A stretch of 64,000 nucleotides of DNA, from positions 109,740,001 through 109,804,000 of the forward strand of contig OX597821.1 in NCBI GenBank assembly GCA_951406725.2, given 5' to 3'. Shown here in pieces: positions 1-64,000 of the stretch. The notes under the pieces are model-generated. The model made no database searches and was not told the DNA's origin. It worked only from the letters and a program-made list of their open reading frames with translations. Position numbers and translations under genes: made by a program. The DNA is from Octopus vulgaris. Taxonomy: Eukaryota. The stretch's first letter is position 1, and each line of letters opens with the position of its first letter.

Positions 1-495
1 GGTGCGGTCTGCTACCAGGTCCACCCAGGATTTGATGTCTAAGTTGAGCGCCTTCATGTCCCTCCTTGTACCTTGCACTTCAGCTGCGGGTGGCCGTTGT
101 TCATCTGTCCTAGAGAATGTCTTTTGGAATTCGGCCATCCTCCAGACAGTGAACGTGGCCTAGCCAGCGTAGTCGACGTTGTCTCAGCAAGGCGTACATG
201 GATGAGAAGCCAGCACGAGCCAGGACGTCGGTGTTGGTCACCTTGTCCTGCCAGGAGATGCCGAGTATGCATCGTAGGCTGCTGAGATGGAAGCTGTTCA
301 CCTTTTTTCCTGACTGGCTTATGTGGTCTATGTCTCACTGCCATACAACAGGGTGCTGAGGATACAAGCATTGTACACAGCCTGCTTTGTTTTCACTGTC
401 AACTTTGGGTTTGTCAGCACTCTTGATGTGAGGCGCGCGAGCGTAGTGGCTGCTTTCCCAATTCTCTTGTCAATCTCGGCATCGATGACAAAGAA
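1..495 (-). mobile_element. RTE-clade LINE fragment (ORF2 region C-terminal to RT), frameshifted
   Basis: Minus-strand peptides DAEIDKRIGKAATTLARL..KLTVKTKQAVYNACILSTLLYGSET and FHLSSLRCILGISWQDKVTNTDVLARA..RQRRLRWLGHV..EDGRIPKDIL are typical of RTE ORF2; they lie in different frames. Confidence 0.9.
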
Positions 496-497
496 TG

Positions 498-1122
498 ATG
501 AGCGGAGAATCTGCATCAAATTTTACCAAAGGTTTGGCGATTCCTGCTCAGAGGCCTACGCTAAGTTTTCAAAAAGTTTTCATCGTTTTCGACAAAATCA
601 AGGTCTTTTGTAACTGAAACCTGCGTGTCTTTAGGTCAGCTGAAAGCAATTTTGGTACAAACTTGGAAGACACGCGTCTCGTACCCACATCTTGTGATAA
701 TGGACTGAACTGAACCGTAATTAATCTGCACATCCTCAGCTAACTCACGGATGGTGATTCGACGGTTTTCCCTCACAACTGCACGCACATCTGCGATGTA
801 TTTCTCAGTTCTACTGGACCGCGCGTACACTTGTGTGCGGCTGATACACTCCTCTCTATACACTCTCTTCGACATTGGGTAGTCCTCTGAGCACGTATCA
901 CCATGACAACTTTCTCTGTCAAGGTCAATGCGACGATCACACGCTACACACCTTCCTTATAAGCACTGCACTGCTGTAAACAGCGAAAGTGAGCTAGAAC
1001 GTGAAAACTAGGTGCACTTGCACAGCAGATTTCAAGGTCAGTCTGTGCCAAGCGGCTTCACACTGCATGCTTTAGCTTCGTTACTACGGCAACAGGCCGG
1101 ACATTTATTGATCAGACCTCTT
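498..1122 (-). mobile_element. Degenerate mariner transposon 5' part, with a short inverted copy of its N-terminus
   Basis: The minus ORF 636-875 (ISRTQVY..VRAVVRENRRITIRELAEDVQINYGSVQSII) is a mariner double HTH. A TIR-like end reads GAGGTCTGATCAATAAATGTCCGG on the minus strand at ~1097-1120. The plus-strand piece ERRICIKFYQRFGDSCSEAYAK at ~500-565 is a mariner N-terminus in the opposite orientation. Confidence 0.8.
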
Positions 1123-1168
1123 ATAAGAATGTGCGCGTTGTGTTATGACTTTGTTTATCGGCCTATGA

Positions 1169-1460
1169 AGGGTCGAATTAAGACCCACAGAGGCCTTAAG
1201 CATTTACAAATTTTGGTTTCCCTGTATGTATGTATGTAATTCAAAATAGAAGTAATAAATCGTGAAACAAATATTTTTATTTTACAAAATGAAATAAAAC
1301 TACCCGCAAGATAGAATATAATGTTTATTTTTGTATACTTCAAATTTATTCCTTTTTGAAAACTTTTCTACTATTTTTGATTGCAAAGTCTTTGATCCGA
1401 TCCTCACTATAACACCAAAGGCAGTACGTCTCCTTCGCTTTCAGCGTAATTTTAAAGTGA
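1169..1460 (+). mobile_element. Partial hAT-like MITE, related to 33984-34403
   Basis: Starts GGGTCGAATTAAGACCCACAGAGGCCTTAAGCA and is colinear with the copy at 33984 (shared TTTTGTATACTTC and TTGCAAAGTCTTT blocks). Confidence 0.6.
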
Positions 1461-2126
1461 TTACAGTTTCTGTTTCTAGCATGACGGTCGACCAGATAAA
1501 GGCTTCCTACCGAGTAATCTTGTAAGGAATGAGATGTAGAGGTTATTCGGGTATGAGAGAGAGTGAAGGATGACGATGATGCTATGAGTTGGCAGGTAGT
1601 CGGGTAGGAGGAGTTTCAGGGTGTCAGGGTTGATTGTAGTATCAGAGATAGTAATAGTGGAGGGTAGGAAGCGTGGTGATGGCGGCTCTTGTAGTGATGG
1701 TGGTGGTGGTGGTGGTAGTGGACGTTGTCGTCGTCGTCATGGCGGCGGTGTTGATGGTGGTGGGGTACATAGGGGTAGCCTGATGAATTTTTTTTTTTTT
1801 TGCAGTAGAGTTTGGGGTGTGGTTGCATATTTGCACTTGTGATTGTTCCGATATAGAGCGAGTCACAATTGTAGGGTGGTAGAAACAACAATAAATTAAA
1901 TAAAAGTAACCAAAAAAACAACAAAAATCACAGTAACAGAAACACACACACACACACAAACAAACAAACAGATAGGCCTCTTCCATGTAAATTTTTCTCA
2001 GTATATTTGCATGTATAGTCGTATGAATGTGTGAGTGTGTGTGTGTGTATGAGTGTGTGTGTGTGTGTGTATGTGTGTGAGTGTGTATGTGTATGTATAT
2101 GTGGATGTATGAGTGTGTGTATGCAT

Positions 2127-2295
2127 GTGTGTCTTTGTGTCTGTCCCCGAAACTTGGCGGTTTGGCACGAGGCACCGATAAAATAAGTATTAGGCTTAGA
2201 AAGAATAAGTCCTGGGGTTCATTTATTCGACTACAGGCGGTGCTCCAGCATGGCCACAGTCAAATGACTGAAACGTGTGAAAGAGTCAAAGAATA
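2127..2295 (+). mobile_element. SINE family A, 3' part
   Basis: Tail GGCGGTGCTCCAGCATGGCCACAGTCAAATGACTGAAAC plus AAAGAG repeats. Confidence 0.85.
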
Positions 2296-2307
2296 TCTAC
2301 CTATATA

Positions 2308-2334
<27 letters not shown>

Positions 2335-2346
<12 letters not shown>

Positions 2347-2844
2347 AATAAAATATATGCATATATATAAACATATATGTACGTACCTACCTCTACATGT
2401 ACATATACACGCATATATGTGTACAGGACACCAAAAAGACGTCGAACACATAGAGAGACGAAAAACATAGACACAAACCAAGGAACAAGACAGGCAAAAA
2501 AAAAAAAAAAAAAAAAAAAGAGATACAGGACAATAAGCACAATGAAAAATCCCCTTCTTCAGTCGCTAAAGTTTCATCTACTAAACGTTTCGAAGGATAA
2601 AAGCGAGACGTATACTTCGAAGAAAAATTCCTTCCTGCGAAAAGCAAATCAATTAAAATTCTGAGATCTTTTCGCAGAGGGGTAAAAAAAGCAAGACGGT
2701 AACGACAGTACAAACATATAAACAGTAAAAAATATATATATAAACAGTGGAAAAATAAATATATAACAGTGAGAGACAGGACAAGGAGAACAAGATAAGA
2801 AGGGCTGTTAACGCCAGACGAAAAAAGTATTGCAAACGCTGGAT

Positions 2845-2875
<31 letters not shown>

Positions 2876-2955
2876 AATCCAAACGGGAAACAAAAAAACA
2901 ACAACAATGGAACAATTACAGTATTATTATTAATAGGCGCTCAGGAAATGGAAGC

Positions 2956-2960
<5 letters not shown>
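2335..2960 (-). mobile_element. Non-coding Penelope/retrozyme-like repeat carrying a rearranged hammerhead
   Basis: The tail is nearly identical to 29083-29330 (TGTCCTGTAC..ATGTAGAGGTAGGTACGTAC). It is flanked by (TA)n and contains a hammerhead motif at 2545-2640. Confidence 0.7.
2545..2640 (-). ncRNA. Rearranged (non-circularly permuted) hammerhead ribozyme, copy 1
   Basis: Minus strand reads GAAGGA..ACGUC^UCGCU uuua UCCUUC GAA ACGU ..AGCGA CUGAAGA AGGGG. Stem III is ACGU/ACGU, stem I is UCGCU/AGCGA, the triplet is GUC and the core is intact. Confidence 0.75.
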
Positions 2961-3023
<63 letters not shown>

Positions 3024-3308
3024 GTACTTATGTATACATATATGTGTGTGTATATGTATATATGCATTTATTTATATATTATTTATATTATTATATGATC
3101 GAACGCCACACATCCTTTTCCAAGTAAGTTTTATATTTAAATGTATATGATTATTCTATAATTTTGTTTCTTTTCATTTGTCTTGCTCGCTTACGTTCTA
3201 GCGTTTGCTAAACGTTCTTGAGAACATTCCTTTCTTAGTGGTAAGACCATAGCGAATCTACTTCCAGCATAAGGGTGGTCCACAGAGTGGTCATCCCTCC
3301 TATATGCG

Positions 3309-3519
<211 letters not shown>

Positions 3520-3644
3520 AGGGAGGTTCAGCGTATACATGTATATATACGACGGGGTTTTTTCAGTTACCGTCTACCAAGTTCACTCACAAGGTGGCCC
3601 TTTGAAACAATAGTTACAAATCATTTTTGCCAGCTGACTCGACT

Positions 3645-3745
3645 GAAGGAACGTGAAGTAAAGTGTCTTGCTCAAGGACACAGCTCACTGCCGGGAATCG
3701 AACTCATGACTTTTCTCTCATTACACTAACCACTAAGTCACGCGC
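3645..3745 (-). mobile_element. tRNA-derived SINE head fragment (different family)
   Basis: Minus strand has a B-box GAGTTCGATTCC and a TGTCCTTGAGCAAGACACTTTA core-like motif. Confidence 0.6.
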
Positions 3746-4801
3746 ATTCTTTCGCTATGAACCCATTGTCTGTCGTGAGCGCCATTTATGGATCTGCTAA
3801 ATGCACTCTCACAACCGGTTGTTCGTTGTATTTAAAGTTAGTTACTTATGTACATTATATTTGCAGAGGTGTGTTTAACAATATTAAGTTAATGTTTGTC
3901 ATTTAATAATTAATCTAACAATTAATTTAACAATTAGTTCTGGCTAATTCTAGAGGACATTTTATGTCATAAATCGCAGTTTTCGAACTACAAAAATATT
4001 GACTGTTTTGAAAAGATTTTTTGCCCCCCTTTTTTTTTTTTTTTGCATTTCTCATCTATGTCATTCATTGATATTTCATACACGTTCGCATTTGATACTA
4101 TAGCTTCAAAAAAACTAAAATGTTTATTCATGTAATTGAAAAGAAAAGGATAAATATGCATTTTTTCAGCGATCCCCATTTGGGGCTTTTCGAAAAATCT
4201 ATCATAATTTCCACAATAATTCACATATGATCAAAATTTAAATACTATATATTATTTCAACTCCTAAGACACCTGGCAAAGCCAGAAAATACGAATGAGA
4301 AAATTTGGCAGTTAATGAGTAAAGTAATAATATATAATATGAAATTATTGGGTTATTGAGGACATGCTCGCCCATATAAGAGAATGCAAGTAAAAGAATT
4401 CTGTTATAAATCTCCGTGAAACATAAGAGGAACAGACCGAACATGGAATGATCTGAAACAGAAAAAGGAATGTGAGAATTCTAGTAAAAGTCAGTTGTCA
4501 AGCAACCGCTCATAGAATGTAAAAGATAAGGGGTAAAAATAAACATCTGTACCGAACTAATCATAAGAAATCTACATTAAACTACGCACGGGTTATAATT
4601 GCGGATTTGTAAAAGTAATTATAAGGGCGTATTATTGTGCAGCTAACTGCTTCGGTTCTAATACAGAGACGATGGTTTTCACAAAGTCAACAAGAAAACG
4701 GCTAATTAGGAAATTATAATTATAATTTCATAATAGTTTATATAATTACAAACGATCAGTGGAACTACTAAAATATCCGAAATATTTCAGAAATTGTACG
4801 A

Positions 4802-4878
<77 letters not shown>

Positions 4879-4890
4879 TACATACATATA

Positions 4891-5104
4891 CTCTTTACTC
4901 TCTTTTACTTGTTTCAGTCATTTGACTGCGGCCATGCTGGAGCACCGCCTTTAGTTGAGCAAATCGACCCCGGGACTTATTCTTTGTAAGCATAGTACTT
5001 ATTCTATCGGTCTCTTTTGCCGAACCGCTAAGTTACGGGGACATAAACACACCAGCATCGATTGTCAAGCAATGCTAGGGGGACAAACACAGACACACAA
5101 GCAT

Positions 5105-5147
<43 letters not shown>

Positions 5148-5318
5148 CATAAAAATGACGGGCTTCTTTCAGTTTCCGTCTGCCAAATCCACTTACAAGT
5201 CTTTGGTCGGCCTGAGGCCATAGTAGAAGACACTTGCCCAAGATGCCACGCAATGGGACTGAACCCAGAATCATGTCGTTGGTAAGCAAGCTACTTACCA
5301 CACAGCCACTCCTGCGCC
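4891..5318 (-). mobile_element. SINE family A, full length
   Basis: Head GGCGCAGGAGTGGCTGTGTGGTAAG (A-box) and GGGTTCAGTCCC (B-box), an internal (TA)n(TG)n tract, and a GTAAAAGAG tail. Confidence 0.92.
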
Positions 5319-5362
5319 TATACTTACAACCCAGCCACTCCTTCGCCTATATATATATATTT

Positions 5363-5462
5363 AATCTGCTTTGCGGGACGGACTGCTTTTACCAAGTCGC
5401 GTCTTGTCCCTACCTTCGAAACGCAGAGTAGATAAAACAGGGGACAACAGATGAAGGGATTG
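5363..5462 (+). ncRNA. Rearranged hammerhead ribozyme, copy 2 (core U4->A, probably inactive)
   Basis: Reads GCGUC^UUGUCCC ua CCUUC GAA ACGC ..GGGACAA CAGAUGA AGGG. Stem III is ACGC/GCGU and stem I has 7 bp. It lies in a repeat remnant spanning 5361-5650. Confidence 0.7.
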
Positions 5463-5807
5463 TTCTTTATGTTGCACGTCTCGTTTCTCTATTAGTTTCT
5501 TTCGTTGTTCGAAAAAAGATTTGTTGTCTTTTTTTATGTTCTCGTTTCTCATTTTGTTCATGTTGTTATGATGTCCTGTACTCATATATGCATGTATATA
5601 CATATATATATATGTAGGTATGACTATACATACACGCATGCGTACATAAACATGCATGTAGCTATGCAATTATCTATTAATATATGCACACACGCACCCA
5701 GAATTCTCCTCTTACAGATACAACACATAGACGCAAACATACACACACACACAAATACACATAAGATTAGCAATTCTGAGGGGATGGGCAACTCGATATA
5801 TCTATCT

Positions 5808-5857
<50 letters not shown>

Positions 5858-5878
5858 GTATATAGATATATATGCATG

Positions 5879-5930
<52 letters not shown>

Positions 5931-5934
5931 TTGG

Positions 5935-6337
5935 GACAGAGAGGGTAGACGTTTTTGAAAAGTCTATTACTCAGCCCCAGTGGGGGGAACACATGTTCGA
6001 CAGGTACCATTCGTTCTGTGGTATCTTAGAATTTCTTTTTCTTTTCAGGTAAAGCCATGGCACCGTGGACGATAGAGCATCGCGTGTTTGCCTACGACAG
6101 TCATGTGAAACAGTTCAGCGTGAGTTTTGGTGCCACTTCAACATTCGCCAAAATCAGGCTGTTCCCCCGCGTAACACAATCTTACGTTGGATGAATGCAC
6201 TTCGTACACGATGTACTCTGATGAATAGGAGACTGGTGGGGGAGCCATGCACTGTGCGGACCCCAGAAAATTTGGCACGCATCAGACAAGCTTTGATACG
6301 GAGTCCGAATCGCTCTGCGATGTGACACTCCACTGAA
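5935..6337 (+). mobile_element. Tc1/mariner-superfamily transposase 5' fragment (DUF4817-type HTH), truncated by a SINE
   Basis: MAPWTIEHRVFAYDS (frameshift) VQREFWCHFNIRQNQAVPPRNTILRWMNALRT..VRTPENLARIRQALIRSPNRS. Confidence 0.8.
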
Positions 6338-6582
6338 CCTGGCATCGGTAATCGAGCAATGTTGGGGGGACAAACACAGACAACCAAACATATACACACA
6401 CATATATATATACATATATACGACGGGCTTCTTTCAGTTTCCGTCTACCAAATCCACTCACAAGGCTTTGGTCGGCTCGAGGCTATAGTAGAAGATACTT
6501 GCCCAACGTGGCAGACAGTGGGACTGAACCAGGAACCATGTGGTTGGTAAGCAAGCTACTTACCACAGTGCCACTCCTACGC
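6338..6582 (-). mobile_element. SINE family A, 5' two-thirds
   Basis: Head and body match the other copies. Confidence 0.88.
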
Positions 6583-7187
6583 TTGAATATATATAGATAT
6601 AGATTCATAGATATTCGCATATAAACACAGATACATATATTTGTGTGGGCGCGTGTGTCCAAATAGGGTTATCTATATATAGAATGTGCTGTTTTGATTG
6701 TACTGAGCATGTGAAGGAGTGTTTGATTTTATCTGCTTAAGTATATTAATATGCATCTATATTTAGAATAACATTACTGTACTCTTATTCCCGCGCAGAC
6801 ACTATATATATTATATTTATATTATTATATTGAAGATGCGGTACTCTCTCCCTTTGCTTTAACCTCTTCAATCTTTCTCCCTCCCACTCCTCCTCTCTCT
6901 TCGCCGCGTGTCCCCCTCCTCCTTCCCTCTTCCTTGCCTATAAAACAAAATTCCTTAACACGTGGTTCCCACTTTTGAAAAGACTCTTTTCTATTCTCTA
7001 GTTATTTTTCATCTGCGTTCTGAGGAATTAGCTGCCTTTATTTAAGAGAGTTCGTATTTGTGCTATTGTTGTTTGTGCTGATTGTTTTGAACAGTGCCCG
7101 TTGTATAACGGTAATTTTCGCCCTACGGGGCAGAAAATTTTGTATTGTATTACCTGTACTGTTATTACCTTCGAGGTAATTTTTGAA

Positions 7188-7874
7188 ATGGAATTCGACT
7201 TGACGTCGAAGGATGATTTTTCCCGTGATGGGAAAAAGTGCAACAAAGGAAACAGAAGTACCAAAACAGTCATTTTCGGCCGCGGTGGGCGGTGCCATGA
7301 TGGATGTGGAGTTTAAAATCGAACAATTGTTCGAATACAGGAACCTGGTGAAGGTGGAAGGAGGCGAAATCAGGCTTGTACCGCCGCAGGCAAAGGTACA
7401 AGAGATTAAGGAGAGAATAGTAATTTACAAAGTATACAGCTTCAAAGAGAAGAAGATAATGGACGTAAGGAATGAGATGGTCGAAAAGTGCCTGTCCCCG
7501 GTGTGGGACAAAATTCGTCATGTAGTCCGAGGTGCGCGTAGTGCTACGATTGAGGCACATTTTGACACAGCCGAGGTAGCGAGAGAGGTGTCGTCGTTGA
7601 CACTGAAAAACGACGACATCATGCTGCTACCCTCGTACATGGGGAAACGTACAGCAAAACTGCTGGTTGAGGACATACCCAGAGGGTACGACATTATGTG
7701 GGTAGCAGCAGCGGTCCTGCACAATATTGAACGGGAGATCTCGATACTGCAGATGAGAAAGAAAGAGGTGGTACGATGGAAGGGACAGACCCTGGAACTA
7801 CTCGTGCAGGCGGAAAATAAAATTTTAGAAAACCTGCCCGATAGAATTTTCAATGAAGACGGTACATCAATGAG
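7188..7874 (+). CDS. ORF1-like (Gag-like, RRM-type) protein of an L1/Tx1-type non-LTR retrotransposon; truncated by an assembly gap; probable +1 frameshift near the start
   Basis: About 220 open codons of complex, non-repetitive sequence, with an SFSAAV (S-Y/F-A-x-x-V) motif and alternating beta/alpha patterns (ATIEAHFDTAEVAREV, KLLVEDIPRG, LPDRI). Removing one T at 7217-7221 joins ATG 7188 to give MEFDLTSKDDFPVMGK. The family assignment is by eye only. Confidence 0.6.
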
Positions 7875-7974
7875 NNNNNNNNNNNNNNNNNNNNNNNNNN
7901 NNNNNNNNNNNNNNNNNNNNNNNNNNNNNNNNNNNNNNNNNNNNNNNNNNNNNNNNNNNNNNNNNNNNNNNNNN
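7875..7974. other. Assembly gap (100 N)
   Basis: Run of N. Confidence 1.
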
Positions 7975-8171
7975 CCGTACTTGTTTCCCTTGTATCGTCT
8001 GTCTGGATGCTTAGTTGTCCCTTTTTTGTATCACCTAACTGTTTGGATGTTTTGATTTCTTGTCCCATTTGTGTATGTGTGTGTATATATATATATATAC
8101 CAGAGTAAGCACATACATGCGAAACGAGATGAAAGAAATAGTACTCGAATACCAGAGGTAGAGTAATATGC

Positions 8172-8320
8172 TTTATTGAAAAGCAGCAGAAATATTGCAG
8201 AAACTGTTGCTCAGAGTTTCACGTCACGTTCGCGTTCGTCGGACAGAAAACTGTCCGACAAACGGGAAAGTGAAACTCTGAGCAACAGTTTTTGTAATAT
8301 TTCTGCTGCTTTTCAATAAA
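8172..8320. repeat. Fold-back inverted duplication of a hammerhead-bearing repeat
   Basis: Arms 8172-8246 and 8251-8320 surround an AAAA loop. Each arm carries CUGU CCGAC(G/A)A..GAAA CUCUGAG CA ACAG. Confidence 0.9.
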
Positions 8321-8374
8321 AATAGATAGATAGACTGATAGATAGATAAATAGATAGATAGATAGATAGATATA

Positions 8375-8530
8375 CGACGAGCTTCTTTCAGTTTCCGTCT
8401 ACCAAATTCATTCACAAGGTTTTGATCGGCCCGAGGCTATAGTAGAAGGCACTTATACAAGTTGCCACGCAGAGGGACTGAACCCGGGACGTGTGGTTGG
8501 GAAGCAAACTTTTTACCACATAGCCACGCC
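8375..8530 (-). mobile_element. SINE family A, head half
   Basis: Matches the family consensus seen elsewhere in the window. Confidence 0.85.
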
Positions 8531-8660
8531 TCACTTACACCTTTATGTGTGTGCAGATTCGCATTATTTATATACACGCATACACACGCACACACATATG
8601 TATATATGTATGCATATGTGTATGTGTGTGTGTGTTTGTGTGTATATTTGTGTATGTATT

Positions 8661-8880
8661 TTTATTCCTTTACTTGTTTCAGTCATTTGAATGCGGCCAT
8701 GCTAGAGCATCCCCTTTAGTCGAACATCTCGACACCAGGATATATTCTTTGTAAGCTTAGTACTTATTCTATTGGTTTCTTTTGTTGAACTACTATGTTA
8801 CAGGGACGTAAACACACGAACATCAGTTGTCAAGCAATAATGGAGGGACAAACACAGACACACACACAAATATACATATG

Positions 8881-8918
<38 letters not shown>

Positions 8919-9090
8919 TATGTATATATACAACGGGCTTCTTTCAGTTTCCGTCTACTAAATCCACTCACAAGGTTTCGATCGGCCCGAGGCCATAGTA
9001 GACGACACTCGCCCAACGTGCCACGCAGCGGGAACGAACCCGGAACCATGTGGTTGAGAAACAAGCGTCTTACCACAAAGCCACGCTTCC
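8661..9090 (-). mobile_element. SINE family A, full length, diverged
   Basis: Tail, internal microsatellite and head are all present. Confidence 0.88.
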
Positions 9091-10604
9091 TTTTCGGGAT
9101 TATCTCGAAGCACACGCATAAAGCTACAGATAATAGGAAGTAAATATTGGGTTGAAAAGAAAATTGGCGGGGGCGGGGGGGCGATAGGAAAGCAGGAAGG
9201 TTTGTAGTCGAGCCTCGAGATATTTCAGAAAACAAATTTGTTCGATCTCTCGAAAATTTAAAAATCGTCATGTCGTCAACATTATATAAAAGCATGTGCA
9301 TGAATGCCCGCGCGCGTGTGTGTGTATGTTTGCGCTCGCACGTGTGTGTGTGTTTGAATGTGGGTGTGGGTGGGTGTGTGTGTGTATGGGTGTCCTATTT
9401 GAAGATATATAAGGCGCACTTTTTTATATCTCGAAAATATGTCTCCAAAAACCACTCCAAGGTGCCAGGCATTGGAACTGAACCTAGAACCATGTGTTCG
9501 GGAAGCACACTTCTTTTCACACAGCCACAACTATGCAATGTTGCTTTAAATACTTTGATGCACTGAACCCTTTTTTTCCTAAATATGCGCTGCTGAAATT
9601 CGGGAGCGCCTAACACGCCGTTGTGTTCTTTTATGGCCATCACTTAAAAGTGTTTTTAAACTTAAGTTTTTCCAAATGTTATCCAGACAGCGAGACGCCA
9701 CCAGCTTCTCCTATCCAGCCAGGCGGTCCAAGAGTTTCCGACTGGAATTTCTATGCACTTTATGTATTTGATGTCGCTGGAAATTCAATACTATATTCAA
9801 CAACGTTATGTGACCCGCTTTGACCAACTCCGACTTCCTCTATCTCATCATTCGGCCACTTGTACAGGAAGATCAAGGTTCCTGTAACGAACTTTAAGTT
9901 GCGCGAAGCCGGATTAAACTCTTTTGAATAACGGAGAAAATGAAACAAACATGGGCGACTTGGATTTTTACTGCTGCTTCAGCAGAAATCTACGGATGCA
10001 CACACGCACAAAATGAAGTAAGTGTAACAAATATGGACGACTTGTTCCGAAACACCCTCAAATGGCGAACGGTCCTCGAAATCTACATAGTCCGAGGTAT
10101 ATTTGTAGAAAATTTCATTTAAAAATATCGATTTTCCTGAAAGTTAAGACGAATTGAAGTGGACGCTGGTGAATTTCTCGAAATTTCCCATCTCACTCCC
10201 TTCTAAAATACTTTCCCCAAAAAGTTTTGTATATTCTGAATCTACTTGATATAACACATATTTGTAGAACATTTCATTTAAAAATATTCATTTTTCTGAA
10301 AGATATGATCATCCAAAGTCTGGGTAGGGCAGGAATCTGTAGTTATGCCTTGAAATAAACTTCCACCAGTAAGCTCAATAACCAATGCATTACACACTCA
10401 ACAAATAAAACAAGCAGTAACACAACAAAAGACTGCAACACAACTCAAGAGAAGAAAATGAACATAGTACAGAACTGAGAAAAGTTTGTACACATCCAAA
10501 AGCAAAAAGGATCCCACAATGCTGCACACACCCCAGAAACACGGAGGGGTAGCAGGTTATGCTGTAGAAATTTGTCTCAACCTATCAAACATTAAACAGT
10601 TATA

Positions 10605-11010
<406 letters not shown>

Positions 11011-11044
11011 TGCCCTGGTGTCTATTATCGTTTCGGGGTCGATA

Positions 11045-11550
11045 AATGCCCAGGCAGTGGCTCTCAGGGCCTCTAATTTTAACTGATTGGAAGTGCTATC
11101 ATGCACATGCATTGTCTTGTATAAAAAGACGGGCTACTGCAAATATTCAACTCAATACTACTGATTTGCGTGTCATTTGTTTGACCTTAACAAGTTGGGC
11201 CTGCCCCTTAGTGGCTGATGGATATGTACATCTCTGATGAAGAGTAGAGGTCGTGGGGGAGCATCATAGCCATGCTGGGGTTTGGATAATTTACCTCTGG
11301 AAACATGGGCGTTTCGTTCAACATCCTTAAGCAAACCTTATTCAGAGACCATTCGAGCAGAATGTGCTACTCAACCTGAAGGAATTTCTAAGATGGCCCC
11401 ACCTGCAAGGTCATGCCTTGTTTATCTTGATATAAGATCACCATGTCACACGCAACTGGTTGTGATGCATGTGATGTACCCTTTGTACCCTGATGTACCC
11501 TTTGGGCTTCGTATACTCGTACCCCAGTGTTACTTTGATGGTATGCATTG
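11045..11550 (+). mobile_element. Unclassified ~520-bp dispersed repeat associated with (AAT)n, copy 1
   Basis: Colinear with the reverse complement of 53148-53685 (e.g. GGAAACATGGG..TTCGTTCAACATCCTTAA, TTGACCTTAAC). Confidence 0.8.
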
Positions 11551-11566
11551 CCATATATATCTATCT

Positions 11567-11608
<42 letters not shown>

Positions 11609-12295
11609 GCGCACACAGACGAACCTCACTCCTGAAGGAAATGTTCGGTGCCTCCATGCCTCAGCTTCAATATATTGATGTTTCATGTTTACGTCTTCAT
11701 CATTTTGTGTGTATTATTTCATCACTTACTCACCCCGTTTGTATAATGAGCATTATTACATCAACCACACATTCATTTCTGAAACAGCTGTAAAGACCCA
11801 GTGAGGAATATGCATACCATTTATTTGCTAATTCATTTTGTCTTCACATACACTCGTGTATTTGTGTGAACCTATAATGGTCATACTAACAAACTTACAG
11901 CTCGTATATGCGGTGGTCATATAATTAATTCTTTCAACTCAACCTCATTATCCTAATTTATTAATAGACTCCCTAATCATCCACAGAAATTCAATAGCAT
12001 ATACAAATTTTAGAGAAAACGCATAAAGCAGATCTACGATAAAACGACAGAAGGTAAAACATTAACAATAAAATAGAGCTTTTCTCCGTCTTTATATTCG
12101 CATTAATATAAATTTCCTGTTTAGACTAGTATTTTCTTTGATTAATCATAACTAATTAAGTAAAATAGGATAATAATCTACGATGATAAATTGAATCACC
12201 AGGCGTGGCTGCGTGGTAAAAATCTTGTTTCCCAACCACATGGTTCCGGGTTCAGTCCCAGTGTGTAGCAAATTGGGCTAGTATCTTCTACAGTA

Positions 12296-12474
12296 TTTAC
12301 ATTATTTACAATTGACGGATGTTTGTTTGCTGTCAACACAACGTTTCGACTGATATACCCTCCAGCCTTCATCAGCTATCTTGGGGAAATTTCGAACCTG
12401 GATTCTCATTCCTAAGGTATTTTTCGATGTTATCATTATTATTATCACCATCATCATCATCATCATCATCATCA

Positions 12475-12539
<65 letters not shown>

Positions 12540-12582
12540 ATTATTATTCAGGTCACTGCTTGGAATCGAACTCGGAATCTTC
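12296..12582 (-). mobile_element. SINE-like element: B-box head, (AAT)n/(GAT)n tract, tail with a type I hammerhead
   Basis: Minus strand has GAGTTCGATTCC (12562-12573), then the microsatellite, then CUGAUGA A GGCUGG..UCAGUC GAAACGUU at 12335-12380. Confidence 0.75.
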
Positions 12583-13292
12583 TACTTTTCATTTATGTGT
12601 GTATTCTCATGCATATATTTGCATGCCTAGATATGCGCATATGTATGTATGCATGTATGTAAGTATGTAAGTATGTACTTACGTACGTACGTACGTATGT
12701 ATGTATGTATGTATATGTGGTAGATTGCAATAGATGACTCGTATGAAGTCATCAGTTTCAAACGATTAAATAAACTCTAACTCCTGTATTGAGTTCTCTT
12801 TTTCAGACAGTAGTACATAATCTTATGATTGAAAGCATATATTTTGCTTTCGCATTAAGATTAATTTCAAAACTGTTGTGTGGTATCTCTATATTTATGT
12901 TCGTATATGAATGAACGGTGTCATATACGGATCTGAACTCGATAATTAAGCTAGATTGGTAATGAAGCTGTGAGGTTAATTAATTGGATCAGCAGTCTGC
13001 GTTGCTGCGAGTTCGCATTCGCTGCGGGTGTCCCGTTGCATAGAACTTCCGAGAGAAGAGCAATAAAAAACTGGCGGAGGGAGAGGTGGACAGAGATAGA
13101 GAAAGAGGGGGTGAGACAGAGATAGAAAGCGGGGGAGAAAGAAGGTGGCCAAGACATTTAATTCCATATGCCTCAGCGGTTCGAGTTTTGAGATTCGTCA
13201 GAGCATATAATTTGTGGTAGACTAAAATCGTGCTAAATAGGCGAGGATATCGGTCTTTGTCACCTGGCTAATTATTAAACTATCACCTGATT

Positions 13293-13653
13293 AGGTGCAT
13301 GCGGGGCTGGGTGCTAACAAGTTGTTTCGGGGTTCAGTCCCACTGCGTGGCACCTTGGGCAAGTGTCTTCTACTATAACCTCGGGCCAACTAGAACCTTT
13401 TGAGTGGATTTGGTAAACAGAAACTGAAAGAAGCCCGTCGTGTATGTGTGTGTGTTTGTGTATCTGTGTTTCTCCCCCCAACATCGTTTTACAATCGATA
13501 CTCGTGTGTTTACGTCCCCGTAACCTGGCGGTTCGGCAAAAGACACCGATAGAATAAGTACTGGGCTTACAAAGAATAAGTCCTGGGGTCGATTTGCTCG
13601 ACTAAAGGCAGTGCTCTTGCATGGCCGCAGTCAAATGACTGAAACAAAAGAAT
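13293..13653 (+). mobile_element. SINE family A, degenerate head
   Basis: B-box GGGTTCAGTCCC, body and tail match the family. Confidence 0.88.
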
Positions 13654-13659
13654 AGCCAC

Positions 13660-15105
13660 AAAAGATACAGACAGCTTCGTATAAAGATGACATGAAGGGT
13701 CACATCTTTTTACCATTCTCAGTACAACTAAACCGATGTCAGGTACACCAATAGGAAATCCGGATCCACAGCAACAGGTTTAAAGTAAACACAGGATGCC
13801 TACACAAGATACAGACCCCCTTACATACAGACACCCTTAATTACAGACAGCCTTATATACAGACACCCTGATATACCGACACATCTTTTTACCATTCTCA
13901 GTACAACTAATCCGATGCTACATACACCAATAAGAATTCCGGATCCACAGCAACAGGTTTAAAGTAAGCCCAGGGTGCCTACACAAGATACAGACACCCT
14001 TATATACAGACACCCTTAATTACAGACACCCTTATATATACAAACACATGTTTTTACCATTCTCTGCGCAACTAAACCGATGCTACGTGGATGACTCAGA
14101 AATCCGGATTCACAACAACAGATTTAAAATAAATCCAGGATGCCTACACAAGATACAGACACCCTTATAAACAGATACCCTTAATTACAGACACCCTTAT
14201 ATAAACAGACACATCTTTTTACCATTCTCAGGACAACTAATCCGATGCCACATACACCAATAAGAATTCCGGATCCACAGCAACAGGTTTAATGTAAATC
14301 CAGGATGCCTACACGAGATACAGACCCCTTATATACAGACCCCTTATATACAGACCCCTTATATACAGACACATCTTTTTACCATTCTCTACGCAGCTAA
14401 ACCGATGCTGCGTAGATCACTCAGAAATCCGTATCCACAGCAACAGGTTTAATGTAAATCCAGGATGCCTACACGAGATACAGACCCCTTATATACAGAC
14501 CCCTTATATACAGACCCCTTATATACAGACCCCTTATATACAGACACATCTTTTTACCATTCTCTACGCAGCTAAACCGATGCTGCGTAGATCACTCAGA
14601 AATCCGTATCCACAGCAACAGGTTTAATGTAAATCCAGGATGCCTTCACAAGATACAGGCCCCTTATATACAGACCCCTTATATACAGACCCCTTATATA
14701 CAGACACATCTTTTTACCATTCTCTACGCAGCTAAACCGATGCTGCGTAGATCACTCAGAAATCCGGTATCCACAGCAACAGGTTTAATGTAAATCCAGG
14801 ATGCCTTCACAAGATACAGGCCCCTTATATACAGACCCCTTATATACAGACCCCTTATATACAGACACATCTTTTTACCATTCTCTACGCAGCTAAACCG
14901 ATGCTGCGTAGATCACTCAGAAATCCGTATCCACAGCAACAGGTTTAATGTAAATCCAGGATGCCTTCACAAGATACAGACCCCTTATATACAGACCCCT
15001 TATATACAGACCCCTTATATACAGACACATCTTTTTACCATTCTCTACGCAGCTAAACCGATGCTGCGTAGATCACTCAGAAATCCGTATCCACAGCGAC
15101 AGACT
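13660..15105. repeat. Tandem minisatellite, 9 units of 160-180 bp, with a nested 15-bp subrepeat CAGACCCCTTATATA
   Basis: The anchor ACATCTTTTTACCATTCTC recurs at ~13702, 13882, 14046, 14211, 14371, 14546, 14706, 14867 and 15027. Confidence 0.95.
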
Positions 15106-15602
15106 TAATACTTTGTCCTGTGTATTCCATGTGACACACGGAACATATTGCTCTATTCTTGCATCATAAATGATACACGTTACCAATTTTTTCTCCAATC
15201 GCTAGGAATTAGGTAAGGAAAGCTTTATATTATTCTATACGAATGAAACAAGGGCTGACCTAAAAGGCTGAAAACACTGATAGGCATTTAGGGAAAACTT
15301 AGGTCAGACTGTACAAATGCTTTGTATGGACAAAAGATGGATGATACCACAAAGTTGTTGCGCCACTTAGTTACAGACATGTAAACAAACCAACACCGGT
15401 AATCAAGCATGCGGGACAAGCACAAAGGCGTGCACACACGCACGCATATGTGCATGTGTATATATGTGTATATATGTTTATATATATATATATTTGTGTA
15501 TGTGTGTGCGTGTGTGTATGCATAAAAATGTACTCACATATATACATACGCGTGTGTGTATAAAAGTATATAGATTCCTATGTGTGTGTGTGTGAGTGTG
15601 TA

Positions 15603-15633
<31 letters not shown>

Positions 15634-15832
15634 ATATTATATACAAGAAACACGTGCGTGTATAACAAAGACGTGCAAAATATATATATAAACATACTAT
15701 GCACGCACACACGCATAAACAGTGCGCGCACGCGCTCATAGACGCAGAAGGAGAGATCAGAAAAAGGAGGAGGAGAAGAAAAAAGTCAACATTATATTCA
15801 CCACCCTAACTGTCACACACACACACGCACAT

Positions 15833-15883
<51 letters not shown>

Positions 15884-15989
15884 CACGCCACTAAACTAAT
15901 ATAATCCTTTTTGGACGAGATGACATTGCTATCACTCACCTCTTTTCTTCCTCTTTCTAGCAATCTCTTTCCCTTGTTCTCATTTTTTT

Positions 15990-16094
15990 TTTTGTTTCTC
16001 TCTCTCTCTCTCTCTCTCTCAATCACTTGTTCTTTTCTCTCTTCCTTTCTCTCTCTCATTCACTTCCTATTTTCTCTCTCTCTCTCTCTGTCTC

Positions 16095-16128
<34 letters not shown>

Positions 16129-16523
16129 CTTCTCAATCACCTATTCTTTTGTCTCTTCATTTCTCTCTCTCTCTCTCTCTTTCTCCCTCCCTCCCTCTCT
16201 CTCACACTCTTTCTGATTCCTGTCTCTTTTTCTCTCTCTCACCCGCGTAGATTCTCTCTCTATCATCTCACTCTCTCTCTCTCTCTCCGGCAACTTCTCA
16301 CTCCCCACTCCCATTTCCCTCTGTTCTCTCTCTCTCTCTCTCTCTCCACATTCTCACGCACACGCACAGACTCTCACTCTCAGTCTCTCTCACCACTTAT
16401 CTCTCTATCTCACTATCGTTTTTCTCCTCTCTCTCATTTCCTTAATGATCTTTTCACTCAGTCTCTCCCTCTCTTCCTGTCCATATCTATATATATCTCT
16501 CTATTTTTAAATATCTCTCTATT

Positions 16524-16622
<99 letters not shown>

Positions 16623-16650
16623 CTCTCTATCTATCTATCTCTCTCTCTAT

Positions 16651-16681
<31 letters not shown>

Positions 16682-16776
16682 CATCTCTATCTATCTATCT
16701 ATCTCTCTCTCTATCTATCTATCTATCTCTCTCTCTCTCTCTCTCTCTCACTTTTATACCTCTTTCTACTCCTCTT

Positions 16777-16814
<38 letters not shown>

Positions 16815-16815
16815 C
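15990..16815. repeat. (CT)n/(TATC)n polypyrimidine simple-repeat tract
   Basis: Directly visible. Confidence 0.95.
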
Positions 16816-16942
16816 ACCCAAACACCTTTCTCTGTCTCCCTCACTTCGTGCACCCACATCACTTTCTCGTTCGTCCTTTAACAAAAAAAACAGAACAGAA
16901 AGAATCATATACACACATATACACACCTGCTCATTACCCTCT

Positions 16943-16973
<31 letters not shown>

Positions 16974-17810
16974 GCACGCACCAACACACTCATAAACATC
17001 CACCAGTCCTTGTCTCAAAAACCACCCACCACCCACCACCTCCCTCGCTCTCTCGCTCTCTCGCTCTTGACATTGTCTGTGTGAATTTTATACGAAGCTT
17101 TTTGTAGAGCAGTAGAACAGCAGTGGAACGGCAGCAGTACGGCAGTAGTACGGCAGCAGCGGAACAGTAGTAGAACGCAGCAGAGCAGCTTACACCTGGC
17201 CGGATTCTACCAGTTTGTAAAATCTATTGACAACCGACGATCCGTGTCAGTCGCTGGCGCCAGGCAGTCTGAGTCCGCCATCTCTTCCCTCTGTCTGTCG
17301 ACTCTCATACATTTCATTTGACCGGAACCTTCCGTCTCCTCAGCCATTGTTGCCCCCCCTAACCCCTCTTCTTCAAACAGTCACCGTCCGCCACCACCAC
17401 CACCTCCTCCTCCTCCCGCCTCTTTCCACCTTTTTTACTCCTCTTCCACCTTTATCTCTTACTCGCCTCCCCCCGCCCCGCCTTTACTCCTCGATTTCTT
17501 TCTCTATCTCTCCACCTCAATCTCTCTCTCCCTCTCCGTGCTTACATATATATATATATGTATATATATATGTGTGTGTGTGTGTAAGCGTGTAGGTTTA
17601 TGTATGTAGGGGTATGCTATGTAGGTATGTATGCATGTGTATGTATGCGTGTAAATATGAATATAGAATATATATACATACATATATATGTATACATACA
17701 TATACATATACATATACGTATATATACACATATATACATACATATATATACATATACACATATATATACATACGTATATATATATATATATATATATCTT
17801 TCTCTCTTTT

Positions 17811-18022
17811 TCTCTCTTTTACTTGTTTCAGTCATTTGACTGCGGCCATGCTAGAGCACCGCCTTTTAGTCGAGCAAATCGACCCCGGGACTTATTCTTT
17901 TGTAAGCCCAGTACTTATTCTATCGGTCTCTTTTGCCGAACCGCTAAATGACGGGGACGTAAACACACCAGCATCGGTTGTCAAGCAATGCTAGGGGGAC
18001 AAACACAGACACTCAAACACAT

Positions 18023-18063
<41 letters not shown>

Positions 18064-18521
18064 TATACGCACTTTTATACACACACACACACATATATAT
18101 ACTCTTTTACTCTTTTACTTGCTTCAGTCATTTAACTGCGACCATGTTGGAGCACAGCTTTTAGTCGAGCAAATCGACTCCAGGACTTATTCTTTGTAAG
18201 CCTAGTACTAATTCTACCGGTTTCTTTTGCCGAACCGCTAAGTTACGGGGACGTAAACACACCAGCATCGGTTGCCAAAGTTATTTGGTGGGGACAAACT
18301 CAGACACACAAGCATGCACATACACACACACACACACACTTATATAAATATAGACGTATATACGACGGGTTTCAGTTTCCCTCTACCAAATCCACCCACA
18401 AGGCTTTGGTTGGTCCAAAGCTACAGTAGAAGACACTTGCCCAAGGTACCACGCAGTGGCACTGAATCCGGAACCATGTGGTTGGGAAGCAAGCTACTTA
18501 CCACACAGCCACTCCTGCACC
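17811..18521 (-). mobile_element. SINE family A: full copy (18101-18521) plus a tandem extra 3' half (17811-18030)
   Basis: Two tails and one head. Confidence 0.88.
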
Positions 18522-19162
18522 TATATACATTTTATTAGAGGAATATATTATATTACTTGCCAAAACGGGACTGTAACAGTGCTCCCAAGATCCAGCCTTC
18601 GCTCTGATCTTGGAACCTAACGGTCGACCTACTGTGACTCTTACCTAGCGTACCTATTCGTGTATACCCTAAGTGAACTAAGTCCCTCATAATTTTTTAC
18701 ATGTGGCTGAGTGGTAAGAAGCTTGCTTCCCAACCGCATGGTTCTGGATTCAGTCTCACTGCGTGGCACTTTGGACAAAATGCCACTCCGTGGAACTGAA
18801 TCCAGTGATGTATGACCTAAGTTGAACCCCTTATTTACATAATAACCGAACCTTGTACTTAACTATGGTCTATCCATAGCATTTATTCAGCAGTACCTGA
18901 AACCTTTGGGTCTCACTGACACCATTATCTCTCATAACCTCTATATATACATACATACATACATACATACATACATACATACATACATACATACATACAT
19001 ACACACATACATAGGAATTGGTATCCAAGGCACTCAGAGGGTCGGGGTCCGTGTGAGCGTGCGGTAATATAAAGTTAATTCAAACAAGAAAGCACAAAAA
19101 AAACACAACAACGCGAGGACGTGGAACAAATACATACATACATACATACATACATACATACA

Positions 19163-19194
<32 letters not shown>

Positions 19195-19195
19195 C

Positions 19196-19240
<45 letters not shown>

Positions 19241-19243
<3 letters not shown>

Positions 19244-19925
19244 AGTAGATAGACAACTGATGAAGGGTCGTTCTCTGCGTTTACTTGTTCTGTTTTCCAT
19301 TTCTTCTCGTTCTTTGCGTATTTAACTCATTTGTTTTCGTATTTCATGTTGTTTACACAGATGGTGACGTCCAGTACCCATATATGCATATGCATATGTT
19401 TATATACTTATATTATAATTTAATTGAACGCCACGCATCCATTTCCATTGATAAAAATGAGAATGAAGAAAAACGTTTTGAATCTTCCCAAGATTTGCGC
19501 CAACTTTCGTAAGTCTTTCCAGAAGAACTCCTCTCATACCAGGTCACTCATATTTTATTTCGTTCTGTTTTTGGTTACTTGGTACTCCGTGCTCTATTTA
19601 AAAGCTAAAGGCCTTTTCGTTTGTTCTCTTGTTTATTTTTTATTTCTCGTATTGTATTTTTTTGTACATGTATTTTTATCTTGTATTTTATTTTGTATTT
19701 TTATCTGTATCGTTTTTACGTCCTGTTTGTGTCACATTTTTTTTCTTTCTTTCTTTTTACCCCTCTGCGAAGTAATTTTATTTAATTCTCTCGCAGGAAG
19801 GGCTAGTTTGACGAGTCGTGTTCTGTCCTACCTTCGAAACACGCTAGAGTTGAACTAGGGACAGCTGATGAAGGGGATTTTTCCTTGTGTAGTTTGTCTT
19901 GTACTCTGTTTTTCTGTTGTAAAAA
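19241..19925 (+). mobile_element. Non-coding Penelope/retrozyme-like repeat bounded by two CUGAUGA strands 608 bp apart
   Basis: CTGATGAAGGG occurs at 19257 and 19865. The GAACGCCAC(G/A)CATCC block is shared with ~3100. Confidence 0.65.
19784..19879 (+). ncRNA. Rearranged hammerhead ribozyme, copy 3 (best-preserved accessory helices, GUU triplet)
   Basis: Reads AAUUCUCU cgcag GAAGG g CUAGUUU..CGUGUU^CUGUCC ua CCUUC GAA ACACG..GAACUAG GGACAG CUGAUGA AGGGGAUU. Stem III has 5 bp, stem I 6 bp; the other pairings are GAAGG/CCUUC, AAUUCUCU/AGGGGAUU and CUAGUUU/GAACUAG. Confidence 0.8.
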
Positions 19926-20445
19926 GGAGCTATTTCTTTTATTTAATTTTATTCAACATATTCCTCTCTCAGATTCACTCACTTCTCGCAGTGGTTCTTC
20001 ATTTTTTGTAAACCTTGTAGAAAAACCAGAACGTTTCGGCGCCAGCAAAGCCTTTCGAGATCCCCTTAAAGCCAGCAACCTCTCAGCAACCCCTGCACAT
20101 GAACCTACATATAATGTACATTCTTTATTAATTCAGTTGTTCACAAATCTTCAGAAGTGTCTTGATACAAAGAAAAGATGAGCTATTTAGTATGAGAGTA
20201 TGTCAGATAAACATAATCATAGCGAAGTAGATATACTCGTATAAGAAACATAACTTGCACTCATTACACGAATGCGAGTATGTCAACATGTGCAGCCATT
20301 GAAAAATATATATATGGTAACTCGACTCAGATATCCATAACTACGAACAAAGAAACTTCGGCCCTTCGGTTAGTGGCTGGCGTGAATTCGTCGAACCACT
20401 ACAGTCGCAAAGATAGCATACATAGATACGAAGTAGGTAACATGC

Positions 20446-20509
<64 letters not shown>

Positions 20510-20823
20510 GCACGTGTATATATATATATATATATGTACACACACACACACATTTTTGTATGAGCAATCGAAAATAAATGTATTTGTGATAGAAAAGTTA
20601 ACGCGGGCCACACAAGCATACATTTATATATACACATATATGAGTGTTTGTATGGATCTATACATATATGTGTTTGTGTGTGTGTGCGTGTGTATCTGTG
20701 TGTGTATGCGCGCATATATATATATATATATATATATTTGTATACACACACACTTATATATATATACACATTTATATGTATACATATATATAAATATATA
20801 TATATATAAATATATATATATAA

Positions 20824-20901
<78 letters not shown>

Positions 20902-20999
20902 CGGAGAGAAAGAGAGAGAGAGAGAGACACTTACGTACAAGCATAGATACGTATTTATACAAGCGGACAGGTGCTTTCTCACCAATGTTTTCTTTTTAT

Positions 21000-21107
21000 C
21001 ATCGTCGTTGTCAGCTTCATCATGCCCCATCATCATCATCATCATCATGACCATCGTCATCCTCGTCATCGTCATCGTGATCATCATTATCATCATCATC
21101 GTCGTCC

Positions 21108-21151
<44 letters not shown>

Positions 21152-21185
21152 GTCATCATCGTCGTCATCATCATCGTCAACACCG
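21000..21185. repeat. (CAT)n/(CGT)n microsatellite
   Basis: Directly visible. Confidence 0.95.
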
Positions 21186-22176
21186 TCAGCTTCAACATCG
21201 TGAGTGTCTGTAGTGTTTTATTTATTTTCATTTCCGTATCTTTGAGGTCGGGTACGGAGATCACATTCACGTGCGTATGGCCATGGTGTATACACGTGTG
21301 TGTTTGCGTGAATGTATGTGGATACCGGTATGCAAGTGCGTTTATGTGTGTGTACGTATTGACGTCTTTTCTTCGTACACACACATACACACATACATAC
21401 ATACACACAACATACATATATATACATATATATATATATATACATATACACAACATACATCTATATACACATACAAATTTACACGCGTGTGTGTGTATGA
21501 GTATGTGTGAGTGTGTGAATGTGTGTGTATGTGCGTGTGAGTATGAGTATGTGTGTGTGTGTATGTATCTATACCTGTAATTATTTTCGTGTGCATATAT
21601 GTGTGTGTGTGTGTGTGTGTGTAAGTGCGTGTGAGTGTGCGTGTGTGTCTATGCCAGATGCTATTTTCGTGTGCGTGTATATGTGTTTATGTCGGTGTGT
21701 GTGTATGTGTGCGTGTTTGTGTGTATGTGAGTGTGTCTTTACCTGATACTATTTTCGTGTGCGTGTATGTTTCTGTCGGTGTGTGCGTGTATATGTGTGT
21801 GAGTGTGTGTGTGTATGCATGTGTGTGTGTGTGTATGCGTATCTATGTCTGATACTATTTTCGTGTGTGTGTATATGTGCGTTTGTGTCGATTTGTGTGT
21901 GTGTGTGTGTGTGTGTGCGTGTAGTGTGTATATGTGCGCCATATTTGACTTGTTATTCTTGAAGCTCATATAGATGATGCTGTTACTGTTGTAGTTGTTG
22001 TTATTGTTGTAGTTTTACTTGTTAAATCAGCTTTTCCATCAGGTGTTACTGGGTGTTTTGCTCATAAAACATTCTTCGAAATAATTACGAAAAGAGAGAG
22101 AGAGAGAGTCTTGTTGAAAACATACACGCATGCATGCATGCATACATGTATGTATGTATGTATGTATGTATGTATG

Positions 22177-22204
<28 letters not shown>

Positions 22205-22207
<3 letters not shown>

Positions 22208-22375
22208 TTGGAATTTACGGAAAAACGAAAGACGAAGACAGGTGTATGAGCAACAAACAAGGGTATTAGCTTGACGTTCGGGAGAGTGAGAAAGTTTTTA
22301 TGTTTCGAGCCTATGCTCTTCAACAGAAAGGGACACAAGGAAATAAACAGAGAGAGAATTTTTTTTTAACTTTTG
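22205..22375 (-). mobile_element. Short repeat with a minimal type I hammerhead-like motif (CUGUUGA variant)
   Basis: Minus strand reads UUU CUGUUGA A GAGC auag GCUC GAAACAUA AAA. Related copies lie at 35165-35345, 43815-44000 and 59075-59232. Confidence 0.6.
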
Positions 22376-22427
22376 GCGTATGTATATCAGTCACACGCAC
22401 GTGTGTATATATATATATATATATATA

Positions 22428-22432
22428 TAGTG

Positions 22433-22478
<46 letters not shown>

Positions 22479-24125
22479 GCATCCGTCGATCTCGAGAGGC
22501 CATGGATCGGCGCCCGAAGAAATCGTGTCTGCTGCTGATGATGTAGGGATGAGCAACTTTTCGTCAACTGGGGGCCGCATCGTACCCTTTTCTGGTGGGA
22601 GGGGGCCGCATGATAAAGCACATACGCATGGAATATTACTTGCCCACTTTGCACTGAAGCAGAGAGGGATGATGAAAGTAAATACAAAATTAAAGCGCTT
22701 GTTTAAGAGGTGAGAGACGATAAGGTTAATAATTGGAAAAATTTAGTTATATTTTTCTCTTGTAAACGTGTTGAGGGCTGCAGGGTGCCCATGCATGGTG
22801 TAGAGGCCCACACGAGAGTGACAGTTACATACATAGCGATTGCATTTGAAGGAAGGGGCTCTCTGCATGCGCTACTTGTTTGGTTGCGAGTTCCTGTTAT
22901 TTTTTCCATCGTTTCATTCCCTTTCACAGTATTTGTCAGCATCAAAGGCGATCTTTTGCGACCATCTCCCATCTCAAGACGCCCAGATCAAGCGACTTAA
23001 TATCCCTCTCACAGATGTCCTTGAAACGGAGATGATGTCGTCCTGGTGCTCTTGTGCAGGTAGCCAGTCACCCATACAGGACTTCTTTTGGGATCCTGCC
23101 GTCCGGCATGCGATGTACATGGCCGAGCCAGTGCAAAGGACGCTGCTGGAGCAGGGTGAGTATACTAGGCATCTTGGATCGGTTGAGGACTTCGGTGTTG
23201 GTGATTTGATCGGGCTACTTGATATCCAAGAAGCATCTCAAATTACGAAGGTGGAAGACGTTGAGACGCCGCTCCCGTCTTGAGTAGAGGCTCCACGTCT
23301 CATCGCCGTAAAATAGCGTACTAAGGACACACGCCCTATAGACAACAATTTTGGTGTTTGCAGCCAGTTTTCTGTTTGTGACCCTGGCAAATGTGGAGGA
23401 TGCTTATCCAATTCGCCAGTTGATCTCAGGGTCTAGGAGGGGTAGTCAGCGATGGTAAAGTGGTGGTAGGTGAATTCATGCATTACCTATTTCTTTACTA
23501 CCCACAAGGGGCTAAACACAGAAGGGACAAACAAGGACAGACAGAGGGATTAAGTCGATTATATCCACCCCAGTGCGTAACTGGTACTTATTTAATCGAC
23601 TCCGAAAGGATGAAAGACAAAGTCGACCTCGGCGGAATTTGAACTCAGAACGTAGCGGCAGACGAAATACCTATTTCTTTATTACCCACAAGGGGCTAAA
23701 CACAGAGGGGACAAACATGGAACGATATAGGCATTAAGTCGATTACATCGACCCCAGTGCGTAACTGGTACTTAATTTATCGACCTCGAAAGGATGAAAG
23801 GCAAAGTCGACCTCGGCGGAATTTGAACTCACAACGTAACGCAGACGACATACCGCTAAGCATTTCGCCCGGCGTGCTAACGTTTCTGCCAAATCGCCGG
23901 CTTTAATGCATTACCGTTCATGCTTGTAGCCGTTGATGGTGATTTTGGAGAGGTGGTGCTTGGTACCTTGGTCCTCGTCAGAATGTCAGTCAGGCTGAAT
24001 TCTTGAAAGGCTTTTGAAGGTTTGTCCATAAGCTGTTGCATTTTCGCCTCAGAGTGCGCTGTACTCTTCTCCAAAGAGTACAATGTGCTTCTTTTAGTTT
24101 CCATCTACACAATCTCTTCACTTTT
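22428..24125 (-). mobile_element. RTE-clade LINE 3' fragment with a (CTA)n tail, interrupted by a SINE B dimer
   Basis: Minus-strand peptides EVLYG..RFKDICERDIKSLD and a C-terminal FKC..C..SRVGL zinc-knuckle remnant. The 3' end ..GAGATCGACGGATGCC is followed by (TAC)n. An RT remnant AHSEAKMQQLMDK..AFQEFSL lies at ~24000. Confidence 0.82.
23488..23900 (-). mobile_element. SINE family B (Nin/Deu-like domain), tandem dimer
   Basis: Minus strand GAGTTCAAATTCCGCCGAGGTCGACTTTGCCTTTCATCCTTTCG(G/A)GGTCGATAAATTAAGTACCAG occurs twice; the junction is at ~23670. Confidence 0.88.
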
Positions 24126-25047
24126 GTTAGATTACCCCGAGTCTATTGTTGAAGACACTTGCTAAGGTGCGATGCAATGAGACTGAGCCCAGAACCATGT
24201 GATTGGGAAACAAATTTCTTACCACACAGCCACACACATACACACACAAGCCTACATAAACACACACTTTAGACTTTTCTCTACATCCGCTGGCCATTTC
24301 CTAACCCTCCCTGCACACGTACTCTGTTCTTTCGATTTTCACTCTCTCGGAAATAATCCCTCCGGAATTAGCTTTTCCCTAACTACATTCCACATTGTAC
24401 ACGCCCTCTCACAAGAACTGCTAGTTTCACTAGCTCTATCTAATTTACAAGCATGCACACACTAAAAGCAAGACACAGTATTGCACACGCATTCTACCCT
24501 CAACAACAAACAACATCACATTGTGGGTTTTTTATCCACACACATAGATCCGCACAACCCACTGAAGCCTACTCACTGTCATTCACAAAGCAAGCATACA
24601 ACATGCCTGGAATCAAGTATACAGCCTCTCTTAATGAACCATCTGCACACACGCTCACATGTCTGTTTCTAACTCCAGTTCATAGGGCATCATCGCCCGG
24701 TGATATAACTCGTCATTTTCTTTAAGCCTTCTACTTTATATCAATTTTTCTTCACTACATACTCTGTCTGTTTCTCTCTCTTCTCTCTCTGCCTCTTTCT
24801 TCCTCTCATTTGCCATGCTTCTCTCATATTCCATTTCCTCTAAGAAGACAGACTAACGCCCGAAACGTTATATTCATTCAATTCTCCTTTCACGCTAATA
24901 CATTATCAAGCTCTTTCTCGTTCATTGTTGCTTTTCAACGGTTTTCTACATTTTATGTATAGAAAGATATATACACACATGTATATTCATGAGCCTGCAT
25001 CAATGTATGTAACTATGGCACGTGTGTATATATATGTGGACATATAT

Positions 25048-25264
25048 TACTCTCTTTTTACTCTTTTACTTGTTTCAGTCATTTGACTGTGGCCATGCTG
25101 GAGCACCGCCTTTAGTCGAGCAAATCTACCCCAGGACTTATTCTTTGTAAGCCTAGTACTTATTCTATCGGTCTCTTTTGCCGTTACGGGGACGTAAACA
25201 CACCAGCATCGGTTGACAAGCGATGTTGGGGGGACAAACACAGACACACAAACATACACACACA

Positions 25265-25333
<69 letters not shown>

Positions 25334-25497
25334 GCGACGGGCTTATTTCAGTTTCCGTCTACCAAATCCACTCACTAGGCTTTGGTCGGCCCGAGGCCAT
25401 AGTAGAAGAAACTTGCCCAAGTTGCCATGCAGTGGGACTGAACCCGGAACCATGTGGTTCGTAAACAAGCTGCTTACCACACAGCCACTCCTACGCC
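25048..25497 (-). mobile_element. SINE family A, full length
   Basis: Consensus match. Confidence 0.92.
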
Positions 25498-25940
25498 TTA
25501 CATGAATATATATACATATGTACATATGGGTGTGAGTGTGTGGGTGAATATTAGTGAATCTTAACTCACTGCCGTATATGACCACCTTTTCGTATTCCCC
25601 TTTTAAGATAATGTTCCTCTTTGCTATGGTAGACCCTACATCTTAAGGTAAACACATAGACATACTCCAGAAGGGCAAAAACAAGACAGCATTTTGAACT
25701 TCGGTGGAGGACAAAGCTACAGAGGTTTGGTGTGTACTGCGACTGCTAACCATCTGTACAATCAAGTCCAAGTACCATCATGATTAAAGAATGCTACGGA
25801 TATGGCGATATTTCCTTGTGACAGGTGTACGTGTTTCGCTGATTGCCGAAACGAAAAGTGGAGCTGATTGTTTCGTGTTTCCGCGAAAATCGTGTCTTGA
25901 CTTGCTCTAGAAAGGGAGGGAGGGAGTGAACGAACGACAG

Positions 25941-25974
<34 letters not shown>

Positions 25975-26132
25975 AAGGAAACGAGCTAGAGAGTGAGAGA
26001 GAGGAGAAAGAGATAGGGAGATAGAGATAGACTCCTGTATTCGGTAGGTACTTATTTTATAGGTAGATAGACAGAGAGAGACAGAGAGACAGAGAGGGAA
26101 ACAGACAGACAGGCAGACAGAGACAGATAGAT

Positions 26133-26165
<33 letters not shown>

Positions 26166-26321
26166 GGAAGAGAATGGGTGATAGAGATTGGTAGACAGAG
26201 CATAACCGCGGGAGGAAATTTGCTCGAAGTCCGAAATTTTTTACAAGTAAAGTCAATTTGTTTCAGTCTTGATATCAAAACAAACAGAAGTATAATAAAA
26301 AATTTCAAATTTTGATACAAG

Positions 26322-26640
26322 GCCAGCAATTTCCGGTAGGAGGTAAGAAGTCGAATACATCGACCCCATTGCATAACTGGTATTTATTTAATCGACCCCG
26401 AAAGGTTGAAAGCAAAGTCGACCACAAGCATAATTTGAACTCAGAACGTAAAGACATACAGCTAAACATTTTGGCCGTCGCTACGTTCTGGCGAAATGCT
26501 TAGCGGCATTTTGCTCATCGCTACGTTCAAATTCCACTGGGGTCGGCTTTGCCTTTCATCTTTTAGGGGTCGATTAAATAAATACCAGTTCAACGCAGGG
26601 GTCGATGTAATTGATAGTATCATCTCCTCCCCCAAAATAG
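26322..26640. mobile_element. Two diverged SINE B copies, head-to-head
   Basis: Minus copy at 26322-26455 and plus copy at 26489-26640 (CTTTGCCTTTCATCTTTTAGGGGTCGAT). Confidence 0.75.
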
Positions 26641-26641
26641 C

Positions 26642-26719
<78 letters not shown>

Positions 26720-27169
26720 ACATATTAGTTGAATTTAACAATGGAAAACTAATATTTCAAATCAGTCAAAAAATGTTTCTAACCTCATTCGTTTTGTCGA
26801 TGGCGTTCTTCAAGAATATGCTTAAAGCACTTTCATTGCCCCATCGTCCAAATGTCAGTGGTTGAGCTTGCATATCTTGCAAACCCTGTTTCCGACACAA
26901 TGGACAGAGAGATACGAGAGAGATGGAGCGTAAAATATTCCTTGCACATGAAACGTTACATTGTCAAAGGCTGGTGTCTCGGGAATGGCACTGTCTTTAA
27001 ATGTTTAAAGATCTAAAAGGACATGATATAATTGCCATAAGAAAAAAAGAAATAGCTTTTGAGAGAGCGTGGAGTACCTACTAACCAAACCGGAACGAAG
27101 TAAAACACGAGTGACTGGGAGTTACGAAAGTTAACGCAAATTCCTTACATGTTTTTCTCTATTTGCATC

Positions 27170-27555
27170 TCTTTTACTCTTTCACTTGTTTCAGTCATGT
27201 GACTGTGGCCATGCTGTTACACCGCCTTTAGCAGACTTATTCCTTGTAAGCCTAGTACTTATTCTATCAGTCTCTTTTGCCGAACCGCTAAGTTACGGGG
27301 ATGTAAACACACCAGCATCGGTTGTCAAGCGATGTTGGGGGGACAAACACAGATACACAAACATATACACACACATACATATATCTATATATACATATAT
27401 ACGACGAGATTCTTTCAATTTCCGTCTACCAATGGCTTTGGTCGTCCCAAGGCTATAGAAGTCACTTGCCCAAGGTACCACGCAGTGAGACTGAACCCTG
27501 AACAATGTGGTTCGCAAGCAAGCTACTTACCACACAGCCACTCCTACTCCTACGC
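27170..27555 (-). mobile_element. SINE family A with internal deletions
   Basis: Consensus match. Confidence 0.88.
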
Positions 27556-28333
27556 ATCACTAAATTGACATTATGAATTTAAGTGGGTTGTAGCAATGGC
27601 CAAAAGGTATTTTGGGGACTCGATGGCAAGAATTGGATAGTTCTGACCCAGAGATGACCACAGTCAACAGCATCTCTGATCATAGATGTGGTCGGTCAGG
27701 AGTGACCTAGGGTTAAACCGCAACATCTACGTTTCTTTCTGTCTCTTCTTCACCTCTTGCTCTAACTTGGCAGCCAAAACAGAACTAAATAAAACCATGG
27801 AAAGTTCTCATGAATAAAAGGAAGTGGAAAAGAGTTCTTCAGAAGAGTTACGGAAGTTAGCGCAAATTCCCATAATTTTTCACAGCATTTCTATGCAGCT
27901 GAAACCCAAAATGGGTTTATGTATTTCGCTGGATTAAACCTGGGGTCAAAAAGTATTTGGGGACATGTTTGCAAGTATTGACTAGTTTTGACCAGACGCC
28001 ATCATAACTGCAACATCTGAGACTGTAGACGAAGTCGATCAAGACTGACCTTGGGTTAAAAAAACAACTTTGTTCCTTCTACTCTTCCTTCACCTCTTGC
28101 TGTTGAGAGGAGGAAGAGGTTGGACTCCTCATTCGACTCGGCTTGTCAAATTCACTATAATTATTTACACCTGCTTGTAAAGAGAGAGAGAGAAAACTAA
28201 GGAAGACAGGGAGAGAGAGTAAGGATGGAAGGGTAGAGGAGAGGGAAGAGGAGCAGGTGTGTATGTACGTACGTATGTTTCCATGTAGGAATAGACACAC
28301 ACATACACATATACATACACGCACAGAGACATT

Positions 28334-28397
<64 letters not shown>

Positions 28398-29082
28398 TAC
28401 ATACATATATGTATAGACATATGTGTGTGTGCATGTAAACATATAAACACCATTTCCGGTGGTAAGGATATGGACGATGGTGGAGGTAATGGTGAGGAAG
28501 CAAGGTGTTTCTATTTAACCCCAGGTCAGCCTTTCATAAACAGACCAGTGATTAAAAGGATTCCATTCATGACCTTCTCGCATCTAGGACTACGTCATCC
28601 GATGTGTCCACCTGTTATGCAGCCGATACGAATCAAAGGTATAATTTGAAGGAGATGTGGCTGCTGTTTCTCGCAAATCGGGTGCTCGCAAGAAAGCTCC
28701 TTCTTTCATTGATCCGAAACTGTGGTTAATATGACGATAGTGATGGTGGTGTCAGTGGTGATGATGGTGGCGGTGCGTGTGATTTGATGGTGTTTGTGGT
28801 GGTGGTGGTGTTTGTGGTGGTTGTGATAGTGTTATAGTTCTGGTTGTGGTAAGAGGTGGCGCTGCGTACGGTAGCAGTTTCTGCGGTTGTGGATTTACAG
28901 TATCAATAGAAGAGATATTCGTCGGTGGGCGTGAGATCCTTTCAGTGCGTGCATGCGAGTATGTGTGTGTATATATATATATATATATATGTGTGTGTAT
29001 ATATATGTGTGTGTGTATGTATATATATATATATATGTATGTATGTATGTATATATATGTATATATATATATACATATATAT

Positions 29083-29330
29083 AGAATAGATGGAGCCATG
29101 GAGACTGAAGAAGGGGAATTTTCCTTGTGTTATTTGTCCTGTACTCTATTTTTTTGTTGTTTAAGAAAAATGTCCATTTCCTTGTTTTTGTGTTTATGTT
29201 TTCGTTCCTCATTGTGTTCGGCGTTTTTTTTTTGTGTCCTGTACCCTTATATGCGTGTATATATACATGTAGAGGTAGGTACGTACATATATGTATATAT
29301 ATATATATGCATATGCTTTATTTATTAATA
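29083..29330 (+). mobile_element. 5'-truncated copy of the rearranged-hammerhead repeat (CUGAAGA strand and tail only)
   Basis: GACTGAAGAAGGGGAATTTT at 29103 and a tail matching the reverse complement of 2335-2550. Confidence 0.8.
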
Positions 29331-29344
29331 TATATATATATATA

Positions 29345-29766
29345 GGCGCAGGAGTGGCTGTTTGGTAAGTAGCTTGCTAACCAACCACATGGTTCCGGGT
29401 TCAGTCCCACTGCGTGGCATCTTGGGCGAGTGTCTTCTGCTATAGCCCCGGGCCGACCAATGCCTTGTGAGTGGATTTGGTAGACGGATACTGAAAGAAG
29501 CCTGTCGTATATATGTATATATATATATAAGTGTGTGTGAATATGTTTGTGTGTCTGTATTTGTTCCCCTAGCATTGCTTGACAACCGATGCTGGTGTGT
29601 TTACGTCCCTGTCACTTAGCGGTTCGGCAAAAGAGACCGATAGAATAAGTACTGGGCTTACAAAGAATAAGTCCCGGGGTCGATTTGCTCGACTAAAGGC
29701 GGTGCTCCAGCATGGCCGCAGTCAAATGACTGAAACAAGTAAAAAGAGTAAAAAAGAGTAAAGAGT
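29345..29766 (+). mobile_element. SINE family A, young subfamily, full length
   Basis: Diagnostic GCATCTTGGG, TGCTATAGCCCCGGG, CCAATGCC and CCCTAGCATTG. Confidence 0.95.
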
Positions 29767-29794
29767 ATATATATATATACATATATATACATAC

Positions 29795-29827
<33 letters not shown>

Positions 29828-30881
29828 TCTATGTATATATAGAGAGAGACACAGACATGAATGTATGTACACGAACATGTTACTATGGATAAAAATCACG
29901 TGTGCATGTGTATACACACATATGCATATACTGTCAAGACTAAATACCTATATGTATATCTGTGTGTGTATTTGTGTGTGTGTATTTGTGTGTATGTGTG
30001 TGTGTGTGTGTGCGTGCGTACAGCCACAAATGTATAGGCATTTCTACATATACGTATATGTACATATATTTGTACGTGTGTGTGTGTGTGTGCGTCTATG
30101 TATGGATATGCAGTGGCATGTATTAGGTGTGTCTGTGTATATACATATGTATGTTTATTGCTGATGGTGGCCATTGCTGTTGTTGTTGTTGTTGTTGTTG
30201 TAAATGATGGTGGTAAAAGAGGCGGTGGCGGCGATGTTGCTTTGCCAGGCACTGAGTTGTGTGAAAATCTGGCGACAGAGTGTCTGGTAAAGTTAGTCAG
30301 GTAGGTCAGTTATATTGCGGCGGTGACCGTCTAGCCAACGAAAGGGTGGAGGGGAGACGGAGGGTATCTGAGGTGGTACGAAAGGTGGGGAGAGAGGAGG
30401 GTGGGTTGATGGGGGTACGTGGGCAGCGAAGGGGGAAGGGGCGAGGGCGGCGTACCACACAATAGCGACAGTGATGATAGGGGTGGTGATAGTGGTTAGC
30501 GGTAATACTGCTAATGATGATGATGATGATCATGATCATGATGATGATACGCGCGGGTATGAGAACTTAAACCCTTCTAAATATGTGCGTCTGCTGATGT
30601 TTATGAGGGCGTAAATGTGTGTGTGTGTGTGTATGTATGTATGTGTGTGTGTGTGTGTGTGTGTGTATGGTTTTTGTGCGAAGTCTTACTTGTGGTTGTA
30701 CTAAAACTTATGTATAGATTTGAAGCAAGGCTATGGGGTTTCAGACGGTCCCTTTGTGCCTACATGAGTTCGGGTTCGGTCCCACAGCACCGCACCCTGA
30801 TCCAATGTTTTCTGCTACAACTCCGAAACGACCAATGAGTTGTGAGTGAAATTCGTAGTCAGAAACTGCATGGAAGCCTGT

Positions 30882-30925
<44 letters not shown>

Positions 30926-31401
30926 AATATGAGAGAGAATCCACTATGGGGACGCTCTTACGCTAAAGATAGAACCGCAAAGGTATCAACCACTAAGAAT
31001 TGTTTTCAAGAAAAATTTAGCACGCTATGAACGTAAGCAGGACAAATGGAAAATAACAAAAATGTAGATTAACCCCATATAAATTTTTCTTAAGAAAATA
31101 CTTATTTAAAAAAATTTTATGTCATGATTAGCAAAAGCGAAACCAGTCGACAAGCACAACATAAGGTATATCAAAAATTATTTTAAAACTATGTAGTGTG
31201 TGTAATTTCCTTTATTCGGTAGCCATGATAATGGCTACCTAATAATTGTCACATATTATATTTACACATATATGTATATATATAAATGGAACAAAAACGC
31301 AATAGAGATCATCAACACGTTTGGACAGATAGACGACACAAAGGTGAACAAGCGAAACAACAATTTGAGGGAAAGGCAAAAAAAAGATGGGTCATTCTTG
31401 G

Positions 31402-31489
31402 CTTTCTTTCATCAGTCAAGTACCAGAAGTCACGACCATTTCAGACAGTTACACTTGAGATGGTTCAATCTTGTTGTCTCCCAAAAAGT
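31402..31489 (-). ncRNA. Rearranged hammerhead ribozyme, copy 4 (second subfamily, AUC triplet, intact core)
   Basis: Minus strand reads CUUUUU ggg AGACA..ACCAUC^UCAAGU guaac UGUCU GAA AUGGU..ACUUGA CUGAUGA AAGAAAG. Stem III is AUGGU/ACCAU and stem I is UCAAGU/ACUUGA. It lies within a repeat remnant spanning 31285-31700. Confidence 0.8.
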
Positions 31490-31700
31490 CTAAGCTAAGA
31501 GCTTTAAACCCTTTGTAAGAAAGCTATCGAATGTGTACGGCAACAAAGACGAAAAAGAAAACAAACAAACGGAGAATATGTTACACAATTACGAATACAA
31601 CAACAAGAAATAACAGGTGTATTTCGAATGAGAACGATTCAAATTGCATGGAATGAAAGCCTAAAGGCAGTAACATGGGAGATGGACACATGACGTGTTT

Positions 31701-31738
<38 letters not shown>

Positions 31739-32179
31739 CATCATATAATAAGCCAATCCTTTATTAAAAATCAATACCTTTATTAAAAATAGCAATAATA
31801 ATAAAGTGCCCAGCAAGTTTTATCCAAATATGTAAAACAAACAAATCAAATAATTAGGGTACCGTGATATCACTTGCTAGAAATAAGAGTTACACTTCAA
31901 AGCCCAAAATTTCTCGTAATAAATATAATGAAAATAGACCTTACCTTGTAAAAGCCACAAAGCAAAAACAGATATCTTGCTATCAATTGATGTCACCTTT
32001 TGTATGTTAGTACTTAAAGAACTTGCTTTGTGGTTTGATACAAAGTTAGGCCTATCTTTATTATATTCATTACATTCACCGTTCCTGTTTCTTATTAGTG
32101 AGAAATTTGTGGCTTTGGTGTGGCAACTTCTATCTCTAGCAAGTGGTATTCCGGTACCCTAATTAATTTATATATATAT

Positions 32180-32410
32180 ATTTCTTTACTACCCACAAGG
32201 GGCTAAACACAGAGGGGACAAACAAGGACAGACAAAGGGATTAAGTCGATTACATCGACCCCAGTGCGTAATTGGTGCTTAATTTATCGACCCCGAAAGG
32301 ATGAAAGGCAAAGTCGACCTCGGCGGAATTTGAACTCGGAACGTAACGACAGACGAAATACGGCTACGAATTTCGCCCGGCGTGCTAACGTTTCTACCAG
32401 CTCGCCGCCT
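32180..32410 (-). mobile_element. SINE family B, full length
   Basis: Head GGCGGCGAGCTGG.., B-box GAGTTCAAATTCC, Nin/Deu-like domain, tail ..GTGGGTAGTAAAGAAAT. Confidence 0.9.
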
Positions 32411-32413
32411 TAT

Positions 32414-32475
<62 letters not shown>

Positions 32476-32890
32476 ACATACACGCGTTTCGGTAAATTAT
32501 ATGCAAGGATTACATAATTGCTTGCTGAAACCGTACATAATTCTATTAAATACCTCGCTAGTGTTTCGCAAACACACGCAATGATAGTAACTTGGTTGAG
32601 AATGGCTTTGTAAATATCTAAATTTCCATCTACGTTAGAATATTTATAATTATATAATAATTTTGTTAATCGTCGTTTTCCAGTTTTCTCACAATCTGTA
32701 TATTCTTTATACACAATTTTTGTTTCTTACGCCGCATCAAGACTTTATAATGAAAAATATCTCACAACTGCTAATGTAGCTATTGTCCCCTTACAAAACG
32801 TTTGGCTAACTTTATGTCTACAATTACGTCTTGATTATAATTAGAACATTAATTAGATATGAACTAATAAACAAGTGTGTGTGTGTGTGT

Positions 32891-33628
32891 GGACGGCGTA
32901 GTTATGTGGCAAGAAGCTTGCTTCCCAACCACATGTTTCCGAGTTCAATCTCACTGCGTGGCACCTTGGTCAAGAGTCTTCCACTATAGCCACGGGTTGA
33001 TCATTGACTTGTGGGTGGATTTGGTCGACGAAATCTGAAAGAAGCCCATCGAATATACATATATGTGTATGTTTGTTTATCTGTGCTTGTTCCCTCACCA
33101 TCGCTTGAAAAGCGGTTCGGCAAAAGAGACAGATGGAATAAATGCCAGGCTTACTAAGAATAAGTCCTGGTTCGATTTGTTCGACTAAAATCTGTATTCC
33201 AGCATGGCCGCAGTCAAATGACTGAAACAAGTAAAAGAATAAAAGAATATATATATATATATATATATATATTCTTTTATTCTTTTACTCTTTTACTTGT
33301 TTCAGTCATTTGACTGCGGCCATGCTGGAGCACCGCCTTTAGTCGAGCAAATCGACCCCGGGACTTATTCTTTGTAAGCCCAGTACTTATTCTATCGGTC
33401 TCTTTTGCCAAACCGCAAAGTGACGGGGACGTAAACACACCAGCATCGGTTGTCAAGCAATGCTAGGGAGACAAACACAGACACACAAACACATACACAC
33501 ATACATACATATACATATACATATATACGACAGGCTTCTTTCAGTTTCCGTCTACCAAATCCACTCTCAAGGCATTGATCGGCCCGGGGCTATAGCAGAA
33601 GACACTTGCCCAAGATGCCACGCAGTGG

Positions 33629-33630
<2 letters not shown>
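32891..33630. mobile_element. Two SINE A copies, tail-to-tail across (TA)n
   Basis: Plus copy at 32891-33248 (old) and minus copy at 33272-33630 (young, head truncated). Confidence 0.88.
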
Positions 33631-33696
<66 letters not shown>

Positions 33697-33983
33697 GTAC
33701 ACACAAACGCACAAACACACATATCCACGCATATATCCATATCATTTATCGTCTATTTATGTTTTATTTTTTGCTTGTTTCAGTCATTAGACTGCGACCA
33801 TGCTGGGGCATCGCCTTGAATTTTTAATGAACTAAATCTATCGTAGCACTTATTTTTTAAGCCTGATACTAATTATATTGGTTGTTTTTGCCGAACCGCT
33901 AAGTCACGGGGACACGCACACACTACCACCGGTTGTCAAGCAGTGGTGGATATACAAAAACACAGACACACACGCAAACACAC

Positions 33984-34403
33984 AGGGCCGCATTAAGACC
34001 CATCGAGGCCCTAAGCACTTACAAGGTTTTAGTACCGTCATAAAAGATTACGTAATTCAAAATATAAACAATAACAAACCGTAAAATGGATTTTTATTTT
34101 TCAAGACGAAACGAAACCGTAAGAGGGAACATAAGGTTTATTTTTGTATACTTCCACTTTAGTTATATTTGAAAAAATTTCCTCCTACATTTTTGAATTG
34201 CAAAGTCTTTCAATCAGATCCTCAAAATTAATCTCAGATAACACATCTGCATCTGTATTTAGAAGAGATAAACGCATCCCAAATATCATTTCAGCAAGTT
34301 TAAAGTGAATTCTTTTGTGGCGTAAACCATTTACCATTTCGGTGGTGCCCCCTTGATGCCCTAAGCAAATGCTTATTTTGCTTAATCGTTAATCCAATGC
34401 TGC
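33984..34403 (+). mobile_element. hAT-like MITE nested in the internal microsatellite of a SINE A (33770-33983 and 34791-34942, minus)
   Basis: Ends CAGGGCCGCATTAA and TTAATCCAATGCTG form an imperfect TIR; GCCCTAAGCA is repeated subterminally. Confidence 0.65.
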
Positions 34404-34452
34404 ATACATACACACACACAGAAACTCATACACACACACACACACACAAACA

Positions 34453-34509
<57 letters not shown>

Positions 34510-34944
34510 TTATATATATTCTCTCTGGCATCCAAACTACACTACCTCATGTTCCTAAGATTCATATCTACACGTTTATCTGTATATTTACCTTACCTAG
34601 GATGTTATTACTTGATCTGATAACTTTTATATTATTGGAAAACCTATATAAAGTTAGCTGAAGATTACTCGGCATCTTAAATCTGCTGAAATATTTACAG
34701 CTTTTAATAAAGTGTTGTAGTATGAAACAATCGTACTAAATTACCGGATTCATTCTTGTTGCTTATTTTTGATTATATATATATATATATACGAGGGGTT
34801 CTTTCAGTTTCTGTGTACTAATTCCACCCACAAGGCTTTGGTCCGCCTGAGGCCATAGTAGAAGACAGCCGCCCAAAGGTATCACGCAGTGGGACTGAAC
34901 CCGGAGCCATGTGGTTGGGAAGCAAGCTTCTTAACACAGCCATG

Positions 34945-35054
<110 letters not shown>

Positions 35055-35118
35055 ATGAATATATACACATATATATGTACATATATGTATGTATATATTC
35101 ATATATTTATATATTATT

Positions 35119-35168
<50 letters not shown>

Positions 35169-35803
35169 GGAATTTACAGAAAAACAAAAGACGAAGACAG
35201 GTGTATAAACAACAAATGGGTGTATAAGTTTAACCCTCGGGGAGGTGAGAAAGTGTTTTACATTTCGAGCCTACGCTCTTAAACAGAAAGGAACACGAGG
35301 TAATAAACAGGGAAAATAAAAAAATCTTTAGGGGCTAGCGGTCAATCATATATATTGGAGTGCACGTGTGTGTGTGTGTATGTGCGTGTGAGAGCGTGCC
35401 TGTGTGTGCGTGTGTGTGTGTGTGTGTGTACGTAGCATTATAATGCAATCGTAGTATGTGTTGCAGTAAAATAATATATAAGATTTTTAATATAGACATC
35501 GGTGTGTGGTTATGTATATGCGTATTTTTTCTCTCCTTTGCCTGTGGGTGTATACGTGTGCGCGTGTGTGTGTGTGTGTGTGTGTGTGTGTTGTATATCA
35601 ATTCTTTGTCACTTAATATAATATATATTGCACCTCGATGCATGAATGGATGTTCAACAATATATATACGTATTCAGTTTACCTCTTTGTCACTGTTTAA
35701 CGAGGCGTGGTTATTTTTAATATATTATGCTACAAATACAAATGAGCTTCTCAATATGGTACTCACTGTGTTTCTGTGTCGATGCAAAATAATGAGTAGA
35801 TAG

Positions 35804-35834
<31 letters not shown>

Positions 35835-36078
35835 TGTATGTATGTATGTATGTATGTATGTATGTATGTATGTATGTATGTATGTATGTATGTATATATG
35901 TACGTATGTGTGTATGTATGTATGTATGTATGCATGTATGTATATCTCTCTCTATATAAACGGCAGTTTGTCTGTGCGTGTTTCTGTGTGTCTGTTTTCT
36001 CATTTTTTGGCTATAACTCTCTAAAAGTGCTTTATAGTTATTTCCCTTACAAACCTGAGCAACGCCGGGCGATACTGC

Positions 36079-36125
<47 letters not shown>

Positions 36126-36314
36126 ATGCATATATATGTATATATATATGTATATATATATATACATACGCGAATATATTTACGTATGTACGTACGTATG
36201 TGTTTATATGCATATAGATTTATAAATAGATAGATAGATACATACATACATATATACATACATACACACATACATACATACATACATACATACATACATA
36301 CATAGTTAGATAGG

Positions 36315-36367
<53 letters not shown>

Positions 36368-36386
36368 GGATGGATAGATAGATAGC

Positions 36387-36479
<93 letters not shown>

Positions 36480-36754
36480 TAAGAGTATAGATACACACAC
36501 ATATGCATAAATGTGGAACTCCACGTGAAGGCATGCGCATGCAATAAGCATGTTGGTGTGATATAGTGTAAGTCCATATATACATACACAGATATATATA
36601 CATACATACACACATATACATACGTAGGCATATATAAATATATATATATATATAAAATAAAATACAAAATGGGACAAGAACGCAAAACATCCGGACAACT
36701 AAGTGATACAAAAAGGGACAACAAAACATCCAGATAGACGATACAAAAAATCAA

Positions 36755-36840
36755 AGAAGTCTTTTATCTTCAGTCAAAAACTGGATCATCCTCGCAATTT
36801 CGGCTTCTTATTCTTGAGATTGCTCCAATCTGGCCAGCCC
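36755..36840 (-). ncRNA. Rearranged hammerhead ribozyme, copy 5 (AUC triplet, intact core)
   Basis: Minus strand reads GGCU..GCAAUC^UCAAGAA uaaga AGCC GAA AUUGC..UUUUUGA CUGAAGA. Stem III has 5 bp and stem I has 7 bp. Confidence 0.75.
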
Positions 36841-36861
36841 CAGCAAAAAATATCACAAATA

Positions 36862-36899
36862 CTGTTACTCAGAGTTTCACGTTCCCTTTCGTCGGACAG
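36862..36899 (-). ncRNA. Minimal type I hammerhead-like motif, CCGACGA core
   Basis: CUGU CCGACGA AAG GGAA CGU GAAA CUCUGAG UA ACAG. Confidence 0.55.
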
Positions 36900-37030
36900 C
36901 TTTGTTTAGAATGGAGGAAGATAAAGTTATATGCAAAAATACAATCACTTTGATAGATGCACATTTGAAAATGGTTTTGTTTCATTCGTCCTTTCACCTA
37001 ACGTTCTTTTCAATAACCGGTTTATTATAT

Positions 37031-37247
37031 ACTCTTTTACTCTTTACTTGTTTCAGTCATATGATTGTGGCCATGCTGGAACACCGTCTTTAGTCGAGCA
37101 AATCGATCCCAGGACTTATTCTTTGTAAGCCTACTACTTATTCTATCGGTCTCTGTTGCCGAACCGCAAAATTACGGGGACGTAAACACACCAGCATCGG
37201 TTGTCAAGCTATGTTGGGGGGACAAACACAGACACAGACACAGAAAT

Positions 37248-37313
<66 letters not shown>

Positions 37314-37404
37314 GTGTGTGTGTGTGTGTATGTATGTATTTCTGTGTCTGTGTTTGTCCCCCCAACATAGCTTGACAACCGATGCTGGTGTGTTTACGTC
37401 CCCG

Positions 37405-37445
<41 letters not shown>

Positions 37446-37610
37446 TACGACGGGCTTCTTTCAGCTTCCGTCTACCAAATCCATTCACAAGTCTTTGGTC
37501 GGCCCGAGACTATAGTAGAAGACACTTGCCCAAGGTGCCACGCAGTGGGACTGAACCCGGAACCATGTGGATGGTAAGCAAGCTATTTACCACACAGCCA
37601 CTCCTGCGCC
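37031..37610 (-). mobile_element. SINE family A with an internal inverted duplication
   Basis: Full copy; 37171-37252 is repeated inverted at ~37330-37407. Confidence 0.9.
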
Positions 37611-38509
37611 TATCTCTCTCTCTTTTTATTTTATTATTTTTTTGTTGCTGATTCATAACTTGATGAAGTTATGATCGCGTTTAATGTTTCCAACTTTCAG
37701 TAATTAAAGTGAGTTTCCATAATGCATGTCAATGCTAAAGATAGATTTAAAGAATAAAAAAAAAAAGAAAGAAAAAGAATCCATTAACATTCCAGCTTCT
37801 GCCTTTCGAATAAATACAAGAATGAAACGTTACCTGGAACTGGTTTCAAAAATTAAACGTTACCTTACGTATTACCGTTTAATATCACAGGTGGCACATC
37901 ATCAGCTTAAGTTTCATGAAACTCATTAAAAATGTATTTCACGTAATCTTAAATAAAATTACTCTCAGGCTTTCTTGTTTTACAACCTCTATATATTGAC
38001 CGTGATTTAGCATATTTTCACACTTGTGACTTCATAAACTAAACATAATCTCTACAACCAATATATCAACTATGTCACTGTATCCTCTAGAATCAAAGAT
38101 TATAATTATACTAATATATAGTTAACAATTACAAGAAATTTGGAGTGTTAGTGAAATCCCTTTAAATCTAGATTTTATTCTCATACACAATCCCTTCGAA
38201 ATTCAGACAGAATTAAATAAATGTTTTTTCTAGTTTCATACATTGGGTCGTTAAAAGATAATTTCATACTCTCACCTCATAATTAGACTTAGCTTTCTAG
38301 AGCATGCGATCTTACATTATAGAAGGATAAAAGATGCTTTTTCCTAAGGTCACATTTACTGGCATCCATAAAAGCTTTACAACCGATTTCATAGAAAATA
38401 TAAAACATAGTCTTTCCGGACCAATCATCTCTCACACCACTTGTAACTCCTTATACCTCTATCTGAGATATAGTTAGAAAGAGAGGAGGGAGGAGGGAGC
38501 GCGGGAGGA

Positions 38510-38869
<360 letters not shown>

Positions 38870-39597
38870 TAAATTTCGTAAATATGTTCTAAATATTTAC
38901 TAAACCGTGGCCAGTTTTATTTATTTATAATTTATTGTTCTTTTCTTTTGTTTATTGACGTTGAAATTGTTTGTTGTTGCTGTCGTTATGGATGTGTGTG
39001 TGTGTGCGTGTGTGTGTGTGTGTGTGATCGTGTGATTTTTACTTTATGATTTGTCAAGGTGATCATTATAATCGTCACCTACACAATTAGGCAGGTAACT
39101 TTTACACAGGTGTGTCGTCAACTGTAATGTATATATATATATATATATATACGTGCGTGTGTGTGTGAGAAGGTGTGGATGTTTGTGTACATATGTGTGT
39201 GCGCGTATGTATGCATAAACATTAAATATACATATACATATATATACATATATATACATATATATATGTATATTTATATATATGTATGTATAGATAGTTA
39301 TATATATATATATATATACGCAAATACACACGCATTCATATTCAACAACGTCTGTAAAAGCATATGTGCATGACAACAAACACCACAACAAACCAATGGT
39401 TTTTTTTCCCACGTTCATGCTTCAATCATATATGTGTGTGTATGTGCATGTGTAAAGGCTTAGTTGTATGTATATATACTGTGCGTTTGTATGTGTGTGT
39501 GTGCGCGCGCGCGCGTGTGTAATTTCTGTTATTATATCCTTTACTGCTTTTATGACAAAAATTACTTGCATTCATTACACTGACACACACACACACA

Positions 39598-39669
<72 letters not shown>

Positions 39670-39909
39670 CACATACATGTTTGTGTGTGGGTGTGTAAGT
39701 TAAATTCTGGAAGATTTGAGACTCTTTCAGGAAAGACATTTCTTAATTTCAAAGAAGCAGAAATTTCAGATCACTTCCAAAGTCGGTTACTTTGACTTCA
39801 TTGCACATTTTGTTGCATTCCATGCGCTTTCTGAAGGCCCCCTTGCAAAGTCCTCCAAAGTGGAAGTACCAAGAAACCTTGTCACAAACCTTCTTAATAC
39901 TTCCAATAT

Positions 39910-40301
39910 ACTCTTCTACTCTTTTACTTGTTTCAGTCAACTGACTGTGGCCATGCTGGAGCACCGCCTTTAGTCGAGCAAATCGACCTCAATACTTATA
40001 CTTTGTAAGACTAGTATTTATTCTGTCTCGTTTGCCGAACCGCTAAACTACGGGGACACAAACCACCACCATTGGTTCTCAAGCGATGTTGGGGGTGGGG
40101 ACAAACACAAACACACAAACATATATACACACACAGTACGACGGGCTTCTTTCAGTTTCTGTCTACTAAATCCACTCACAAGGCTTTGGTCGGCACGAGG
40201 CTGTAGTAGAAGACACTTGCCCAAGGTGCCACGCAGTGGGAATGGACCCGGAACTATGTGGTTGGTTAGCAAGCAACTTACCACACAGCCACCCCTGCGC
40301 C
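39910..40301 (-). mobile_element. SINE family A, full length
   Basis: Consensus match. Confidence 0.9.
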
Positions 40302-40327
40302 TATATATATATATATATATATATATA

Positions 40328-40442
40328 CCGTGATCACCGTGACCGACCAGGCCATCAGATGTTGTTACACATCGCTGGTCACAATGCGCTTCGCATTGTT
40401 TTAGCCTTCAAATGACGCCACCCCAATGGCTAAGCGAGCAGG

Positions 40443-40479
<37 letters not shown>

Positions 40480-40665
40480 GAATTTAAGTGATGAAGCTGT
40501 ATCGGCCCTTTTGCCTTTCCCTTGAATAACATCAGTGGTGTGGAGAGGAGAGGCTGGTATACATGGGCGACTGCTGTCTTTCTATAAACAAAATTGCCCC
40601 GGACTTGCTATGGAGGGTAACTTTAGGTTCAATCCCATGGTCATTCATGACCGAAGGAGGTCTAC
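40328..40665. mobile_element. Two adjacent dispersed-repeat fragments, probably retroposon tails
   Basis: 40328-40446 matches 55013-55073 and 56128-56235; 40575-40662 matches 54917-55005. Confidence 0.7.
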
Positions 40666-40693
40666 TATATATATGTAAATATCTACATGTGAC

Positions 40694-40771
<78 letters not shown>

Positions 40772-40772
<1 letters not shown>

Positions 40773-40998
40773 TTTCTTTACTACCCACAAGGGGCTAAAC
40801 ACAGAGAGGACAAACAAGGACTGACAAACGGATTAAGTCGATTATATCAACCCCAGTGCGTAACTGGTACTTAATTTATCGACCCCGAAAGGATGAAAGG
40901 CAAAGTCGACCTCGGCGCAATTTGAACTCAGAACGTAACGACAGACGAAATACCAATAAGCATTTCGCCCGGCGTGCTAACGTTTCTGCCAGCTCGCC
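40772..40998 (-). mobile_element. SINE family B, full length
   Basis: Same as 32180-32410. Confidence 0.9.
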
Positions 40999-41534
40999 TA
41001 ACGCTTGACAACCGGTGATTGTATGATTAACTCCCAGCAACTTATTCTATTGTCCAAAGAGTCTTGCGGAATAAATATCATGCGTAGAAAAACATATAAG
41101 AACTGGAATCGATTCCTTCAACAATAACCTTAAATGTCGGTGCCCCAGCATGGCTGCAGTCTAATGACTGAAGCATACACACGGTGTATGATAAATATAA
41201 ACACATACACACATGTATGCATTCGCACACAGGCAAGTATATGTCCCTGATACAAAATATCAGTATTCATAAAGGGCAACCATTATGGATAAAAACATGC
41301 AAGAAGAAAGCCACATATTGCTCTATAATTCCTCTATATCTTTGTACATCAGCTTGACAATGGCCTCTTCATGTACGGATTATCAGCCAGAGATTTACAA
41401 AACTAATCATACATAATACCCTGTGATTTTGTGTGTGTGTCTGTGTTTTAGCTTCACTGACGTATATAATTAATTCGAATTACATCCAGTTATTTCAATA
41501 AAAAAAATAACACATTATATAATGTGTCATATAT

Positions 41535-41939
41535 GGCGCAGGAGTGGCTGTGTTGTAAGTAGCTTGCTAACCAACCACATGGTTCCGGGTTCAGTCCCAC
41601 TGCGTGGCATCTTGGGCAAGTGTCTTCTGCTATAGCCCCGGGCCGACCAATGCCTTGTGAGTGGATTTGGTAGACGGAAACTGAAAGAAGCCTGTCGTAT
41701 ATATGTATATATATATATATAAGTGTGTGTGTATGTGTGTGTTTGTGTTTGTCCCCCTAGCATTGCTTGACCACCGATGCTGGTGTGTTTACGTCCCCGT
41801 TACTTAGCGGTTCAGCAAAAGAGACCGATAGAATAAGTACTGATAGAATAAGTCCTGGGGGTCGATTTGCTTGACTAAAGGTGGTGCTCCAGCATGGCCA
41901 CAGTCAAATGACTGAAACAAGTAAAAGAGTAAAAAGAGT
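41535..41939 (+). mobile_element. SINE family A, young subfamily
   Basis: Consensus match. Confidence 0.93.
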
Positions 41940-42115
41940 ATATAATGTGAAAAACTGGGATGGGAATATCAGGTCAGGAAAATCAAAGCTTGATCAGAGC
42001 TTTGTGTTATCTTTCCGTTTTGCAGGGCTAAACGATGATATGTAAGAGTAGTATGTAAGAGTATACGTAAGTATGTGTATGTGTTTATCTGTCACACATC
42101 TGTCATAAACAACTG

Positions 42116-42176
<61 letters not shown>

Positions 42177-42303
42177 ATGCAAATATTTACATGCATATAT
42201 CCACAGGAGTGGCTGTGTGGTAACATGGTTGGTTCCGAACCACATGTTTCCAGGTTCAGTTTCGCTGCGTGTGTATAAGTCTTATCTTTTTCCTTGTTGC
42301 AGT

Positions 42304-42336
<33 letters not shown>

Positions 42337-42368
42337 CTTTTTAAAGCAGCAGAAAATTCAACCAAAAC

Positions 42369-42406
42369 CTGTTACTCTGTGTTTCCCGTTGCCGTTCATC
42401 GGACAG
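42369..42406 (-). ncRNA. Minimal type I hammerhead-like motif, CCGAUGA core
   Basis: CUGU CCGAUGA ACG GCAA CGG GAAA CACAGAG UA ACAG; stems II and III carry mismatches. Confidence 0.5.
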
Positions 42407-43332
42407 TTTTTGCTAGAATGGAACCGATATCGGTTCTATTCTATCAAGACTATTATAAACGCTACACCTTTAAAAATGGACTTGTTTGATTGGCCCTTTA
42501 GAAATAACGGTCAATTTTCGAGCGATAAACAAAAATGAGCTCAAAAATATATATATACATATATATATATAAAAATTATAAAAATTTTAAAATTCGAGGA
42601 AAAACCTTACATTGAATAAAATACATATTGACCTTAATGAAAGAAATATAATTAATACATGGAAATTGAAATTAAAATGTTAAAATGCATTAAAATATAC
42701 ATATATATCAACATACACAGATAGATGCGTGCAAATCACATACATATACAGACGTATAAATATAAAGCTAAAATATACACACAAATGCATGTATACGTAT
42801 GTATACGCAATCTAGTTCGCACGCAAGCTAAAATCATGGATGGGAAAGTAGCGTTCTATATATACATATATATATAAGAACACACATACGAACAAACACA
42901 CTCACACACACAGGGTGTGATGGGGTAAATGTCGCCATTTTATACTTCTGTTTTTCTCGCATGCGCATTGTTTGCTTTTGATTTTGTCGACTACACAGTA
43001 TAATAGGTTCACTTGGGCACCGTCTGTGAGAAAAACACCACCATGACGCATTTCACTCTGCCAGAAATTTTTCAATTTTCAATTCAATTCAATTTTTATT
43101 GGCTCAAAAAGCAAAAGCAAGGGATCTTTTCTAAAAGATGGACAGAATTTTCTACTTAACTAAATAATTTGAAACTTCGTATACTGGTAGAATGTTACAA
43201 AAGAAAACATTAATTTCAATTAGTTTTTTTGAGAAAAATGTATTTGTAACTTTTACGTAGTTTAATTCTTCGAATTTTAACCAATCGTATTCTCTGTTTT
43301 GAGCTCAATTCAATCTGTCGTGTTATTCGTTC

Positions 43333-43730
43333 TTATCACTGTCTTCTGTCTTCTGTCTTTAAAGGTTCTCGCATGTTTATTTCAATGTCATCCCTGACTT
43401 ACGGAACGATTACCTGTGTGTGTGTGTTTTTGTTGTGTATGTGTGTGCGTGTGTGTGTGTGTGTGTTATTGTTTTGTATGTGTGCGTGTGTTGTGTATCT
43501 CTTAAATCGATGAATTTCGTCGCCCAATAAAAATATTAACGATATAAAAGTTCAAAAAGTATCGTTAATATTTTTATTGGGCGACGAAATTCATCGATTT
43601 AAGAGATACACAACACACGCACACATACACAACAAAAAGACACACACACACACGCACACATACACAACAATAACACACACACATACACACACGAGAAGCC
43701 TTTGAAGACAGAAGACAGAAGACAGTGATG
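43333..43730. repeat. Large fold-back palindrome with ~70-bp perfect inner arms and a 15-nt spacer
   Basis: 43475-43544 is the reverse complement of 43560-43629; outer arms are TCACTGTCTTCTGTCTTCTGTC and GACAGAAGACAGAAGACAGTGA. Confidence 0.92.
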
Positions 43731-43759
43731 AATACAGACATACATACAAAGACATACAT

Positions 43760-43806
<47 letters not shown>

Positions 43807-43905
43807 TATATATATAGTCAATTCAAATAAATGGATAAAATTAATGGACAACAAAGGGGTGTGCACAAGTAATGTATTAGCTTGACGCTCGGTAAAAAGA
43901 GGGAG

Positions 43906-43938
43906 TTTGACGTTTCGAGCATAGCTCTTCGTCGGAAA
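43906..43938 (-). ncRNA. Minimal type I hammerhead-like motif, CCGACGA core, GUC triplet
   Basis: UUU CCGACGA A GAGC uau GCUC GAAACGUC AAA; the palindromic ACGU stem III suits a dimeric fold. Confidence 0.55.
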
Positions 43939-44014
43939 GGGAAAGGGAAAAGTCCAAAGAAGGGAAAAAAATACCAACGGCAGTGTGGTTACATTACTGA
44001 TTATACATACATAC

Positions 44015-44705
<691 letters not shown>

Positions 44706-44713
44706 TATATATG

Positions 44714-44755
<42 letters not shown>

Positions 44756-45515
44756 GGAGTGTGTGTGTGTCTGTATGGGAGTGTGTGTGTGTGTAGGTGT
44801 GTGCATAGACATATAGCATATCCATTTATATCTATACACACACAGGTAATTAATTTGTGTGAGTGTAAATGTGTGTACGGATGTATGTGCGTAACTTAAA
44901 ACGCTTTTCACCTGGAAAAGAGGTTGTTCTAAGGTAAATTTTCCGCATATACACGCATCCACCAAAATATACATATATATACACATATACAAATACACGT
45001 ATACTTCTCCATAAGTATGCATGAATGCATGCATGTATGTACGTGTGAACGTACCAATGCGTGTCTCTATGTATGTATGTATGTATGTATGTATGTATGT
45101 ATGTATGTATGTATGTATGTATGTATGTATGTATGTATGTATATGTATGTATGTATGCACATAAATTCATACACACGTCGCCGACACATGTATGTATAAA
45201 CAAATAAATAAGACGTCCTCTCCCACCCAAAGCAACCATATACACTCGCTGGACAGCAGTCAGTCAGGTGTAGCCGTTTACTGGCGTCAGACTGTCGCCA
45301 GTCGGATTAAGACTCGGTGTTCTCCTCTTGCCAAAATAAAAACAGCAAAGTCCTTTTAGCGCACAGGTGTGGGCTTCTCTCATCGTAATCGCGTATGCCG
45401 CTCACAGGTGTTTGATATATTAAGTGAATCCTCTGTCCGTCTCTTTCCCTCGCTTGCTCGCTCTCTCTCCCCTTCTCTCCTTTTCTCTCTCTTTCTCTCT
45501 CTCTCTATCTATCTG

Positions 45516-45626
<111 letters not shown>

Positions 45627-45813
45627 CACCATTTATACAGACACCTCTTTTTGTTCGTGCTCTCTCTTTCACTCTGTCTTTCTATCCACTTTCTCTCTCA
45701 GCCAACCACTTTTTCCCTTTCTCCCGACTTTATCTAAACTCTCTCTTTCTCTCTTTCTCTTTCACTCACTATCTTTTTCTGTCTATCTAGTAATCTATTT
45801 ATCTATTTCTTTA

Positions 45814-45882
<69 letters not shown>

Positions 45883-45923
45883 GTCTATGTATCAATCTAT
45901 CTACCTACCAATCTATCGATCAA

Positions 45924-45961
<38 letters not shown>

Positions 45962-45975
45962 AATATATATATATT

Positions 45976-46410
45976 ACTCTTTTACTCTTTTACTTGTTTC
46001 AGTCATTTGACTGCAGCCATGCTGGATCACCGCCTTTAATCGAGCAACTCGACCCCGGGACTTATTCTTTTGTAAGCCCAGTACTTATTCTATCGGTCTC
46101 TTTTGCCGAACCGCTAAGTAACGGGAACATAAACACACTAGCATCGGTTGTCAAGCAATGCTAGGGGGACAAACACAGATACACAAACACATACACACAC
46201 ATACACATATATATATACATATATACGACAGGCTTCTTTCAGTTTCCGTCTACCAAATCCACTCACAAGGCATTGGTCGGCCCGGGGCTATAGCAGAAGA
46301 CACTTGCGCAAGATGCCACGCAGTGCGGACTGAACCCGGAACCATGTGGTTGGGAAACAAGCTACTTACCACACAGCCACTCCTGCGCCGATATATATAT
46401 ATATATATAA

Positions 46411-46479
<69 letters not shown>

Positions 46480-46943
46480 GTCTATCAATCTATCTTTCTG
46501 TTAAATGTTCATCATAATATATATATATATATATAATAGGGGCAGGAGTGGCCGTGTGGTAAGTAGCTTGCTAACCAACCACATGGTTCCGGGTTCAGTC
46601 CCACTGCGTGGCATCTTGGGCAAGTGTCCTCTGCTATAGCCCCGGGCCGACCAATGCCTTGTGAGTGGATTTGGTAGACGGAAACTGAAAGAAGCCCGTC
46701 GTATATATGTATATATATAAGTGTGTGTGTGTCTGTGTCTGTCCCCCTAGCATTGCTTGACAACCGATGCTGGTTTGTTTACGTCCCCGTAACCTAGCGG
46801 TTCGGCAAAAGAGACCGATAGAATAAGTACTGGGCTTACAAAGAATAAGTGCTGGGGTCGATTTGCTCGACTAAAGGCGGTGCTCCAGCATGGCTGCAGT
46901 CAAATGACTGAAGCCAGTAAAAGAGTAAAAGAGTAAAGAGAGT
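45976..46943. mobile_element. Two young SINE A copies, head-to-head
   Basis: Minus copy at 45976-46389 and plus copy at 46539-46943, with a ~150-bp spacer. Confidence 0.93.
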
Positions 46944-47052
46944 ATATATACTCAACGCTACGAACACACACACACGTACTTGCACACACTCACGCGCGCA
47001 CACAAACACTTATATTTCTGTCTGTCTATTTATATATCTATCTACCTCTCCC

Positions 47053-47131
<79 letters not shown>

Positions 47132-47300
47132 CTCTATCTATCTATCTATCTGTCTATCTATCAATCTATCTTTCTGTTAAATGCTCATCATAATTTTAAT
47201 AATTGTGGTTTCGTTCTGATTATATTTTTATCCATTTCTCCCCGTATTTGGTATCGTCACTGTATATGCAAACGTGCAAGGATTGAAATGTTTACGATAG

Positions 47301-47333
<33 letters not shown>

Positions 47334-47423
47334 TATTACTGTGTGTGTGCATGTGTATGTGTGTGCGTGCGCGTATGTAAGTGCGTGTGTGTGTGCGTGT
47401 GTGTGAATGCTTGGGTGTTTGAG

Positions 47424-47456
<33 letters not shown>

Positions 47457-47457
47457 A

Positions 47458-48120
47458 TGTTTCAGTTATTTGACTGCGGCCATGCTGGGGCATCTCTTTG
47501 GAGAATTTTTAGTCGAACGAATCGAGACCAGTACTTGATTTTTTAAGTCTCGTAATTCTATCGATCTACTTTGCCGAACCACTACGTTACGAGGACGTAA
47601 ACATAATAAAACCTGTTATCAAGTGGTATTAGGGGACAAACACATTCACACACACGCACACACACACACACACACAAACACATACACAACCTTAGACTAT
47701 GTGGTAAGAAGCTTGCTTCACAACCACTTGATTCCTGGTTCAGTCCCAATGCGCGGTAGCTTGAGCAAGTGTCTTCTACTATAGCCTCGGACCGACCAAA
47801 GCCTTGTCAGTGGATTTTGTAGACGGGAACTGAAAGAAGCCCATCGTGTATATATATTTGTATACATATATATTATATATATATATATATGTATATGTCT
47901 ATATGTGTATGTGTTTGTGCGTGTGCGTGTGTGTGCGCGCGTGCGCGTGTATTTAAATGTTTTTTTCCCAACTACCACTTGATAACAGGTGTTAGTATGT
48001 TTACGTCCTCGTAACGTAGTGGCTAGGTGAAAGAGATCGATAGAAGTACGAGGCTCAAAATATTAAGTACTGGTCTAGATTCGTTCGACTAAAGTTTCTC
48101 CAAATGACTGAACCAAGTAA
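47458..48120. mobile_element. Old SINE A (47695-48120, plus) with an inverted duplicate of its own 3' half (47458-47690, minus)
   Basis: The private variants TATGTTTACGTCCTCGTAACGTAGTG and ACCACTTGATAACAGGT are shared by both arms. Confidence 0.8.
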
Positions 48121-48137
48121 TATATACATATAATATA

Positions 48138-48300
48138 GGCGCAGGAGTGGCTGTGTGGTAAGTAGCTTGCTAACCAACCTCATGGTTCCGGGTTCAGTCC
48201 CACTGCGTGGCATCTTGGGCAAGTGTCTTCTGCTATAGCCCCGGGCCGACCATTGCCTTGTGAGTGTATTTGGTAGACGGAAACTGAAAGAAGCCTGTCG

Positions 48301-48335
<35 letters not shown>

Positions 48336-48545
48336 TTGTGTGTCTGTGTTTGTCCCCCTAGCATAGCTTGACAACCGATGCTGGTGTGTTTACGTCCCCG
48401 TCACTTAGCGGTTCGGCAAAAAGAGACCGATAGAATAAGTACTGGGCTTACAAAGATAAGTCCCGGGGTCAATTTGCTCGACTAAAGGCGGTGCTCCAGC
48501 ATGGCCGCAGTCAAATGACTGAAACAAGTAAAAGAGAAAGAGAAT
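48138..48545 (+). mobile_element. SINE family A, young subfamily
   Basis: Consensus match. Confidence 0.93.
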
Positions 48546-48642
48546 ATATATATATATAATTTTTTATTTTATTTTTATTTTATCTAGTTTCAGCTCACGA
48601 GCTGTGGCCATGCTGGGGCACCGCCATTGGTATATATATATA

Positions 48643-48696
<54 letters not shown>

Positions 48697-49812
48697 CACA
48701 AATACACAAACATTCATACACATGAGCGTTCTACCTAATCCTCGACTTTTATTACCCAAAAGGGTCTTTCAAACAAATGTTTACAAGTTATTAGTTATAG
48801 CTTTACCTGCTTCGAGATCCAGCCTTACAAAAGGAAATTACTTCACGTTCTCATGAATCTTTAAAAAAATTTTTTCATGACGTCAGCAACAGCAACAACA
48901 ACAACAACATTAGCAACTGCAGTAATACCAACAATAATGCAGGTCGTGTCCCCTTCACTTACCTGCTTACCTACCTACCCTCCCACCCACCTACCTACCT
49001 ATCTACCTACCTACATACCTACCCAATTATCTATATGCTACCAACCATTACCGTCGCCAAAGCTCGGATTACAAATGATAACTTGGCTGGCTAAATTATG
49101 TGGCAATATGGCGGCTAAATTATTCTTCTGTAGGCTTGACCGTAAGATATTTGATATTTGCATGTACACGGACATATAAGAGGAGAATGCATACGGACGC
49201 AGGTGCGGGGGGAGACAAGAGTGGGCGAGAGAACGGTTGAGATGGACAGAGAGATTTGCATAGGAAATTATGCATTTGAATATTGGCTATTAAATATATA
49301 TTACTGGATTTCAGATATGCACAATTAGCAACACATCGTTGTACTATATATGAATGTATGTATATACGTTCGTACGTATGCGTGTATGTATATATACATG
49401 TATGTAGAAATGTATACACACACACACGCACACACATTTATATATATATTTATTATGTAGATAGGGTTAAAATCGAAGCTGTGTCCTCTTAAGGCACATC
49501 TGCTTATTTCAGCATTCCAAATCCGTTGGTAGATGTTATATTTGCGTGAGATATGCATACGGATTGAAAATACTGGAAAACATGTTCTGTGGAGTAATTG
49601 TATCAAAACTAGAGATGGGGAAATTTTTCGGTATTATTTTAGCAAGTGAAACATGAGTAATGTGGAATACCTCCAAAATTTTTCGAACCTCCTGCTTCGA
49701 TATATATGAATTATAAATTACAAGAGTAAACAAGAGAGACAGAGACAAGCAGAAACAAGGAAAATGTCACTTGTATTTGAATACTATGAAAATATTCTTT
49801 TAAAATACTTTT

Positions 49813-50225
49813 CAGGAGTGGCTGTGTGGTAAGTAGCTTGCTAACCAACCACATGGTTGTGGGTTCAATCCCACTGCGTGGCATCTTGGGCAAATGTCTT
49901 CTGCTATAGCCCCGGGCCGACCAATGCCTTGTGAGTGGATTTGGTAGACGGAAACTGAAAGAAGCCCGTCGTATATATGTATATACATATATATATGTAT
50001 GTGTGTGTGTCTGTGTCTGTCCCCCTAGCATTGCTTGACAACCGATGCTGGTGTGCGTTTACGTCCCCGTCACTTAGCGGTTCGGCAAAAGAGACCGATA
50101 GAATAAGTACTGGGCTTACAAAGAATAAGTCCCGGGGTCGATTTGCTCGACTAAATGCGGTGCTCCAGCATGGCCGCAGTCAAATGACTGAAACAAGTAA
50201 AAGAGTAAAAGAGTAAAAGAGAGAG
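49813..50225 (+). mobile_element. SINE family A, young subfamily
   Basis: Consensus match. Confidence 0.93.
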
Positions 50226-50247
50226 ATTTAATTTTTTTCCATACTTA

Positions 50248-50283
50248 CAGTTGAAAAAGTCTCAATGACCGAAACCGGTACTG
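50248..50283 (+). ncRNA. Minimal type I hammerhead-like motif with U3-A8 in place of C3-G8
   Basis: CAG UUGAAAA AGUC ucaau GACC GAAACCGGUA CUG; stem I is CAG/CUG and stem III is the palindrome ACCGGU. Confidence 0.55.
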
Positions 50284-50331
50284 AAATGTTTTTTATAAAA
50301 TTACTTTAGCATTTTCTAACGTGACTTTTTT

Positions 50332-50392
<61 letters not shown>

Positions 50393-50411
50393 TGTATGTA
50401 TGTATATATAT

Positions 50412-50525
50412 ACATTATTTACAATTGACGGATATTTGTCCTCATCTTGCTTGTCGTTAACACAACGTTTCGGCTGATATACCCTCCAGCCTTCACCAAG
50501 TGTCTTTGGGAAATTTCGAACTCAG
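50412..50525 (-). mobile_element. Second copy of the hammerhead-bearing SINE tail
   Basis: GACAC UUGGUGA A GGCUGG..UCAGCC GAAACGUU GUGUU; stem I is intact and the core is mutated. Confidence 0.75.
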
Positions 50526-51145
50526 GTGTTTGTGTGTGTGTGTGTCAAGGTGGTGCCCCAGCATGGCCACAGAGTAATGACTGAAACAAGTAAAGTATAA
50601 ATGATAAATATATAAACACACACACGCACCATATATACAATAAACCTAATACAATGTTAGAAGCGACCTTCCGACTTTCATCAAGCATTTACAAATTTGT
50701 AGCTATAACATAAACCACAGAATCACACACAACCACCACCACCACCACCACCACCACCACCGCCACCACCACCACCCACACGCAATTACACACACACACA
50801 CATACACACACTCACAATGAGGCAGCTGCATAATTATTTCTGCTAATATATATATATATAACAGCAGAGTGTTATTTCTCCATGTGAAGTGGGCCCCAAA
50901 CATTTAGCGGAATTGCTTAACTTCCGTGTAATTTGAGGGGTTTCCTACTGAGTTTGCAGAGCTAATGAAATATGTATTCAATAAATTAAGTCATTAATAA
51001 TATTTCTGCTTAGTCTCAGATTTATTCTGTTCTGTAGAATTACATTTATTATACTTGTTTTCATTAAGGCACCACTGTGTTTATGTAAGTATGTAATGTA
51101 TTAAGTATGCATGTGTGTGTGTCTGAGAGCGTGTATTTGAACATA

Positions 51146-51208
<63 letters not shown>

Positions 51209-51693
51209 AGCTTTTGTTCATTACATTACAAAACAAAATTAGACTAACTATACAGGTCCATACACACATAGAACTGTGAGTGCAGGTGTACAAGTGCATG
51301 TGTGTGTGTAGAAGTGTATGTGTGTAAACATACTACAGATATAAGTATGCATATATGAATGTATATTTATGTATGTCTGCATTTCTGTATGTGTGTGCAT
51401 GTATGTATGTATGCATGTATGCATGTATGTATGTATGTACGTACGTATATATATGTATGCATTTATGTATGTAATCATGTATGTATAAATGTACGTATGT
51501 ATGTATGCATGTATGTATGCACATAAACGTATGTCAGTATTCAGTTTTATTTCAAGATTTCTTGCTAACAGAGAAAGAACCGGTTTCTGACCTAGATCCA
51601 AGGTTCCTTCGTTGGAATTTCAGCATCAACAACATGGTATGTATGTATGTATGTATGTATGTATGTATGTATGTATGTATGTATGTATGTATG

Positions 51694-51727
<34 letters not shown>

Positions 51728-52980
51728 TGTGCAGATTTGTATGATTTGCTTCATGTATGTATTCACATGCATATAGTTGCATATCTAGACATGCTCATAT
51801 ATATTTAAATGATAAACTTCTGGATAATTTTACAGATTTGTACAGTTCCATTGATGGATTGGATCTGTAGTCTTCGAATTAGCTTTCTCCTTTCTGGTTT
51901 TGAGAAGCTTGGTTCCTCGAGATTGGTATTTAGTCAGTGTGTTACATATCCCAGGACACCAATAATTACAGGTATAAACATGAACTTTTAGTCTGGAAAG
52001 AGTTACTGCATACATACATGTATACATATATATATACATACATACATACATACATACATACATACATACATACATACATACATACATACATACGTACGTA
52101 GGTACATATGTATGTATGCATGTATGTATGTATGCATGTATGTATGTATGTATGTATGTAGGTATGTATGCATTGGTGTTTGAGTCTCTGTTTAGCCTGA
52201 TGTATCTTAAGACTAAATAATAATGATAATAATGATGACTATGATGATGATAATTATATACGACGGAGACGACGACGCCGTCAACGATGATGATGATGAT
52301 GATGTTAAAAAACGCGGGAAAATATCAATAGCAGTCCTAAAGCATATCGCAGCTGTTGTGAAATTGCTAAATACGTATTTCTGCTTCCTTGCGCCTCATC
52401 AGTGTCAAGCATCCACCAGCAATCGCGAGCTGAGACAAATTTAGCCTCCTCTCATACAGAAAACCTGTCATTAAGAAAACACCGGCGCTGAAATCAGGCG
52501 GTAGGCTGGATAAAATTCGTTTGTTTACAAGTCAGTAAACACCCTCATTGCATATTAGAGGTATGATTAAATAGAAATATATTACATTACAGAAAGCATG
52601 ATACGGAACTCAGCCGGATGTAGGTCTGGGGGGTCATGAAATATTGATATTGGACGGAATGACACCAACTCAGTCTTTCAAGGGCGGAGCCTGAATGCAC
52701 CCTTATTTCGCCTTGCAAAATTTACACGACACACAAGGAAAATTCACACACACAGACACACACACATGTGTGCACTTACGGACACACATATACCTGCGTG
52801 CAAAAAAAAAAGCACTCTTCTTGGGAAATACTTGAAGCATGTCAAAGAGGCAAATAGTGTAAATATTATATAAAACTATATACACTCTTACCTTTATGTA
52901 AACTCAATGATCTATTATGCATACAAAGATGCGCTATTATTATTATCATTATTATTATTATTATGATTATCATCATTATG

Positions 52981-53055
<75 letters not shown>

Positions 53056-53147
53056 GTTATTATCATTATTATCATCATCATCATCATTATCATCATCATC
53101 ATTATTATTAATATTATTATTATTATTATAATTACTATTATTATTAT

Positions 53148-53685
53148 TGGGTGAGAAAGCGGTGCATGCCATCAAAGGGAAACTGGTGTAAAATATACGG
53201 AGCCCAATATACCCATCATGACTACCCGTCTGATAAGGGTACACCAGGCACATGCAAACATATGTGCGCAACACGGTGATCTCATATCAAGATAAACATT
53301 GCATGACCGTGCAGATGGGGCTCGGTAGAAATTTTCTTTAGGTCGAGTAGCCCATCTCGCTCCAAAGGTTCCTGAATAAGGGTTGTTTAAGGATGTTGAA
53401 CGAAACACCCATGTTTCCAAAGGTGAATTATTCAAACAATACCTCTCAACACATGGCTATGATGCTCCCCCGCTACTTCTGCTCGTGATCAGAGATGCAC
53501 ATATCGTCAGCCTCTAAAGGACTTGGTCAACTGGTTAAGGTCAAACAACTGACAAGCAAATCTGTGGTATTGAGCAGAATATTTGCTGTAGCCCATCTTT
53601 TGTACCAAGACAAAACAATGTACACGATAACACATCCGATCAGTTAAGATCAGAAGCCATGAGAGTTACTGCTCGGTACTGCATC
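53148..53685 (-). mobile_element. Unclassified dispersed repeat, copy 2, ending in (AAT)n
   Basis: Homologous to 11045-11550; abuts the (ATT)n array at 52936-53148. Confidence 0.8.
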
Positions 53686-54210
53686 ATGTATGCGTACATA
53701 CATCAATATGGGTACATCTTTTTTGTATGTACCTGTGCATGTGTGTATGGGTGTGTGAGGGAGAGAGAGTGTGAGTGAATGAGTGAACGTGTATGTTCTC
53801 GCGTATGTGTAAGTGGCACTCTCTCTCTCACACATACACACACACACACATGTCCATTTCATATACACGTTCATACATCATTCACTTTCTCTTCTCTTTC
53901 ACTTTAAAACAAAAGTAACAGGTGATTTTCAGGATAAAAATTACTTAAAATAAAGGTTTCTACTCATGCAAATTGATTACTATTGTTTGGATAGTTCCAA
54001 TTAAATAAGTCCAGAAGTTAGGTTAAATACATAAGCATGCATAAGTACCGTGATTTCCCATTCTTCAAAATGGCAAACAATTCCGTGAATATTTTACCGG
54101 GCAACGCTGGGTAGCAAGTAGTTTCATTGAATTTTTGAAAAATTGAAACATGTCTTAGACAATTCCGGGGCGTATTGAACTTATTTTGAGTGTTTCCATA
54201 TATGTATATG

Positions 54211-54281
<71 letters not shown>

Positions 54282-54291
54282 GTATATATAT

Positions 54292-56003
54292 GTTCGTTTT
54301 TCGCAAATAGATAGAGTTACGATTTTTTTAAATGACTTTTGTCAATGTTATGAGTTTTTCCTTTTGACATTTGACAGCCGTTACTTTTAGCTTACTTTAG
54401 AAGTAAATTGCGCGTAATTTTATTTTACAACTGTTATTTCAGTGTCAATTTTAACATGGAGTGCAAAAACGAACATTTTCACCATATTTTGATTTTTGTT
54501 ATTTCCGTAAAGGCAAGAAAGCTGCTGAGGCTCACAAAGAGATATGAGAAGCTTATGGTTTTGATTGCTTAACAGAACGCACGTGTCAGAAATGGTTTCA
54601 AAAATTCCGTTCTGGAGATTTTTCACTCAAAGATGAGCAACGTTCTGGTCCACCTACTGAAGTTGATGATGACCGAAACAAAGCCATAATTGAATCTCAT
54701 TGTCATATAACTGTACGAGAGATTGCAGAGAGGTTAAATATATCACATACAACTATTGAAAATCACTGAAAATGTCGTGGACTCGTTAAGAAGCTCGATA
54801 TTTGGGTTCCTCGTAAATTAAAAGAGGTTCACTTAACACAACGAATCAATATTTGTGATATGCATCTCAAAAGCAATGAAATCGACCATTTTTTTTTAAA
54901 ACCAATCATCACATAATCTTCCATAAACAACCTTGCCCGGACTTGTGTCTAGGAGGGTAACTTTCTAGGTGCAATCCCATGGTCATTCATGACCGAAGGG
55001 GGTCTTTATATATCACGTGATCTATTATCAGACGTTGTTACACATCGCTGGTCACAATACACTTTTGCATTGACCAACGTTCTGGTCCACCTACTGAAGT
55101 TGATGATGACCGAATCAAAGCCATAATTGAATCTCATTGTCATATAACTGTACGAGAGATTGCAGAGAGGTTAAATATATCACACACAACTATTGAAAAT
55201 CACTGAAAATGTCGTGGACTCGTTAAGAAGCTCGGTATTTGGGTTCCACGTAAATTGAAAGAGGTTCACTTAACACAACGAATCAATATTTGTGATATGC
55301 ATCTCAAAAGCAAAGAAATCGACCTTTTTTTCCTTTTGAAACGAATCATCACTGATAATGAAAAATGGATTGTCTACAATAACATCAGTCGAAAACGATC
55401 ATGGTCCAAGCGTAATGAACACATGGAAAGCAGAATTGCATAAAAAAAAAAGATCATATTAATTTGGTGGGATTACAAACGTGTTGTGTATTTTGAGCTG
55501 CTTCCAAGGAACCAAACGATCACTTTAGTTGTTTACTGTCAACAACTAATGAAACTGGAGGAAGTAATCAAAAAAAAAAAACGGCCAGAAAAAGCAAATC
55601 GTAAAGGCATCGTGTTCCAACATGACAACGCTAGACCACACACGTTTTTGGTAACTCGCGAAAAATTATTGGAGCTCGGTTGGGAAGTGATGTCACACCC
55701 ATCATATAGCCCAGACCGTGCACCATCAGATTACCATTTATTTCAAAGTTTGCAAAATTCTTTGAATGGTAATAAAACTTTCAATAATGATGATGACCTG
55801 AAATCGCACTTGCTTCAGTTTTTGGTTGATAAGGACCAGTAAGTAGTTCTATGAGCACGGAATCATAAAGATACCAGAAAGATGGCAAAAGGTCATCGAA
55901 CAAAATGAAAAGTATATTATTGATTAAAGATCACTCTTTGTATTTGAAAAATGAGTTTTATTTCACAGTAAAAAACCGAAATTACTTTCTTGCCAATCCA
56001 ATA
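54292..56003 (+). mobile_element. Mariner (D,D34D) transposon, dead, with an internal duplication and insertion
   Basis: ATG at 54456 gives MECKNEHF..TERTCQKWFQKFRSGDFSLKDEQRSG; further motifs are WVP, IITDNEKW, FQHDNARPH and HPSYSPDRAPSDYHLF. The right TIR AAAAAACCGAAATTACTTTCTTGCCAATCCAA is followed by TA; the left TIR is truncated. Stops and frameshifts are present. Confidence 0.93.
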
Positions 56004-56031
56004 TATGTAGGTATGTATATGTGTATATATG

Positions 56032-56118
<87 letters not shown>

Positions 56119-56284
56119 ATATATATATCACGTGATCTACTATCAGACGTTGTTACACATCGCTGGTCACAATACGCTTTTGCATTGATTTAGCCTTCAA
56201 ATGGCGCCACCCTGCTGGGTCGGTGAGCAGGCCAGCAATCTCCCCTGATTGAAGGAGGATTGGAGCAATATGAAATGAAATGGG

Positions 56285-56490
56285 AGTGTGTGTCTTTGTG
56301 TCTCCCGCCACCATCGCTTGACAACCGAAGTTGGTGTGTTTACGTCCCCTTGACTTAGCGGTTCGGCAAAAGGTACTAGGCTTACAAAGAATAAGTCCCG
56401 GGGTCGATTTCTTCAACTTAAAATACCTTTAAGGTGGTGATCCAGCATGGCCGCAGTCAAATGACTGAAACAAGCAAAGGAATAAGATAA
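56285..56490 (+). mobile_element. SINE family A, 3' half
   Basis: Consensus match. Confidence 0.8.
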
Positions 56491-56600
56491 TATATTGCCG
56501 AATAACAGCTATTCTTATTCTTATAAACTGTTATTCGGCTATCGTAATCTATATTACTACACACACGCATAAATATAGAGAAATGCACACGCACACACAC

Positions 56601-56632
<32 letters not shown>

Positions 56633-56633
56633 T

Positions 56634-56683
<50 letters not shown>

Positions 56684-56700
56684 CAGATAGACAGATGGAC

Positions 56701-56773
<73 letters not shown>

Positions 56774-56883
56774 TTCTGCATTTGCAAATACACGTCTGTA
56801 ATGTGAATGTCTGTTTGAAATCCTTGTAAAAATATATATACGTACACACCCACAACACCAGACGAAACCAAAATTTCAAGGGA

Positions 56884-56920
<37 letters not shown>

Positions 56921-57332
56921 CAAACACCCATTTCAACTGTGTGTTCCCAGCTGCTAGGCTTCTCTCACACCCCTTCCCCTATTCCTCCCTCTCTTTGACA
57001 CCCCCCACCTCTACATCGCTTCCATTTGTCCGTCACCCCTCTCCCTTGTTTCGCCCTTACTTTCTCTTCTGTCTTTATTTTTCTTTCCCTCATTTTCGCC
57101 ATGTTCTTCCAACAGCCACCCGCATCCCCACCGCCAGCTCTCACTCTAACTCATTATGTACATTTCCTTAGTCTCTTCCTTTCGTTTCTCTCTCTCTCTC
57201 TCTTTTTTTTTTTGTTTAGTTTATATATATTTTTTTTCCTCTTCTCTTTTTCCCTTAAAATACACAGACTCCCACCCGCTAATTCCACCTTTCTTCTTCC
57301 CCTTCCTCGCCGCCACACCACACCGTTGTGCA

Positions 57333-57371
<39 letters not shown>

Positions 57372-57569
57372 AGAAGAGAAGGTGACAGAGAGAAAGAGAG
57401 CGAGAGAGAGAGAGAGAGAGAGAGCGGTGACAGGAAGGGTGGAGAAGGGGGGAAATGGAGGACGATGGGGGAAGGGCTGGGTGGGAGGTGAGACTGGGGG
57501 CCCCCAAATCGATCCACCTGTGGCTTGTATGTTAGTGTGTTTATACATGAACACAAACATACCTACACT

Positions 57570-57614
<45 letters not shown>

Positions 57615-57748
57615 GGATATATATATATATACATATACACACGCATACTCATATATGTGTATATACATAGATTCGTGTATATACACACATACACATATAT
57701 ACGTGAGTGTGAGTGAGTATGCTTCTATGCATTTATGTATATGTATGT

Positions 57749-57792
<44 letters not shown>

Positions 57793-58371
57793 CATATATA
57801 TATATGTATGTATATGCATACATATGTACTGAAGTACGTAGGTATACATATATACGCTTACACCTAAACATATGTATATAGCTGGGTTGTAAATGGGCCC
57901 CTCCTTACCCCCTGACAACCCACTTCGCTCTCCCTCGGCTTCCCTCTTTCTCTCTCTCGTCCCCTTTCTCTCTCTCTCTCTCTCTCCCTTTCTCTCCCCA
58001 CCGCCAACTCGCTGAAGCATGTCCCAGTGACGCCAGCCTGTCTGCTAAGCGAGGCCCCTAACAGGAAGAACTATGCGTTGAATGATGGCGGGGGCGACGA
58101 AAGCGACAAGATCACTGCTGGGAGCTGGGAGCTCCCTATTGTTCTCCGGTTACCAGTCGCAACTGACACGTGCGTTCTGATGACTGTTAACCATTCTATC
58201 TCACACCCTCTCATCCCCTACCCGCCTCCCATTCACCCTCTACCCTTTCTCTTCCCTTTCCCTTCTCTTTCTCTACATTCCAACATTTCGTTTATATATA
58301 TTTATATGTTCACTCGCCATACACTCACTGACTCATTCTGTCTTTATCTGCCAATTTATGCCTTGCTCTAT

Positions 58372-58461
<90 letters not shown>

Positions 58462-58579
58462 CATCTCTCTATCTGTCTATCTGTCTGTCTGTCTGTCTAT
58501 CTATCTATTTATCTATTTGTTTATCTGTCTGTCTGTCTATTTGTCTATCTATCTATCTACCCATCTATCTATCAATCTA

Positions 58580-58618
<39 letters not shown>

Positions 58619-58767
58619 GACTGTCTGTCTGTCTATCTATCTATCTATTTGTTTATCTATCTATCTTTCTGATTATCTACATATTTGTGTGTCTGTTTGT
58701 CTGACTGACCGACTATCTGTCTGCCAGTCTATCAGTGTATTTACATCTATCGTCATCTCTCTCTTTC

Positions 58768-58798
<31 letters not shown>

Positions 58799-59733
58799 CT
58801 CCCACTTTCCATACACATGTACGCGAGCGCACCCATACACATACATCTTTGCAGGCCATCTTCGTACTCTCCTATCTTCATGGTGGATTTGCAGAAGAAT
58901 TACATCAGCTACAAGTCCTTACAATGTTAGCACGTTCCGTTCAGTCTCCGAGTTCAAATCCCGCTGGGATCAACTGTGTGTGTTTGCGTTGTTTGAGAAT
59001 GAAACCGCTGGAAAGCCATGGAAACCCATCATATACACGTGTGTGTGTGTTTACGCGCGTAGCCATAACACATTCTTTATTTTCTCTCCTTGTTGCTTTC
59101 TGTGTTCTTTTCTGTGGAAGAACGTAGGTTTGAATCGTTAAAGACTTATTCACTTCCCGAGCGTTATACTAATACATCTGTTTGTTGTCAACAACAGTTG
59201 TCTTCGTCCTTTTTTTTTTTGTGAATTCTCCCTATATAAAAACTTACTCTTAACAAAATTCGAGATGCGTAGCGTTCAGTTACTCAATAAATGAAAAATG
59301 CATTAAATACTACAAAACGTACAGGTTGGATAGACACAGAAGGACCCTAATTCTTCATCGGTTATCGACCAAAAATACTAATACTCAGTTTCATGCTTTT
59401 AACGATAAGACTGGGAACTTCGTTTATCGGCGGCACCCGCAAGATTTGCGTAGAATTAGGGCTCGGGCAAACAAGACAATGCAGTGTGCACGTACGGAAA
59501 GTACACAGGTGTAATTTGAAACTATAGGCGAAGACAGAATTGAATAAAGCCTTTCGGCCAAACACGAGGATGATGGGTAACACCTAGAAGAAATCCTCAA
59601 TGGATATAAAAAGAGATAGATTAAGAGAGGAGAAAATGTTGACCGGCAGAGAGAGAGAGAGAGAGACATAGACAGGCAGAAAGACTGAGTGTGCGTGCTT
59701 GTTTGTGTGCATCTGTGAGATAATGAGAGAGAG

Positions 59734-59777
<44 letters not shown>

Positions 59778-59806
59778 TGCGTTGTAAACGAAAATGTAGT
59801 GAGAAT

Positions 59807-60490
59807 GGTTCTAGGTAAATTCCACCATGGTAAAATTCCACCTGCTAATGCTAATAATCACCGTGGTCAGTTTCTCTAGACCGTGGGTCAATACCTATGT
59901 TAATTAATCTGTCAATCTTTCAAGTCTTAAGAACAGAAAGAGAGAGAGTCTGAGGGTGAGACAGAAAATAATCCTTCTAATCTACTTGAATTGAGATGGG
60001 ATCATTTTAATGTATTCCCATCGAGCAAGAATCTTATGTAAAAGACTCATCACAACATTTCAAAAATAATATAATTTGGGATAAAGAAAGAAAAGATTAA
60101 ATTTTAGCACACATTTCACAATAACAATAGGATAAAAAAAATAACAGCAAGTACATTGTGAAGCAGAGTTTGGATAAGAAACTTTAATTTAATTTTTAAA
60201 AATTTCTTACGACAAATTGAGTGCAATATTTCTTAAAAATTGCAGAGGGCTTTCATTTTGATATTCCTGAACTAGCTTCTTTCTTTAGTCGCGCATCAAT
60301 AATCTGATAGGTCTTTTTTTTTTGTTTTCTTTTTTTTCTTTTTTTTTTTTGTTGAGTCTCCAAGTTGAATGAGTGCAATTTTTGTCTGGCTTAATCCTTC
60401 CTCAGATTGTGCATGGTTTCCACAAATTTGGATGTGTGGATGTTAGTGATGAGCGCAAAACATTGTGGAACCCTTCTAAATAATCATTTG

Positions 60491-60523
<33 letters not shown>

Positions 60524-60570
60524 GTAATAATAACAACAACAACAACAACAACAACAACAATACCAATAAC

Positions 60571-60640
<70 letters not shown>

Positions 60641-60787
60641 GTGATGATGATTTTACCTATGGTGAAATTTACCATGTTGGAATATATACCGTGGTGGCAT
60701 TTATCTATGGTGAAATTTACCTGGTGGAACTTTCCGTGGTGGAATTTACCACGATGGAATTTATCGCGGTGGAATTTACCGGTCACC
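59807..60787 (-). mobile_element. Mutator-like (MULE) deletion derivative
   Basis: TIRs GGTTCTAGGTAAATTCCACC and GGTGGAATTTACCGGTCACC; a 9-bp TSD AGTGAGAAT (59798-59806) / GGTGAGAAT (60788-60796); 15-bp subterminal tandem repeats; and a minus-strand remnant NDYLEGFHNVLRSSLTSTHPNLWK (MULE EGxHN..HPxLW motif) at ~60415-60488. Confidence 0.82.
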
Positions 60788-60942
60788 GGTGAGAATGGTG
60801 AATGGCATAATTATGCCCAATGAAGACGTACATCGAACTCGAAACTGATCATCTCGATTACCCAGTATCTCTTTCTTTCTTCTTTTTCGCTCTCTCTCTC
60901 TCTTCCTCTCTCCCTCTACCTTCTCTCTCTCTCTCTTCCTCA

Positions 60943-60998
<56 letters not shown>

Positions 60999-62237
60999 TC
61001 TTTCTCTCTGTGCTCTTGCTCGATTTCCGACTCAAGCTCAGAATCGAGTGTTTCCTCTAAACCAATTTCCAATAAAAAAAAAAGTTGTCTGTAACCTTCT
61101 GTTGGTAAACTACGTGTGAGCCCTACCCACCATAGCCAACGCCGTTTACCTATAAGATAAGATGTGCAACAAATACAGCGAAGCAATACGACCGACTCCA
61201 AGCGTTTCCAAAATGTTCTGTTTGACCATACGGCTACCCACAATCTTTCCTCTTTGCCAGAATGCTAATATATCCCTGAAGAGGATTCATAGCTTCGTGG
61301 ATGGTACGTTCTTCACGAGACTGCTGTATTTTGATAATAAGAAACATTGCTATAATCTCTAAGGCAATATGTAGTTGAGGAGCAAATATACATATCTGAA
61401 TATATCAGTGACAGAAGTAATACAAATAACGAGAGATCGTATTTATTCACACTTAAACATGGATGTTCTGATGGAACAAACCATACTGCTAGAGATTCCA
61501 CGAGAAAAACTCGCTTATTGGCAGATTTATTTTTCCTTGAAACCGAGTTTAAGACTTTAGGAAATAAAAAGATTAATAAAATCATAAAATGTAAATAAAA
61601 TGACAGATACAATAATTAAGGAAACAAATTAAGTAATTATAAATTATAAGTGTATATTAATTAAGGGAGATGTTCTACATCCGTCTCAGATAAATTGGAT
61701 ATGTTTAATGACGATATCTTCAAGTGTATATGAATAGCTATATCCGTAAATTATACGTGTGTGTGTGTGTGGAGTTGGTGTATTTATATGTATACGTATG
61801 TATGTGTGTACGAGCGTGTCTGTACGTATATCTGCTTATACGCTAATTACTCGTTTATCGAAGCCGTAGGTATATATATATACCCACCGACTAGCAAAGA
61901 TTTGTGTTCGTATCGAGTATTTACCAATGAAAGCAAGTGTCAATGAGTGCATTCGTCCAACATAAATTGGATATGTAAAAATTGTGAATATACAGATATA
62001 TTCGGCATTCGTCTTACACACAAACACAGAGTAATACGTTGAAACAATTGTAGTACATATGATAAAAAATATTCACTTCATCTATTTATACATACAAGCA
62101 TACGTACATAAATGTGTATGTGTTTGTGTTACAACTTAAATACCCATACATATCTTACATCTATTTTCTTTCCTCCACCTCACTCTCTATTTTGTATCAC
62201 ATCTAAACTAACTATGACTTAACCATCCTCTCACACT

Positions 62238-62291
62238 GTCATCGATGAAGGGATATTATTATTAATTAATATTCTAGAAACAGCTGTAATA
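62238..62291 (+). ncRNA. Degenerate type I hammerhead-like motif in a Penelope-like remnant
   Basis: UCGAUGA A GGGAUAUU..AAUAUUCU A GAAACAGCUGUA; the palindromic ACAGCUGU stem III is present, but stem I is weak. Confidence 0.4.
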
Positions 62292-62365
62292 CCTATCTAT
62301 AAATGTTCTAATTTCTACACAGCCTTGGTTTTTTATCTCATTGTGCAAAAAATTCTTATATATAT

Positions 62366-62571
62366 ATTTCTTTACTACCCACAAGGGGCTAAACAGAGGG
62401 GACAAACGAGGACAGACAAACGGATGAAGTCGATTACATCGACCCCAGTGCGTAACTGGTACTTAATTTATCGACCCCGAAAGGATGAAAGGCAAAGTCG
62501 ACCTCGGCGGAATTTGAACCCAGAACGTAACAGCAGACGAAATACGGCTACGCATTTCGCACGGCGTGCTA
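62366..62571 (-). mobile_element. SINE family B, head truncated
   Basis: Same as 32180-32410. Confidence 0.9.
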
Positions 62572-62820
62572 AAAATTCTTATATATATATATACACATAC
62601 ACACACATATATATTAATAATTAAGGTGAACAAAGATTTATATATCCAGTTGAATCACGTCTTTCCAAACCTGTAACTATATATGTTTCTGCCGCAGTAG
62701 AATAAACTAACCGTTTTTCTACACTTAGTTTTTCTACACTTACGGAGGTTAGCCACCATTATTAACTGAATACGGTACGCACTAGGATTGTGTAGCCCTA
62801 CCAAACCAAATCTGGAAGCT

Positions 62821-62863
<43 letters not shown>

Positions 62864-62873
62864 ATATATATAT

Positions 62874-63145
62874 GGCACCTTGGGCAAGTGTCTTCTACTA
62901 TAGCCTCGGGCCGACCAAAGCCTTGTGAGTAGATTTGGTAGGCGGAAACAGAAGGAAGCCCGTCGTATATATGTATATGTATTAGTGCGTATATGTTTGC
63001 GTGTCCCCCCAACATCACTTGACAACCGATGGTGGTGTGTTTATGTCTCCGTAACTTAGCGGTTCGACAAAAGAGACTGATAGAATAAGTATTAGGCTTA
63101 CAATGAATAAGTCCGAGGATCGATTTACTCGACCCCAGGACTTAT

Positions 63146-63147
<2 letters not shown>
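62874..63147 (+). mobile_element. SINE family A body ending in a fold-back
   Basis: The tail is replaced by the hairpin AATAAGTCC..GGACTTATT. Confidence 0.85.
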
Positions 63148-63218
<71 letters not shown>

Positions 63219-63239
63219 GCATAAGATAGATAGATAGAC

Positions 63240-63280
<41 letters not shown>

Positions 63281-63302
63281 CATACATACATACATACATA
63301 CA

Positions 63303-63336
<34 letters not shown>

Positions 63337-64000
63337 CATACATGCATACATACAAAATGTAAACAAAGAGATGATTATTTCTGTCTTATAAGCCCTACCT
63401 CACAAATGTCTGACTTGTTTTAATATGAACCAACCAAGATTTATACAATATTCTGACGGTATGCATACTAGCGATTAAAAATAACTGTCATCTGTCTTCA
63501 TTAACAATGTGTGTGTGTGAGTGTGTGTGTGTGTGTGTGTATGTATGTGTGTGTGTGTGTGTGTGTTAGACGAGGGCGTAGATTAAATTTCCACTCTCCA
63601 GATTGTCAGTTATTTGTTTTTTATTATTACTTCATTTACCTTGTCTCTTTCTTTCCTTTTTGCTGTTTTTCTTTTCTCTTCTTTTCTTCTTTTTCTAATG
63701 AATGTAAGTGTATGCCTATGGTATGTTTAGGAGTATGTTCCTGTATTCGTTTTGCGTTTTGTACGTTTTTTTTTTAAATATTAAGTAAGATATACAGAAT
63801 GCCATTCTGAACTAATACTGCTTACGTCGCTAATAACGAAATTTTACCCAGCTCGTCAGCTATTTGCGACATCAATGATTTCTTAATCACTATTTTTCTA
63901 TATAAGTTAAAGCGAAATTTGTCTAAGCCTTTGGTTGGGGGTAGACGATTGTTACTGATGATGTGCAAAGACGCAGCAATCCACATCTAGCAACTCAGAT

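Follow-up and report, generated by a model that had tools for sequence, protein, structure and literature searches.

The window (the whole 64,000-nt stretch of Octopus vulgaris DNA that was analysed) contains, in the third of its ribozyme copies, a scrambled-order hammerhead RNA that is predicted to self-cleave and whose stem II probably takes its 5' side from an upstream strand. Its hammerhead blocks run in the order S-G-C, and its core, stem II and two additional helices, here called the clamp and the hairpin, likely meet in a four-way junction. All six helices of the fold are supported by covariation. The reading as a whole, that of an S-G-C hammerhead with an upstream stem II strand, a four-way junction at A9/10.1 and a function in cutting Naiad-type templates, is held with good confidence.

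Architecture of the fold

From 5' to 3', the elements of the ribozyme are the clamp, the hairpin, a stem II strand (the bridge), the tether, blocks S and G, the returning tether strand, a stem I strand, CUGANGA and the returning clamp strand (Table 1). The bridge is immediately preceded by the hairpin, and the hairpin by the partner of the post-A9 strand; no spacer separates clamp, hairpin and bridge, and the second clamp strand begins directly after A9. Stems I and II cross both one another and the nested layer, which gives the fold three layers. In copy 3 it spans 19760-19876, and its start lies outside the coordinates given in a preliminary description of this DNA. That description had inserted one extra helix between A9 and position 10.1 in a five-helix fold. 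Extra structure is present at this point, but it comprises two helices (clamp and hairpin), and the total is six; the hairpin at 19765-19796, between clamp and bridge, had been missed.

Four strand connections (C11.1-G12, A9-clamp, clamp-hairpin and hairpin-G10.1) would produce the four-way junction, which may stand in for the A9-G10.1 bond. Stem II would stack on the A9.G12 core and the clamp on the hairpin, while the tether probably represents the stem I-II contact known from type-SGC ribozymes. The natural hairpin ribozyme is organised by a four-way junction, and viroid hammerheads tolerate one additional nucleotide between A9 and G10.1; the hammerhead core described here accommodates two complete helices at this step.

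Table 1. Elements of the copy 3 fold, its host repeat and further copies in the window
Feature	Position	Strand	Support
Truncated copy of ~0.8-kb non-autonomous Penelope-like repeat, subfamily A3, carrying the ribozyme	19607..19925	+	homology limits against 29 other loci
Clamp 5' strand CCCCU, partner 19872-19876	19760..19764	+	pair probability 0.74-0.98; 714/810 cells paired, 6 positions per copy
Junction hairpin (19765-19770 CUGCGA/19791-19796 UCGCAG, and distal pairs)	19765..19796	+	MFE and centroid; 681/810 cells paired
Bridging strand (stem II 5' side, positions 10.1-10.5)	19797..19801	+	628/680 cells; 30/30 modal Watson-Crick pairs, 6 lineages
Tether 5' strand, stem I-II interaction helix, 10 bp with 19849-19858	19803..19812	+	
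Block S: stem III 3' strand, GUU triplet, stem I 5' strand	19817..19828	+	
Predicted cut inside block S	between 19822 and 19823	+	
Block G: stem II 3' strand CCUUC, GAAA, stem III strand	19831..19843	+	
Tether 3' strand	19849..19858	+	
Block C first half: stem I strand GGACAG and core CUGAUGA	19859..19871	+	
Clamp 3' strand AGGGG, directly after A9	19872..19876	+	
Copy 1, subfamily A1, complete six-helix fold, 10-bp hairpin stem	2551..2682	-	
Copy 2, A2, truncated leader, core U4->A	5377..5458	+	
Copy 4, B4, complete fold, 8-bp clamp	31401..31524	-	
Copy 5, B type, truncated leader, approximate limits	36760..36839	-	
Copy 6, family C, C3 at 59361, 10-11-bp clamp, core U4->C	59345..59461	-	
5'-truncated A6-type copy beginning just past block G, approximate limits	19239..19290	+	
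5'-truncated A1-type copy, approximate limits	29083..29133	+	

Covariation of the helices

Pair tables were compiled from 136 natural copies in 10 subfamilies, with pairs counted from the junction outwards. The anchors were set by eye and the subfamilies are related, so the permutation counts below are not true probabilities. The claim that the strand preceding GAAA pairs upstream with covariation is upheld, with 19797-19801 as the upstream strand: the commonest pairs of the bridge are Watson-Crick at 54 of 55 positions in 11 subfamilies, as compared with 19 of 55 for direct pairing. Its cells are paired in 628 of 680 cases over the 136 copies, and the corresponding counts are 609/675 for the tether, 656/680 for stem I and 637/680 for stem III. 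Stems I, II and III each have 54/55 modal Watson-Crick pairs, with at most four pair types per position, and the tether helix has 41/44 modal pairs. The bridge stands as claimed because its letters change in step with those of its partner (GAAGG/CCUUC, GAGCA/UGCUC, GGCUG/CAGCC, GGACA/UGUCC, GUGCC/GGCAC and GACACC/GGUGUC). In most intact copies the best partner of the bridge is found at a near-constant offset; of the 40 near-full copies in this analysis, two had no usable core and two more were mis-anchored.

When six lineages are compared, modal Watson-Crick pairs in the own combination, against the mean of permuted combinations, number 30/30 vs 15.7 for stem I, 29/30 vs 14.8 for stem III, 30/30 vs 14.3 for the bridge, 23/24 vs 13.7 for the tether, 28/30 vs 17.0 for the clamp and 31/36 vs 15.8 for the hairpin. 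Each of these own counts is matched by one or two of the 720 permutations, the identity included. With family D added, the clamp has 49/55 and the hairpin 52/66 modal Watson-Crick pairs, and neither was reached in 20,000 permutations, a result inflated by relatedness. All segments quoted in the preliminary description occur in the sequence. The linker-linker helix proposed there is real and longer than was claimed (10 bp in copy 3). GACGG/CCUUC in copy 2, which had been listed among the covarying pairs, contains a C.U mismatch and is thus a point mutation.

Support for the clamp and hairpin also comes from folding. In copies 1, 4 and 6 the two helices emerged from unconstrained folding, as did the hairpin of copy 3, and the hairpin region (19757-19802) has a folding z of -3.5. 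Among 15 matches chosen blind to the leader, six had at least 13 of 14 junction pairs, a number for which shuffled leaders give an expectation of 0.135; seven had 11-12 of 14, and two were without a fit. Some junctions are imperfect: the clamp of B2 has U.U at both of its first two positions, A.G sits at the base of the hairpin in C and B4, the hairpin of B5 pairs poorly, and in D the Watson-Crick clamp pairs beside the junction number only three. The accessory helices had been described as weak in copies 1 and 5. Copy 1 is in fact intact, and its helices seemed weak because they were read in the wrong register; in copy 5, as in copy 2, the apparent weakness reflects truncation of the 5' leader. 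A 3' splice site, with a pyrimidine tract and CAG at 19784-19796, was considered and rejected, as most other subfamilies lack the AG and the tract forms the hairpin arm.

Core and predicted cleavage

The core shows the CUGANGA, GAAA and NUH elements of a hammerhead. Conservation among the 136 copies is 128 for C3, 125 for U4, 134 for G5, 133 for A6, 130 for G8, 136 for A9, 130 for G12 and 134 for U16.1, and H17 is G in none of them. The stem I-II tertiary contact is probably supplied by the tether helix, whose three-dimensional role is suggested by passages of PMC10085705.

The 5' ends of genomic copies lend indirect support to cleavage. In a non-overlapping sample, 18 of 73 fall within -5..+19 of the predicted cut (p 2e-7, for an interval picked after a first look at the ends and with very short copies under-detected), compared with nine in the 100 nt upstream and eight in +20..+45. 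No copy ends between -15 and -4, the pile-up starts at -3, and 10 of the 18 near-cut ends adjoin a microsatellite. The pile-up fits reverse transcription of cleaved RNA, and reverse-transcriptase stalling at the knot or BLAST break points could add to it. Contigs from four runs, presumed to be of RNA, span 29 of the 30 bins; such contigs show neither ends nor strand. The ribozyme would act on read-through or tandem transcripts, both of Naiad-type Penelope-like elements and of their non-autonomous derivatives, and the cut would set the 5' end of the reverse-transcribed template.

Alternative readings

Two other registers were weighed against the junction fold. The preliminary description retained the bridge and correctly proposed a helix for the strand following CUGANGA, but gave it 19784-19791 as a partner rather than 19760-19764, leaving a single-stranded linker and no hairpin. 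An 8-bp helix of this kind with two G.U pairs, AAUUCUCU/AGGGGAUU, can be drawn in copy 3, but its pair probability is about 0, whereas that of CCCCU at 19760-19764 is 0.74-0.98. When 135 copies were cofolded, the post-A9 strand found its partner 5' of the hairpin in 126 and at the 19784-19791 site in five; four gave mixed results. The median energy in subfamily A3 is -6.0 vs -16.7 kcal/mol and the own/cross Watson-Crick values are 0.48/0.37 vs 0.84/0.51 for the clamp, so that this register appears scarcely credible. Hardly more probable is a plain type-SGC ribozyme, in which stem II would form directly between the post-CUGANGA and pre-GAAA strands and the leader helices would be regulatory or incidental. 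The SGC ribozymes in passages of PMC10085705 operate thus, and family A allows four direct pairs (G-C, G-U, G-U, G-C) after a 1-nt insertion; that a wobble-rich direct stem II can be formed in this family counts against the junction fold. However, direct pairing fills only 433/680 or 301/680 cells, with or without the 1-nt insertion, and its 19 or 10 of 55 modal Watson-Crick pairs are at the permuted level. Across the six lineages it has 10/30 modal Watson-Crick pairs, which is not above the permuted level and is reached by 546 of 720 permutations, and no helix of at least two pairs anchored at 11.1 is formed in most B and all three C copies. The direct, wobble-rich AGGGG/CCUUC pairing put forward earlier as an alternative is therefore not the conserved fold.

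It is also conceivable, if improbable, that the six-helix fold is right but cleaves little or only conditionally, serving mainly as a structural signal (for RT recognition, as a stall or as a 3'-end holder) or as a leader switch. The SGC rates in passages of PMC10085705 are slow (0.007-0.19 per min), the cut products would remain joined by four helices, and a stable knot could stall RT and so account for the pile-up of 5' ends. However, from one lineage to the next the stems vary but the catalytic residues and the NUH rule are retained, and the absence of ends from -15 to -4, with a pile-up starting only at -3, also speaks for the self-cleaving reading.

Copies in the window and the genome

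The source genome is 2.8 Gb in size and rich in microsatellites. The window holds six copies and two truncated ones, including copy 6, which was absent from the preliminary description. An S-G-C descriptor gave 15 matches in 1,264,000 sampled bases and 0, 0 and 0 in three shuffles; one of its matches (L146), which has no bridge, may be spurious. Family HMMs gave 61 matches, 40 of them near-full, and 15 HMM matches were found in 600 kb outside chromosome C8, from which a genome copy number of roughly tens of thousands can be extrapolated. A first look yielded 2063 repeat-family candidates, and the best 40 of these 2063 are 96-100% identical. Rfam returned no match at the gathering score and no hammerhead at E<=10, with only three weak snoRNA matches; this is expected given the non-circular block order.

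Several other features of the window were recorded. The minus strand at 12330-12390 carries a minimal hammerhead in circular order; its stem III is palindromic, and its stem II (GGCUG/CAGUC) resembles the bridging helix of family B and is possibly a hint of its origin. A second canonical-type hammerhead remnant lies at about 36855-36900, minus strand, directly upstream of the truncated copy 5. At 13701-15110, a ~160-nt unit that itself contains a 15-nt repeat is tandemly arrayed in about eight copies.

The host repeat

The repeat units are 780-809 nt long and contain no ORF. They show the partial tandems, inverted truncated copies and microsatellite targets of Penelope-like elements (L003, L006, L014, L019, L029, L266, L268 and L280). 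No RT or GIY-YIG match was found for the copy 3 family in the 40 of 166 flanking frames scanned, and in these flanks the family also lacks the ORF with N-terminal GIY-YIG and C-terminal RT that defines Naiads. No autonomous partner was found among C-terminal GIY-YIG elements in the 40 loci examined among 150 matches listed, and the C-terminal-endonuclease elements of this genome have ends of their own without the fold. The ribozyme copies beside GIY-YIG ORFs (L229, L242, L264, L267, L268, L280 and L191) look like separate insertions, and an intact 781-aa family was rejected as partner as its pseudo-LTR differs. The A, B and C families were presumably mobilised by Naiads.

The intact family is a young Penelope-like one (L246:2745-5087, with a 3' repeat near 6050-6110) with 781-aa RT and GIY-YIG ORFs. 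Its pseudo-LTR carries a hammerhead-like motif that reads UUGAUAA where CUGANGA would stand and that also occurs in the L266 family. At L021:2133-2681, on the minus strand, there is a fragment of a Pif1 helicase 2B domain, probably a Helitron remnant.

Naiad elements and family D

Naiads are described in passages of PMC8557442 as being without a canonical hammerhead, although some are labelled 'HHR_core' or 'HHR_half_core' and eight are flagged with half cores 35-50 nt apart. Passages of the supplement to PMC8557442 around the core motif were parsed by eye (CTGATGA, places 1-55 of 62; CTGAAGA, 5-30 of 43; CTGACGA, 5-23 of 23; CTGAGGA, 5-13 of 25), with consensus entries assigned from the following header or from their order in the file. 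The full clamp-hairpin-bridge-tether layout was seen in three near-identical Acropora entries, Naiad_Obim, Naiad_Ovul, one part-9 entry (Clytia by order), two part-12 entries (Morbakka by order) and one part-19 entry (crustacean by order). The entry preceding Naiad_Mley (Beroe by order) has the bridge, the hairpin and a 16-bp tether, the clamp lying beyond the passage. By eye, the layout thus spans cnidarian, arthropod and octopus Naiad consensus 3' ends. Six entries in parts 13-16 (nematodes by header or order) are instead of type CSG with a long tether. Among the places shown, the bivalve Naiad entries have no such 3' passage, and the fold is therefore not universal in Naiads. A part-17 entry (spider by order) has S-G-C order and long stems I and III with a different stem II arrangement.

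The consensus 3' ends of Naiad_Obim and Naiad_Ovul in these PMC8557442 passages match family D by eye, and an octopus-Naiad-type motif has 411 exact matches in the genome (0 for the control). Of 25 family D loci, 13 keep the leader and fit the fold, and 12 are without a leader. D-type 3' UTRs in L299, L314 and L172 are preceded by remnants of an RT C-terminus, 1.1-1.4 kb upstream on the same strand. In L172:70-1750, a Naiad RT end and 3' UTR are present, and the position of the D-type ribozyme holds a short insert and a C-type ribozyme, a single case that is possibly a ribozyme swap.

Comparison with known ribozymes

Type SGC (HRIMA-1 and variants) was defined on the assumption that block C is not interrupted by more than 1-2 nt (Eckert et al. 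2023, PMC10085705). The octopus ribozyme shares its S-G-C order, its short linker between stems I and II and its helix uniting the far ends of these stems. However, the stem II strand directly follows CUGANGA in type SGC (PMC10085705), whereas here it does not lie within 0-2 nt of that motif; stem II and tether strands are found at the 5' end and are docked by the clamp and hairpin. The octopus ribozyme is thus hammerhead-like and outside type SGC as defined. The fold is a circular permutation of type SGC, opened within a block that passages of PMC10085705 treat as unbreakable. Published SGC search patterns would miss the junction form, since in those passages they required an uninterrupted block C. 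Type CSG, published from two sequences only, has the same reversed cyclic block order and the same tether helix, but its block C is intact and comes first, with no junction insert (PMC10085705, in the relevant passages).

The repeats resemble Naiads in their microsatellite targets, partial tandems and inverted copies (passages of PMC8557442); they differ in that the copy 3 family has no ORF and only a putative tie to Naiad machinery. Like retrozymes, they are non-autonomous hammerhead repeats derived from Penelope-like elements, but the non-LTR retrozymes and minimal type-I hammerheads of Penelope-like elements (PMC7229834; bioRxiv 10.64898/2026.07.22.740005) use circularly ordered type-I ribozymes. 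The units described here are ~0.8 kb long with a pseudoknotted six-helix ribozyme in the order S-G-C, and so lack the type-I hammerhead of non-LTR retrozymes. Hammerhead variants with additional helices are mentioned in a passage of PMC13725137, citing three papers; no form such as the present one occurs in passages of bioRxiv 10.64898/2026.07.22.740005, PMC13725137, PMC10162972 or PMC3088659. The open-access literature yielded no description of the fold or of permuted hammerheads in Naiads, and an earlier description may exist elsewhere.

Implications

On balance we lean towards a broader interpretation, in which this is a new topology, a hammerhead core opened at A9/G10.1 and closed by a four-way junction. 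It would be the ribozyme of much of the Naiad clade across phyla, with the nematode CSG ribozymes as a sister form, and would rank among the most abundant cephalopod ribozymes; as the two cleavage products are kept together by four helices, monomers released from tandem transcripts would rejoin their ends into circles or primed templates. The junction, which imports a distant stem II strand, is a natural template for the design of split or conditional ribozymes. The fold shows where a hammerhead core can be opened, and adds a permutation beyond the six-order scheme set out in passages of PMC10085705. It also carries non-circularly permuted ribozymes from environmental RNA to animal genomes, at high copy number, and offers a testable answer to why Naiads seemed to be without the hammerhead of other Penelope-like clades.
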